IMG/VR virus record: IMGVR_UViG_3300009537_000089
Span: 1 to 33,297 of that record
Direction: 5' to 3' (one strand)
Length of the DNA stretch: 33,297 nucleotides
From: a virus
Part shown: in pieces, positions 1-33,297 of the stretch
Numbering within the stretch: position 1 is the stretch's first letter
Layout of the letters: every line of letters begins with the position of its first letter
Made by a program: the position numbers and the translations under genes
The notes under the pieces: generated by a model
What the model was told of the DNA's origin: nothing
Seen by the model: only the letters and a program-made list of their open reading frames with translations
Database searches by the model: none

Positions 1-99
1 GTCGTGAAATTAGTTCCTAAATTTGGAACATTATAAACAGCGCCACCCTCGGCAACATTAGCTGGAGTGTTAAAGCCACCAGTGCCATTACCACCAGCA
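1..99. repeat. Terminal overlap: exact copy of 33199..33297 (circular-assembly overlap or terminal redundancy)
   Basis: Read directly: gtcgtgaaattagttcctaaatttggaaca...gtgccattaccaccagca occurs at both window ends, 99 nt, no mismatch. Confidence 0.95.
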
Positions 100-764
100 A
101 CACCATAAGCGCCACCACCGCCAGTTCCCCAACTACTAGCACTACCACTGGCATAAGCGCCACCACCGCCACCGCCGTTTCTAAAATATACATTAATAAG
201 GCCAGCGCCTAACTCACTATCACCTTGATAAGCTTGATTACCGCCGTTGTGTCCTTCACCCTTTGCAGTTAAGCCACCATTACTTATAACAACATCGCCT
301 TGCACTTTAATTTGTATATTACCTTGCACTGTAATAGCCGAGCCGTCAGATATAGTTAAACTAGTAAAATTTTTATCAGTAGTAAAAGTGTCAGCCCCAC
401 TAGCTACATAAGCCCCGTCGCTTCCGTCCCCTAAATCAGGCGCTAACAAGCGTTGGTATTTACCATTTGCAGTGTCAATATATCCAACATATTTACCAAC
501 ATAACTGCCAACAGGATAAGTGTTAGTTAAATTAACTTGCATTGTTAGCGTATTACTGGCAATACTAGCAATCTCAGCAGTTTCATAATTATCAAGGCCG
601 TCATATAAAATTATGCTTTCACCGACACTAAAATTACTGCCAGTAACAACATCAACATCTTTTTGCCCGCTACTAGCAGTATTTTGGACATTATCAATAA
701 GGCCGTCCCGTTTATCGGTGTTAGCAAATATGTCCGTAAATATGTTTGATAGACTTTGTGTCAT
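1..764 (-). CDS. Glycine-rich tail-fibre-like protein, N-terminal part (gene crosses the circular junction and continues at 33198..32232; about 576 aa in total)
   Basis: Own translation of the minus strand from ATG 764..762 (MTQSLSNIFTDIFANTDKRDGLIDNVQ...) stays open to base 1. Through the 99-nt overlap it is in frame with the ORF that ends at 32232. Contains GGGGG/GGxGG runs typical of phage fibres and lies in the tail-fibre region. Confidence 0.6.
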   Translation of the reverse strand, partial: MTQSLSNIFTDIFANTDKRDGLIDNVQNTASSGQKDVDVVTGSNFSVGESIILYDGLDNYETAEIASIASNTLTMQVNLTNTYPVGSYVGKYVGYIDTANGKYQRLLAPDLGDGSDGAYVASGADTFTTDKNFTSLTISDGSAITVQGNIQIKVQGDVVISNGGLTAKGEGHNGGNQAYQGDSELGAGLINVYFRNGGGGGGAYASGSASSWGTGGGGAYGVAGGNGTGGFNTPANVAEGGAVYNVPNLGTNFT

Positions 765-781
765 ATATTTTAAAGTAATTA

Positions 782-1219
782 TTAAGTGTAATAATAAAGT
801 GTGCCACTAAAATTAAGTGCGCTAGTTGTGCTACCATTCATTGTTACTGTTACCACACTGCCACTAATAGCAACGCCAATTTCATACCACAACCCAGCAG
901 CTTCACCGCGCCTATCAAAAGGCGACAGTTGCGCGTCAGCAGTTAATTGTGTTCTAAAGTTCCTATTGGTAAACGCAACACCACTAACAACCAAAACAAC
1001 CCTATTAGCATTACTTGGCAAAGTGCCAGTATCATTAATAGTAGTTGCACTGCCAGTAGCAGCACTAACCGCTTCACTGCTAATGTATTCCCACCTGTTA
1101 ATGTCGGGGTCAGTAAAAATCTCTATTATATTTTTATAAGCTTGGCGAATAGCTTTTGTTACATTGTTTACTTCAAACGCATAATGCTTATCGCCTCCAA
1201 CTTTATTATCTAATGACAT
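782..1219 (-). CDS. Hypothetical protein, tail-fibre module (145 aa)
   Basis: Intact ORF tightly packed between neighbouring fibre-region genes. No recognisable motif. Confidence 0.55.
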   Translation of the reverse strand: MSLDNKVGGDKHYAFEVNNVTKAIRQAYKNIIEIFTDPDINRWEYISSEAVSAATGSATTINDTGTLPSNANRVVLVVSGVAFTNRNFRTQLTADAQLSPFDRRGEAAGLWYEIGVAISGSVVTVTMNGSTTSALNFSGTLYYYT

Positions 1220-1230
1220 ATATTTTAATA

Positions 1231-1818
1231 TTAGTTAATAGTATATTGGCAACTAACAAACAAACTTTCACTTCCAGTCTTAGTCCAACCACCAGTTAAA
1301 ATATGGCTAAACAACTGGCCTGTATCAGCACCAGCCGTCCCGTCAATAAAATTACCAAACTCCTCATAAGTGCCACTGGTATCGCCAGCAGTGTAAAAAA
1401 AGTCAATAAACGCTACATTTTGGTCAAAAGTTTGACTGGCTGCAATTTTCCTAAATACTTCAGTGCCAAGTTGTGTATCATTATTATTAGGTGGTGTTGT
1501 GCTAGTGCCTAGCGCGCCATAATTTATTTCACCGCTATAAGTAGTATCGCCACTTAATAATCTAGCTAAAACTTCGCGTCCCTCGGTAGCAATAAGGTTA
1601 TTTTTTTCAAAAGCCCCTAATATAATGCGTTTACCAACTAACATTTCAAGCAAACTAGCGTCATTTGTTTTAATAGCTTGCCTAATTATATCCAAAACAT
1701 TTTTACCGTCAACAAGTGTTTTTTCAGTAATCCAGCCCGCAAGTTTAAAAACCCTAATAGTGCCTTTTACAAAAATAGGTTCTTTTATTGTTTTTTTAAT
1801 TTTTTTTATTTTAGGCAT
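1231..1818 (-). CDS. Hypothetical virion/baseplate-region protein (195 aa)
   Basis: Intact ORF directly after the large distal tail protein. No motif-level identification. Confidence 0.55.
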   Translation of the reverse strand: MPKIKKIKKTIKEPIFVKGTIRVFKLAGWITEKTLVDGKNVLDIIRQAIKTNDASLLEMLVGKRIILGAFEKNNLIATEGREVLARLLSGDTTYSGEINYGALGTSTTPPNNNDTQLGTEVFRKIAASQTFDQNVAFIDFFYTAGDTSGTYEEFGNFIDGTAGADTGQLFSHILTGGWTKTGSESLFVSCQYTIN

Positions 1819-1835
1819 AGTATTATATTTATTAT

Positions 1836-3968
1836 TTAATATAAAGTCATTGTATATGTTAAACGCCCCTCGCGTTTAGGGTCAGTTGGCCACGGACTTG
1901 GGACGTGTTTTGCCAATACCCAAATTGGTTCAGTATCAGGTCCTAACGGGTCTTTGTTAATAGTTTCAACAATGGTTAAACTTTGTATATCAGTAACAGC
2001 AGTAACAGCTTCAATAAATTCAGTAATAGTTACAGTTTGTATATCAGTTTTAATAATTTCGCCAACCTCAGCGTCATTAGCTTGCACGCTTTCAGGTTCA
2101 ACCAAGCTACGCAACAACTCAATTAAACCATAACGCCTTGTTGTAATTAATCTAACATTATAACTAAACTCTGTTGGTGTTAATGTTTGAAAAACTACTT
2201 TATGTATAATAAAATCAAGGTCAAAATCACGCTCAACACTATCAACATTAATTACCATTCCAGTCCTTAAACCACTAGTATAAGTTTTAAAATTAATATC
2301 ACTAACTTCACTTGCATAAGTTTCCAGTTCAGCAATAGCCCGTTGCCTAGCAACATCTAAATCCTCAATAGTAGTATCCCTAATAATTTTCTCGCGTAAG
2401 CCAAATCGTGCAATACTGACACTATCACTACTAATAGCCAATACAGGTATTTTAGGGTTGCCACTAAATCTTATTTCATCAGCGTCAGCTAACGGGTTTT
2501 CCCACCTTATAATTTTTTCCTCAAAATTAAATAATACATCTTTTGTAGTAAAATCATCTATGTTATCAATACCAACTGTTTGGCTAACAAACCCACTACC
2601 AGTGTCTAACTCAACTGTTAAATTGTCAAACTTATACGGCAAATTAAAACTTTTACTATTATCGCCTGATACTGTAATTATATCAGTAAAAGTCGCGCCA
2701 TCAAATTCACCGCCCCTAACTAACACTTGGTTAGCTATTTGCGTGCCGTCAATTTTACGCTTTAAACTTTTATAAACATAATTACCACTGTCATCTTCCA
2801 AATCATAAGGCGCACTAACAGTAAACTTAGGGAAGAAGTGCAAATCCTTTTCAGGGTCAACAAACCACTCATATTTAACTATATTACTTAACCGCCTTAA
2901 ACAAGCAGTAATTGGCACTTGATTAAACACTATCTTATCTATTACAAAGTCGCTAATAACATTATCGGTAGTAAACCCGCTTGGCGCATAATTATCAATA
3001 ATGTCTTCAATAATTTCCTTAATAGTTAGCCCCTCATAACTTTCAGCAACAAGCCTATTTTCAAGGTCAAACTGGTAATCACTTAACTTAACATTGTAAA
3101 CAACACCTTTGGCAGCCTCAACAGTTTCGCCTAAATCAGTAATACTACCGCCAAATATTATAGTGCTACCGTCCTTAATTTGTAGCTCGTCATCAACTGC
3201 TGGTTTATAATCCCTATCGCCATAATACCTAGTCATAAATTCAGCCCTATCAACTTGGCTTGTTAAGTTTTGTGATACTTTAAGCGTTGGCCAGTTAATA
3301 ACATCACTAATATCTTCTAGGTTGCCAGCATTAGCACTTAAAAAAGTAATTTCAGTTTGCGTTAATTCACGCTCGTATATTTGCATATCATCTAGCTGGC
3401 CATTAAAATATTCGCTAGCATTACCGCGTTGCGCCAACCATAAATCGCCAATAAAGTTGCGCCAGTTATCGTCACTAAAACTACCACTGCCAACCAAATT
3501 ACCGTCAATATAAAACTTATTTTCAAGGTCTTCGGCAATAACAGCAACACAATGATACCATTGCCCAGCGCTAATTGCGGTTGGATATAAACTAGTATCA
3601 TTGTTGCCAGTATCGTCAAAAATCTCGACATTGCCCGCGTTAATACGCACACCCCAGCCATTACTAGTATTTAAAAACTTATTAACTAACATTTGTTGGC
3701 CAGTAGTTACAGTGGCCTTAAACCAAAAGCTTATACTAACAACGCCAATATCGTAATTGTGCGTATTTTGGACTGCTTGATTGCTTCCATTAAAATTTAA
3801 AGCATTGCCAAACTTTCCAGCTACCCAACTTGGGGTGTTTATCAAAGTGCCGTTATACTCATTTTTAGTCCTGTCAAGTAAACTGCTTCCTGTTGTTTGG
3901 TTAAAATCATAATAAGTGATTAAATCTTTGAATACTTTATTTACAGTAATCATATTATATAAAGTCAA
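1836..3968 (-). CDS. Distal tail / baseplate protein with N-terminal LamG-like (concanavalin-A-like lectin) domain (710 aa)
   Basis: N-terminus YYDFNQTTGSSLLDRTKNEYNGTLINTPSWVAGKFGNALNFNGSNQ...ISFWFK...GWGVRI...GQWYHCV is the classic LamG pattern. First gene after the tape measure, overlapping its stop by 14 nt. Confidence 0.6.
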   Translation of the reverse strand: MTLYNMITVNKVFKDLITYYDFNQTTGSSLLDRTKNEYNGTLINTPSWVAGKFGNALNFNGSNQAVQNTHNYDIGVVSISFWFKATVTTGQQMLVNKFLNTSNGWGVRINAGNVEIFDDTGNNDTSLYPTAISAGQWYHCVAVIAEDLENKFYIDGNLVGSGSFSDDNWRNFIGDLWLAQRGNASEYFNGQLDDMQIYERELTQTEITFLSANAGNLEDISDVINWPTLKVSQNLTSQVDRAEFMTRYYGDRDYKPAVDDELQIKDGSTIIFGGSITDLGETVEAAKGVVYNVKLSDYQFDLENRLVAESYEGLTIKEIIEDIIDNYAPSGFTTDNVISDFVIDKIVFNQVPITACLRRLSNIVKYEWFVDPEKDLHFFPKFTVSAPYDLEDDSGNYVYKSLKRKIDGTQIANQVLVRGGEFDGATFTDIITVSGDNSKSFNLPYKFDNLTVELDTGSGFVSQTVGIDNIDDFTTKDVLFNFEEKIIRWENPLADADEIRFSGNPKIPVLAISSDSVSIARFGLREKIIRDTTIEDLDVARQRAIAELETYASEVSDINFKTYTSGLRTGMVINVDSVERDFDLDFIIHKVVFQTLTPTEFSYNVRLITTRRYGLIELLRSLVEPESVQANDAEVGEIIKTDIQTVTITEFIEAVTAVTDIQSLTIVETINKDPLGPDTEPIWVLAKHVPSPWPTDPKREGRLTYTMTLY

Positions 3969-5841
3969 GTTTTTGGTTAGGCCTTAATGCGTTCATAATA
4001 CCTTGTTGCACTTTTTCTATTAAATCCTCACCACTAATGTCGCCATTAACAGTTATATTTACAACAGTGCCTAGGCTTCCCATTTTATTTAATGGTATTA
4101 CAGCCTCAGGTCCAGCTTCGCCTATCTCAGCAATAGTTGGCGCAGTTACAATACCGCCCTTGGCTAACCTTGGTATATTAGGCAAATTAGGTAACGCTTT
4201 GCCAAATTTCCCAGCTTTATTTTTAATTTCATTAATTAAATTTATAAATTTATTAATTTTATCTATTATAAAGTTAATAATATTCCTAACAGTGTTTTTT
4301 ATAACTTCCGCAGCGCCAACAGCTACATTTTTAACACCCTCCCAAAGTGCTTTCCAAGCTGCTACAACTGGGTCTTTTACTTCCTTAAATATCTTTTTTA
4401 TAAACAAAACACCAGTATTAATAGCATTGCCAATCTTTTCCCAAATAGGCGTAAAAAAGTCTATTATACTTTGCCAAATTTCAGTCCAAATTTGCAATAT
4501 AAAATTCAAAGTTTCCTCAATAAACACTTTAAGTTCTTCCCAAATAATTCTAAAAAAGTCTGATACAGCTTGCCAAGTTTCACGCCATTGCGGGAATAAT
4601 GTATCAAGCAACATAACAAAAGCGCCAAGCACTAATGCTATCCAAATTTTAATAACAAGTAATATAGCGTCAAAAATCATCTTAAAAAATTCACTCATAG
4701 CAGTAAAAACAGTTATAGCCGTCTGTTTAATACTATTCCAAACGCCACCTAAAAAATCAGCAATAAAAGTCCAAATTTCAAGGGCTTTGCCTTTTATAAA
4801 TTCCCACTTAGCAACTAACAATACAATGGCTGCTATTACAGCTATAATGGCAATAACAATTAAACCAATAGGACTTAACAATAAAGTAAAACCTGTAATA
4901 ACTGCTGGCAATACTAATCCTAACGCGCCAACAACAGTAACCAATATTGCGAGCCCCGAAGCAACAGCAACAATGGTTTTTATAAGTTCTGGGTTTTCTT
5001 GCGCCCAAGCTGCAATTTTATTTATAACTGGTAATAACTTTTTTAATAAACTGTCAATAATTGGTAAAAATGCTTTACCAATAGCTTCTTTAGCTTCAAT
5101 TATAGTAGCGTTAAGTTCCTGTTGTCGCCTAATAAAACTGTCATTGTTTTCCTCAAAACCATTAATAGCGTCAGCAGATTGTTTTGTTGCCTGTATTAAC
5201 AAGGCCTCAGCTTGCACGGCACTAGCAATAGCGGGGTCTAAGTCCTTAAAACTTTGCCCAACCTCTAATAGCCCAGCGTCAAGCGCAGTAGCTTCCAATG
5301 CAGTAATTCTAGCGTCAATACCAAAAGCCCTAAGCGGTTCACTACTACCAACCAAACCCGACCTAAAAGCTTCTAAAACACGGCTAGGGTCTTCGTCATT
5401 AAACGCTGCAATTTTATTTGCCAGCACAATAGTTTCTTTTGACAAATCCTTAGCTTTATCACGGCTAAGACCCATTGGCACTAATAAATCCTGTAAACCC
5501 GCAGCCATAGATATAATTTCAGTTTTAGCGCTAGGCATTTCTTTTCTAACCTCATCAACAAAATTTAACATTTCGTCAGTGCTTTCACCAAACACTGTTT
5601 TAAACTTAGCCATTGCACCCTCAGCGACCGCAGCCTTTTGGACAGTGTCATTAATACCCAAACCAATGGCAGTCAATGCAGCCGTGCCACCAATAGCCAG
5701 CTTAGTAAAAGTTGGCTTCATTTTTTGCAGTTTACCACTAAAACCTTTTAATTGCGCACTGGCTTGGTCTTTTAATGATAAAATGATTTGTAAGTCGCGC
5801 TCGGCCATATTATTTATGTTTCCTTTGTTCTGCTTTTTCAA
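3955..5841 (-). CDS. Tail tape measure protein (628 aa)
   Basis: N-terminal core (AVAEGAMAKFKTVFGES...AAGLQDLLVPMGL...LRAFGIDA) resembles TP901-type tape-measure cores. Long helical/hydrophobic middle; follows the chaperone pair. ATG at 5808 (MAERDLQ...) is an alternative start just after the upstream stop. Confidence 0.85.
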   Translation of the reverse strand: MKKQNKGNINNMAERDLQIILSLKDQASAQLKGFSGKLQKMKPTFTKLAIGGTAALTAIGLGINDTVQKAAVAEGAMAKFKTVFGESTDEMLNFVDEVRKEMPSAKTEIISMAAGLQDLLVPMGLSRDKAKDLSKETIVLANKIAAFNDEDPSRVLEAFRSGLVGSSEPLRAFGIDARITALEATALDAGLLEVGQSFKDLDPAIASAVQAEALLIQATKQSADAINGFEENNDSFIRRQQELNATIIEAKEAIGKAFLPIIDSLLKKLLPVINKIAAWAQENPELIKTIVAVASGLAILVTVVGALGLVLPAVITGFTLLLSPIGLIVIAIIAVIAAIVLLVAKWEFIKGKALEIWTFIADFLGGVWNSIKQTAITVFTAMSEFFKMIFDAILLVIKIWIALVLGAFVMLLDTLFPQWRETWQAVSDFFRIIWEELKVFIEETLNFILQIWTEIWQSIIDFFTPIWEKIGNAINTGVLFIKKIFKEVKDPVVAAWKALWEGVKNVAVGAAEVIKNTVRNIINFIIDKINKFINLINEIKNKAGKFGKALPNLPNIPRLAKGGIVTAPTIAEIGEAGPEAVIPLNKMGSLGTVVNITVNGDISGEDLIEKVQQGIMNALRPNQKLDFI

Positions 5842-6016
5842 GCAAATTTTTTATGCTAACAATATGCAAGTAATTAGTTAAAGTAAAATAGTCCTCATCA
5901 TCAATTTCGCTTGGCAACCAGCCATAACGGTCGCTTAATGCTTCGTAAATAACAATCTTGTCAGGTGTTTTTTTACCTTGCAACATTAACCGCCAATCAG
6001 TCAGTTGGTCTTGCAA
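5810..6016 (-). CDS. Tail assembly chaperone, -1 frame extension (gpT-like part, probably made only as a G-T fusion)
   Basis: The ORF lies in the -1 frame relative to 6022..6372 and stays open back through the A9 run. Its listed start is TTG. Position is between the tail tube and tape measure genes. Confidence 0.6.
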   Translation of the reverse strand: MQDQLTDWRLMLQGKKTPDKIVIYEALSDRYGWLPSEIDDEDYFTLTNYLHIVSIKNLLEKAEQRKHK

Positions 6017-6021
6017 ATCAG

Positions 6022-6372
6022 CTATTTTTTTTTAGTAATTTGTGCAACATCATCAACTTCGGCAAACAGCTTATCGCCGTCATCAACTTCAAGATTATTC
6101 ATCCAGTCACGGCTAAATTGTTTTTTCTTATCACCTTCAATAATTTCAACAATTACTAACTCTAACGCTTTATATTTAGCTTCCTGTAAAACGCTAGCGT
6201 CAAAATCTATTGACGGTTCTTTGGCAGTAGCTTTCGGATTAACTTCAGCTACGGCTTGGTTAAACTTAGCCCCGCTCATTAATACGCTTTGTAGCGTTTC
6301 TTTATCACCCCAAGTGATACCAGTTTTAATAACCACATCACAACTTGATAATTTGACGATTTTTGTCTGCAT
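6022..6372 (-). CDS. Tail assembly chaperone (gpG-like, 116 aa)
   Basis: Small acidic protein between the major tail and tape measure genes. Ends ...ITKKK-TAG on an A9 run. Confidence 0.65.
   Translation of the reverse strand: MQTKIVKLSSCDVVIKTGITWGDKETLQSVLMSGAKFNQAVAEVNPKATAKEPSIDFDASVLQEAKYKALELVIVEIIEGDKKKQFSRDWMNNLEVDDGDKLFAEVDDVAQITKKK
6025..6033 (-). other. Slippery A9 run (ACU AAA AAA AAA UAG) for programmed -1 frameshift
   Basis: Plus strand shows T9 at 6025..6033. After a -1 slip the reading frame continues ATA GCT GAT TTG... into the 5810..6016 ORF with no stop. Confidence 0.55.
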
Positions 6373-6389
6373 AATATTTTATTTAATTA

Positions 6390-7379
6390 TTAATCGCTAA
6401 TAGGTGTGTCGTATTCAACAGTTAAATTCTGTAAATCAATCTCAAGCATTTTGCCGTCAACTTCATTAAAATAACTTTTAAACTCAATAGGTTCGTTTAC
6501 TAATTCATCAGTAGCATCTTCTCTATTCCAGTTTTTAATAGCAGTTCGGTTTAAGGTTATAACTAATTCAGGATTGTTGCCACCGCCAATATCAGCATTA
6601 CCAATAATACTAACGCGCATATATTTATATGTATCAGCAGTATACAAATCTTGAAAAGTTGTATCCTTATAATTAAGACTAAAACTGCCCTCAATACCAG
6701 CTTTGGCATTATAAATATCATCAGGCTCATATTGACCTAAAATATGGTCCATAATTAAACCTTGGTCAAAAGTTACTGTAATATCTTTTGCTTTAACTGG
6801 CGTTGCGCTATTAAGCCCAGCCAAACTATCAGCAAATCTAACTAAAACCTCTTTGCCAACAAAATCGTAGTGTGTAGCATAACTAGGTGTATCACTGTTA
6901 GCTCCAGCCTCTTTGGCCATTATGGACGCAGTAAATTTAACATAATCGTCAACAACAGCAGTTAATTCAAAGGTGTTTACCATACCATTGCTATAACTTT
7001 GCTGGTCAACATTCCCGTCTTTCGCAAAAAAGGTTAAACTAGGGTGTTGTATACTAGTAACTAAGCTAAAAGTGTGTCGGTATACACTACCAGATACATT
7101 AACACTACTAACACCGCCTAATAGGTTATAAATTAAGTAGCCTATTTGGTCAGCGTGGACATTACCTTCTAAATCACCCTCAATCCACTTTTTAACAAGA
7201 CGAGTGCCTAAGCTATCGCTCAATACATTGCGAGTGCTTTCATCGTCTTTTTTCTCTGCCCGTGGTGTAATATTGGCAGATATTTTTTTAAACCACGCTT
7301 CCGCGGTCAGTTGGGCTACACCGCGCACTTTTTCTACGCCTACGCCCAACTCAATTTGTTTACCAATTATTTCTGACAT
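6390..7379 (-). CDS. Major tail (tube) protein candidate (329 aa)
   Basis: Call by position: lies between the head-tail joining genes and the G/GT chaperones. No motif-level identification. Confidence 0.6.
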   Translation of the reverse strand: MSEIIGKQIELGVGVEKVRGVAQLTAEAWFKKISANITPRAEKKDDESTRNVLSDSLGTRLVKKWIEGDLEGNVHADQIGYLIYNLLGGVSSVNVSGSVYRHTFSLVTSIQHPSLTFFAKDGNVDQQSYSNGMVNTFELTAVVDDYVKFTASIMAKEAGANSDTPSYATHYDFVGKEVLVRFADSLAGLNSATPVKAKDITVTFDQGLIMDHILGQYEPDDIYNAKAGIEGSFSLNYKDTTFQDLYTADTYKYMRVSIIGNADIGGGNNPELVITLNRTAIKNWNREDATDELVNEPIEFKSYFNEVDGKMLEIDLQNLTVEYDTPISD

Positions 7380-7405
7380 AAATTTGTAAATTAATTATTA
7401 ATTAT

Positions 7406-7825
7406 TTAATTATCATCAGCAAATTTAATTGCTAATAGTAAATCAGCGTATATAATTTGGCCACTAGGTAATTCGTCAAAATCCCAGTCGCCACTTGTTA
7501 TCCTATACCAAATTTGGTGTCCACCAATAACGCCTCCGTCCCAATCAGCGTCAAACTTAGCAATAATAGCGTCAACAGTTGGCGCAAGTATTTCAAGTAG
7601 TGCAGTTTTTTTGTCTTTTATTTTAGTTTCAGCAAACACCCTAACTCTAAAATTATATTCCTTAAAGTTTTCGTTATTGGTTAAAAAGGTGTTTTCAAAA
7701 GCCAAAGGCGTAAATACTGCACACGGGTAGCCCTGTATTTCACTTATATTATACGGATATACTTTTGATAACTCACTCACCCCGTCTAATACTGTTTGTA
7801 TATTTGTAATTAATGTTGCCCACAT
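7406..7825 (-). CDS. Tail terminator / tail completion protein candidate (139 aa)
   Basis: Synteny only: last small gene before the tail tube gene. Confidence 0.4.
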   Translation of the reverse strand: MWATLITNIQTVLDGVSELSKVYPYNISEIQGYPCAVFTPLAFENTFLTNNENFKEYNFRVRVFAETKIKDKKTALLEILAPTVDAIIAKFDADWDGGVIGGHQIWYRITSGDWDFDELPSGQIIYADLLLAIKFADDN

Positions 7826-7826
7826 A

Positions 7827-8261
7827 TTATTTAGCTAAATTTTTAATAACATTAGTTCTTAATTTATCCTGTAAAACCATTATTGCTGGCTTTGATTTTT
7901 TAAACGCGTGGAATAGCCACGGCCTTGATTTAACACCAGTGCGCCTATTAACCTCACCAAATCCGCGTCCGTGGACATATTTACTATAAGGCACTTTTTC
8001 AGTATCAACGCCAATTATCATTTTCCAAGGGAATAACTCAAGCCGTTCCCACTTTTGCCGTAAATTACCCTTATCAACTGGCACACCGCCACCACCACTA
8101 CCAACGCCCCACGGGTTGCGTTGTGTTTGGCGTATAATTAACACACGACTTTTAACAAAATATTTTTTAGTTTCAGTAGCAACAACGCTAGGGTTTTTTT
8201 TAATAGCCTTTATAAACTCCTTAGCGCCTTTCATTTTTATATTAAACGCACTTTTGGCCAT
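7827..8261 (-). CDS. Head-tail joining protein, HK97 gp10-like (144 aa)
   Basis: Size, position and N-terminus (MAKSAFNIKMKGAKEFIKAIKKNP...) resemble HK97 gp10-family proteins. Confidence 0.5.
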   Translation of the reverse strand: MAKSAFNIKMKGAKEFIKAIKKNPSVVATETKKYFVKSRVLIIRQTQRNPWGVGSGGGGVPVDKGNLRQKWERLELFPWKMIIGVDTEKVPYSKYVHGRGFGEVNRRTGVKSRPWLFHAFKKSKPAIMVLQDKLRTNVIKNLAK

Positions 8262-8265
8262 AGGT

Positions 8266-8601
8266 TTATATGCTAGCTGGTTCGTTAATATTACGCTCGC
8301 ATTGCAATTCTAAGTGTATATTATCACCGCTTGCAAAGTTCTCCTGTATAGTTCGGACATAATAAGTTTGGTTATCTGACTGGTCAATAAGCAAATCACC
8401 CTCTAAAACATCTGTATCAGGCGCACACCAAACTATAAACGAGTGTGTCCAACTGGTTGCTAAATACTCTTGCATTTCAGGTCCAGCTTGTTGCAAGTGG
8501 CCGTCAAAACTACCCGCAACTTCCAAATCACTTTTATTACCAGTGTATACTTCCCGTTTAACAGTAAAAGTTTTAGTATACCATTTGTTAATTTCGGTCA
8601 T
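8266..8601 (-). CDS. Head closure / head-tail adaptor protein candidate (111 aa)
   Basis: Synteny; overlaps the upstream gene by 4 nt. Confidence 0.45.
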   Translation of the reverse strand: MTEINKWYTKTFTVKREVYTGNKSDLEVAGSFDGHLQQAGPEMQEYLATSWTHSFIVWCAPDTDVLEGDLLIDQSDNQTYYVRTIQENFASGDNIHLELQCERNINEPASI

Positions 8602-9221
8602 AATGCGTAGCGTTTATATTTATTAATTATAGCTAATGCTCGTTTATAACTTGCCCAAGTGCCACTAGTGCTACTCGTGCCAACATCATAAGCCACACTG
8701 TAATTGCCTATTTTTTCACTCTTAATATCACCACTGCCAGCAGAACCGCCACGCTCGGCGTTATACATTCCACCAGCAATAACAGTTGCAGCAAAACTAA
8801 TATCATCAGGCGCAGTTTCACTATATCCCCACTTGCCCTCAATTTTTTGGTTGTTAATACCTTTTATAAAATTATAACCGCGCAATACTATTTTACTTGC
8901 TGGCCGTCCACGCTCGTTGTAGTTTTCAGGTTGTAGCCAATAACCAGCGCTTTGTGTTGGGCTAATAGCGTCAATTTCAGTAAAACTACCGCCATAATCG
9001 TCATCGCCAATTTCAACTTTGCTTATATCAATAGCATAATCAATTAATAAAGCATTACCACCGCAAGCGTTAAAGTAGCGTGTTTCAGGGTCAGTGGCTT
9101 CAAAGGTTGTGCCAGTTATATTATCAATAATATCTTTTGCAGCGTCAATAAAAAAGTCAATATCTTCACTAATGGTTTTATTTAAAAATAATTCTATTTT
9201 TGCTTTGTCTGTATAAGACAT
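8598..9221 (-). CDS. Head-tail connector, gp6-like N-terminus with C-terminal extension (207 aa)
   Basis: N-terminus MSYTDKAKIELFLNKTISEDIDFFIDAAKDIIDNITG fits the gp6-like connector pattern. Lies downstream of the capsid gene. Confidence 0.5.
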   Translation of the reverse strand: MSYTDKAKIELFLNKTISEDIDFFIDAAKDIIDNITGTTFEATDPETRYFNACGGNALLIDYAIDISKVEIGDDDYGGSFTEIDAISPTQSAGYWLQPENYNERGRPASKIVLRGYNFIKGINNQKIEGKWGYSETAPDDISFAATVIAGGMYNAERGGSAGSGDIKSEKIGNYSVAYDVGTSSTSGTWASYKRALAIINKYKRYAL

Positions 9222-9225
9222 AAAT

Positions 9226-9369
9226 TTATTTTTTAATTACTTTATTATCGTTATTGGTAATTTGCCCACTTTTAACTCCCACTACTAACCTTAAATTTGG
9301 ATTATTAAGTGGCTTATCGCTATAAACCTTTGCTCCGTTTATTTTGTTTGTGTATACAAATTTTTTCAT
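9226..9369 (-). CDS. Small ORF (47 aa) between capsid and connector genes
   Basis: Own translation: MKKFVYTNKINGAKVYSDKPLNNPNLRLVVGVKSGQITNNDNKVIKK. Below the size cut-off of the ORF track; no homology evidence. Confidence 0.3.
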   Translation of the reverse strand: MKKFVYTNKINGAKVYSDKPLNNPNLRLVVGVKSGQITNNDNKVIKK

Positions 9370-9435
9370 ATAATTACCTTAGTCGTGGCCACTAGACTTT
9401 TATTGCCTAACGGCCACTATCTCAACTAATTATGT

Positions 9436-10656
9436 TTATACACTTGCGCTATTAGTTTTTAAGACAGTTAATGCTTTTGGTAATACCAAAACATAACCAA
9501 CTCTTTCAACAACACGCAAAGCAGTCATATCTTGTCTAAATAGGTTAATATCAGCGTCATCGTCAGTATTACGGATTGTAGCTTCAGTAGATAAAGCAAC
9601 TCGCATACCACCAGCCTTTTGACCCATCCAAGCACCTTTTCTTAAATCACCAAATATTACAAAGCCAGTGTTTGCAGCGTCAGCGCTTTTGTTAGGCATA
9701 GCCTCAACATCAACGACTGGGTAGCCCCAAACTGTTGCTGGTCCTTGCGCACTTGGCGCTTGATAGACATAAATACCGTCATCAGATTTAAGCTTTCTAA
9801 TAAAGCTCATAATAGTTCTGTTTAGGTAATATTTGCCATTAGCTAACGCGCCTTGCGGTGTAGCGTCAACCATATTAATCAAGTCATCAGCACTAATGTT
9901 AATAATGCTAGTGCTTGCCATTGTTACTACATTAACATTGGTATCTTGCAAAACACCTGTAAACGGACTGCCACTACCATTGAAGAATTGTTCGTCTTCT
10001 TCCCGTGCCATATTTTCAGCAATACGGCTAGTAACATAACCAACCAAATCAATTTCAGTATCTTCAAGTAATTCGTCAGTCATTGGCACAATTACTGCAA
10101 GCTTTTTAAGGCTTAAAGTAACTTGGCCAACAGTGACTTGGTCACTTGTTTTTGCAGCAGCTTCGTCAGTCCAGTATACATCAATATCAGTAGCAAGGTT
10201 ATTGATTTTTAAATCACCTTTGCTAAGTGTTACCAAATTACTTTCACGTCTAAATACACCATATTGGGTAGTTAGCGTTTCAATTTCAGCACTAAGTTCG
10301 TCATCAATAGTATAACCGCCGTCTGCTGGTGTGCTACTCATATCTTTTAAAGTAGCAGTATCGCCCCAGCGTAGAGCAGTTAAAAATTTTCTTAAATAGT
10401 CATTAAGGCCAGCTCTTTTTTCTTTAGCTTCAGGAGCGTAAACGCCAGCTTTAACAGCCATTTTTTCTTTTTGTTCTTTTTTCCAAGTTTCAAATTTTTC
10501 AGCGTATTCTTTTTCAACTTTATCAGTTGATTGTTTGACTAATTTTTCAATTAAGCCTTTTGCTTCTTCTTCTTCCTCTTCTTCTTTTCTAGTAGTTTTA
10601 ATTTTTTTGCCTGTGCTTGCAACCTTTTTTTTAGGTTTTAATTTTTTATCAGACAT
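9436..10656 (-). CDS. Major capsid protein, HK97 fold, with Lys/Glu-rich N-terminal scaffold-like (delta) region (406 aa)
   Basis: Charged coiled N-terminus (KEEEEEEEAKGLIEKLVKQ...) is followed by an HK97-family-like core (...VIVPMTDELLEDTEIDLVGYV...). Follows the prohead protease gene. Confidence 0.85.
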   Translation of the reverse strand: MSDKKLKPKKKVASTGKKIKTTRKEEEEEEEAKGLIEKLVKQSTDKVEKEYAEKFETWKKEQKEKMAVKAGVYAPEAKEKRAGLNDYLRKFLTALRWGDTATLKDMSSTPADGGYTIDDELSAEIETLTTQYGVFRRESNLVTLSKGDLKINNLATDIDVYWTDEAAAKTSDQVTVGQVTLSLKKLAVIVPMTDELLEDTEIDLVGYVTSRIAENMAREEDEQFFNGSGSPFTGVLQDTNVNVVTMASTSIINISADDLINMVDATPQGALANGKYYLNRTIMSFIRKLKSDDGIYVYQAPSAQGPATVWGYPVVDVEAMPNKSADAANTGFVIFGDLRKGAWMGQKAGGMRVALSTEATIRNTDDDADINLFRQDMTALRVVERVGYVLVLPKALTVLKTNSASV

Positions 10657-10673
10657 ATAAATAAATTTAATAT

Positions 10674-11927
10674 TTAATATTTTTTAGCTTTTAATAACTG
10701 CCTAACAGCTTTGTTAATAAGTTTAACATTCTTGGCCTTAACGCTTTCGCGTGTTTCGACCTTGTTTAACTGGCCAAGGTGTTTTGCAGCCAAGGCTATT
10801 ATATGTAAAGCTTTATTTTTTTTATCTAATTGTTTTTCAACAGGGAATAATTCTAAAATCTCTTTTTCAGTATATTGTTTTAATTCAGGTGGTTCTTTAT
10901 CAAACTGCGCATAATGCTTTTTAAGGTGAGTATAAACTCCTTGCTTATCGTTATCAGGTATATCAACACCACCCCTAGCGCCCAAAAGTGCAGCCATAGC
11001 TGCTGCTACGCCACGCCAAACAACAGGTTGCGCCCCGTCTCCTTTGTGGTGTGGTAGCTTATACCATTTGCGCTCATCAGCTTCAAACCCCTCAGCGCCA
11101 CTATCAACCCAAGTCATCATTGTTTTTAATTTTTTACCGTCACCGCTAGCTTTTTTAACTTCAGCGCCAGCGTCCCAGCCAGCGTCAATAGGGGCTTTTG
11201 GTCCTTCGCCGTGGACGCTAAAAGGTATTACAGCTTTATCTTCTACACGCTTGGTGGTAGATACTTTGCTTTTTGTTCCGCTACTGTTTTGTTTACTGGT
11301 TGCCCGTCTTCTTTTACCACTGTTGCCTCGTTGCTTGGCATTACTTCCATTAGGCCTTTTAATTGATAAATTTTTTTCATCTTTTGTTGTGTCATATAAC
11401 TTCTCCATTAAGCTTTCGGGGTTGGCTGGCACTGGCACGCTACTAAGTTCAAGTAATTCACTTTTTTCAAACTCACCTTTGTCGCCAAACACTACTGGTA
11501 TAAAGCCAACGCTAAAAGCGTTTAAAAATTTGTTTAAAGCTAATTTATAAGCTAACAATCCTTTGGGGTTGTCAAGTGCAAATTCAACATCACCAACCAA
11601 TTTATCTTCCTTGACTTTAATTTTGTTTACACGCCCAATAATATGCTCAATGCTATTATAGTTATGGCTATCAAGCAAAACAGGGTTTTTCTTAAAAGCG
11701 TTCAAATCCCAGTTTTGTTTAACAACATCGCCGTGCCTATCAACAGTGCTTGTTGAAAACACGCCACTAAAACTATTATCACTGTTAGCTTTTTTCTCTA
11801 GGTTTACAAAACAAGTAATTACAAAACCGTCATAGCCCTTGTCTTTTATTTTTTCCCAAAGGGTTTTATATGTTTTAACTTTATAATTAGCAAAAGATTT
11901 GTTGCTTAATTGATAAAATTTTTTCAT
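10674..11927 (-). CDS. Prohead (capsid maturation) protease, HK97/S78 family, with basic linker and extra C-terminal domain (417 aa)
   Basis: TSTVDRHGDVV...NPVLLDSHN...IIGRV...FSVGF...LLELSSVPVPANP matches the S78 protease pattern. C-terminal half carries WYKLPHH...AAAMAALLGARGG. Confidence 0.85.
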   Translation of the reverse strand: MKKFYQLSNKSFANYKVKTYKTLWEKIKDKGYDGFVITCFVNLEKKANSDNSFSGVFSTSTVDRHGDVVKQNWDLNAFKKNPVLLDSHNYNSIEHIIGRVNKIKVKEDKLVGDVEFALDNPKGLLAYKLALNKFLNAFSVGFIPVVFGDKGEFEKSELLELSSVPVPANPESLMEKLYDTTKDEKNLSIKRPNGSNAKQRGNSGKRRRATSKQNSSGTKSKVSTTKRVEDKAVIPFSVHGEGPKAPIDAGWDAGAEVKKASGDGKKLKTMMTWVDSGAEGFEADERKWYKLPHHKGDGAQPVVWRGVAAAMAALLGARGGVDIPDNDKQGVYTHLKKHYAQFDKEPPELKQYTEKEILELFPVEKQLDKKNKALHIIALAAKHLGQLNKVETRESVKAKNVKLINKAVRQLLKAKKY

Positions 11928-11949
11928 AAATTTTATATTTTAATTATTA

Positions 11950-13908
11950 TTAAATAGTGCAACGGCAATTAACAACTTCACTGGCTGGTCCGCTAGGGTC
12001 TAACGGATACATTAAGCCATTACTAAACTGGTCTTGCAACAACTGTTCCTCACCGTCTATTGTTTGGTGGCTTGGCCTAGTAACATCATCAAGTATTGAT
12101 ACCCAAATTTTAATAGGGACATTAGCCCGTTCATATCCAGCAAAACGACCGCTTTGGTCAGCAACACCAGTTTCAGTCCGCGCAATATTTAATGCACGCC
12201 CTTTGCTAATATTGCCATATAAAGTTTCCACGCGTTTAGCTAATTGTTCGCGTGTTTCGCCGTCAGCTAGACTTTGGTTAAATTGCGACTGTAACTGTTT
12301 AACAGTAGTATCAGTAATCTCTTTGCTAAACAATTCAGTGCGTTGTATTATAGTAGTTTTATCTGTTGCAGTTAAAGTAAAAGGTTCAGCAACTTCAAAT
12401 AGTTGCGCAACATCTACGCCCGCGTCTTCGTAATACTGCACCATAATAGGCAACATAGCTTCAACTGTCAGCTCTGCCTCTTTTTTAGCGTCAAAAGTTT
12501 CATCTAGTAAAGTTTTTCTAATGCTACGAACTTGCTGGCTAAGTAAATTGTCAATTAACCTGTCCCGTTGTGCGCGCAATACCTTGCGTAGACTGCGCAA
12601 AAACTTTTCTTCTTTTCTATCAAGTTGTTTAAGCCAAGCCTCGTGATATTTGCGTCTAAAATCTTCATTCCTTAACGGGTGGACAAAGGCTTCTTTTTTT
12701 TTGCTTTTTTTTTTGACCTGTTTTTCCTCAACAGTTACAGGGCTAGGCAATAAATTAACAGGTTGGTTAATAACATCGCCCTCGCTTCCAATACTAGGCA
12801 ACCCAACCTTGTCGCGCATTTCATTAACAGTCATATAATAATTTTTAGCGCCATTAGTAACTTCTTTTAAAATAAGGTCTTTGTCTTTTGGTATTGGTAA
12901 AACACCAACCAAAGTATATTGCTCAGGCACTAAGTCATTGTTAAGCTTTGCAACTAAATTATCAACCAAAGGTTTAACAGTTTCACTTAAAAATGTCCTA
13001 ACGCTTTCCTCATAATTACCGCGTTGGATTTTATCAGTTAAACCAAGCAAACTATCAGGCACTTGATAAATTAGTTTAATATCGTCCCTAGTCATTTTTT
13101 TACTTTCAATAAAACTTAATTCACTAGGGCTAAGGCCAATATTTGTATAGCTAGCGTCACCATAAGTAACTAACGGCTTGCCACTATTTTTTGCATTACT
13201 ATATTGTTTTTCAAACTCGTCTTTTATTTCAGCAATTTGGTCTTTTGTTAATTCAGCTTTATAGTTTAAAATACCTTCAATTTTACCGCCATTACGGATA
13301 ACGCTATTTTGATATGTAGATAATTGGTTTTCAGTATCAACAGCCATTGCGCCAGCTTTAAGCGGGCTAAGGCCACGGCGTTGGTCTTTTGGGTTGGGAT
13401 AATAACTTGCAATTACATTTTGCGCTGGCAGTGTTAGATTTTTACCGCGTGGCAATCTGTATTCATAACTAACAATTTCCCCACTTTCCTTTTCATAATT
13501 TATTTTAACAATCCAATCAGGCCGTAGTATATGCAACTCGTCAACTTCTTTAGCACTTTCAGCCCTAAGCATTAAAATATAAGTTTCACCAGTCAAATCC
13601 TTATAAGTTTGGTAAAGCTCAAAAAACTCATTGCCAGTTTGACTACTATTAGGGTTTGAAAGCAAACTTAAAATCCAATGTTCGTTAATTTCCTTATCAC
13701 CTTGAAAAAGCTTCCAATTAGTTTGGCCAACCTTTTCACCACGCTTTTTTACGCAAGCATAAACATAGGCACTTATTTCATAAGCCCACAAAAATTTTGG
13801 CATTCCCCAATTTAATTTAGTCAACCCTAGGCTAAAAAAACTGTATAAATTGCACGCGCTTTTATTAAACACGCTTTTTACTTTTTTAAAAAAATTTATT
13901 TTAGACAT
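11950..13908 (-). CDS. Portal protein fused to a MuF / SPP1 gp7-like head-morphogenesis domain (652 aa)
   Basis: Portal-like N-terminal ~400 aa. C-terminus ARTETGVADQSG...IWVSILDDVTRPSHQTIDGE...NCRCT is the MuF/gp7 signature. Position is after terminase. Confidence 0.85.
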   Translation of the reverse strand: MSKINFFKKVKSVFNKSACNLYSFFSLGLTKLNWGMPKFLWAYEISAYVYACVKKRGEKVGQTNWKLFQGDKEINEHWILSLLSNPNSSQTGNEFFELYQTYKDLTGETYILMLRAESAKEVDELHILRPDWIVKINYEKESGEIVSYEYRLPRGKNLTLPAQNVIASYYPNPKDQRRGLSPLKAGAMAVDTENQLSTYQNSVIRNGGKIEGILNYKAELTKDQIAEIKDEFEKQYSNAKNSGKPLVTYGDASYTNIGLSPSELSFIESKKMTRDDIKLIYQVPDSLLGLTDKIQRGNYEESVRTFLSETVKPLVDNLVAKLNNDLVPEQYTLVGVLPIPKDKDLILKEVTNGAKNYYMTVNEMRDKVGLPSIGSEGDVINQPVNLLPSPVTVEEKQVKKKSKKKEAFVHPLRNEDFRRKYHEAWLKQLDRKEEKFLRSLRKVLRAQRDRLIDNLLSQQVRSIRKTLLDETFDAKKEAELTVEAMLPIMVQYYEDAGVDVAQLFEVAEPFTLTATDKTTIIQRTELFSKEITDTTVKQLQSQFNQSLADGETREQLAKRVETLYGNISKGRALNIARTETGVADQSGRFAGYERANVPIKIWVSILDDVTRPSHQTIDGEEQLLQDQFSNGLMYPLDPSGPASEVVNCRCTI

Positions 13909-13914
13909 AGATTT

Positions 13915-13965
13915 AAAAAAAACAGTGATTTAAGCATTAAAAATATAACGCACAAATCACTGTTT
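13915..13965 (-). terminator. Terminator-like hairpin 5 nt upstream of the portal start codon
   Basis: 12-bp stem (aaacagtgattt / aaatcactgttt) with a 22-nt loop. On the minus strand it is followed by a U run (8 U including the stem end), then aaatct-ATG. AU-rich stem and large loop make it weak. Confidence 0.35.
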
Positions 13966-13988
13966 CTCAGTGTAAGCACCAGTTGGAT

Positions 13989-14029
13989 AGAATAAGCGAG
14001 CTAACGCCCACGGCCATTAGGCTTATTCT
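13989..14029 (-). promoter_or_regulatory. GC-rich compound hairpin in the portal leader
   Basis: Nested stems agaataagc/gcttattct (9 bp), ctaa/ttag and gcc/ggc. No U tract follows. Confidence 0.4.
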
Positions 14030-14036
14030 TATTTAT

Positions 14037-14065
14037 ATTATCTCAAAGCTATTTTAATTTGTCAA
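14037..14065 (-). promoter_or_regulatory. Sigma70-type promoter TTGACA-N17-GATAAT with upstream A tract
   Basis: Minus strand reads aaaaagcTTGACAaattaaaatagctttgaGATAAT. Intergenic, between the 63-aa ORF and the portal gene. Confidence 0.55.
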
Positions 14066-14088
14066 GCTTTTTAACAGTTTATCCACAT

Positions 14089-14280
14089 TTAATCAGGCAC
14101 TTGACAGCTATCACCAGTATAACATTGTATATTGACAACATTGCCCTTGCGTATTGTTAGTTTAACCTCAAGTTTGCCAAACTCTAATTTATCAATTTTA
14201 CTAGCGATTAAAGAAAACCAGAATTGTTGGTTTTTATTTTCAATATCGCGCATTGTTACGCCTTGTTTTTCAATAGTCAT
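14089..14280 (-). CDS. Small hypothetical protein (63 aa), possibly YezD/DUF2292-like
   Basis: FGKLEVKLTIRKGNVVNIQ resembles the small YezD-type pattern (recalled from memory, weak). Sits between terminase and portal. Confidence 0.35.
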   Translation of the reverse strand: MTIEKQGVTMRDIENKNQQFWFSLIASKIDKLEFGKLEVKLTIRKGNVVNIQCYTGDSCQVPD

Positions 14281-14281
14281 A

Positions 14282-15634
14282 TTAAAATTTAATTATTCCC
14301 GCAGTGGGTTTTTTATAAAATGTTAGCATAAACGCGTCTGCAAAATCGGGCGACTTAGCCGTGCGCTTTTTTAAGTCAGCTTTAGGCTCAATACCAATTT
14401 GCTTGTCGCTATTAACTTTATACTTAATCCAAGTTAATTGTTGCCAAACACTAGTATAGTTTATTTTAAAATCTTCTAAGTAATTATCTTTTAACCAAAT
14501 AGAGCATAGCCAGTATAACTCAGCTTTAAGGTTGGCGTATTTAATTTGTTTACTTTTAGCGCCAACACTAACGCCATTAACTCTAAGCTTTTTTTCTTTT
14601 AACCTATCAACAACACCACGGCCAACCCCAATATCGTCAATGTTTACATTTTCAGGTTTTATATTATATTTTTTAATAATACGCTCAATCTCACTAACAT
14701 TAACCATAGTATCATTACTTTTATTATAAGCCGTTATTTTAGCAAGGTTATCCCACCTAACAACATAAACATTATAATCACCACCACCGCCAATATCAGC
14801 GCCAAGCATAGGCTCACCAACAGGCTTAACTTCCTTAAAATGCAAATCGCTACTAACTACTAATTGCCTAAAACCGCGTTCGTCTATTTTATCCTCTGGC
14901 GGGAATAAGCAGTCATAATATACGTCAAAAAATGCTTCGTTTTTCATTTCCTCAATAAATTCTTTGTCAAAGCCGTGATAGCCAGCTTTATTGTCAGCTA
15001 AGCTATGTTTATAATTATGATATATTTGCTTATACTTAGCGTCATTAGCACTGCGGTAAAAATGGTTGCGGTAAAACGGGTTGCCTATTTTAAGCAAAAA
15101 ACTTTCGCTATACTTATAACCGCCAAGCATACGCATTACTGTTGAATGTAAATTATCACCAATTAAGCTAGCCTCGTCCTGTATTATATTTTTACTGCCA
15201 AAACCCATCGCAGCCTCAATACAGCGTTTACTATTACGCGCGTCCAAAGTTAAGGTTTGCACACCACCACCCTTTTTAAAAGTTAAGTGTCTACGGCTAC
15301 GCTCACGCTTTAACCTGTCTAAAACCTCATTTTTGTCTAATTCAAGTTGCGTATAAATAAGCGGGTGTTGTGTCGCAAAATCTCTAATATAAGCCATTAC
15401 AATATCAGCTTTTTTTTCACTAGGCGCAAGTATAGTAAACTTTTCAGGTCTTAATGCAGCAACGCAAGTAACTGCACTAGCAATAGTTAAACTTTTACCG
15501 TCTTGCGTTGGCGCAATTACATTAACGCGGTTATGGCGCAAATTAAAAATCGTATCAAATAAATCCCTAAACCGAGGCGGGATTACTAGGGGTTTGCCCT
15601 TTACTTGGAATAGGATTTTTGTTATCTCGTGCAT
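14282..15634 (-). CDS. terL: Terminase large subunit (450 aa)
   Basis: Walker-A-like VIAPTQDGKS near the N-terminus. C-terminal nuclease-type acidic motifs (GADIGGGGD...). Position is before portal. Confidence 0.85.
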   Translation of the reverse strand: MHEITKILFQVKGKPLVIPPRFRDLFDTIFNLRHNRVNVIAPTQDGKSLTIASAVTCVAALRPEKFTILAPSEKKADIVMAYIRDFATQHPLIYTQLELDKNEVLDRLKRERSRRHLTFKKGGGVQTLTLDARNSKRCIEAAMGFGSKNIIQDEASLIGDNLHSTVMRMLGGYKYSESFLLKIGNPFYRNHFYRSANDAKYKQIYHNYKHSLADNKAGYHGFDKEFIEEMKNEAFFDVYYDCLFPPEDKIDERGFRQLVVSSDLHFKEVKPVGEPMLGADIGGGGDYNVYVVRWDNLAKITAYNKSNDTMVNVSEIERIIKKYNIKPENVNIDDIGVGRGVVDRLKEKKLRVNGVSVGAKSKQIKYANLKAELYWLCSIWLKDNYLEDFKINYTSVWQQLTWIKYKVNSDKQIGIEPKADLKKRTAKSPDFADAFMLTFYKKPTAGIIKF

Positions 15635-16115
15635 TTGTTAAAAGGTTAATTTTTTCAATGGCTTCTTCAATTTTCTCCTGTTCAGGCATTTTAAGTTCAA
15701 GCAAGTTTTGGTTAGCAAACAATTTATCTAATAATGTTTTTAAAGCTTTCATATCACCAGCTAAAACCTTAGCTATAAAGCTATGCAAACCACCATAACG
15801 GCCACTTTTAATTATAGCTTTTATTTCAGCTTCGTTAAAGCCACCACGCCATATTTCCCAAAGCACCTCAGTTTCCTTATGTCTATTGTCTAAAAATTCT
15901 CTTAGGTATCCCGTTCGTAATTGTTCCAGTTTGTTCGGCCAGTTATACTTTTGTTTATAATGCACTAATGTTGGTCTGCTTTTATATTTACACAACTTAT
16001 CCTTAGCCATAGCCGTTAAATTGCCATTATGCTTATCGTAAAGCAAAATCATAGTTTCCTGTTCCTCCTCAGTTAAATCTTTATAAGCCCTTTTTTTAGG
16101 TTTTGTATCAGGCAT
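15567..16115 (-). CDS. Terminase small subunit candidate (182 aa)
   Basis: Position immediately upstream of terL, with a 68-nt overlap to the annotated terL start. N-terminal helix-turn-helix-like region. No family-level motif. Confidence 0.45.
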   Translation of the reverse strand: MPDTKPKKRAYKDLTEEEQETMILLYDKHNGNLTAMAKDKLCKYKSRPTLVHYKQKYNWPNKLEQLRTGYLREFLDNRHKETEVLWEIWRGGFNEAEIKAIIKSGRYGGLHSFIAKVLAGDMKALKTLLDKLFANQNLLELKMPEQEKIEEAIEKINLLTNARDNKNPIPSKGQTPSNPASV

Positions 16116-16119
16116 AAGT

Positions 16120-16722
16120 TTATATTAATGTTTTATTAGTTTTAAAAGCTTCCTGTAAAATATGGTAGCCTAACGCGGGGTTTACTAAATTACGCAATAA
16201 CTGCCGTTTATCCTTAACATTATAATTTTTTAAGTTAAAACCATAAACTTCATTACGGCCAACAATTTGTCTATGTTTGCGCTCATCTTCAAGTTTAATA
16301 GGTGTAATCCAAAAATTAGTCCAAAACAAGTGGCGCTCTAATTTTTGCGCTGGTATTAACGGCTCATAATAAGGCACTACATTTTCAACAACCCACTTGC
16401 AATCAGCAAAATGTTTAAGCAATATTATTTCCTCATAAAGCTTCATATCAGGATATTTAGCCTTATACATTCCGCTAGTTACAGCCATTCGCCTAATATC
16501 ACTATGCGTTGGACAAGGCGGGCTACTCCAAATAAAATCAAACTTATCAAAATGCTTTAATAAATACTCGTGCGCGTCAGCAATAACAATTTCATCGTTA
16601 GGGAAGTAATCGCTATAAATATGCGCTATTTTTTCGTCATTTTCAACTGCGGTTATTTGGTGTTTATCGCCCCAAAGGCGTCTATTGCCACCAATACCAG
16701 CATATAAATTTAATATTTTCAT
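16120..16722 (-). CDS. DNA (cytosine-5) methyltransferase, unusually small (200 aa)
   Basis: Motif I LYAGIGG, motif II-like AVENDE, motif IV SSPPCPTHS, motif VI VVENV and motif X-like LVNPALGYHIL, in canonical order and spacing. Confidence 0.7.
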   Translation of the reverse strand: MKILNLYAGIGGNRRLWGDKHQITAVENDEKIAHIYSDYFPNDEIVIADAHEYLLKHFDKFDFIWSSPPCPTHSDIRRMAVTSGMYKAKYPDMKLYEEIILLKHFADCKWVVENVVPYYEPLIPAQKLERHLFWTNFWITPIKLEDERKHRQIVGRNEVYGFNLKNYNVKDKRQLLRNLVNPALGYHILQEAFKTNKTLI

Positions 16723-16730
16723 ATCCTTGA

Positions 16731-16802
16731 GCGCTAGGGTCGGTTTTGCACCGCCTCTACTGACTTGGGAAGCCAGCGTGCAACTAATTACACTACTAGC
16801 GC
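16731..16802 (-). tRNA. tRNA-like element (possible tRNA-Gly, anticodon CCC; non-canonical T arm, no encoded CCA)
   Basis: Minus-strand fold: 7-bp acceptor stem GCGCTAG/CTAGCGC, U8, D stem GTGT/GCAC, anticodon stem CTGGC/GTCAG and loop TTCCCAA (U33, A37). The T arm forms only if shifted 1 nt (GGCGG/CCGAC with one G-A mismatch, loop TGCAAAA). It is a GC-rich island filling the intergenic gap exactly. Confidence 0.45.
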
Positions 16803-17531
16803 TTATTTATTTATTTTACTTTTCAACTTAACGATTGGTATAGTTTTAGCAACTTCTGGGTCAATTTTATTGCCATTGTTATCCCAAATTTTAAGGTCTT
16901 TTTTATTAGGGTATCTATCATAGATTTTAAATCTAGCGGTAGCCATTAACTCTTGTTGTTCCTGTTTACTACAAATAAATTTAAGATAACAAAAATTTAG
17001 TCCGTGTAATATGCTAAGTTTATCACCAAATATCTTTTTTAAGTATTTAGGGCTAGTCTTTTTATAGCGGTGATATAAGCTAATAGGGTGTATAAGGCCA
17101 ACACCTTTTATATAAGGGAATTTACATTCAATAGTGCCAATATAATAATAACCAGCAGCTTGGTAGATAGTGCCAACCAACCCTTGGAAGCCCGCTGCAT
17201 AAGTATAGAGATACTTTACTTTATGGTCGTATTTTTTAATGACCTTTGCAGTTAAGTTAAGGAATTGACTAGCACTATTCTTTGGCGCGTCATCTACAAC
17301 AAAAAACCTGTTAAGTTCTAAGTAGTCAGCAGTAGTGCCACTGCCAAACAATTTTTTAGGTGTTTGTGCTGGCACTATTCCCCAGCCCCAAACTGCTAGG
17401 CCAATAAACTTATTGCCCTCAAACGCAGCCATAAAGTATTTGCTACTATTAGGCATACTAGGCGCGTGAGGGTGTAATTTGCAATATTCAGACGCTTGTT
17501 GTTTGGTTACTGGCCGTATTATCATAATCAA
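16803..17531 (-). CDS. GNAT/acyltransferase-fold protein, Mom-like candidate DNA-modification enzyme (242 aa)
   Basis: Pattern CKLHPHAP...FIGLAVWGWG...YLELNRFFV...PKNSASQFL...YLYTYA...GTIYQAAGYYYIG resembles the Mom/GNAT-like phage family as I remember it. Lies next to a ParB-like gene and a methylase gene. Confidence 0.45.
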   Translation of the reverse strand: MIMIIRPVTKQQASEYCKLHPHAPSMPNSSKYFMAAFEGNKFIGLAVWGWGIVPAQTPKKLFGSGTTADYLELNRFFVVDDAPKNSASQFLNLTAKVIKKYDHKVKYLYTYAAGFQGLVGTIYQAAGYYYIGTIECKFPYIKGVGLIHPISLYHRYKKTSPKYLKKIFGDKLSILHGLNFCYLKFICSKQEQQELMATARFKIYDRYPNKKDLKIWDNNGNKIDPEVAKTIPIVKLKSKINK

Positions 17532-18084
17532 TTATAATTTTATATAAAGCCTTGTTAATATCAACATCGTGCTTTTTTAATATTTTTTTAATTTGTATTA
17601 TTTGTGTTTCTTTTAATATAAAAGTAATTTGCTTTAAACCTTTTAACTCCTTTGGCACTGTTTCCTTAAACGCGTCCGCCCAATCATCGTCAGTTGGCTT
17701 ATCACCAAATATGTTGGCTAATTCAAGCTTATCCCAACCACTATCAGCTAATAAGTTTTTATCAAACAATTTAAGTAATTCGTCACTAAAACCACCCTCA
17801 ATAGTGCTTTTATTATCGGTTAATAAATATTCCTCTTTTTCTTTTTCGCTTAAACCAGTAACTTTATTAACCATAATATCTTTAACACCTAACGCTTTTA
17901 ATGCTTTTAAACGCCCGTGGCCACCTAAAATGACATTATTTTCGTCAACTATTATTTTGGCAAGGTAACCACTCCTATTTATACTGCCTTTTATTAAATC
18001 AACATTGTGCAACTTAGGATTTTTAGGGTGTAATTTTAATTTACTAATATCAATTTGTATAAATTTGTCTTTGACTTTTTTCAT
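17488..18084 (-). CDS. ParB-like (ParB/Srx N-terminal) domain protein (198 aa)
   Basis: IDISKLKLHPKNPKLHN...INRSGYLAKIIVDENNVILGGHGRLKALKALG matches the ParB-like nuclease-domain signature. Confidence 0.75.
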   Translation of the reverse strand: MKKVKDKFIQIDISKLKLHPKNPKLHNVDLIKGSINRSGYLAKIIVDENNVILGGHGRLKALKALGVKDIMVNKVTGLSEKEKEEYLLTDNKSTIEGGFSDELLKLFDKNLLADSGWDKLELANIFGDKPTDDDWADAFKETVPKELKGLKQITFILKETQIIQIKKILKKHDVDINKALYKIIIDYDNTASNQTTSV

Positions 18085-18102
18085 ATTTTATGTTATAGTA
18101 AC

Positions 18103-18183
18103 CACTTCCCCACTACTCTTCCCCTGTAAAAACAGCCTTGACAAGCGTGGTCAGCAATAGGGGAGGAGTAGAGTAGGGGAGTG
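18103..18183. repeat. Imperfect inverted repeat: pyrimidine-rich 23-nt arm and purine-rich 25-nt arm around a 33-nt spacer
   Basis: cacttccccactactcttcccct (18103..18125) pairs with aggggaggagtagagtaggggagtg (18159..18183). There is a 13-bp core stem plus CCCC/GGGG and CACT/AGTG segments. It fills the gap upstream of the ParB-like gene. Confidence 0.8.
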
Positions 18184-18291
18184 CTAAAACGCCATATTAA
18201 GCATTTTAAGCACTATTGCAATAATAATTAGTATAAATAATATTATAAGCTTATATACAACCAACCTAACAAGCCTATCCTCACTAAACAT
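18184..18291 (-). CDS. Possible 35-aa single-pass membrane peptide
   Basis: ATG at 18291 lies 1 nt after the stop of the upstream gene. Sequence MFSEDRLVRLVVYKLIILFILIIIAIVLKMLNMAF has one hydrophobic helix. No other support. Confidence 0.25.
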   Translation of the reverse strand: MFSEDRLVRLVVYKLIILFILIIIAIVLKMLNMAF

Positions 18292-18292
18292 A

Positions 18293-18742
18293 TTACTTTT
18301 TTTTATTAAGTTTAGCCAGCCATATTTTAAACCAGTTTGGCTTGTTTTTAAGCACTTTAACCTCAAGTTTAATAAGCGCTTGCGTTAGCTTAACATAATT
18401 GTTAATACTCATTTGCTTATGGTCAAAGCCAAATAGCTTTAACTCATATTTTTTAATATTAGCAATTTGCTTTTGCTCAGCGTCAAAAAAGTCCCACACT
18501 TGCGGATATTTTTGACTTAAAATGTCAGCAGCTTGGTTGTTACGCGCGCCAAGCAACCTAACTTCTTCCCAAAGGAATTTTTGTTTAAATAACTGCTTTT
18601 TGCCGTCCCGTTTAACCTCCATTGTGTCCTCGCCGTGTTGGTCTTGGGCGGTTTTAATGTTTTCGTCTAAAAGCTTTTGGGTCGCGTGTAAATCGTCATA
18701 AAGCTTAAAAAGCTTGTCTAATTTTTGTTGTGATAAACGCAT
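18293..18742 (-). CDS. Hypothetical protein (149 aa)
   Basis: Intact ORF with helical, charged composition. No recognisable motif. Confidence 0.55.
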   Translation of the reverse strand: MRLSQQKLDKLFKLYDDLHATQKLLDENIKTAQDQHGEDTMEVKRDGKKQLFKQKFLWEEVRLLGARNNQAADILSQKYPQVWDFFDAEQKQIANIKKYELKLFGFDHKQMSINNYVKLTQALIKLEVKVLKNKPNWFKIWLAKLNKKK

Positions 18743-18759
18743 AAGGTTTATATTAATAA

Positions 18760-19023
18760 TTAATTAAAAATTGATATGTTTTCAAAATCTAATACTGGCA
18801 AATCTATTTCATAAACTTTCCTTTTCCCTAAATAAACAGCTTTAACGATTACATAATTTATTTTTTTAAATTCGTCTCGTGTATATCTAAACTTGCCATA
18901 TTCTTTATGTTCAACAATTTTCCAGCCTCTACTCATAAAATCTTTTTCCAACTCTTTTTCTATTGTCTTTTTACTGCCACTCCACACAAAAATAAATTTT
19001 CTTATTTTTCTTTGTTTTTTCAT
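18760..19023 (-). CDS. Hypothetical protein (87 aa from ATG 19023; the track gives 102 aa from 19068)
   Basis: The ATG at 19023 (MKKQRKIRKF...) avoids the 41-nt overlap with the glycosyltransferase gene. Confidence 0.5.
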   Translation of the reverse strand: MKKQRKIRKFIFVWSGSKKTIEKELEKDFMSRGWKIVEHKEYGKFRYTRDEFKKINYVIVKAVYLGKRKVYEIDLPVLDFENISIFN

Positions 19024-19027
19024 AACT

Positions 19028-20656
19028 TTATTTAGTAGCGCGGGTGTGTATAATCCTTTTGCCGTCAAAAATATACCTAAACCCGTCTAAATATATAATT
19101 TGTTCAAGGTCGTGTTTTATAAATAACAGCTTTAAAAACTCCTCGCGTTGCCTTAACGCCCTGTATTTAACATCGCCAGTTGATTTGTGTATAGCATTAA
19201 CATCACGCGTATAAGCTATTTTCCAATCAAGCTCCTTAAACCTTAAATAAAAGTCAGTGTGTTCACCACTTATTTTAAACTGGTTATCAAACTGTATATC
19301 ATTAAAAACTTCACGCCTAAACAAAGCAAAATTTAAAATACATTCAGTTAGCTTATATTTTAAGCCCTTATCAACCTTAATCCACTTATTGCCGTCGCTT
19401 TTATGGTATAACCTTTTGCCACGCCTCCACCACTTATGTTCATAGTGCATTTCGTTTTGGCCGTCAAATAACAACCCGCCAACAACACCAATATCTTCGT
19501 TATGCTCCAATACTTGAATAAATTTACTAATATCAGTATTTTCCGTAAATATAAAATCGTCATCAATTAACAATACATAAGGCCGTCTGCACTTTTCTAT
19601 TAAAAAATTACGGCACTCGGCAAGCCCTGTATCATAAGGCATATTATAACAAACAGGGTTCTTTTTTAAACCACGCTTGTTTAGGCGTTGCCATAAATCA
19701 ACATAGTAATTATAATCAAACCCCTCATCATCGTCAGCAAACATAATATTGGCCATAGGGTAGCGTTTAGCAATACTAAACAAAAGCTTTTCAACACTTT
19801 CCCGTCGCTTCATTGTTTTAAATATAATATCAATATCTTGCATTTCGCTACTATCAAAAATATCAACACGCCCTTGCATATCGACAACAGTGTGTATACC
19901 AAACCGCTCATAAAACCTTTTGCGGTCGCTTTTACGCGTCCTGTAATATAAATAGTTGCTATAACTTTGCCTGTTTTTAATTTGTATAGCTGGTTTATGC
20001 TCAACAATACAATCAGGCGTAAACGCTACTTTATAACCAGCGCGCTTAAAATCAATAAAAAAACTACTATGCTCATAAGCTACCTTGATTTGTTCGTCCC
20101 ACGGCACTTTTTTAACAGCCTTAGTCCTAGCTATAAAAAAATTAAAAGTAATATCGCAAGGCTTATACTTAAACCCTTTGTAGCTATTATAGCCGTTAAG
20201 TTCAAGCGGTGTGTAAACAAACCTATGCGGGTCGCGGTCGTTAATAAGCCCTTGATAATTTTTAATTACCTCACCCTCAATAATGCGCCCACCAATTAAA
20301 TCAAAGCCCCTATTGTTATCCAAAAAATTAACCATTTTGTCAATGTTTGCCTGTATACTATATTTAAAATCGTCATCACCAATAAGCAAATATTTTGTTT
20401 TAACCTTTTGCACTAACGCATTACGGCCAACACAAAGCCCACTATCATAAGGCAAAAAATGGACTTGGTGTCCAAGCTTTTCAACCTTTTTATAAAAATT
20501 ACGCTTTTCAAGTGGCATATCCTTTTTAGGGTTTTCGTAGCTATCATCAGCTATAAGTATTTTAATGTCAGGATAAACTTCAAGTAAACTATCAACGCAA
20601 GTATATAAATACTCATCGCGTAAAAATGTTTTAATTATTGCGGTAACATTCTTCAT
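19028..20656 (-). CDS. Tandem two-domain family-2 (GT-A) glycosyltransferase (542 aa)
   Basis: Two repeats of the GT2 signature: AIIKTFLRDEYL...ILIADDS...LLIGDDDF and IIFKTMKRRESV...IMFADDDEG...VLLIDDDF (DxD motifs). Confidence 0.8.
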   Translation of the reverse strand: MKNVTAIIKTFLRDEYLYTCVDSLLEVYPDIKILIADDSYENPKKDMPLEKRNFYKKVEKLGHQVHFLPYDSGLCVGRNALVQKVKTKYLLIGDDDFKYSIQANIDKMVNFLDNNRGFDLIGGRIIEGEVIKNYQGLINDRDPHRFVYTPLELNGYNSYKGFKYKPCDITFNFFIARTKAVKKVPWDEQIKVAYEHSSFFIDFKRAGYKVAFTPDCIVEHKPAIQIKNRQSYSNYLYYRTRKSDRKRFYERFGIHTVVDMQGRVDIFDSSEMQDIDIIFKTMKRRESVEKLLFSIAKRYPMANIMFADDDEGFDYNYYVDLWQRLNKRGLKKNPVCYNMPYDTGLAECRNFLIEKCRRPYVLLIDDDFIFTENTDISKFIQVLEHNEDIGVVGGLLFDGQNEMHYEHKWWRRGKRLYHKSDGNKWIKVDKGLKYKLTECILNFALFRREVFNDIQFDNQFKISGEHTDFYLRFKELDWKIAYTRDVNAIHKSTGDVKYRALRQREEFLKLLFIKHDLEQIIYLDGFRYIFDGKRIIHTRATK

Positions 20657-21213
20657 TTTTTAGGTTTTAATTTTTTAGCTATAACGCGTATAACAAGCGG
20701 GTTTTCACTTTTATAAACGGCCATATCGCGTCCCTGTTTGAAGTATAATATCTTAAAATTATTTTTAATTAACTGATGTAAAAGCCAATTCCCTCTAATA
20801 TAATTGCGGTCGTGGTTAGGCCAAATCAACGGCTTATCACCTAACGCCCGTGCCTCTGCCATAAAATAACCTTGGCTTTTTTCAATTAAGTATTTAATTT
20901 CCTTATTACTAATAGCGTGCAAGAAAAAACGGCTATAAACAACCTTGCCCCCGTCCCACTGTATATCAGGGCTACTAAAACTACTTTTATAAAAATAACA
21001 TTTGTGCGCATTTTCAGGTTTAATAGCGCTATCAATACCAATAACAGTGTGTCCGCTTTTAGCAAAGTAATAACTATCACGGCCATTACCGCAACCAAAG
21101 TCAATAATTGTTTTGCGCTTTTTAAGGTAGTGTGTTTGGCAAAACTCCGCAAAATCACTTGGCGCGCTTATATGCGGTTTTTTATAAAACGCGTCCCAAT
21201 ATTTTTTATTCAT
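20653..21213 (-). CDS. Class I SAM-dependent methyltransferase (186 aa from ATG 21213)
   Basis: Motif I IIDFGCGNGRDSYYFAKSGHTVIGID. The start at 21213 (MNKKYW...) is preferred because the longer ORF runs deep into the LicD-like gene. Confidence 0.75.
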   Translation of the reverse strand: MNKKYWDAFYKKPHISAPSDFAEFCQTHYLKKRKTIIDFGCGNGRDSYYFAKSGHTVIGIDSAIKPENAHKCYFYKSSFSSPDIQWDGGKVVYSRFFLHAISNKEIKYLIEKSQGYFMAEARALGDKPLIWPNHDRNYIRGNWLLHQLIKNNFKILYFKQGRDMAVYKSENPLVIRVIAKKLKPKK

Positions 21214-21781
21214 AAACCATTTTAATTTTTTTAATAAAACTTTTATCAATGGCTGGGCTACTACTGTCCCAACGCCAGTTTTTGTCAGGTAAACGCCAAG
21301 TCTTGCCATACCATAACTCAACATAACGCTCATATTGCTTTGGCACTTTAAACAAATTGCCACCTAAATTAGACAATACTTGCTCATCAAATAAATCTGC
21401 TGGGAATACCATAGGTATAATATCTTTTAAACCATTACGGCCACCATTAGCCCAAACAGCATTCCAGCGTTTATTACCAAGCTTATAATGCAAAAACAGG
21501 TCAATCTTAACGCCATAACGCGCAAAAGCTATTTCCATTCCGCAAGCACGGCTACCAAATATATGGCGCACACCAAACCCAGCTTCAAACATTTTGTTTA
21601 ATAACCTAAAATCAAAATGCTCCTCGTTAATACCAATATCAATATCCAAATCGTGACCAATAAAATTGCCCTCGCGCACTGCGCCTAAACAAGTGCCAGC
21701 CTCAAGCCAATAAGGCGTTTTGTAATCTTCTAATACTTCAGTAAAGTCAATTAGATTTTTTAATGCGTCTTTTTGGTTCAT
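21206..21781 (-). CDS. LicD-family (fukutin-like) phosphotransferase candidate (191 aa from ATG 21781)
   Basis: YWLEAGTCLGAVREGNFIGHDLDIDIGI matches the LicD GT(L)LGAVR...D-x-D motif. The longer ORF start would include the upstream terminator hairpin. Confidence 0.65.
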   Translation of the reverse strand: MNQKDALKNLIDFTEVLEDYKTPYWLEAGTCLGAVREGNFIGHDLDIDIGINEEHFDFRLLNKMFEAGFGVRHIFGSRACGMEIAFARYGVKIDLFLHYKLGNKRWNAVWANGGRNGLKDIIPMVFPADLFDEQVLSNLGGNLFKVPKQYERYVELWYGKTWRLPDKNWRWDSSSPAIDKSFIKKIKMVYE

Positions 21782-21804
21782 TTGTTTTAATGTTAATGTT
21801 TTGT

Positions 21805-21826
21805 AAAAAAGTCCCGCAGTGCGGAC
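21805..21826 (-). terminator. Intrinsic terminator (short GC stem + U6)
   Basis: Minus strand reads GTCCGCACTGCGGGAC-TTTTTTAC: GTCC/GGAC plus GC/GC pairs with one bulged G. Lies between the stop of the 95-aa gene and the LicD-like start. Confidence 0.55.
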
Positions 21827-21867
21827 ACCTAGCAAGCACTGTTTCAGCATTACAGGTTTTGCACTTT

Positions 21868-22155
21868 TTAAATTTGCTTTTCTTTTTTTCTCGTTTTTTC
21901 ATATTTGCGTAATAAATAAATTACTGAGTTAGTTGATTTATAATCAAAGTGTTTCATAATTTCCCTAAAACTATATCCCTCTTGACGCATAAGCATAGCT
22001 AACCGCGCTTTTTTATTAACGGCTAACTCGTTATGTCTATATGGTGGTTTAATTGTTCCTTTGCCTTTGCAAAAAGGACAAGTTATAAACCGAATATTTT
22101 TATTAGCATTCTCTGCCATAAGGTAAAATTTATCTTTGGTATAAAATACTTGCAC
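21868..22155 (-). CDS. Zinc-finger + helix-turn-helix protein, possible transcription regulator (95 aa; alternative start 22119)
   Basis: CPFCKGKG followed by ...EGYSFREIMKHFDYKSTNSVIYLLRKY (HTH-like). Last gene before the terminator. Confidence 0.45.
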   Translation of the reverse strand: MQVFYTKDKFYLMAENANKNIRFITCPFCKGKGTIKPPYRHNELAVNKKARLAMLMRQEGYSFREIMKHFDYKSTNSVIYLLRKYEKTRKKEKQI

Positions 22156-22334
22156 TTATTGTTTTTGTTGCGCCTTTCAATAATAACTGTTTGTGCTATA
22201 TCCTCAACCCTATCGCCTAAAATTCCGTTATAACAACAAAACAATTTGCCCTCCCGCCACAAAAAATTACAATCCTTGCAGTATACTGGTTTAAGTCTTG
22301 CCGTAAATTTTACGGTCTTTTGGTTTGCCCCCAT
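22083..22334 (-). CDS. Cys-rich small protein (83 aa), uncertain
   Basis: CKDC...CC pattern. Overlaps both neighbours (44 and 37-73 nt), so its boundaries and reality are uncertain. Confidence 0.3.
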   Translation of the reverse strand: MGANQKTVKFTARLKPVYCKDCNFLWREGKLFCCYNGILGDRVEDIAQTVIIERRNKNNKCKYFIPKINFTLWQRMLIKIFGL

Positions 22335-22635
22335 AATGTTTATTTAAAATATTTTTTAGCTTAATCCAATCAAACTTAGGGTATTTAGCAAAATCTTCCA
22401 GCGTAGCCCTGTTAATAGCAACCCACCTGTTATAATTTTTTACTAAGCCCTTGTCCCTATGGTGATAAGTGCAAACTGGCACAATAGCCCACTTTTCATT
22501 AATTTGCTTGCCAGCATAGGTAAACGCGTGCTCCCACTCAACACGGCCAGCGCAGTCGTTATTATCCCAAATACATATTTTATAAAACGGGTCAGCTAGT
22601 ATTTCGCTTTTTACTTTTGGTGGTATTGGTCGCAT
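22291..22635 (-). CDS. His-Me finger / HNH-like nuclease candidate (NinG/YbcO-like) (114 aa)
   Basis: CIWDNNDCAGRVEWEHAF...IVPVCTYHH shows a Cys/His arrangement reminiscent of phage His-Me finger nucleases. Weak call. Confidence 0.35.
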   Translation of the reverse strand: MRPIPPKVKSEILADPFYKICIWDNNDCAGRVEWEHAFTYAGKQINEKWAIVPVCTYHHRDKGLVKNYNRWVAINRATLEDFAKYPKFDWIKLKNILNKHYGGKPKDRKIYGKT

Positions 22636-22768
22636 TACGCCTTTTGATTAAATATTTTTTAACTGTATATAAGTAATTACTAATAGTATCACAACTGTTA
22701 TCGTCGTGTATATTGAGCAATTTGCCAAAGGTAATTTGCTCATTGAATAGGTCTTTTTTGCGTTTCAT
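22592..22768 (-). CDS. Doubtful small ORF (58 aa from ATG 22768)
   Basis: It would fill the 104-nt gap between the 178-aa and 114-aa genes but overlaps both. No motif. Confidence 0.2.
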   Translation of the reverse strand: MKRKKDLFNEQITFGKLLNIHDDNSCDTISNYLYTVKKYLIKRRNATNTTKSKKRNTS

Positions 22769-23276
22769 ACTCAGGCGCGTGCAGTTTGTTAGCCATAAAG
22801 CGTTCACCCTCCTTAACCTTAATGGCGCTTTGTATAAAGCTTATCATTTTTTCGCAAGCGTTGGCAATATTTTCATAGTTGTTTTTTTCATTATCTTTTA
22901 ATATAACAACCTCTTTTAATTCAGCTAAATCCCGTTTAGCTTGCGCCCTAGCCAATGTAATTTTTTCATCGCCATTATGATAATTTTCAACTGTTTTGGT
23001 GTTTATAAGCTCATCAACCCTTTGTTCGCATAAATCACGCTCAGCCCGCTTTTGGCTCACCTTATTACCTAAATAAGAATAAGCCCCAGCTAAACGCCCA
23101 CCAGTTTGCAATAACCATTGGTGGCCTGTTTTATCTAAGTTAATACTAAATAAGTCCTTGCCAACCTTAAATACATAATCAACCATTTGGTCATTCTTCC
23201 TAAAATCGGCCTCGCTAGTAATTTTATCGTAGCTAGCTTCAATTTTGTTTTTATAATCTGTTAAAATTTGGCTCAT
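22740..23276 (-). CDS. Hypothetical early protein (178 aa)
   Basis: Intact ORF, helical, ends with TGA. No recognisable motif. Confidence 0.55.
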   Translation of the reverse strand: MSQILTDYKNKIEASYDKITSEADFRKNDQMVDYVFKVGKDLFSINLDKTGHQWLLQTGGRLAGAYSYLGNKVSQKRAERDLCEQRVDELINTKTVENYHNGDEKITLARAQAKRDLAELKEVVILKDNEKNNYENIANACEKMISFIQSAIKVKEGERFMANKLHAPEYETQKRPIQ

Positions 23277-23300
23277 ATAATAATAGTTATTTTTTAGTTA

Positions 23301-23320
23301 GGGGGACTATTTTGTCCCCC
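23301..23320 (-). other. Perfect 7-bp GC hairpin spanning a stop codon
   Basis: GGGGGAC-N6-GTCCCCC. It includes the TAG of the 63-aa gene. No U tract follows on the minus strand. Confidence 0.5.
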
Positions 23321-23498
23321 TTTCGCCGTATTCATTTGGCATCTCTGCGTCCAGTTTTTCCAGTTCCTTTTGGTAGCAAGCTGGACAAATCCCGTGTGTT
23401 GTTTTCATTTCATCAGCTTCATATTCAACACAATCCTTTTTGCCTAACTGCTTTAAACACCAAGCGCAAGCCTCAAACAGTTCAGTAAATTTAGGCAA
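23307..23498 (-). CDS. Zinc-ribbon protein (63 aa), TTG start with perfect Shine-Dalgarno
   Basis: CAWC...CPAC. Upstream reads AGGAGG-ttaaa-TTG (SD at 23504..23509). Confidence 0.6.
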   Translation of the reverse strand: MPKFTELFEACAWCLKQLGKKDCVEYEADEMKTTHGICPACYQKELEKLDAEMPNEYGERGTK

Positions 23499-23577
23499 TT
23501 TAACCTCCTATTTAATAATCCAGCAAATAAATTTGCGGTAAACCTTTTTTACTTTTCTTTTGTTAAACATTTTTTTG

Positions 23578-24048
23578 TTATTTAATTCTTAATGTTGTGC
23601 TTGTTTCTAACCTAGCGCCCTCAATAGTGCAATTACGCAAAGCTTCTTTTAATAGCTTTTTATCAATACTATTAACCTCTTTTGTTATCCAATAATCTGC
23701 TGGCACTAAAGCTTCATTTTCAATAACAACCCTAGGCGGTGTTTTAGCTACTGTTAATTTAAACTTAGGCAAGCCAAGTGTTTTAAGTCCAGCGTCCTCC
23801 ATTGCATTTTTAATTAACTCTTTTATAGTGGATACTTGTTTGTTGCGCGCGTCTTTTAACGCTTGCAACCGCTCAATTTCAGCGTCAACGCCTTGGTTAA
23901 ACAATTCAATATTTTTACAAGCTTTTAACAACTCATCGCTTTTATCAGCTAAATTAAGTTTTAACTGGCCTAATAAGTAATCGCGTTGTTCTTCATCTTT
24001 TAAATCCAACGCTTTTTTAACTTCTTTGTTAATTTCGTAAATTTGCAT
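23578..24048 (-). CDS. Siphovirus Gp157-like protein (156 aa)
   Basis: Coiled N-terminus and C-terminal ...KTPPRVVIENEALVPADYW pattern typical of Gp157-family proteins, which accompany phage recombinases. Confidence 0.55.
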   Translation of the reverse strand: MQIYEINKEVKKALDLKDEEQRDYLLGQLKLNLADKSDELLKACKNIELFNQGVDAEIERLQALKDARNKQVSTIKELIKNAMEDAGLKTLGLPKFKLTVAKTPPRVVIENEALVPADYWITKEVNSIDKKLLKEALRNCTIEGARLETSTTLRIK

Positions 24049-24067
24049 ATTTTTTACATTTTAATAA

Positions 24068-24865
24068 TTAAACTGACCTAGGCACTGGCCTTTTGGTAGT
24101 TTTAAACGGCACTTGCTCTTTGGCAAGTTTTTCATTCCGTTTATTTATAATTTCACTTTTTTTAGCTTTACTTAATGGAGCACATTTAGCGCACTCTTTT
24201 AAAAACCTTTTATCCGTTTCAACTGTTTTGTGGCACACACGGCAAGTTATGCGGTATTGTTGGCTTTCGCTTTTTTTTTGTTCATAAACCGCCTCAGTTG
24301 GGTTTTCTAGTTCCTTATATTCCAAAGGCGCATAAACATCACTGGCTAGGCCTAACTGATAAGCACAACGCTTTAAACAATCAGTGGCTGCACTTTTGTA
24401 ATCATTACCAATGCTTAATGGTGTGCTAGTGCCTTTTGTGTTTTGTATTTCCTTTTTACCAAAATCTTCTTTTATAATCATAACTGCGCCGTCTTTATTA
24501 CAAATAGTTAAACGGCCTTGCACTATAACCTCATTATCTTCCCTAAACTTGTCAACAATAGTAAAGTTCCAAGCCCAACCAAAAATTTGGTTTAAACGCT
24601 TTTTAACATAACCACCACTAACATAAGTCCAAGGTTTACTGCCACCTTTTGCTGGCCTGTTATATTTATAAACCTCAGGTGTTTTACTTAATAGCGCAAC
24701 AATTTGGTTTACGCTAATTGCTGGGTCTTGTATCTTGCCAGCTTGTTTGCCAATGCTTTTGTCTTCTTCTATTACCTCTAAATACTGCACTGGCTTTTCT
24801 TTTTTAGCCTTTTTAGGCTTGGTTGTTTTTTTAGGCTTAACTGCCTTAGTTGTTTTTTTTGCCAT
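24068..24865 (-). CDS. Rad52/Sak-like single-strand annealing protein with C-terminal zinc ribbon (265 aa)
   Basis: ...WTYVSGGYVKKRLNQIFG..W...GRLTI...GNDYKSAATDCLKRCAYQLGLASDVY is the Rad52-type core. C-terminus has CRVC...CAKC. Confidence 0.65.
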   Translation of the reverse strand: MAKKTTKAVKPKKTTKPKKAKKEKPVQYLEVIEEDKSIGKQAGKIQDPAISVNQIVALLSKTPEVYKYNRPAKGGSKPWTYVSGGYVKKRLNQIFGWAWNFTIVDKFREDNEVIVQGRLTICNKDGAVMIIKEDFGKKEIQNTKGTSTPLSIGNDYKSAATDCLKRCAYQLGLASDVYAPLEYKELENPTEAVYEQKKSESQQYRITCRVCHKTVETDKRFLKECAKCAPLSKAKKSEIINKRNEKLAKEQVPFKTTKRPVPRSV

Positions 24866-24945
24866 AATTTTAATTTAACCCGCAAGGGGGTGGCCAAGCA
24901 AAGGGCGCGCCAACATTGCCTAGCCACTATATTTATTATACTTCC

Positions 24946-24974
24946 ATTATACTATACATTGAAAGTAGTTGCAA
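24946..24974 (-). promoter_or_regulatory. Sigma70-type promoter TTGCAA-N17-TATAAT
   Basis: Minus strand reads tataCTTGCAActactttcaatgtatagTATAATgg. Intergenic, 73-nt leader to the SSAP gene. Confidence 0.5.
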
Positions 24975-24994
24975 GTATAATTGTGTATAACTTG

Positions 24995-25153
24995 TTAATT
25001 AATTATATCCCCGTCAAACGCGCACTCGTGTAATTCAATCATTGTTTTGTCGCAAGCATAGCATAGGCCAAAGTCCTGTATAAAATCATTTTCCTCGTCA
25101 TTTTTGGCCAACTGGCTACACTTGTTGCAAACATAGTTTGTTTGTTTTGCCAT
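24995..25153 (-). CDS. Small zinc-ribbon protein (52 aa)
   Basis: Own translation: MAKQTNYVCNKCSQLAKNDEENDFIQDFGLCYACDKTMIELHECAFDGDIIN (CNKC...CYAC). Confidence 0.45.
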   Translation of the reverse strand: MAKQTNYVCNKCSQLAKNDEENDFIQDFGLCYACDKTMIELHECAFDGDIIN

Positions 25154-25157
25154 AAAT

Positions 25158-25313
25158 TTAATTGTTAATGCTCTTTTTTAAATCTGTTAATGTAAACCAC
25201 TGCTCGTTGTTTAAGTCTTTTACAACGCCCAGTTGTTGCATTACATAGCAAAGCATTTCGCCTTGCACTTTGCTGGCCTTAGCAACCAGCTCCTCGTTGT
25301 TGTTTTTTGCCAT
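25158..25313 (-). CDS. Small hypothetical protein (51 aa)
   Basis: Own translation: MAKNNNEELVAKASKVQGEMLCYVMQQLGVVKDLNNEQWFTLTDLKKSINN. Tightly packed, 4 nt before the next start. Confidence 0.4.
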   Translation of the reverse strand: MAKNNNEELVAKASKVQGEMLCYVMQQLGVVKDLNNEQWFTLTDLKKSINN

Positions 25314-25346
25314 ACATTTTTTATTAATTATTAAGTTGCTTATTTA

Positions 25347-25362
25347 GGGCTTTTGCAAGCCC
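25347..25362 (-). other. GC hairpin with GCAA tetraloop (minus strand GGGCTT-GCAA-AAGCCC)
   Basis: Perfect 6-bp stem, intergenic. The sequence also contains TTGCAA, so a weak promoter may overlap it. Confidence 0.45.
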
Positions 25363-25375
25363 CTGTATAACCACC

Positions 25376-25540
25376 CTAGTAATCGTCGTTTACTGATACT
25401 GTTAGGCCATTGTCAATATCTTCCTTGCATAACTTGCAAGCTAGTAGTGCAAACCGTCTGCCCTCAACTATACAATAAATTTCTTTTTTTTTAATTACCT
25501 GTCTGCAAAAATCGCAAGTTAAATCGTCTGCTTTGGTCAT
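25376..25540 (-). CDS. Zinc-ribbon protein (54 aa from ATG 25540; the track gives 62 aa from a TTG at 25564)
   Basis: CDFC...CKLC. The promoter at 25575..25603 predicts a transcript start near 25568, so the first AUG (25540) is the likelier start. Confidence 0.55.
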   Translation of the reverse strand: MTKADDLTCDFCRQVIKKKEIYCIVEGRRFALLACKLCKEDIDNGLTVSVNDDY

Positions 25541-25574
25541 AATTTTGTTGTTAATGTTAATCAATTATACTTTA

Positions 25575-25603
25575 ATTATACATATATTTAAAAGGGGTGT
25601 CAA
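25575..25603 (-). promoter_or_regulatory. Perfect consensus sigma70 promoter TTGACA-N17-TATAAT, overlapping a GC hairpin
   Basis: Minus strand reads agaggggTTGACAccccttttaaatatatgTATAATtaaag. The -35 sits in the hairpin AGGGGT-TGAC-ACCCCT (25593..25608), which is followed by TTT. Confidence 0.65.
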
Positions 25604-25612
25604 CCCCTCTGA

Positions 25613-26164
25613 CTAAACGCTAACTCTAGCGGAATTATGAATATTGTCCACATCGTTGTTTTCAGAAAACCAATCAAATTTATTAGCCTCAATAGCCTCA
25701 AAATTTATCATAGCGCTTATCATATTTTTATGCACTAACACCATTTTACTAGCCATATCATCACCGCCATAAACTACCCTAAAATACTTCCAATTTGCTT
25801 TTAAATACTCTTTTAAAACTGACGTGCAAAAAATGTATACAGTATCCCGTCGGCAGTGTATCCAATAGTCAGCTTTAGTAACTGCTAGGCCACTTGGCTT
25901 GCCTTTGCACTCAAACTCAAAAGCTAAGTTATTGGTGTGGTCGCCCTTAAAATCTTGTTTAACTTCAAAAGTAGTAATTTCAACATCGCCGTTGCGTTCC
26001 TTAAAACAGCGCAAATCATAATCAGGGAAGTTGCCCTCCATTATATCAATACTACTAAAACGCAAGGTTTTCAAAAAATATTCCTTAATTTTCTTCTCAG
26101 TGCGTTGGCCAGCTAAAAGACAAGGTTGCCAATTTGTTTTAATTGTTGTGTTTGCCATAAACAT
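25613..26164 (-). CDS. PD-(D/E)XK-fold nuclease candidate (183 aa)
   Basis: FPDYDL...ITTFEVKQD gives a D...E-x-K arrangement. First gene of the early operon, in the same operon as the annealing protein. Confidence 0.4.
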   Translation of the reverse strand: MFMANTTIKTNWQPCLLAGQRTEKKIKEYFLKTLRFSSIDIMEGNFPDYDLRCFKERNGDVEITTFEVKQDFKGDHTNNLAFEFECKGKPSGLAVTKADYWIHCRRDTVYIFCTSVLKEYLKANWKYFRVVYGGDDMASKMVLVHKNMISAMINFEAIEANKFDWFSENNDVDNIHNSARVSV

Positions 26165-26299
26165 AAGTTAATAATACTAAAATTTGCATTACGCCACTTT
26201 TACCTTCTGATACGGAGAAAGTAATTGATTTAATTTATAAAATAAACATATTATTGAAATAATTTAAACTACCTCTAGTTTTATCCCAATGTATTACAG

Positions 26300-26359
26300 T
26301 TGCGATGCAATTCAGATGGCACGGACAGAGTGGCCAACTGTTTTGCCGTGCTTTCGCAA
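26300..26359. other. Nested three-stem structure in the early leader
   Basis: ttgcga/tcgcaa (26300-05 / 26354-59), gcacgg/ccgtgc (26319-24 / 26346-51), acag/ctgt (26325-28 / 26338-41), apical loop agtggccaa. Confidence 0.35.
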
Positions 26360-26444
26360 TTACACCTCAACTATATTTAGGTTAGTGGACTGGTTTTACT
26401 TGCTTAGCCCAAAAGCAAGGGTTTGTTTATTTATTTGTAATACT

Positions 26445-26474
26445 AAAAAGCCGACTGCCAAAAGGCAATCAGCT
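26445..26474 (-). terminator. Intrinsic terminator (11-bp stem incl. two G-U, UUUU loop, U tract)
   Basis: Minus strand reads AGCTGATTGCC-TTTT-GGCAGTCGGCT-TTTTAGT. The two mismatches on the plus strand become G-U pairs on the minus strand, so it is minus-oriented. Confidence 0.65.
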
Positions 26475-26533
26475 TAATAGATGATAAATAAGTCGTTAAA
26501 ACTCAAGCTTAAATTGTAGCGTTTAGTTATCAT
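26445..26533 (-). ncRNA. Candidate ~90-nt promoter-to-terminator transcript (sRNA or leader/attenuator with leaderless 19-codon ORF)
   Basis: The -10 ends at 26540, so the predicted start is about 26533, and the terminator ends at 26445. An AUG sits exactly at 26533 (MITKRYNLSLSFNDLFIIY). Its stop, 26476..26474, abuts the terminator stem. Confidence 0.3.
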
Positions 26534-26539
26534 ATTTAT

Positions 26540-26568
26540 ATTATAAAATAGGGTGTTTTTTTTGTCAA
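26540..26568 (-). promoter_or_regulatory. Perfect consensus sigma70 promoter TTGACA-N17-TATAAT with upstream A tract
   Basis: Minus strand reads cacaaaaaaacTTGACAaaaaaaacaccctatttTATAATat. Confidence 0.65.
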
Positions 26569-26590
26569 GTTTTTTTGTGCATAAACACAA

Positions 26591-26630
26591 AAGCCACTAC
26601 TGGCCGAGGAGGTAGTTGGCCGAGTGGCTT
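26591..26630 (-). other. GC-rich hairpin between the two tandem promoters
   Basis: aagccact/agtggctt (8 bp) plus an internal ggcc/ggcc pair. The minus-strand apical loop aactacctcctc contains an anti-SD-like CCUCC. Confidence 0.4.
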
Positions 26631-26702
26631 TCGTGTAAAAAAATGTAAAAAAGGGGTATCAGGGGAAATATGAATTGTTTATGGCAATAAACAACTATAC
26701 AT

Positions 26703-26730
26703 AGTATATCATAGTGTATAATTTTGTCAA
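26703..26730 (-). promoter_or_regulatory. Sigma70-type promoter TTGACA-N16-TATACT with upstream A tract
   Basis: Minus strand reads aaataaaaacTTGACAaaattatacactatgaTATACT, beginning 5 nt after the stop of the putative endolysin gene. Confidence 0.55.
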
Positions 26731-26734
26731 GTTT

Positions 26735-27769
26735 TTATTTAACTGGCTTCCAGCTTAAATCAACTTTTGGTATAGCATTCCAAATCTCTTGTTTAACACT
26801 TTTAATTTTACCTTTTATATTGCCGTCATTACGCGCAATAAACTCTTTCATAATGCGGTAATCATTAGGTTGGATTGTTTCAACAATAAGCTTTTTATCG
26901 ACATATAAGCCAATAGCTTGGTCAACTTCAGCATTTTTAATTAAAGTGTTGTTGTCAAATTTAGGAATTTTTGTTGTCGGCATAGTATTTAAGTTAATAT
27001 TTAATCTTTGCTTAGCACCCCAGTTATAGTCCCAAGCGTATTTTTTAAACATAGTTCCCTCATAAGTGTTAAAAGTTTCAAACCATTTGCCGTAATCATA
27101 ATTAACAATTAACTCAATATGAGTTGGGCTATAAGTTGTTTTTTGTATAATACCATTTTTAACTATTTTACGGCTACCAGCATATACAGCCACAACAAGT
27201 GGGGAATAGGTCATTGCCTCAATAATTTTATCTTGGTTGCCCCAAAAAACCCAATCCCAGTTAAATTTATATTTATTTAAAAACTTATCTCCTAGTTTTT
27301 CTGTATTAGCTGGCCGTTTATAATAATCAGTGCAAACCTTAATAGTATCATTAAAAGGCACTTCGTGCTCATTACAAACACCATAAAGCCTTAAAATTTC
27401 AGCAACTTTACTCATATAATTACCACGCCCGCATTTTGTTTCAGCTTTAATACCAAGGTCGCGGTCGCTAAAATTTTCTACATAGCCGTATTTTTTCTTA
27501 ATAAAAGCCTCAACCCCGTTTAATAGGCCAAAGGCAGTGCAGTTATAAGTATCAAAATACTTATTATACTGCTTTTCAAAAACAGGCAAATAAGGTCGCC
27601 ATTTGCCGTCTAATACCAAAGGCACAGCGTCAATACCTGTTATAGCGCCCATTATCCAATCCCTGTTATCGTATTGTTTTTCTAATAATAGGCCTTTTAC
27701 TGGCACAGGTAGTTTGGCTGTTTTGCGTTTAGGCTTAGCTTTTGGTTTTGTTGTCTTTTTTCTAGGCAT
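26735..27769 (-). CDS. Papain-like cysteine peptidase, putative endolysin (344 aa) with basic N-terminal tail
   Basis: Candidate catalytic Cys in DTYNCTAFG, with Gln 10 aa upstream, and His in SPTHIELIVNYD. Only lysin candidate and lies near the holin-like genes. Weak. Confidence 0.45.
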   Translation of the reverse strand: MPRKKTTKPKAKPKRKTAKLPVPVKGLLLEKQYDNRDWIMGAITGIDAVPLVLDGKWRPYLPVFEKQYNKYFDTYNCTAFGLLNGVEAFIKKKYGYVENFSDRDLGIKAETKCGRGNYMSKVAEILRLYGVCNEHEVPFNDTIKVCTDYYKRPANTEKLGDKFLNKYKFNWDWVFWGNQDKIIEAMTYSPLVVAVYAGSRKIVKNGIIQKTTYSPTHIELIVNYDYGKWFETFNTYEGTMFKKYAWDYNWGAKQRLNINLNTMPTTKIPKFDNNTLIKNAEVDQAIGLYVDKKLIVETIQPNDYRIMKEFIARNDGNIKGKIKSVKQEIWNAIPKVDLSWKPVK

Positions 27770-27779
27770 AAGTTTATTA

Positions 27780-27974
27780 TTATTTAATTATTTTCTCATA
27801 TTTTAAAAGTTCCATTATATCGTCAGTAATTTGCCATAGCATAGGTTGGTAGCCGTCATCAATAGGTATATATTCGTCAAAAAACGCAAACCGCTTATCT
27901 TTTGCTTCAACTATAATACTACTGCCAACGCCAAGCTCTACTACATCTTTAATTTTTTGTCGTAAATACTGCAT
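27780..27974 (-). CDS. Hypothetical protein (64 aa from ATG 27974)
   Basis: The GTG start given in the track (27998) lies inside the GC hairpin, so ATG 27974 (MQYLRQKIKDV...) is preferred. Confidence 0.5.
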   Translation of the reverse strand: MQYLRQKIKDVVELGVGSSIIVEAKDKRFAFFDEYIPIDDGYQPMLWQITDDIMELLKYEKIIK

Positions 27975-27986
27975 AAATTTTGGTGG

Positions 27987-28024
27987 GCGGGGTGACACGC
28001 CCTAAATCGGTAGTGCCACCCCGC
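27987..28024 (-). other. GC-rich 12-bp hairpin without U tract
   Basis: Minus strand reads GCGGGGTGGCAC-N14-GTGTCACCCCGC: 12 pairs including one G-U, whereas the plus strand would have an A-C mismatch. It is followed by ccaccaaaattt-ATG. Confidence 0.5.
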
Positions 28025-28049
28025 TTTGGTGAAAGGAGCTTTGAAAAGG

Positions 28050-28148
28050 TTAGCCCGTCCCGTCATAACCGCAGTTCCAGCATTTTTTGCCGTAGTATAC
28101 ATTTGCGCATTTTGGACATACTTTGTGTTTTAGGTCGTGTTTGTCCAT
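28050..28148 (-). CDS. Mini zinc-ribbon ORF (32 aa)
   Basis: Own translation: MDKHDLKHKVCPKCANVYYGKKCWNCGYDGTG. The start lies 1 nt after the upstream stop. Confidence 0.4.
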   Translation of the reverse strand: MDKHDLKHKVCPKCANVYYGKKCWNCGYDGTG

Positions 28149-28149
28149 T

Positions 28150-28251
28150 TTAATCACCGCCTCGTTTTGACCATTTGCTTCGTAGCCACTTAGCCCAAAT
28201 CCGCACTCGCTTCTGTTGCCTGTAAGACAGGTGTTTTTTCCAATAACTCAT
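28150..28251 (-). CDS. 33-aa Arg/Lys/Trp-rich peptide with perfect Shine-Dalgarno
   Basis: aaAGGAGGttgaaATG. Own translation: MSYWKKHLSYRQQKRVRIWAKWLRSKWSKRGGD. Confidence 0.45.
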   Translation of the reverse strand: MSYWKKHLSYRQQKRVRIWAKWLRSKWSKRGGD

Positions 28252-28253
28252 TT

Positions 28254-28442
28254 CAACCTCCTTTTAATCCTATCAATTAAATATCGTAACTTAATTGTTA
28301 ATAATATAATTAAACGCATTATTTGCCTTAAAGTTAATAAAACAAATTTATAACAATTATATATAATTAGTATTGTCATAATATAAATTATAAGGTAAAC
28401 CCAGTTGTCTTGCATAACCATACGCAACCATAAGTATAATGC
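28254..28442. other. AT-rich non-coding region with palindrome and phased repeats (candidate origin / promoter region)
   Basis: 14-bp perfect palindrome AATTATATATAATT (28355..28368). AACCATA occurs twice, 10 bp apart (28416..28422 and 28426..28432). No ORF. Confidence 0.4.
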
Positions 28443-28700
28443 TTAAAATAATAACTTAGCTAATACACCAATAAATATTGAAATAATAATCCCGCTAACT
28501 AAAATATTACGCCAAAATATAAAATTATCTTTATTAGCGTATTTATCGTCGGCGCTATCAATAAACTTATCAATTTTAACTTCCAGCTTGTCAATCCTTT
28601 TATCAAAGTTTTGTTCAATACGGCCAACAGTTGCACAAGTATCTTTTAATTTTTGGTCAATCTGCGCCATTTTTATTTCAATTTTATTAGTTGTTGCCAT
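28443..28700 (-). CDS. C-terminally membrane-anchored coiled-coil protein (85 aa), lysis-associated candidate
   Basis: Charged helical N-terminus and a single C-terminal hydrophobic helix, ILVSGIIISIFIGVLAKLLF. Confidence 0.4.
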   Translation of the reverse strand: MATTNKIEIKMAQIDQKLKDTCATVGRIEQNFDKRIDKLEVKIDKFIDSADDKYANKDNFIFWRNILVSGIIISIFIGVLAKLLF

Positions 28701-28926
28701 TGTTTTTAGCTTGGTAATTAGCGTTTAATTGTTTGCTAATTTCACCTAATATTAGCCCTAAAATGATTGTAGCACCATTAGGCAAATTAAAGTCTGCCAT
28801 ACTAGCTATAATTAAATCAATAAAGCCAGCAATAAACATCATTAAACTACGCCAGTAAAAACTTTTAAATCTATTACTAGCTAAAACACTAATAATGGTT
28901 TTAAATACTTTTTTAATTTGTTTCAT
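28687..28926 (-). CDS. Holin-like protein with two hydrophobic segments (79 aa)
   Basis: SLMMFIAGFIDLIIASMA and ATIILGLILGEI with a polar C-terminus. Small size and position near the lysis region. Confidence 0.45.
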   Translation of the reverse strand: MKQIKKVFKTIISVLASNRFKSFYWRSLMMFIAGFIDLIIASMADFNLPNGATIILGLILGEISKQLNANYQAKNNGNN

Positions 28927-28945
28927 AATTTTAAATTAATAATAA

Positions 28946-29473
28946 TTATTCAATTATAACGCTATCATCAACCTCAACAAGCCCACAATTTTTAAACAAA
29001 ACCCTATTCCAAATATCTTGAAAGTTTTTACGCACTTGATAAACTTCTTCAACAGGCAACTCGTCTTGCCTTTGTATTTTAGAAAAAGTCTCAAGCTTTA
29101 TATTGTCATAATTTTCAGGCGTAACTTCGTAGCAATTATCATCGCTAAACTGTAAAGCTTGCGTTGTGCTAATAACGCCATTTTGCACTTCAACTTTTTG
29201 TATCTCGCAACCCAATTTAACCATAGGGGCTTCCTCAACTTCACTTTCCTCAATTTTTTCAATCATTTTTTGAAAAATAGTTTCAGGTGTTGCGTCAGTA
29301 ATTGTAAAATAACAAGCTTCATTTTTAAGTGAATTGTCATAAACTAAAACCCCACCACTTATAAGCGCAGCAACAGTCGCAGTAGCTAAACTTTTTTTAA
29401 CAACTTTACTTTCCTTAGCTTTTTCAGGCAAGCTTTTTAAATATTCAGCAATTTTGTCTGGTATTAAAAACAT
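28946..29473 (-). CDS. N-terminally membrane-anchored hypothetical protein (175 aa)
   Basis: Hydrophobic segment SLATATVAALISGGVLVY near the N-terminus. No other motif. Confidence 0.5.
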   Translation of the reverse strand: MFLIPDKIAEYLKSLPEKAKESKVVKKSLATATVAALISGGVLVYDNSLKNEACYFTITDATPETIFQKMIEKIEESEVEEAPMVKLGCEIQKVEVQNGVISTTQALQFSDDNCYEVTPENYDNIKLETFSKIQRQDELPVEEVYQVRKNFQDIWNRVLFKNCGLVEVDDSVIIE

Positions 29474-29491
29474 AATTTTATTAGTTAATCA

Positions 29492-31900
29492 TTAGTTATA
29501 ACTTAATTTAACGCCTAGGTAATTAATAGCGCCACCAATAGCATTATGTTTGATATAAAGCCCAGCATAATCGTTAGCGTCCAAACTACCATAAATACCA
29601 CTAATATCAAGCTCCCAAATCAAGTTTGCTGCTGGCACATTATAAGTAGAGGTTAAATCACTACCAGTGTGAGTGTTAAAAGCCTCGCCCATCGCTGCAT
29701 AAGTTGAAGTTATATCAATATCTTCAGCTGCTCCAGTTGCGCCAGTTTGGACAATACCAATCAAAGTCAAACTGATAATATTGTTAAAATCACTAGGCAC
29801 TTGAAAATTAAAGTTATCACTGCCGTTAGCTGATACTGACACTGTCCTATAATCACCAGTAATAGTTGACGCCGTTAAAGCTGGATAAAACTCTTCTTTT
29901 GTCGGCACACTTTGCCAACTACTGCCGTCATAATTATATAATGTATTATGGTCAGTATTATAAACCACTAATCCAGTTGACGGAGAACCTATTGCATTCA
30001 TTTGTGTATTAGTCATCCTAGGTGGTAAAAACCCTTTTGTAGTGCTATCAAGCTCTAATACCGCGCTACTATCAACACCAGTATTACCAATAGTTACAGA
30101 ATTTTGAAACCAATGTTCACCAAAATATTGCGCGTCATAAGTGCCAGTGCCGTCTAAAATCCAAACAATACCATTAAACGCATTTTCATCAACCCTAATA
30201 GGCGCTCTAGTGCCACCACCGCTTAACTCAACATTTAAACTAATTAAACTACCAGCTTTATCCCAAATAGCCCCGTCATTAGTGCCACCACCAAACCTTA
30301 ATCCATTTTGCACACTAACAGACGAACTTGCGCCCCCAGTATATACACCAAGTCTGTTAATATTCCATTGGTTGCCCTCAATATCATAAGCAGCTGATTG
30401 CGAGCTATTATTGTTAATTCTTAAAACACTTTCAGGAGTTAAACTGCCGTCTTGTTGTAATTGCACTAACGGGGTTGTTGTGCTACCACTGCCACTCCTG
30501 TAAATATCTAACGCCAACCCGTCATTAGTAGTCATATCATTCTTAATAGTATCACCAACAGTAGTTGGTTCTAATTCAGTGCCAGTCCTTGTCCAAAGCC
30601 CAAGCGCTAATTGTTTTTCAGCACCAGCGCCGTCTTGAAAATATAAGTTATTATCAGCTTTTGTATATAACGCGCCAAAATTAGTAATAGGTGTTGGCGT
30701 TGTAGTTTCAGCCATATACATAACACCACTATCATTATAAATAAATCCGTTAGTTTCAAGTGTGCCAGTAATACCAACATCATTAATACTTGTTTGCCCG
30801 TGGCTAACACCAGCCGTGCCAACTTTTAAACCAACCTCAGGTGTTGTGTCGCCAATACCCAAAGCGTCTTCTAGGTAATTATAAACCGCGCCAACAGTAT
30901 TATTTAACGAAATTGAAAGACCGTATAATGGAGAACCCGTTGCGCCGTCAGCGTCAACCTCAATTACTTTACCAGTGCCGTTATGGTCAATTTGTAAAGA
31001 CGAGCCGTTAGCACCACCACTGCCGTCGTATTGAAGTTTCATTAAATCATTTGTTTTACTTGTATTAAATCCTCTAAGCAGAAAAGTATTATTACCAGTG
31101 CCATAAGCGTCAAAAACAAACGAGCTTGGGTTTTGAAAATAACCACTAATAGCTTCAAAGGTTGCTCCGTTAGTTCCGTTATAATTAACAGTTTTAGTAG
31201 TAAAATAGCTAGCACTAACACTTTCATTAGTAAAACTAGGACTACCACCAAACAAATTAGTAACTGTTGCAGTTGTAGTTGATACACTGCTAACTGGGTA
31301 TAAACCGTCCTTGTTATCACTAGTGCCTTGGATAAACACAAAATCTCGACTAGTTCGTGTGCCGTTAATAGTTTCAAGGTCAGTTGTGAAAGTTACTTGG
31401 TCTCCATTAACATTAGAAGTTTCACTGTTAATTAAAAATATACCATTCCAGTTATTTACAGTGTTTTCATTGCCAAGTGTAACTAAATTAACAGCATTAG
31501 TTGAAGCTGGCAACGCTTCAATAGTCATAGCAACGGGTATTTCAGTTGCCGTGCTTTCGCGTTCTGATACAGCAAACAACCCGCTAGGGAAGCCGTCAGC
31601 GCCAACAGGTGTGCCACCACCAATTATAAAATTAATTTCATCGTCTCTAACAGACTGCCAATAAGTATCCTTATCAGCGTCAAAAGTAATTTTATTGCCG
31701 TCTAAATCAAGGTCGCCAGTCATAGTAATAGCGCCAATACTTAAAGTTGGGATACTAACAGCCCACGATGAATTTAACGGGCTTAATGTAGTCCCTTGCA
31801 ACTTCCAATATTGCGGTGAGCCAATTTGCGCACTCGCTACACTACTTAATAATAAAGTTAATATTAAGCTGGCGAAAAAATACTTAAATAATTTTTTCAT
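29492..31900 (-). CDS. Large Ser/Thr/Gly/Asn-rich fibre-like protein with N-terminal signal peptide (802 aa)
   Basis: MKKLFKYFFASLILTLLLSSVASA-Q looks like a Sec signal. Composition is beta-rich, and the short motif GFLPPRMTNTQMNAIGSPSTGLVVYNTDHNTLYNYDGSSWQ lies near the C-terminal third. Confidence 0.6.
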   Translation of the reverse strand: MKKLFKYFFASLILTLLLSSVASAQIGSPQYWKLQGTTLSPLNSSWAVSIPTLSIGAITMTGDLDLDGNKITFDADKDTYWQSVRDDEINFIIGGGTPVGADGFPSGLFAVSERESTATEIPVAMTIEALPASTNAVNLVTLGNENTVNNWNGIFLINSETSNVNGDQVTFTTDLETINGTRTSRDFVFIQGTSDNKDGLYPVSSVSTTTATVTNLFGGSPSFTNESVSASYFTTKTVNYNGTNGATFEAISGYFQNPSSFVFDAYGTGNNTFLLRGFNTSKTNDLMKLQYDGSGGANGSSLQIDHNGTGKVIEVDADGATGSPLYGLSISLNNTVGAVYNYLEDALGIGDTTPEVGLKVGTAGVSHGQTSINDVGITGTLETNGFIYNDSGVMYMAETTTPTPITNFGALYTKADNNLYFQDGAGAEKQLALGLWTRTGTELEPTTVGDTIKNDMTTNDGLALDIYRSGSGSTTTPLVQLQQDGSLTPESVLRINNNSSQSAAYDIEGNQWNINRLGVYTGGASSSVSVQNGLRFGGGTNDGAIWDKAGSLISLNVELSGGGTRAPIRVDENAFNGIVWILDGTGTYDAQYFGEHWFQNSVTIGNTGVDSSAVLELDSTTKGFLPPRMTNTQMNAIGSPSTGLVVYNTDHNTLYNYDGSSWQSVPTKEEFYPALTASTITGDYRTVSVSANGSDNFNFQVPSDFNNIISLTLIGIVQTGATGAAEDIDITSTYAAMGEAFNTHTGSDLTSTYNVPAANLIWELDISGIYGSLDANDYAGLYIKHNAIGGAINYLGVKLSYN

Positions 31901-31919
31901 AAGTTTTATAAGTTAATAA

Positions 31920-32201
31920 TTATTCTTGTAATTGTCGCTCGCCAACAATTTGTAAACTTGCAGTTTCACCACTACCAGCCTTTGCATAAATCTTAAAATA
32001 CCCAGCTCCAAAGCTATATGGTATACCTTGGTTGCAAGTAAAAGGTTTGCGTTCAGTATCACTAGTCGGGTTGTCAAAATTAACCTCGCAAGCGTTGTCG
32101 CCAAGGTTAATAATTGAAAACTTTTTTAATGCTGGCAAATCCAAGCTTGTTTCAACGCTTGTTACGCTTATGGTTTCACTGTATAAATATGTTCTTCCCA
32201 T
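31920..32201 (-). CDS. Hypothetical protein (93 aa), fibre module
   Basis: Intact ORF between two fibre-like genes. Confidence 0.5.
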   Translation of the reverse strand: MGRTYLYSETISVTSVETSLDLPALKKFSIINLGDNACEVNFDNPTSDTERKPFTCNQGIPYSFGAGYFKIYAKAGSGETASLQIVGERQLQE

Positions 32202-32231
32202 AAATTTATAAGTTATTTATTAAATATGTTA

Positions 32232-33297
32232 TTAGTAATAACTCCAGTTAAACGCCGTGCTATAAACATCAACAGCGTCATTATCTTTTCCCTCAAGGCG
32301 CACACGCCCAACCAATTCAACCAAATCACCACTTTCAGCTTCAGTATCTCTAATAGTTAAACTCCAAGTAATATACCAGTTGTTAGCGTCAATTTGGTTA
32401 GCTTCCTGTAATACCATAGCTTCATAAGTTTCAGGGTCGCCAGTTTCAACCATACTAACTTCGGGTATAAAATCAATACGCACAACCTTAGCGTTAGTAG
32501 TGTAGCTATTTTCTAAATTATCAACCATTGTTAAAGTGTTAGTTGCTATACTGGCCACCTCGGCAAATTCCATTATTTCGTCTTCATAAATTATAACTTT
32601 AACACCAGTGTAAAATTCATCATCACTAGTAATATCTACATCTTTTTGGCCACTGCTTGCTGGGCTAGTAACATCTTGTTCCTCAGCTACATATTGTTTA
32701 GCATAACAATTCATTGTAATAGCTTTATTAATTGCTTCAATTTTATTAGTGTAATACCAGCCATAACGCGCAAACCCGCCAACATCATTAGCAAACCCAG
32801 TTGCATAACTTGGGCTAGTTGTGCCAACAATTTTACCAGCTTCAACTCTAATACGGCCGTCCCCACCAGCGCCACCAAAACCAATAGTGCCACCACCACT
32901 GTTTTTAGCAGCCCCGCCAGCTCCGCCGTCAGAATGTATAAGTCCAGTGCCTAATAACGCTTGGTTAAGTGCTTGAATAAATACAGTGCCACCAGCACCC
33001 CCACCACCAGCGCCAGCAAAATCACTAGGCAAAACAGGTGTATCTTGGCCGTCAACTCCGTCACAATCAATATATCCACTAGCACTAACAGTTATATTTT
33101 TACAACTTAGCCGTATAATACCACCTCCGTCACCACCAACACCACTAGTATCACCAAACGCCTTGCCACCGCCACCTCCAGAACCTTTTAAATATGCAGT
33201 CGTGAAATTAGTTCCTAAATTTGGAACATTATAAACAGCGCCACCCTCGGCAACATTAGCTGGAGTGTTAAAGCCACCAGTGCCATTACCACCAGCA
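32232..33297 (-). CDS. Glycine-rich tail-fibre-like protein, C-terminal part (continues from 764..1 through the junction)
   Basis: The frame is open upstream of the TTG listed in the track (...GSGGGGGKAFGDTSGVGGDGGGIIRLSCKNITVSASGYIDCDGVDGQDTPVLPSDFAGAGGGGAGG...) and joins in frame with 1..764. Confidence 0.6.
   Translation of the reverse strand, partial: AGGNGTGGFNTPANVAEGGAVYNVPNLGTNFTTAYLKGSGGGGGKAFGDTSGVGGDGGGIIRLSCKNITVSASGYIDCDGVDGQDTPVLPSDFAGAGGGGAGGTVFIQALNQALLGTGLIHSDGGAGGAAKNSGGGTIGFGGAGGDGRIRVEAGKIVGTTSPSYATGFANDVGGFARYGWYYTNKIEAINKAITMNCYAKQYVAEEQDVTSPASSGQKDVDITSDDEFYTGVKVIIYEDEIMEFAEVASIATNTLTMVDNLENSYTTNAKVVRIDFIPEVSMVETGDPETYEAMVLQEANQIDANNWYITWSLTIRDTEAESGDLVELVGRVRLEGKDNDAVDVYSTAFNWSYY
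33199..33297. repeat. Terminal overlap: exact copy of 1..99
   Basis: Direct comparison of the two window ends. Confidence 0.95.

Follow-up and report, generated by a model that had tools for sequence, protein, structure and literature searches.

Among the systems described so far, the closest to the locus analysed here is the Mom enzyme of bacteriophage Mu, which moves glycine from Gly-tRNAGly to the N6 position of adenine in double-stranded DNA, the product after an on-base rearrangement being N6-carbamoylmethyl-dA (Silva et al., Nat Commun 2026, preprint 2023; PMC13219725). Both Gly-tRNAGly and GlyRS are required for this reaction; all three E. coli tRNAGly isoacceptors work, Gly-tRNAAla does not, and residues R111 and S124 of the enzyme are essential (PMC13219725). 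In the view of Silva et al., the phage scavenges whatever tRNAGly is available (PMC13219725). In staphylococci, non-proteogenic tRNAGly species (NP1-3) feed the GNAT-fold enzymes FmhB, FemA and FemB (PMC7826273). These tRNAs carry UGC or UGU instead of UUC, bind EF-Tu weakly and are preferred by FmhB (PMC7826273).

The DNA analysed here (hereafter named the window) is the 33,297-nt stretch of the IMG/VR virus record IMGVR_UViG_3300009537_000089, and the analysis was focused on positions 16120–18183. The locus resembles Mu in the family, the fold and both catalytic residues of its Mom-like enzyme, as well as in the expression of this enzyme with the late and packaging genes, which is predicted here. 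Moreover, the established co-substrate of Mu Mom is the kind of molecule that is encoded beside the gene in the window. However, Mu lacks a tRNA gene and can use every tRNAGly isoacceptor of the host, whereas the locus in the window appears to provide a phage-encoded, non-canonical donor fused to the Mom gene; the partner of Mom is Com in Mu and a ParB-like gene in the window. An initial annotation of this DNA had suggested a DNA hypermodification pathway not yet described. This suggestion had to be abandoned, since the Gly-tRNAGly-dependent modification by Mu Mom has been published (preprint 2023, Nat Commun 2026; PMC13219725). The chemistry is already known, and the part not found described is the linkage between Mom and a tRNA gene: no earlier description of it was found in the literature, and the Mom papers do not mention adjacent tRNA genes.

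Organization of the locus

The four consecutive minus-strand elements reported in the initial annotation, which encode a ParB-like protein, a Mom-like protein, a tRNA and a C5 methylase, were all confirmed between positions 16120 and 18183 (Table 1). The ORFs of the Mom-like and ParB-like proteins overlap by 44 nt, as had been indicated, when the TTG start codon of the former is used, or by 38 nt when the ATG is used. The first base of the tRNA is the base right after the TAA stop codon of the Mom ORF, and the ATG of the methylase lies 7 nt beyond the tRNA discriminator. The 182-aa protein that occupies the place of the small terminase subunit gave no family match in Pfam or PHROG searches. 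In the relatives, a small-terminase-like gene comes directly after the tRNA element; this gene on the 3' side of the element begins with a GNPKGRPKG-type sequence and is followed by TerL. The packaging and structural genes located downstream of the module begin with TerL, after which come the portal, protease, major head and tape-measure genes.

Table 1. Features of the window in and next to the analysed region.
Feature	Position	Strand	Evidence
ParB/Srx-like protein, 198 aa	17488..18084	-	phrog_620, other ParB-like PHROGs, PDB 5k5d
Mom-family GNAT-fold enzyme (by homology), 240 aa from ATG	16803..17525	-	Pfam PF25680, phrog_1384, PDB 8bv8
Mom ORF from alternative TTG start, 242 aa	16803-17531	-	ORF reading
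Non-canonical tRNA-Gly(CCC) gene, 72 nt plus discriminator U73	16730..16802	-	ARAGORN, Rfam, fold, covariance model
Miniature C5 cytosine methyltransferase, 200 aa	16120..16722	-	Pfam DNA_methylase, AF2 model, Foldseek
182-aa protein, place of the small terminase subunit	15567..16115	-	position only; overlaps the TerL start
Large terminase subunit (TerL)	14282..15634	-	phrog_2, E = 6e-23

Neither promoters nor terminators had been noticed between the four elements. The part concerning terminators stands, as no terminator-like site was present on the minus strand within positions 16120–18183. Promoter-like consensus matches do occur (e.g. an 11/12 match at 17558–17531), although their number (44) was barely higher than that obtained in shuffled sequences (28 ± 4.9). 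Because the region is AT-rich and the scan gave values barely above those of the shuffles, these matches are no evidence of a promoter. The arrangement is far beyond chance, since it recurs in related loci.

The Mom-family protein and its ParB-like partner

The resemblance of the 242-aa protein to Mu Mom and the GNAT fold, proposed in the initial annotation, was borne out. The protein scored 113.7 bits (E = 1.2e-32) with the Pfam family PF25680 (Mom), the cut-off of which is 27.1, its residues 4–193 covering positions 3–192 of the 202-position profile, and also matched phrog_1384 (E = 1e-30). A profile made from 39 homologues retrieved the PDB entry 8bv8_A, "Methylcarbamoylase mom", over chain residues 31–232 (E = 1.4e-23), and Mu Mom showed 25% identity to the window protein in a tblastn search (E = 1e-11). 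The two essential residues of Mu Mom, R111 and S124, align to R73 (in LELNR) and S86 (in KNSAS) of the window protein; S86 is invariant in the alignment with Mu, and R73 is invariant in the 39 close homologues. By homology, the 242-aa protein is a true Mom-family GNAT-fold enzyme, and by analogy with Mu it is predicted to be a glycyl-tRNA-dependent modifier of adenine N6 in DNA.

The 198-aa protein had been described as ParB/Srx-type, and this description was upheld by its matches to phrog_620 (E = 2e-29) and to 13 other ParB-like PHROGs, including phrog_498, a family of phage DNA methyltransferases that was matched in its N-terminal part. A weak match to the ParB-domain nuclease 5k5d was found in the PDB (E = 6e-4), and no Pfam or NCBIfam match was obtained at E < 0.1. 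In 56 related loci, tblastn placed a homologue of this protein immediately upstream of Mom. The ParB-like gene is a conserved partner of Mom, and its place in the module, as initially annotated, was retained. Accessory proteins of this type are known in DNA modification, such as DpdB with DpdA, DndB and the ParB-domain fusions to phage methylases. The likeness to DpdB/DpdA and DndB lies in the coupling of a ParB/Srx-type gene to a base-modifying enzyme; to our knowledge, no ParB partner of Mom has been described so far. As a speculation, the ParB-like protein would probably help Mom to engage DNA.

The tRNA-Gly element and its linkage to Mom

The 72-nt element had been regarded as cloverleaf-like. 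It is more than that, a tRNA-Gly(CCC) gene, according to ARAGORN, Rfam and covariation. ARAGORN called a single tRNA gene in the window, tRNA-Gly(CCC) at 16729–16802, and its score with RF00005, the Rfam model for tRNA, was 30.7 bits (gathering score, 29). The MFE structure is a cloverleaf (z = -4.45) and the covariance model R1 scored 78.6 bits. The determinants of bacterial GlyRS are G1:C72, C2:G71, C35, C36 and U73 (PMC10464925), and the window tRNA holds this complete set; CCA is not encoded. The T loop, UGCAAAA (G55), is not the canonical T54-Ψ55-C56, an extra A is bulged from the 3' strand of the T stem in place of a regular 5-bp stem, and the D loop AAUUAGUU lacks GG (G18G19). The anticodon loop UUCCCAA is canonical, with 7 nt and U33 present. 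The window copy itself could decode GGG, because it has this loop and passes ARAGORN and (barely) Rfam.

The fold is maintained across the family. In 102 distinct copies, 97.4% of the cells were paired, compared with 32–43% when the partners were slid, and compensatory changes were present in 18 of the 21 pairs, values which none of 500 shuffles reached. An independent MAFFT alignment gave 94.7% paired and 16 of 21 pairs with compensatory changes. This indicates that the RNA of the element is under structural selection. In the acceptor stem, all 102 copies had G1:C72 and C2:G71, and 97 of the 102 had G3:C70; the discriminator was U73 in 108/112. C35 and C36 were invariant in a 22-sequence alignment, with A37 conserved, and could be placed in 91 of 112 copies with a 7-nt anticodon loop; the remaining 21 cannot be drawn in that way. 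CCA was encoded in 68 of 113 copies. The GlyRS identity set is kept across the family, and charging with glycine would be expected from it.

The features related to translation (decoding and elbow) appear not to be kept across the same family. The size of the anticodon loop ranged from 5 to 8 nt, A34 was common, and U33 was found in 36 of the 91 copies (40%), with A or G at that position in 50/91. A UGC T loop, rather than UUC, was present in most of the Mom-anchored copies (every copy from the motif scan described below has UGC by construction, the T-arm motif being the query), and the three relatives that keep a UUCGA T loop also keep GG in the D loop. The family has an A bulge between positions 63 and 64 of the T stem, which falls inside the pairs that determine EF-Tu specificity (49-65/50-64/51-63; PMC3239215). 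ARAGORN called 5 of the 113 copies and rejected 108, and the threshold of the Rfam tRNA model was reached in 3 of 20 loci.

The linkage to Mom was observed from both sides. When the neighbourhoods of Mom homologues were surveyed for tRNA-like genes, as the initial annotation had proposed, the element was found in 29/29 loci (46–79% identity, downstream flank of 100 nt or more), in most cases no more than 15 nt away from Mom. Starting from the element, IMG/VR was scanned for 16 specified T-arm bases and 120 loci were returned, 114 of which had the acceptor stem expected of a real element; a Mom-family ORF was adjacent to 105 of these 114 elements. The linkage persists through different gene orders (Mom-tRNA, tRNA-Mom and ParB-tRNA) and down to about 25% identity of Mom, and overall it is strict and reciprocal in about 130 loci. 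Many Mom lineages are without the element: none was found in the 8 cultured-phage Mom lineages examined, the ninth one (Melnitz) has only an odd tRNA located 1 kb upstream of Mom, and 27 of the 40 Mom loci of a second metagenomic sample carried none.

Proposed role of the element and alternative explanations

We consider it likely that the ParB-like gene, Mom and the non-canonical tRNA-Gly form a three-part cassette for DNA modification at the start of the packaging operon, with the tRNA as private glycine donor. The tRNA would be cut from the polycistronic transcript, CCA would be added to those copies that do not encode it, and the host glycyl-tRNA synthetase would charge the tRNA with glycine, as the retained identity elements suggest. 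Mom would then move the glycyl group from the phage tRNA to adenine N6 of the double-stranded phage DNA, and after an on-base rearrangement the resulting N6-carbamoylmethyl-adenine would block host restriction; this chemistry is proposed because of the homology to Mu Mom and the conserved catalytic residues. A dedicated donor function of the tRNA-like gene, raised in the initial annotation, is its most plausible role, because the linkage to Mom is strict and reciprocal and the GlyRS set is kept while the decoding features decay. It is read as a private, non-proteinogenic donor because the elbow and T-stem features of the translation machinery have been lost. By analogy, such a tRNA would not be sequestered by EF-Tu and would spare the translational Gly-tRNA pool of the host. 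Mu Mom works with ordinary host tRNAGly and, therefore, a private tRNA is not chemically required. We lean, although only slightly, towards the broader proposal that these elements constitute a large unannotated family of viral non-proteinogenic tRNAGly, which would have co-evolved with Mom, receive glycine through the host GlyRS, have a shape that evades EF-Tu and the ribosome, and often lie inside the Mom frame. In a more extreme version, the element might stay on the mom message and be glycylated in cis.

The proposed donor would work like the staphylococcal NP tRNAGly, and the claim is one of similar function, not of membership in that group. Both are extra tRNAGly paired with a GNAT-fold glycyl transferase outside translation, and both show a UGC/UGU T loop (no Ψ55) together with changes in the D and T regions. 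The staphylococcal tRNAs are GlyRS substrates, and the phage element would be one too, by virtue of its determinants. The same selective logic, i.e. avoiding EF-Tu and sparing the translational pool, may apply to the two of them, although weak binding to EF-Tu was measured for the staphylococcal tRNAs and is predicted for the phage element. The staphylococcal genes are chromosomal and the acceptor is a peptidoglycan precursor, whereas the phage element is viral, its proposed acceptor is DNA, and it differs in the bulged T stem, the frequent loss of U33 and its frequent location inside the ORF of the enzyme. Shared descent is unlikely and convergence is to be expected. The tRNA-like structures of plant viruses (e.g. 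TYMV) are aminoacylated at the 3' end of the messenger; they are pseudoknotted mimics at the 3' terminus of RNA virus genomes and take part in replication and translation. The phage element is also tRNA-shaped, potentially chargeable and part of a coding RNA (mostly inside the Mom ORF), but it is a true cloverleaf, lies in an operon of a DNA phage and is followed by further genes.

That Mom depends on a tRNA was established only recently and for one enzyme, that of Mu, with host tRNAs, and the present finding suggests that many phages solve the supply of the donor differently, by carrying their own tRNA. If this is true, the element would add a second dedicated non-translational tRNAGly to the one case known, that of the staphylococcal cell-wall tRNAs, and it would be the first one encoded by a virus and the first one dedicated to DNA modification. 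Whether competition with EF-Tu limits tRNA-dependent modification, which parts of the tRNA are read by Mom, and whether the staphylococcal cell-wall strategy is a general evolutionary solution become questions that can be tested. In standard pipelines (ARAGORN, and Rfam at its gathering threshold) more than 90% of these genes escape notice, and they are rendered by gene callers as Mom tails; a new RNA family could be started from the covariance model obtained in this analysis. Orthogonal tools for site-specific aminoacylation of DNA might be developed from matched Mom/tRNA pairs.

Phages commonly carry tRNA genes, and the window copy, a cloverleaf in a phage operon with the standard loop UUCCCAA that both ARAGORN and Rfam recognize as tRNA-Gly(CCC), might be an ordinary one serving GGG/GGA codons, its adjacency to Mom being inherited gene order. 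We find this quite unlikely, since GGG represents only 10% of the Gly codons in the window, a mismatch in codon usage, and the element is single-copy, tied to one enzyme gene and outside any tRNA cluster. Its family, moreover, mostly fails the detectors (108/113 copies rejected by ARAGORN, Rfam reached in 3/20), with U33 in 40% of the copies, an anticodon loop of varying size in which A34 is common, loss of TΨC and G18G19, and the T-stem bulge, and the linkage to Mom outlasts changes of gene order and divergence to about 25% Mom identity. An unlikely explanation is that of a tRNA-shaped processing or coupling signal in the mRNA that is never aminoacylated and would act either as a structured spacer or as a site cut by RNase P/Z; a processing signal had also been suggested in the initial annotation. 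Of 93 relatives, 71 have no stop codon in the Mom frame across the element, and the phase is the same in all of them; this phase is open in 97% of the copies versus 78% expected, the other two phases being as expected, and in 57 of 85 loci the start of the next gene is found between -25 and +10 nt from the Mom-frame stop. In those 71 relatives the element is, therefore, part of the translated sequence as well, and it could serve in translational coupling or mRNA processing instead; possible roles include separating or stabilising the mom and terminase messages and limiting the expression of toxic Mom. However, processing needs only the acceptor/T-arm shape, and not invariant G1:C72 and C2:G71, U73, C35-C36-A37 or an encoded CCA (60%), which taken together make up the GlyRS determinants and the end used in aminoacylation, and a signal of this kind would not explain why the element is linked exclusively to an enzyme known to use Gly-tRNAGly as co-substrate. 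Integration into tRNA genes is frequent among temperate phages, which then carry a portion of the tRNA sequence, and the element might likewise be left over from, or be a target for, site-specific integration, as an attP-type copy of the tRNA-Gly gene of a host. This is extremely unlikely, given that the copies cover the full length, differ strongly from one another and show compensation in all four stems, that they lie between the mom and terminase genes with no adjoining integrase, and that the T-arm motif is near-absent in cellular genomes (9 real elements among 120 motif matches in 596 Gb).

The preferred explanation, a cassette with a private glycine donor, does not include the methylase. 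The 200-aa ORF had been annotated as a C5 methyltransferase, in agreement with its match to the Pfam family DNA_methylase (PF00145; 32.1 bits versus a cut-off of 22), which covers residues 1–77 only. An AF2 model (pLDDT 84, pTM 0.83), compared with the PDB by Foldseek, matched the C5 cores of DNMT2, DNMT3A, MET1, M.HaeIII and M.HhaI (TMq 0.4–0.47, E = 2e-5 to 1e-3). The TM-scores normalised to target length were low (0.1–0.35), because the targets carry a target-recognition domain (TRD), expected between motifs VIII and IX, that appears to have no counterpart in the 200-aa protein. The motifs PC (SSPPCPTHS), ENV (VVENV) and, near the C terminus, N.VNP were read from the sequence, with only about 40 residues between the RH.FW region and the C-terminal motif. 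At least 8000 homologues of 195–220 aa were found, and the methylase can be assigned by homology to a very large stand-alone family of ~200-aa proteins. Its inclusion in a composite module, as initially annotated, would imply that all four genes constitute one hypermodification pathway, in which the tRNA serves the methylase or a joint product. The tight spacing, the lack of a terminator-like site between the genes, the DNMT2 tRNA methyltransferases as best PDB sequence matches of the methylase and the presence of a methylase homologue near the cassette of a near relative (L011) are consistent with such a pathway, which we nevertheless regard as very unlikely. Essentially all relatives lack a counterpart of the methylase at this position; in L011, the only relative with a homologue, this gene is located upstream of the ParB-like gene. 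The size of the free-standing family also argues against a joint pathway, and the window tRNA has A38 and not the C38 targeted by DNMT2. The methylase is an adjacent independent gene with a predicted anti-restriction role, rather than a conserved member of the module.

The Mom cassette and its neighbouring genes

The window is a siphovirus-like phage fragment of 33 kb in which the minus strand holds nearly all of the genes, running from Rad52/Gp157 recombination genes through a glycosyltransferase/LicD/methyltransferase cluster to the cassette, and from there to TerL, portal, protease, major head protein and tape-measure protein. The four consecutive minus-strand elements described in the initial annotation were all present where it had placed them, and no terminator was found between them on the minus strand, as it had stated. 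Promoter-like matches occur, in numbers no higher than expected by chance for sequence this AT-rich. When cultured phages were searched with 7 kb of the window at the nucleotide level, the sole match was a 300-nt methylase stretch in Flavobacterium phages, indicating that there is no close cultured relative.

The four elements in the window
Feature	Position	Strand	Remarks
ParB-like ORF	17488-18084	minus	198 aa
Mom ORF	16803-17531 (TTG start) or 16803-17525 (ATG start)	minus	overlap with ParB-like ORF 44 or 38 nt
tRNA gene	16802-16730	minus	starts at first base after Mom TAA stop; discriminator 7 nt before next ATG
Methylase ORF	16120-16722	minus	200 aa

The 242-aa protein, previously described as Mom-like, proved to be a true member of the Mom family. 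It matched Pfam PF25680 with 113.7 bits (cut-off 27.1) and the PHROG 'Mom-like DNA modification protein' (E 1e-30), and a profile built from 39 homologues matched the crystal structure of Mu Mom, 8bv8 (E 1.4e-23). In the alignment, R111 and S124, which are essential in Mu Mom (Silva et al., PMC13219725), corresponded to the invariant R73 and S86 of the window protein. The 198-aa protein is ParB/Srx-like (phrog_620, E 2e-29), with a weak match in the PDB to a ParB-domain nuclease. Its gene is a conserved partner of Mom, located immediately upstream of it in 56 loci, which supports its proposed inclusion in the module.

The methylase, which had also been counted as a member of the module, did not retain this place. 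The Pfam match of the 200-aa protein was confined to residues 1-77, and Foldseek searches with its AF2 model (pLDDT 84) retrieved DNMT2, DNMT3A, MET1, M.HaeIII and M.HhaI. It is a C5 methyltransferase catalytic core in which the target-recognition domain is almost absent, and its family comprises at least 8000 proteins of 195-220 aa from phages and bacteria that are similarly short and nearly devoid of this domain. In the relatives of the cassette the tRNA element is followed directly by a small-terminase-like gene, without an intervening methylase, and only one relative (locus L011) has a methylase homologue, which lies upstream of the ParB-like gene. The methylase is thus a bystander to the Mom/tRNA cassette. 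DNMT2-like methylation of the tRNA was also considered, the closest solved sequences being DNMT2 tRNA methyltransferases; it was discarded, since position 38 of the window tRNA is A and conservation of the module does not extend to the methylase.

Two other features were observed on the minus strand upstream of the cassette. A long imperfect hairpin (CCCCUACUCU...AGAGUAGUGGGG; MFE -39.5 kcal/mol, z = -3.6) occupies positions 18100-18185, in the 208-nt gap immediately upstream of the ParB-like start, and may be a regulatory structure or a terminator heading the cassette. Immediately upstream of the cassette, positions 19028-21850 encode a protein of 542 aa carrying two GT2 glycosyltransferase domains, together with a LicD-family and a SAM methyltransferase-like protein, a cluster for sugar or phosphocholine-type modification that is unusual in the late region of a phage.

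Linkage of the tRNA element to Mom

The initial annotation had proposed a survey of the gene neighbourhoods of Mom homologues, and 36 loci with Mom relatives at 46-85% identity were collected from IMG/VR and JGI metagenomes. ARAGORN called a tRNA-Gly(UCC) in only 3/36 of them, which first suggested that the element does not recur. This was discarded when the DNA past the Mom stop was read directly: wherever the flank reached 100 nt or more (29/29 loci), a tRNA-like element was present beside Mom. Its 7-bp acceptor stem was perfect in every case, and in most loci no more than 15 nt separated the element from Mom.

The linkage was also analysed from the side of the element, by searching IMG/VR for 16 specified T-arm bases (GGCGGTGCAANNCCGACC), which returned at least 120 loci. 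Among the 120 IMG/VR matches listed, 114 had the expected acceptor stem and the other 6, lacking it, were chance matches. An adjacent Mom-family ORF was found for 105 of these 114 listed elements; in 8 of those without Mom the contig end cuts off the expected Mom side, and in one (locus L147) a methylase occupies the expected Mom position. When 596 Gb of cellular genomes were scanned for the same motif, 9 of 120 matches were real elements and the rest were chance, so that the T-arm motif is a viral feature and not one of cellular tRNAs. Gene order varies, with the tRNA immediately before Mom in one clade and ParB followed by the tRNA in one MAG contig; the linkage therefore outlasts rearrangement.

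In the reversed-order second Mom clade (L075, IMGVR_UViG_3300022746_000280, with relatives L286-L298 and L316; also L041, L080, L109 and L137), 2-74 nt separate the element from the Mom gene downstream, with which it is in frame, and a Phycisphaerae MAG protein (P0080) carries at its N terminus the same encoded 'DGGASPT' stretch. Tandem double copies occur in two phage contigs (L068:338-402 and 407-472; L048:4378-4444 and 4454-4519). Three Bacillota MAG contigs (L182, L207 and L254) have perfect elements with no Mom match to the clade HMM within 1.3 kb; either their Mom is highly divergent or the element has another partner enzyme. The short contig L147 (1554 nt), which contains no Mom, carries a full-size C5 methyltransferase, next to it the element and after that TerL, and this may be a second instance of a methylase adjoining the element.

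Structure, conservation and reading frame of the element

Alignment of 22 distinct copies (MAFFT) gave a cloverleaf that was 94.7% paired, with compensatory changes in 16/21 pairs. In a covariance-model alignment of 102 distinct copies pairing reached 97.4%, against 32-43% with slid partners, 18/21 pairs were compensatory, and none of 500 shuffles attained the observed values. The bacterial GlyRS identity set (PMC10464925) was taken as reference for conservation: G1:C72 and C2:G71 were present in 102/102 copies, G3:C70 in 97/102 and U73 in 108/112. C35-C36-A37 of the anticodon loop are conserved, acceptor pairs 4-7 vary freely, and 68/113 copies encode CCA behind the discriminator. Four elements (L006, L065, L082 and L104) have A73 in place of U73; published work associates A73 with α2-type and U73 with α2β2-type GlyRS, and the discriminator of the element may track the GlyRS type of the host.

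In the T loop, UGCAA or GGCAG takes the place of the expected UUCGA, the D loop lacks G18G19, and the 3' strand of the T stem has a bulged extra A between positions 63 and 64, a site that falls within the three base pairs setting EF-Tu affinity (PMC3239215). U33 was present in 36 of the 91 copies drawable with a 7-nt anticodon loop; a further 21 copies had loops of 5, 6 or 8 nt or no recognisable anticodon arm, and some (63-68 nt) had a shortened D arm. The elbow covaries in the 22-copy alignment: the three copies with a UUCGA T loop (L001, L021 and L026) all have the D-loop GG, which occurs in 2/19 of the others. ARAGORN called 5/113 copies, all as Gly, and the Rfam tRNA model attained its gathering score in 3/20 element-bearing loci, with no match to any other Rfam family. 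What is conserved is the GlyRS identity set, whereas the features needed for translation are not.

A role of the element in translation is unlikely. It is the sole tRNA gene in the window, and codon supplementation was rejected because GGG, at 10% of the Gly codons, is rare there. Residual decoding by the window copy is possible, because this copy is among the most tRNA-like, with U33, a 7-nt loop and a sequence that passes the detectors. In the Mom frame the T arm reads G-G-A-x-P-T, and in the output of gene callers the element appears as a C-terminal extension of Mom (for example P0035 and P0089) or, in the reversed-order clade, as an N-terminal one (P0080). The conservation of this peptide is no greater than the RNA imposes; the 'GGAxPT' peptide was rejected as a functional entity, since its amino-acid conservation mirrors the RNA and the stem changes are compensatory and non-conservative.

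The Mom frame is open across the whole element in 71/93 distinct relatives (for example L001:1542-1633, L002:998-1086 and L040), with one constant phase. This phase is open in 97% of the 73-nt copies versus 78% expected from column frequencies, and the other two phases are as expected. The read-through ORF stops 2-40 nt past the element and in most cases overlaps the beginning of the gene that follows; in 57/85 loci the stop falls at -25 to +10 nt of that gene's start, mostly with overlap. We read the open frame as translational coupling kept across an embedded RNA gene, and competition between translation and excision of the tRNA possibly restricts Mom expression. The exceptions are the window and its nearest relatives, where the stop lies at -3 to +7 of the element; in the window it directly abuts the element (16803-16805).

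Proposed role and clade distribution

The glycine that Mu Mom attaches to N6 of adenine in dsDNA comes from Gly-tRNAGly (Silva et al., bioRxiv 2023; Nat Commun 2026, PMC13219725), and on-base rearrangement of the glycyl group gives N6-carbamoylmethyl-dA. The enzyme accepts all three E. coli tRNAGly isoacceptors and refuses Gly-tRNAAla, and Silva et al. concluded that Mu scavenges a host tRNA (PMC13219725). The simplest reading is that the element would be a dedicated glycine donor for Mom: host GlyRS would charge it, Mom would use the charged form, and the element would have been freed from EF-Tu and ribosome constraints or selected for escape from them. This proposal combines the Mom family membership, RNA structure, conservation pattern and linkage described here with the published Mu Mom chemistry, GlyRS and EF-Tu determinants and staphylococcal tRNA properties; processing of the element, the nature of the adduct on the DNA and whatever part the ParB-like protein may play are points that we infer.

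The role proposed here would mirror that of the staphylococcal non-proteogenic tRNAGly, in which UGC or UGU replaces UUC, which binds EF-Tu poorly and is preferred by FmhB, a GNAT-fold Fem transferase (PMC7826273); evasion of EF-Tu by the element is likewise presumed. S. aureus and S. epidermidis were reported to be the only species from which such tRNAs were known (PMC7826273). The idea of a tRNA donor in the initial annotation was sound and agrees with established Mu Mom chemistry, but its description as a pathway not yet described fails, as that chemistry was published in 2023 and 2026. Both tRNA-dependent DNA modification by Mom and a dedicated non-proteinogenic tRNAGly are already known. 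Silva et al., who annotated contigs by Prokka (PMC13219725), mention neither tRNA genes adjoining mom homologues nor ParB partners or gene neighbourhoods in the preprint or the published version. In the searchable literature, which was not covered exhaustively, we found no report of a tRNA gene adjoining mom, nor of a non-canonical tRNAGly family that is widespread, linked to Mom and accompanied by a ParB-like gene.

Neither the covariance model, run with filters off, nor ARAGORN showed the element in Mu, Polaribacter P12002L, Roseobacter CRP-902, Edwardsiella ET-ABTNL-9, Psychrobacter Y8A, Enterococcus Stockyards, Corynebacterium Darwin and a faecal contig. As these eight cultured-phage lineages carrying distant Mom genes lack it, the element is clade-specific and not universal, which is consistent with Mu coping on host tRNA. 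In a second metagenomic sample 27/40 loci were without the element (second-clade loci were gathered with a second-clade Mom as search seed). In a ninth cultured lineage, Methylophilales phage Melnitz (MZ577097), there is only an odd tRNA (L158:1998-2066), which lies within a CDS annotated as hypothetical, 1 kb upstream of the Mom homologue of this phage. The ARAGORN call is Trp(cca), placing the anticodon at position 33, and Gly(UCC) is an equally good reading of its loop, AUUCCAA.

Follow-up and report, generated by a model that had tools for sequence, protein, structure and literature searches.

A conserved tRNA-Gly-like RNA beside the Mom-like genes of viruses, probably a dedicated glycyl donor

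The Mom protein of bacteriophage Mu is a GNAT enzyme that uses Gly-tRNAGly as its donor and places glycine on the N6 of adenine in double-stranded DNA, and the resulting adduct rearranges to N6-carbamoylmethyl-adenine (Silva et al., Nat Commun 2026, PMC13219725; preprint 10.1101/2023.03.24.534169). All three tRNAGly isoacceptors of E. coli work in this reaction, and Gly-tRNAAla is rejected. Host Gly-tRNAGly was identified as the co-substrate of Mom only recently, and the published picture is one in which the phage scavenges the host pool (PMC13219725). The same paper mentions that GNAT toxins specific for Gly-tRNAGly exist. Neither the 2023 preprint nor the 2026 paper mentions tRNA-like RNAs adjacent to Mom genes.

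Such an RNA has been described in the ssrA islands of Dehalococcoides, where a tRNA-Gly-like 'pseudo-tRNA' is found in a mom homologue (McMurdie et al., BMC Genomics 2011, PMC3146451). It has a conserved DCC triplet within a 5-nt loop, and a ParB-domain gene lies just before mom. No function was proposed for it, and the Mom protein itself was taken at the time for a methylase-type protection factor.

Natural glycine tRNAs that serve outside translation are known from staphylococci. In S. aureus and S. epidermidis, the non-proteogenic tRNAGly species NP1-NP3 feed FmhB, FemA and FemB (Rietmeyer et al., NAR 2020, PMC7826273). Their T loop reads UGC where UUC is usual, and EF-Tu has little affinity for their T stem. 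Charging is carried out by the ordinary glycyl-tRNA synthetase (GlyRS).

The window studied here is an entire virus record of 33,297 bases (IMG/VR IMGVR_UViG_3300009537_000089) with about 35% GC and nearly all of its genes on the minus strand. It encodes a portal protein fused to a Mu-F-like domain, a large terminase, a Rad52-like protein and a ParB-like protein. The features that concern the Mom-like gene and the RNA next to it are listed here in the order in which they are read.

17488..18084, minus strand: ParB-like gene (PHROG 620, ParB-like, 2e-29), overlapping the start of the Mom-like gene
16803..17531, minus strand: Mom-like GNAT gene (Pfam PF25680, 1e-32; PHROG 1384; PDB 8bv8)
16729..16802, minus strand: tRNA-Gly-like RNA (ARAGORN; Rfam RF00005; minimum free energy cloverleaf; family model R1)
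16796..16802, minus strand: 5' strand of the acceptor stem, pairing with 16731..16737 as read from the sequence
16778..16793, minus strand: D arm with a 4-bp stem and an 8-nt loop, AAUUAGUU, in which A18-G19 replaces G18-G19
16765..16771, minus strand: anticodon loop UUCCCAA, with CCC at 16769..16767 and A37 at 16766
16738..16755, minus strand: T arm with stem GGCGG/CCG(A)CC, bulged A at 16740 and loop UGCAAAA (U54 G55 C56)
16120..16722, minus strand: short C5-DNA-methylase-like gene encoding 200 aa (Pfam PF00145, N-terminal 77 residues only)

Nucleotides 1-72 of the RNA correspond to 16802..16731, U73 to 16730 and C74 to 16729. A sequence-only reading of this DNA had placed a 72-nt cloverleaf-like element exactly here. 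Nucleotide 1 (16802) is the base directly after the TAA stop codon (16803-16805) of the Mom-like ORF, and nucleotide 72 (16731) lies 8 nt before the ATG (16722) of the next ORF. That reading had also described the element as GC-rich, and its GC content is indeed 55% compared to about 34% in the flanks. The 7-bp acceptor stem, U8, A14, the 4-bp D stem, G26, the 5-bp anticodon stem, the loops UUCCCAA and UGCAAAA, and the lack of an encoded CCA at the 3' end are all as it had them. ARAGORN calls tRNA-Gly(CCC) at 16729..16802 on the minus strand, the sole tRNA in the 33.3-kb genome. The Rfam tRNA model RF00005 gives a marginal score of 30.7 bits, barely above the gathering score of 29 (E = 0.011 for the whole window). 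The minimum free energy structure of the element is a cloverleaf (-31.5 kcal/mol, z = -4.0 versus shuffles), and the family model R1 described below scores it at 79.4 bits, the window itself being one of the seed sequences.

The T arm has to be drawn differently from the first proposal, which used a G-A mismatch and left a spare C. This register pairs 81.6% of the T-stem cells across the family, compared to 98.4% when a bulged A is allowed, and it was rejected. The covariance-model alignment places the T arm as a 5-bp stem with the bulge at 16740. The bulged A is conserved in low-GC relatives, and relative L002 has compensating T-stem changes around it, ACAGG/CCU(A)GU. Compared to a canonical elongator tRNA-Gly (RF00005), the window RNA shares the cloverleaf, a 4-nt variable loop, the GlyRS identity nucleotides and the anticodon CCC. 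It differs in having G55 for U55 (U54-G55-C56 rather than U54-U55-C56), A18 for G18 (A18-G19 rather than G18-G19), and a bulge in what would otherwise be an uninterrupted 5-bp T stem.

The protein encoded upstream of the RNA is homologous to Mu Mom. It matches Pfam PF25680 at 113.7 bits (cut-off 27.1; 1e-32) and the Mu Mom structure PDB 8bv8 with E = 6e-15. Its gene probably starts at the ATG at 17525, judging from the alignment of homologues. Residues R75 and S88 align with the catalytic R111 and S124 of Mu Mom when the shifted numbering of the deposited chain is taken into account, and in alignment A1 the arginine is invariant and the serine nearly so. Since the enzymes are homologous and the catalytic Arg and Ser are conserved, the window protein presumably performs the same glycyl-tRNA-dependent modification of adenine N6 in double-stranded DNA.

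Upstream of the Mom-like gene, a ParB homologue is found on the same strand in 72 of the 134 element-bearing loci. The ParB-like gene, the Mom-like gene and the tRNA-Gly-like RNA recur together as a trio, in the same order also in the Dehalococcoides ssrA islands, and one possibility is that the ParB-like protein contributes DNA targeting. The downstream neighbour of the element is not conserved among element-bearing loci. A C5-methylase-like homologue adjoins the element in only two loci, and another ORF comes next in L001-L003. The C5-methylase-like gene, whose ribosome-binding site directly follows the RNA, is outside the conserved module. Its 200-aa product is a methyltransferase-like protein that is either miniature or truncated, and related proteins of about 195 aa are encoded on other viral contigs (L004-L007).

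Several other observations were made in this genome. Just upstream of the ParB-Mom module, the region 19028-21850 on the minus strand encodes a 542-aa family-2 glycosyltransferase, a SAM-methyltransferase-like protein and a LicD-family protein, which may constitute a second modification or surface-sugar module. Two ORFs of 628 and 614 aa, at 3955-5841 (minus) and 4037-5881 (plus), are nearly exactly antisense to each other, and one is probably a compositional shadow of the other. A nucleotide search with the 1.6-kb region against cultured phages returned only weak methyltransferase matches in Flavobacterium phages, and the exact first 26 nt of the window RNA are absent from all viral contigs searched.

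Homologues of the Mom-like protein with 28-79% identity were taken from viral and metagenome contigs, and a cloverleaf-like element is present at nearly every locus with sequence past the Mom C-terminus. The covariance model R1, built from a MAFFT alignment of 21 elements, matches all 37 of the Mom loci that have sequence past the gene, with scores of 52-85 bits at or overlapping the Mom 3' end. In the MAFFT alignment, 95.6% of the cells in paired columns form pairs, compared to about 40% when the partner strand is slid. Compensatory two-sided changes of the kind that the sequence-only reading suggested looking for occur at 16 of the 21 base pairs, and none of 500 shuffles is as good. Two further alignments, A3 and A4, were fitted to the model and hence lean towards it. 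The window copy carries the NCCA loop, the GCG...CGC-U acceptor end and the GGCGG-UGCAA..-CCGACC T arm that characterize members of this family.

The linkage between the RNA and Mom also holds when the search is run in reverse. An 18-base T-arm motif matched more than 120 viral contigs, and 100 of these were scanned with R1. Because this search fixes the T-arm sequence, T-arm statistics from the RNA-first set are biased. Full elements, 96 in total, were recovered from 94 of the 100 contigs. A Mom HMM match is located just upstream and on the same strand for 91 of them, and the other five lie within 260 nt of a contig end, such that Mom is present at 91 of 91 testable loci. Matches to the motif in prokaryote genomes are mostly due to chance (9 true elements among 100 loci). 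Mom accompanies none of the 91 chance loci, and a scan of prokaryote genomes with the Mom alignment gave no matches. The identity between elements tracks the identity between Mom proteins (Mantel r = 0.51, equalled by none of 2000 permutations). Thus, the RNA and the Mom protein diverge together.

Most members of the family escape standard tRNA finders. ARAGORN detects one of seven and then none of 19 relative loci, and none of 20 relatives reaches the Rfam tRNA cut-off, which leaves the window copy as the only member above it. The arrangement relative to Mom also varies, with about one-eighth of the members located 5' of the Mom frame or within its start rather than at its 3' end. In 13 cultured phages, Mu included, there is no element within 1.5 kb of the Mom gene.

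Four full members are found in Bacillota metagenome-assembled genomes (MAGs) at L193 7775-7848, L218 6494-6567, L265 7144-7217 and L255 3943-4017, with scores of 65-76 bits. Pfam searches and profile-profile comparison of their flanks identified no Mom, and these copies may be orphans or act in trans. One of these genomes holds a separate Mom gene that has its own element 13 nt upstream (L297 2122-2195). A different tRNA-like sequence occurs in Methylophilales phage Melnitz-3 (L053 500-573), about 930 nt upstream of a Mom homologue and inside a hypothetical coding sequence. ARAGORN calls it tRNA-Trp(CCA) and R1 scores it at 33 bits. It lacks the GCG/CGC-U acceptor end and is therefore no clear member of the family. 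The RNAs of high-GC Mom relatives with about 28% identity (L014-L027) have a perfect 5-bp T stem without the bulge, an encoded CCA, and a conserved A opposite G7 at the base of the acceptor stem.

The nucleotides that the family retains were counted in 25 distinct elements found via the Mom protein, a set that is unbiased with respect to the RNA. In the tRNA-identity literature, the bacterial GlyRS identity set comprises G1-C72, C2-G71, G3-C70, U73, C35 and C36, and the window copy has all of these. The family counts for these positions and the adjacent A37 are as follows.

G1-C72: kept in 25 of 25
C2-G71: kept in 25 of 25
G3-C70: kept in 24 of 25
U73: kept in 24 of 25
C35-C36: kept in 25 of 25
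A37: kept in 25 of 25

Other positions of the anticodon arm are free to change. Position 33 is U in seven elements, A in nine, G in six and C in three, and the wobble base is U in 11, C in nine, A in four and G in one. Nucleotides 32 and 38 are Watson-Crick complementary in 22 of the 25, so the anticodon arm is really a 6-bp stem with a 5-nt loop, NNCCA. The window copy has U33 and formally a 7-nt loop, and its U32 and A38 can pair to give the same 5-nt loop. Some members have anticodon loops of 5, 6 or 8 nt, or reduced D arms. The RNA retains an L-shape, with an elbow that is altered but kept: a D-loop AG (A18-G19) is combined with G55 in 15 elements and GG with U55 in seven, with three mixed, and the switch between these two states has occurred in at least three Mom subclades while G19 and C56 are retained. 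The family thus keeps the nucleotides read by GlyRS and gives up those needed for decoding. The first description of the RNA as an atypical tRNA-Gly or tRNA mimic, and not a standard tRNA, holds. 'Degenerate' is the wrong word for it, since its deviations are conserved and covarying and therefore selected.

On balance, the element is likely to be reserved for the adjacent Mom-like enzyme as a glycyl donor, and it probably takes no part in translation. In more than 100 other viral sequences, an RNA with the same oddities comes after the Mom gene, which suggests that it is probably the enzyme's own glycine carrier. The Mom-like neighbour had been recognized in the sequence-only reading, where the RNA was not connected to the glycyl-tRNA-dependent chemistry of Mom. 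In the proposed pathway, the RNA would be transcribed together with the ParB-like and Mom genes from one strand, excised by host RNase P and 3' processing enzymes, and completed by the host CCA-adding enzyme. Host GlyRS would then charge it with glycine by reading G1-C72, C2-G71, G3-C70, U73, C35 and C36. In double-stranded phage DNA, the Mom-like GNAT would then place the glycyl group on adenine N6, where rearrangement to N6-carbamoylmethyl-adenine is expected to block restriction.

The affinity of EF-Tu for a tRNA is set by three T-stem base pairs, 51-63 and 50-64 among them, and the bulged A sits between these two pairs. Its position relative to the pairs that EF-Tu reads argues that the bulge could permit evasion of the factor. 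Together with the G55/A18 elbow, the 32-38 pair, and the unfixed position 33 and wobble base, it might keep the charged RNA off both EF-Tu and the ribosome. The donor pool would thus be reserved for DNA modification, and translation would not be drained. U73 is a feature confined to bacterial tRNAGly, where it guards Gly-tRNAGly against the deacylase DTD (PMC6097841), a protection that matters most for donors that EF-Tu does not hold. A private tRNA is not required for the chemistry itself, since the three ordinary isoacceptors of E. coli all serve Mu Mom and 13 cultured phages with Mom genes lack the element within 1.5 kb.

A stronger version of this proposal is that the RNA is an orthogonal, co-evolved partner of its enzyme. 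The Mom subfamily would read the bulged A and the A18:G55 combination and use host tRNAGly poorly, and EF-Tu and the ribosome would reject the RNA. This version is tentative and rather improbable. If it is true, such viruses would keep an aminoacyl channel to themselves, for DNA chemistry alone, the frequent overlap between Mom frame and RNA would couple synthesis of the enzyme to release of its co-substrate, and the RNA would be the first tRNA encoded by a virus to serve a defined enzyme rather than translation.

Phages often carry tRNAs, and the window RNA could be an ordinary decoding tRNA-Gly(CCC) that supplements GGG translation, with its place beside Mom being incidental or due to a shared late operon. 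Its U33, 7-nt loop, A37 and complete GlyRS identity set, and the tRNA calls by both ARAGORN and Rfam, speak for this explanation. GGG accounts for just 63 of the 619 glycine codons of the phage (10%), however, and the rest of the family does not behave in this manner. Position 33 is unconserved, nucleotides 32 and 38 are paired, loop length and wobble base vary, and none of 20 relatives passes the Rfam cut-off. A bulge conserved within the T-stem pairs read by EF-Tu and G55 in place of U55 are also unexpected in an elongator, and the near-absolute linkage to Mom in both search directions would be a coincidence. An ordinary decoding role is therefore unlikely.

The window copy has U33, a formal 7-nt loop, A37 and a proper CCC anticodon, and it might also decode GGG. 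A dual role of this sort, in which a weak but working GGG decoder is also preferred by Mom, would be consistent with the acceptance of normal decoding tRNAGly by Mu Mom, and could apply to this copy in particular because it retains U33 and alone exceeds the Rfam cut-off. It is the most tRNA-like member of the family, yet it has the bulged A, G55 and A18 in common with relatives that are clearly non-decoding, and its U32-A38 pair can likewise shrink the loop to 5 nt. These shared features make the combination of roles quite improbable.

Alternatively, the tRNA shape might serve structure or processing only, either by recruiting RNase P/Z between cistrons or by stabilizing or regulating the mom mRNA, and the RNA might never be aminoacylated. 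The element exactly fills the intercistronic gap of the window, and there is no terminator-like site between the Mom-like gene and the next gene. Among 105 distinct elements, the Mom frame stops inside 14 and reads through 81 (95 of 105; for example, L001 998-1071 and L002 1542-1615). Gene callers therefore bury the RNA in Mom coding sequences, and RNase P cleavage would strip such mom mRNAs of their stop codon. However, the frame is open through the element in 43 of 59 cases where 34 are expected, a modest excess among kin that are not independent, and selection for an open Mom frame is not claimed. RNase P/Z-type processing requires only an acceptor/T minihelix, which leaves the invariant C35, C36, A37, U73 and G1-C2-G3 of the GlyRS set unexplained, and the members located 5' of Mom do not fit a role at its 3' boundary. 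A purely structural function has a correspondingly low probability.

Least probable is a role as decoy or sponge, against either a host tRNA-targeting defence or a Gly-tRNAGly-specific GNAT toxin, or else an origin as what remains of a tRNA attachment site. Such toxins are known, and when defence nucleases cut host tRNAs, those of a phage can take their place, but neither idea predicts strict Mom linkage and co-divergence, and an attachment remnant should match a host tRNA and not drift in its stems with compensatory changes, nor does an integrase adjoin the element in the window as annotated by profile. Attachment-site, decoy and pure-punctuation readings are thus ranked low. From the roles listed in the sequence-only reading, 'cofactor' is favoured, whereas RNase P/Z punctuation and the decoy leave the invariant GlyRS nucleotides without a reason.

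A full-text literature search found no paper that joins the Mom-adjacent RNA to the chemistry of Mom. The RNA was noted in 2011 (PMC3146451) and the tRNA dependence of Mom is described in PMC13219725. What is new is a tRNA that apparently serves a Mom system and not translation. The Mom genes of a large branch with few cultured representatives are accompanied by a glycine tRNA, in which the marks for charging are kept and those for decoding are dropped. This RNA offers a direct handle on tRNA recognition by Mom. It also poses a problem for annotation, as most members are missed by standard tRNA finders and hidden by gene callers within Mom coding sequences.

Mu and the window virus have homologous Mom enzymes and differ in the supply of the co-substrate. 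Mu has no tRNA of its own and uses host isoacceptors, whereas the window gene and a large uncultured subfamily travel with a deviant tRNA-Gly.

The Dehalococcoides pseudo-tRNA, compared here by its description, resembles the window RNA in having a tRNA-Gly-like cloverleaf within a Mom and ParB trio. It resides within mom itself, in the first 150 bp of the gene, on integrative islands of a bacterium, whereas the window RNA is located 3' of mom in a lytic-type phage genome. A copy from a Dehalococcoidia MAG (L239) matches the family model at 67 bits. If these RNAs are glycyl carriers, this would account for the pseudo-tRNA that has been unexplained since 2011.

The staphylococcal non-proteogenic tRNAGly species provide a functional parallel. 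Their T-loop UGC matches that of the window loop UGCAAAA, and their glycine is set aside for a GNAT-fold aminoacyl-transferase and kept out of translation, as is proposed by analogy for the window RNA. The means of weakening the T stem would differ. The staphylococcal tRNAs use weak A49-U65, U50-A64 and A51-U63 pairs, whereas the T stem of the window RNA is G-C rich with a bulge. They are also cellular, restricted to staphylococci, and deliver glycine to a peptidoglycan precursor, whereas the window RNA is phage-borne and its proposed acceptor is DNA. The window RNA is thus an analogue, and not a member, of this group. If it is a glycyl donor, it would be the second known natural tRNA set aside for non-ribosomal chemistry, after the staphylococcal cell-wall tRNAGly, with no earlier example from a virus or from DNA modification.
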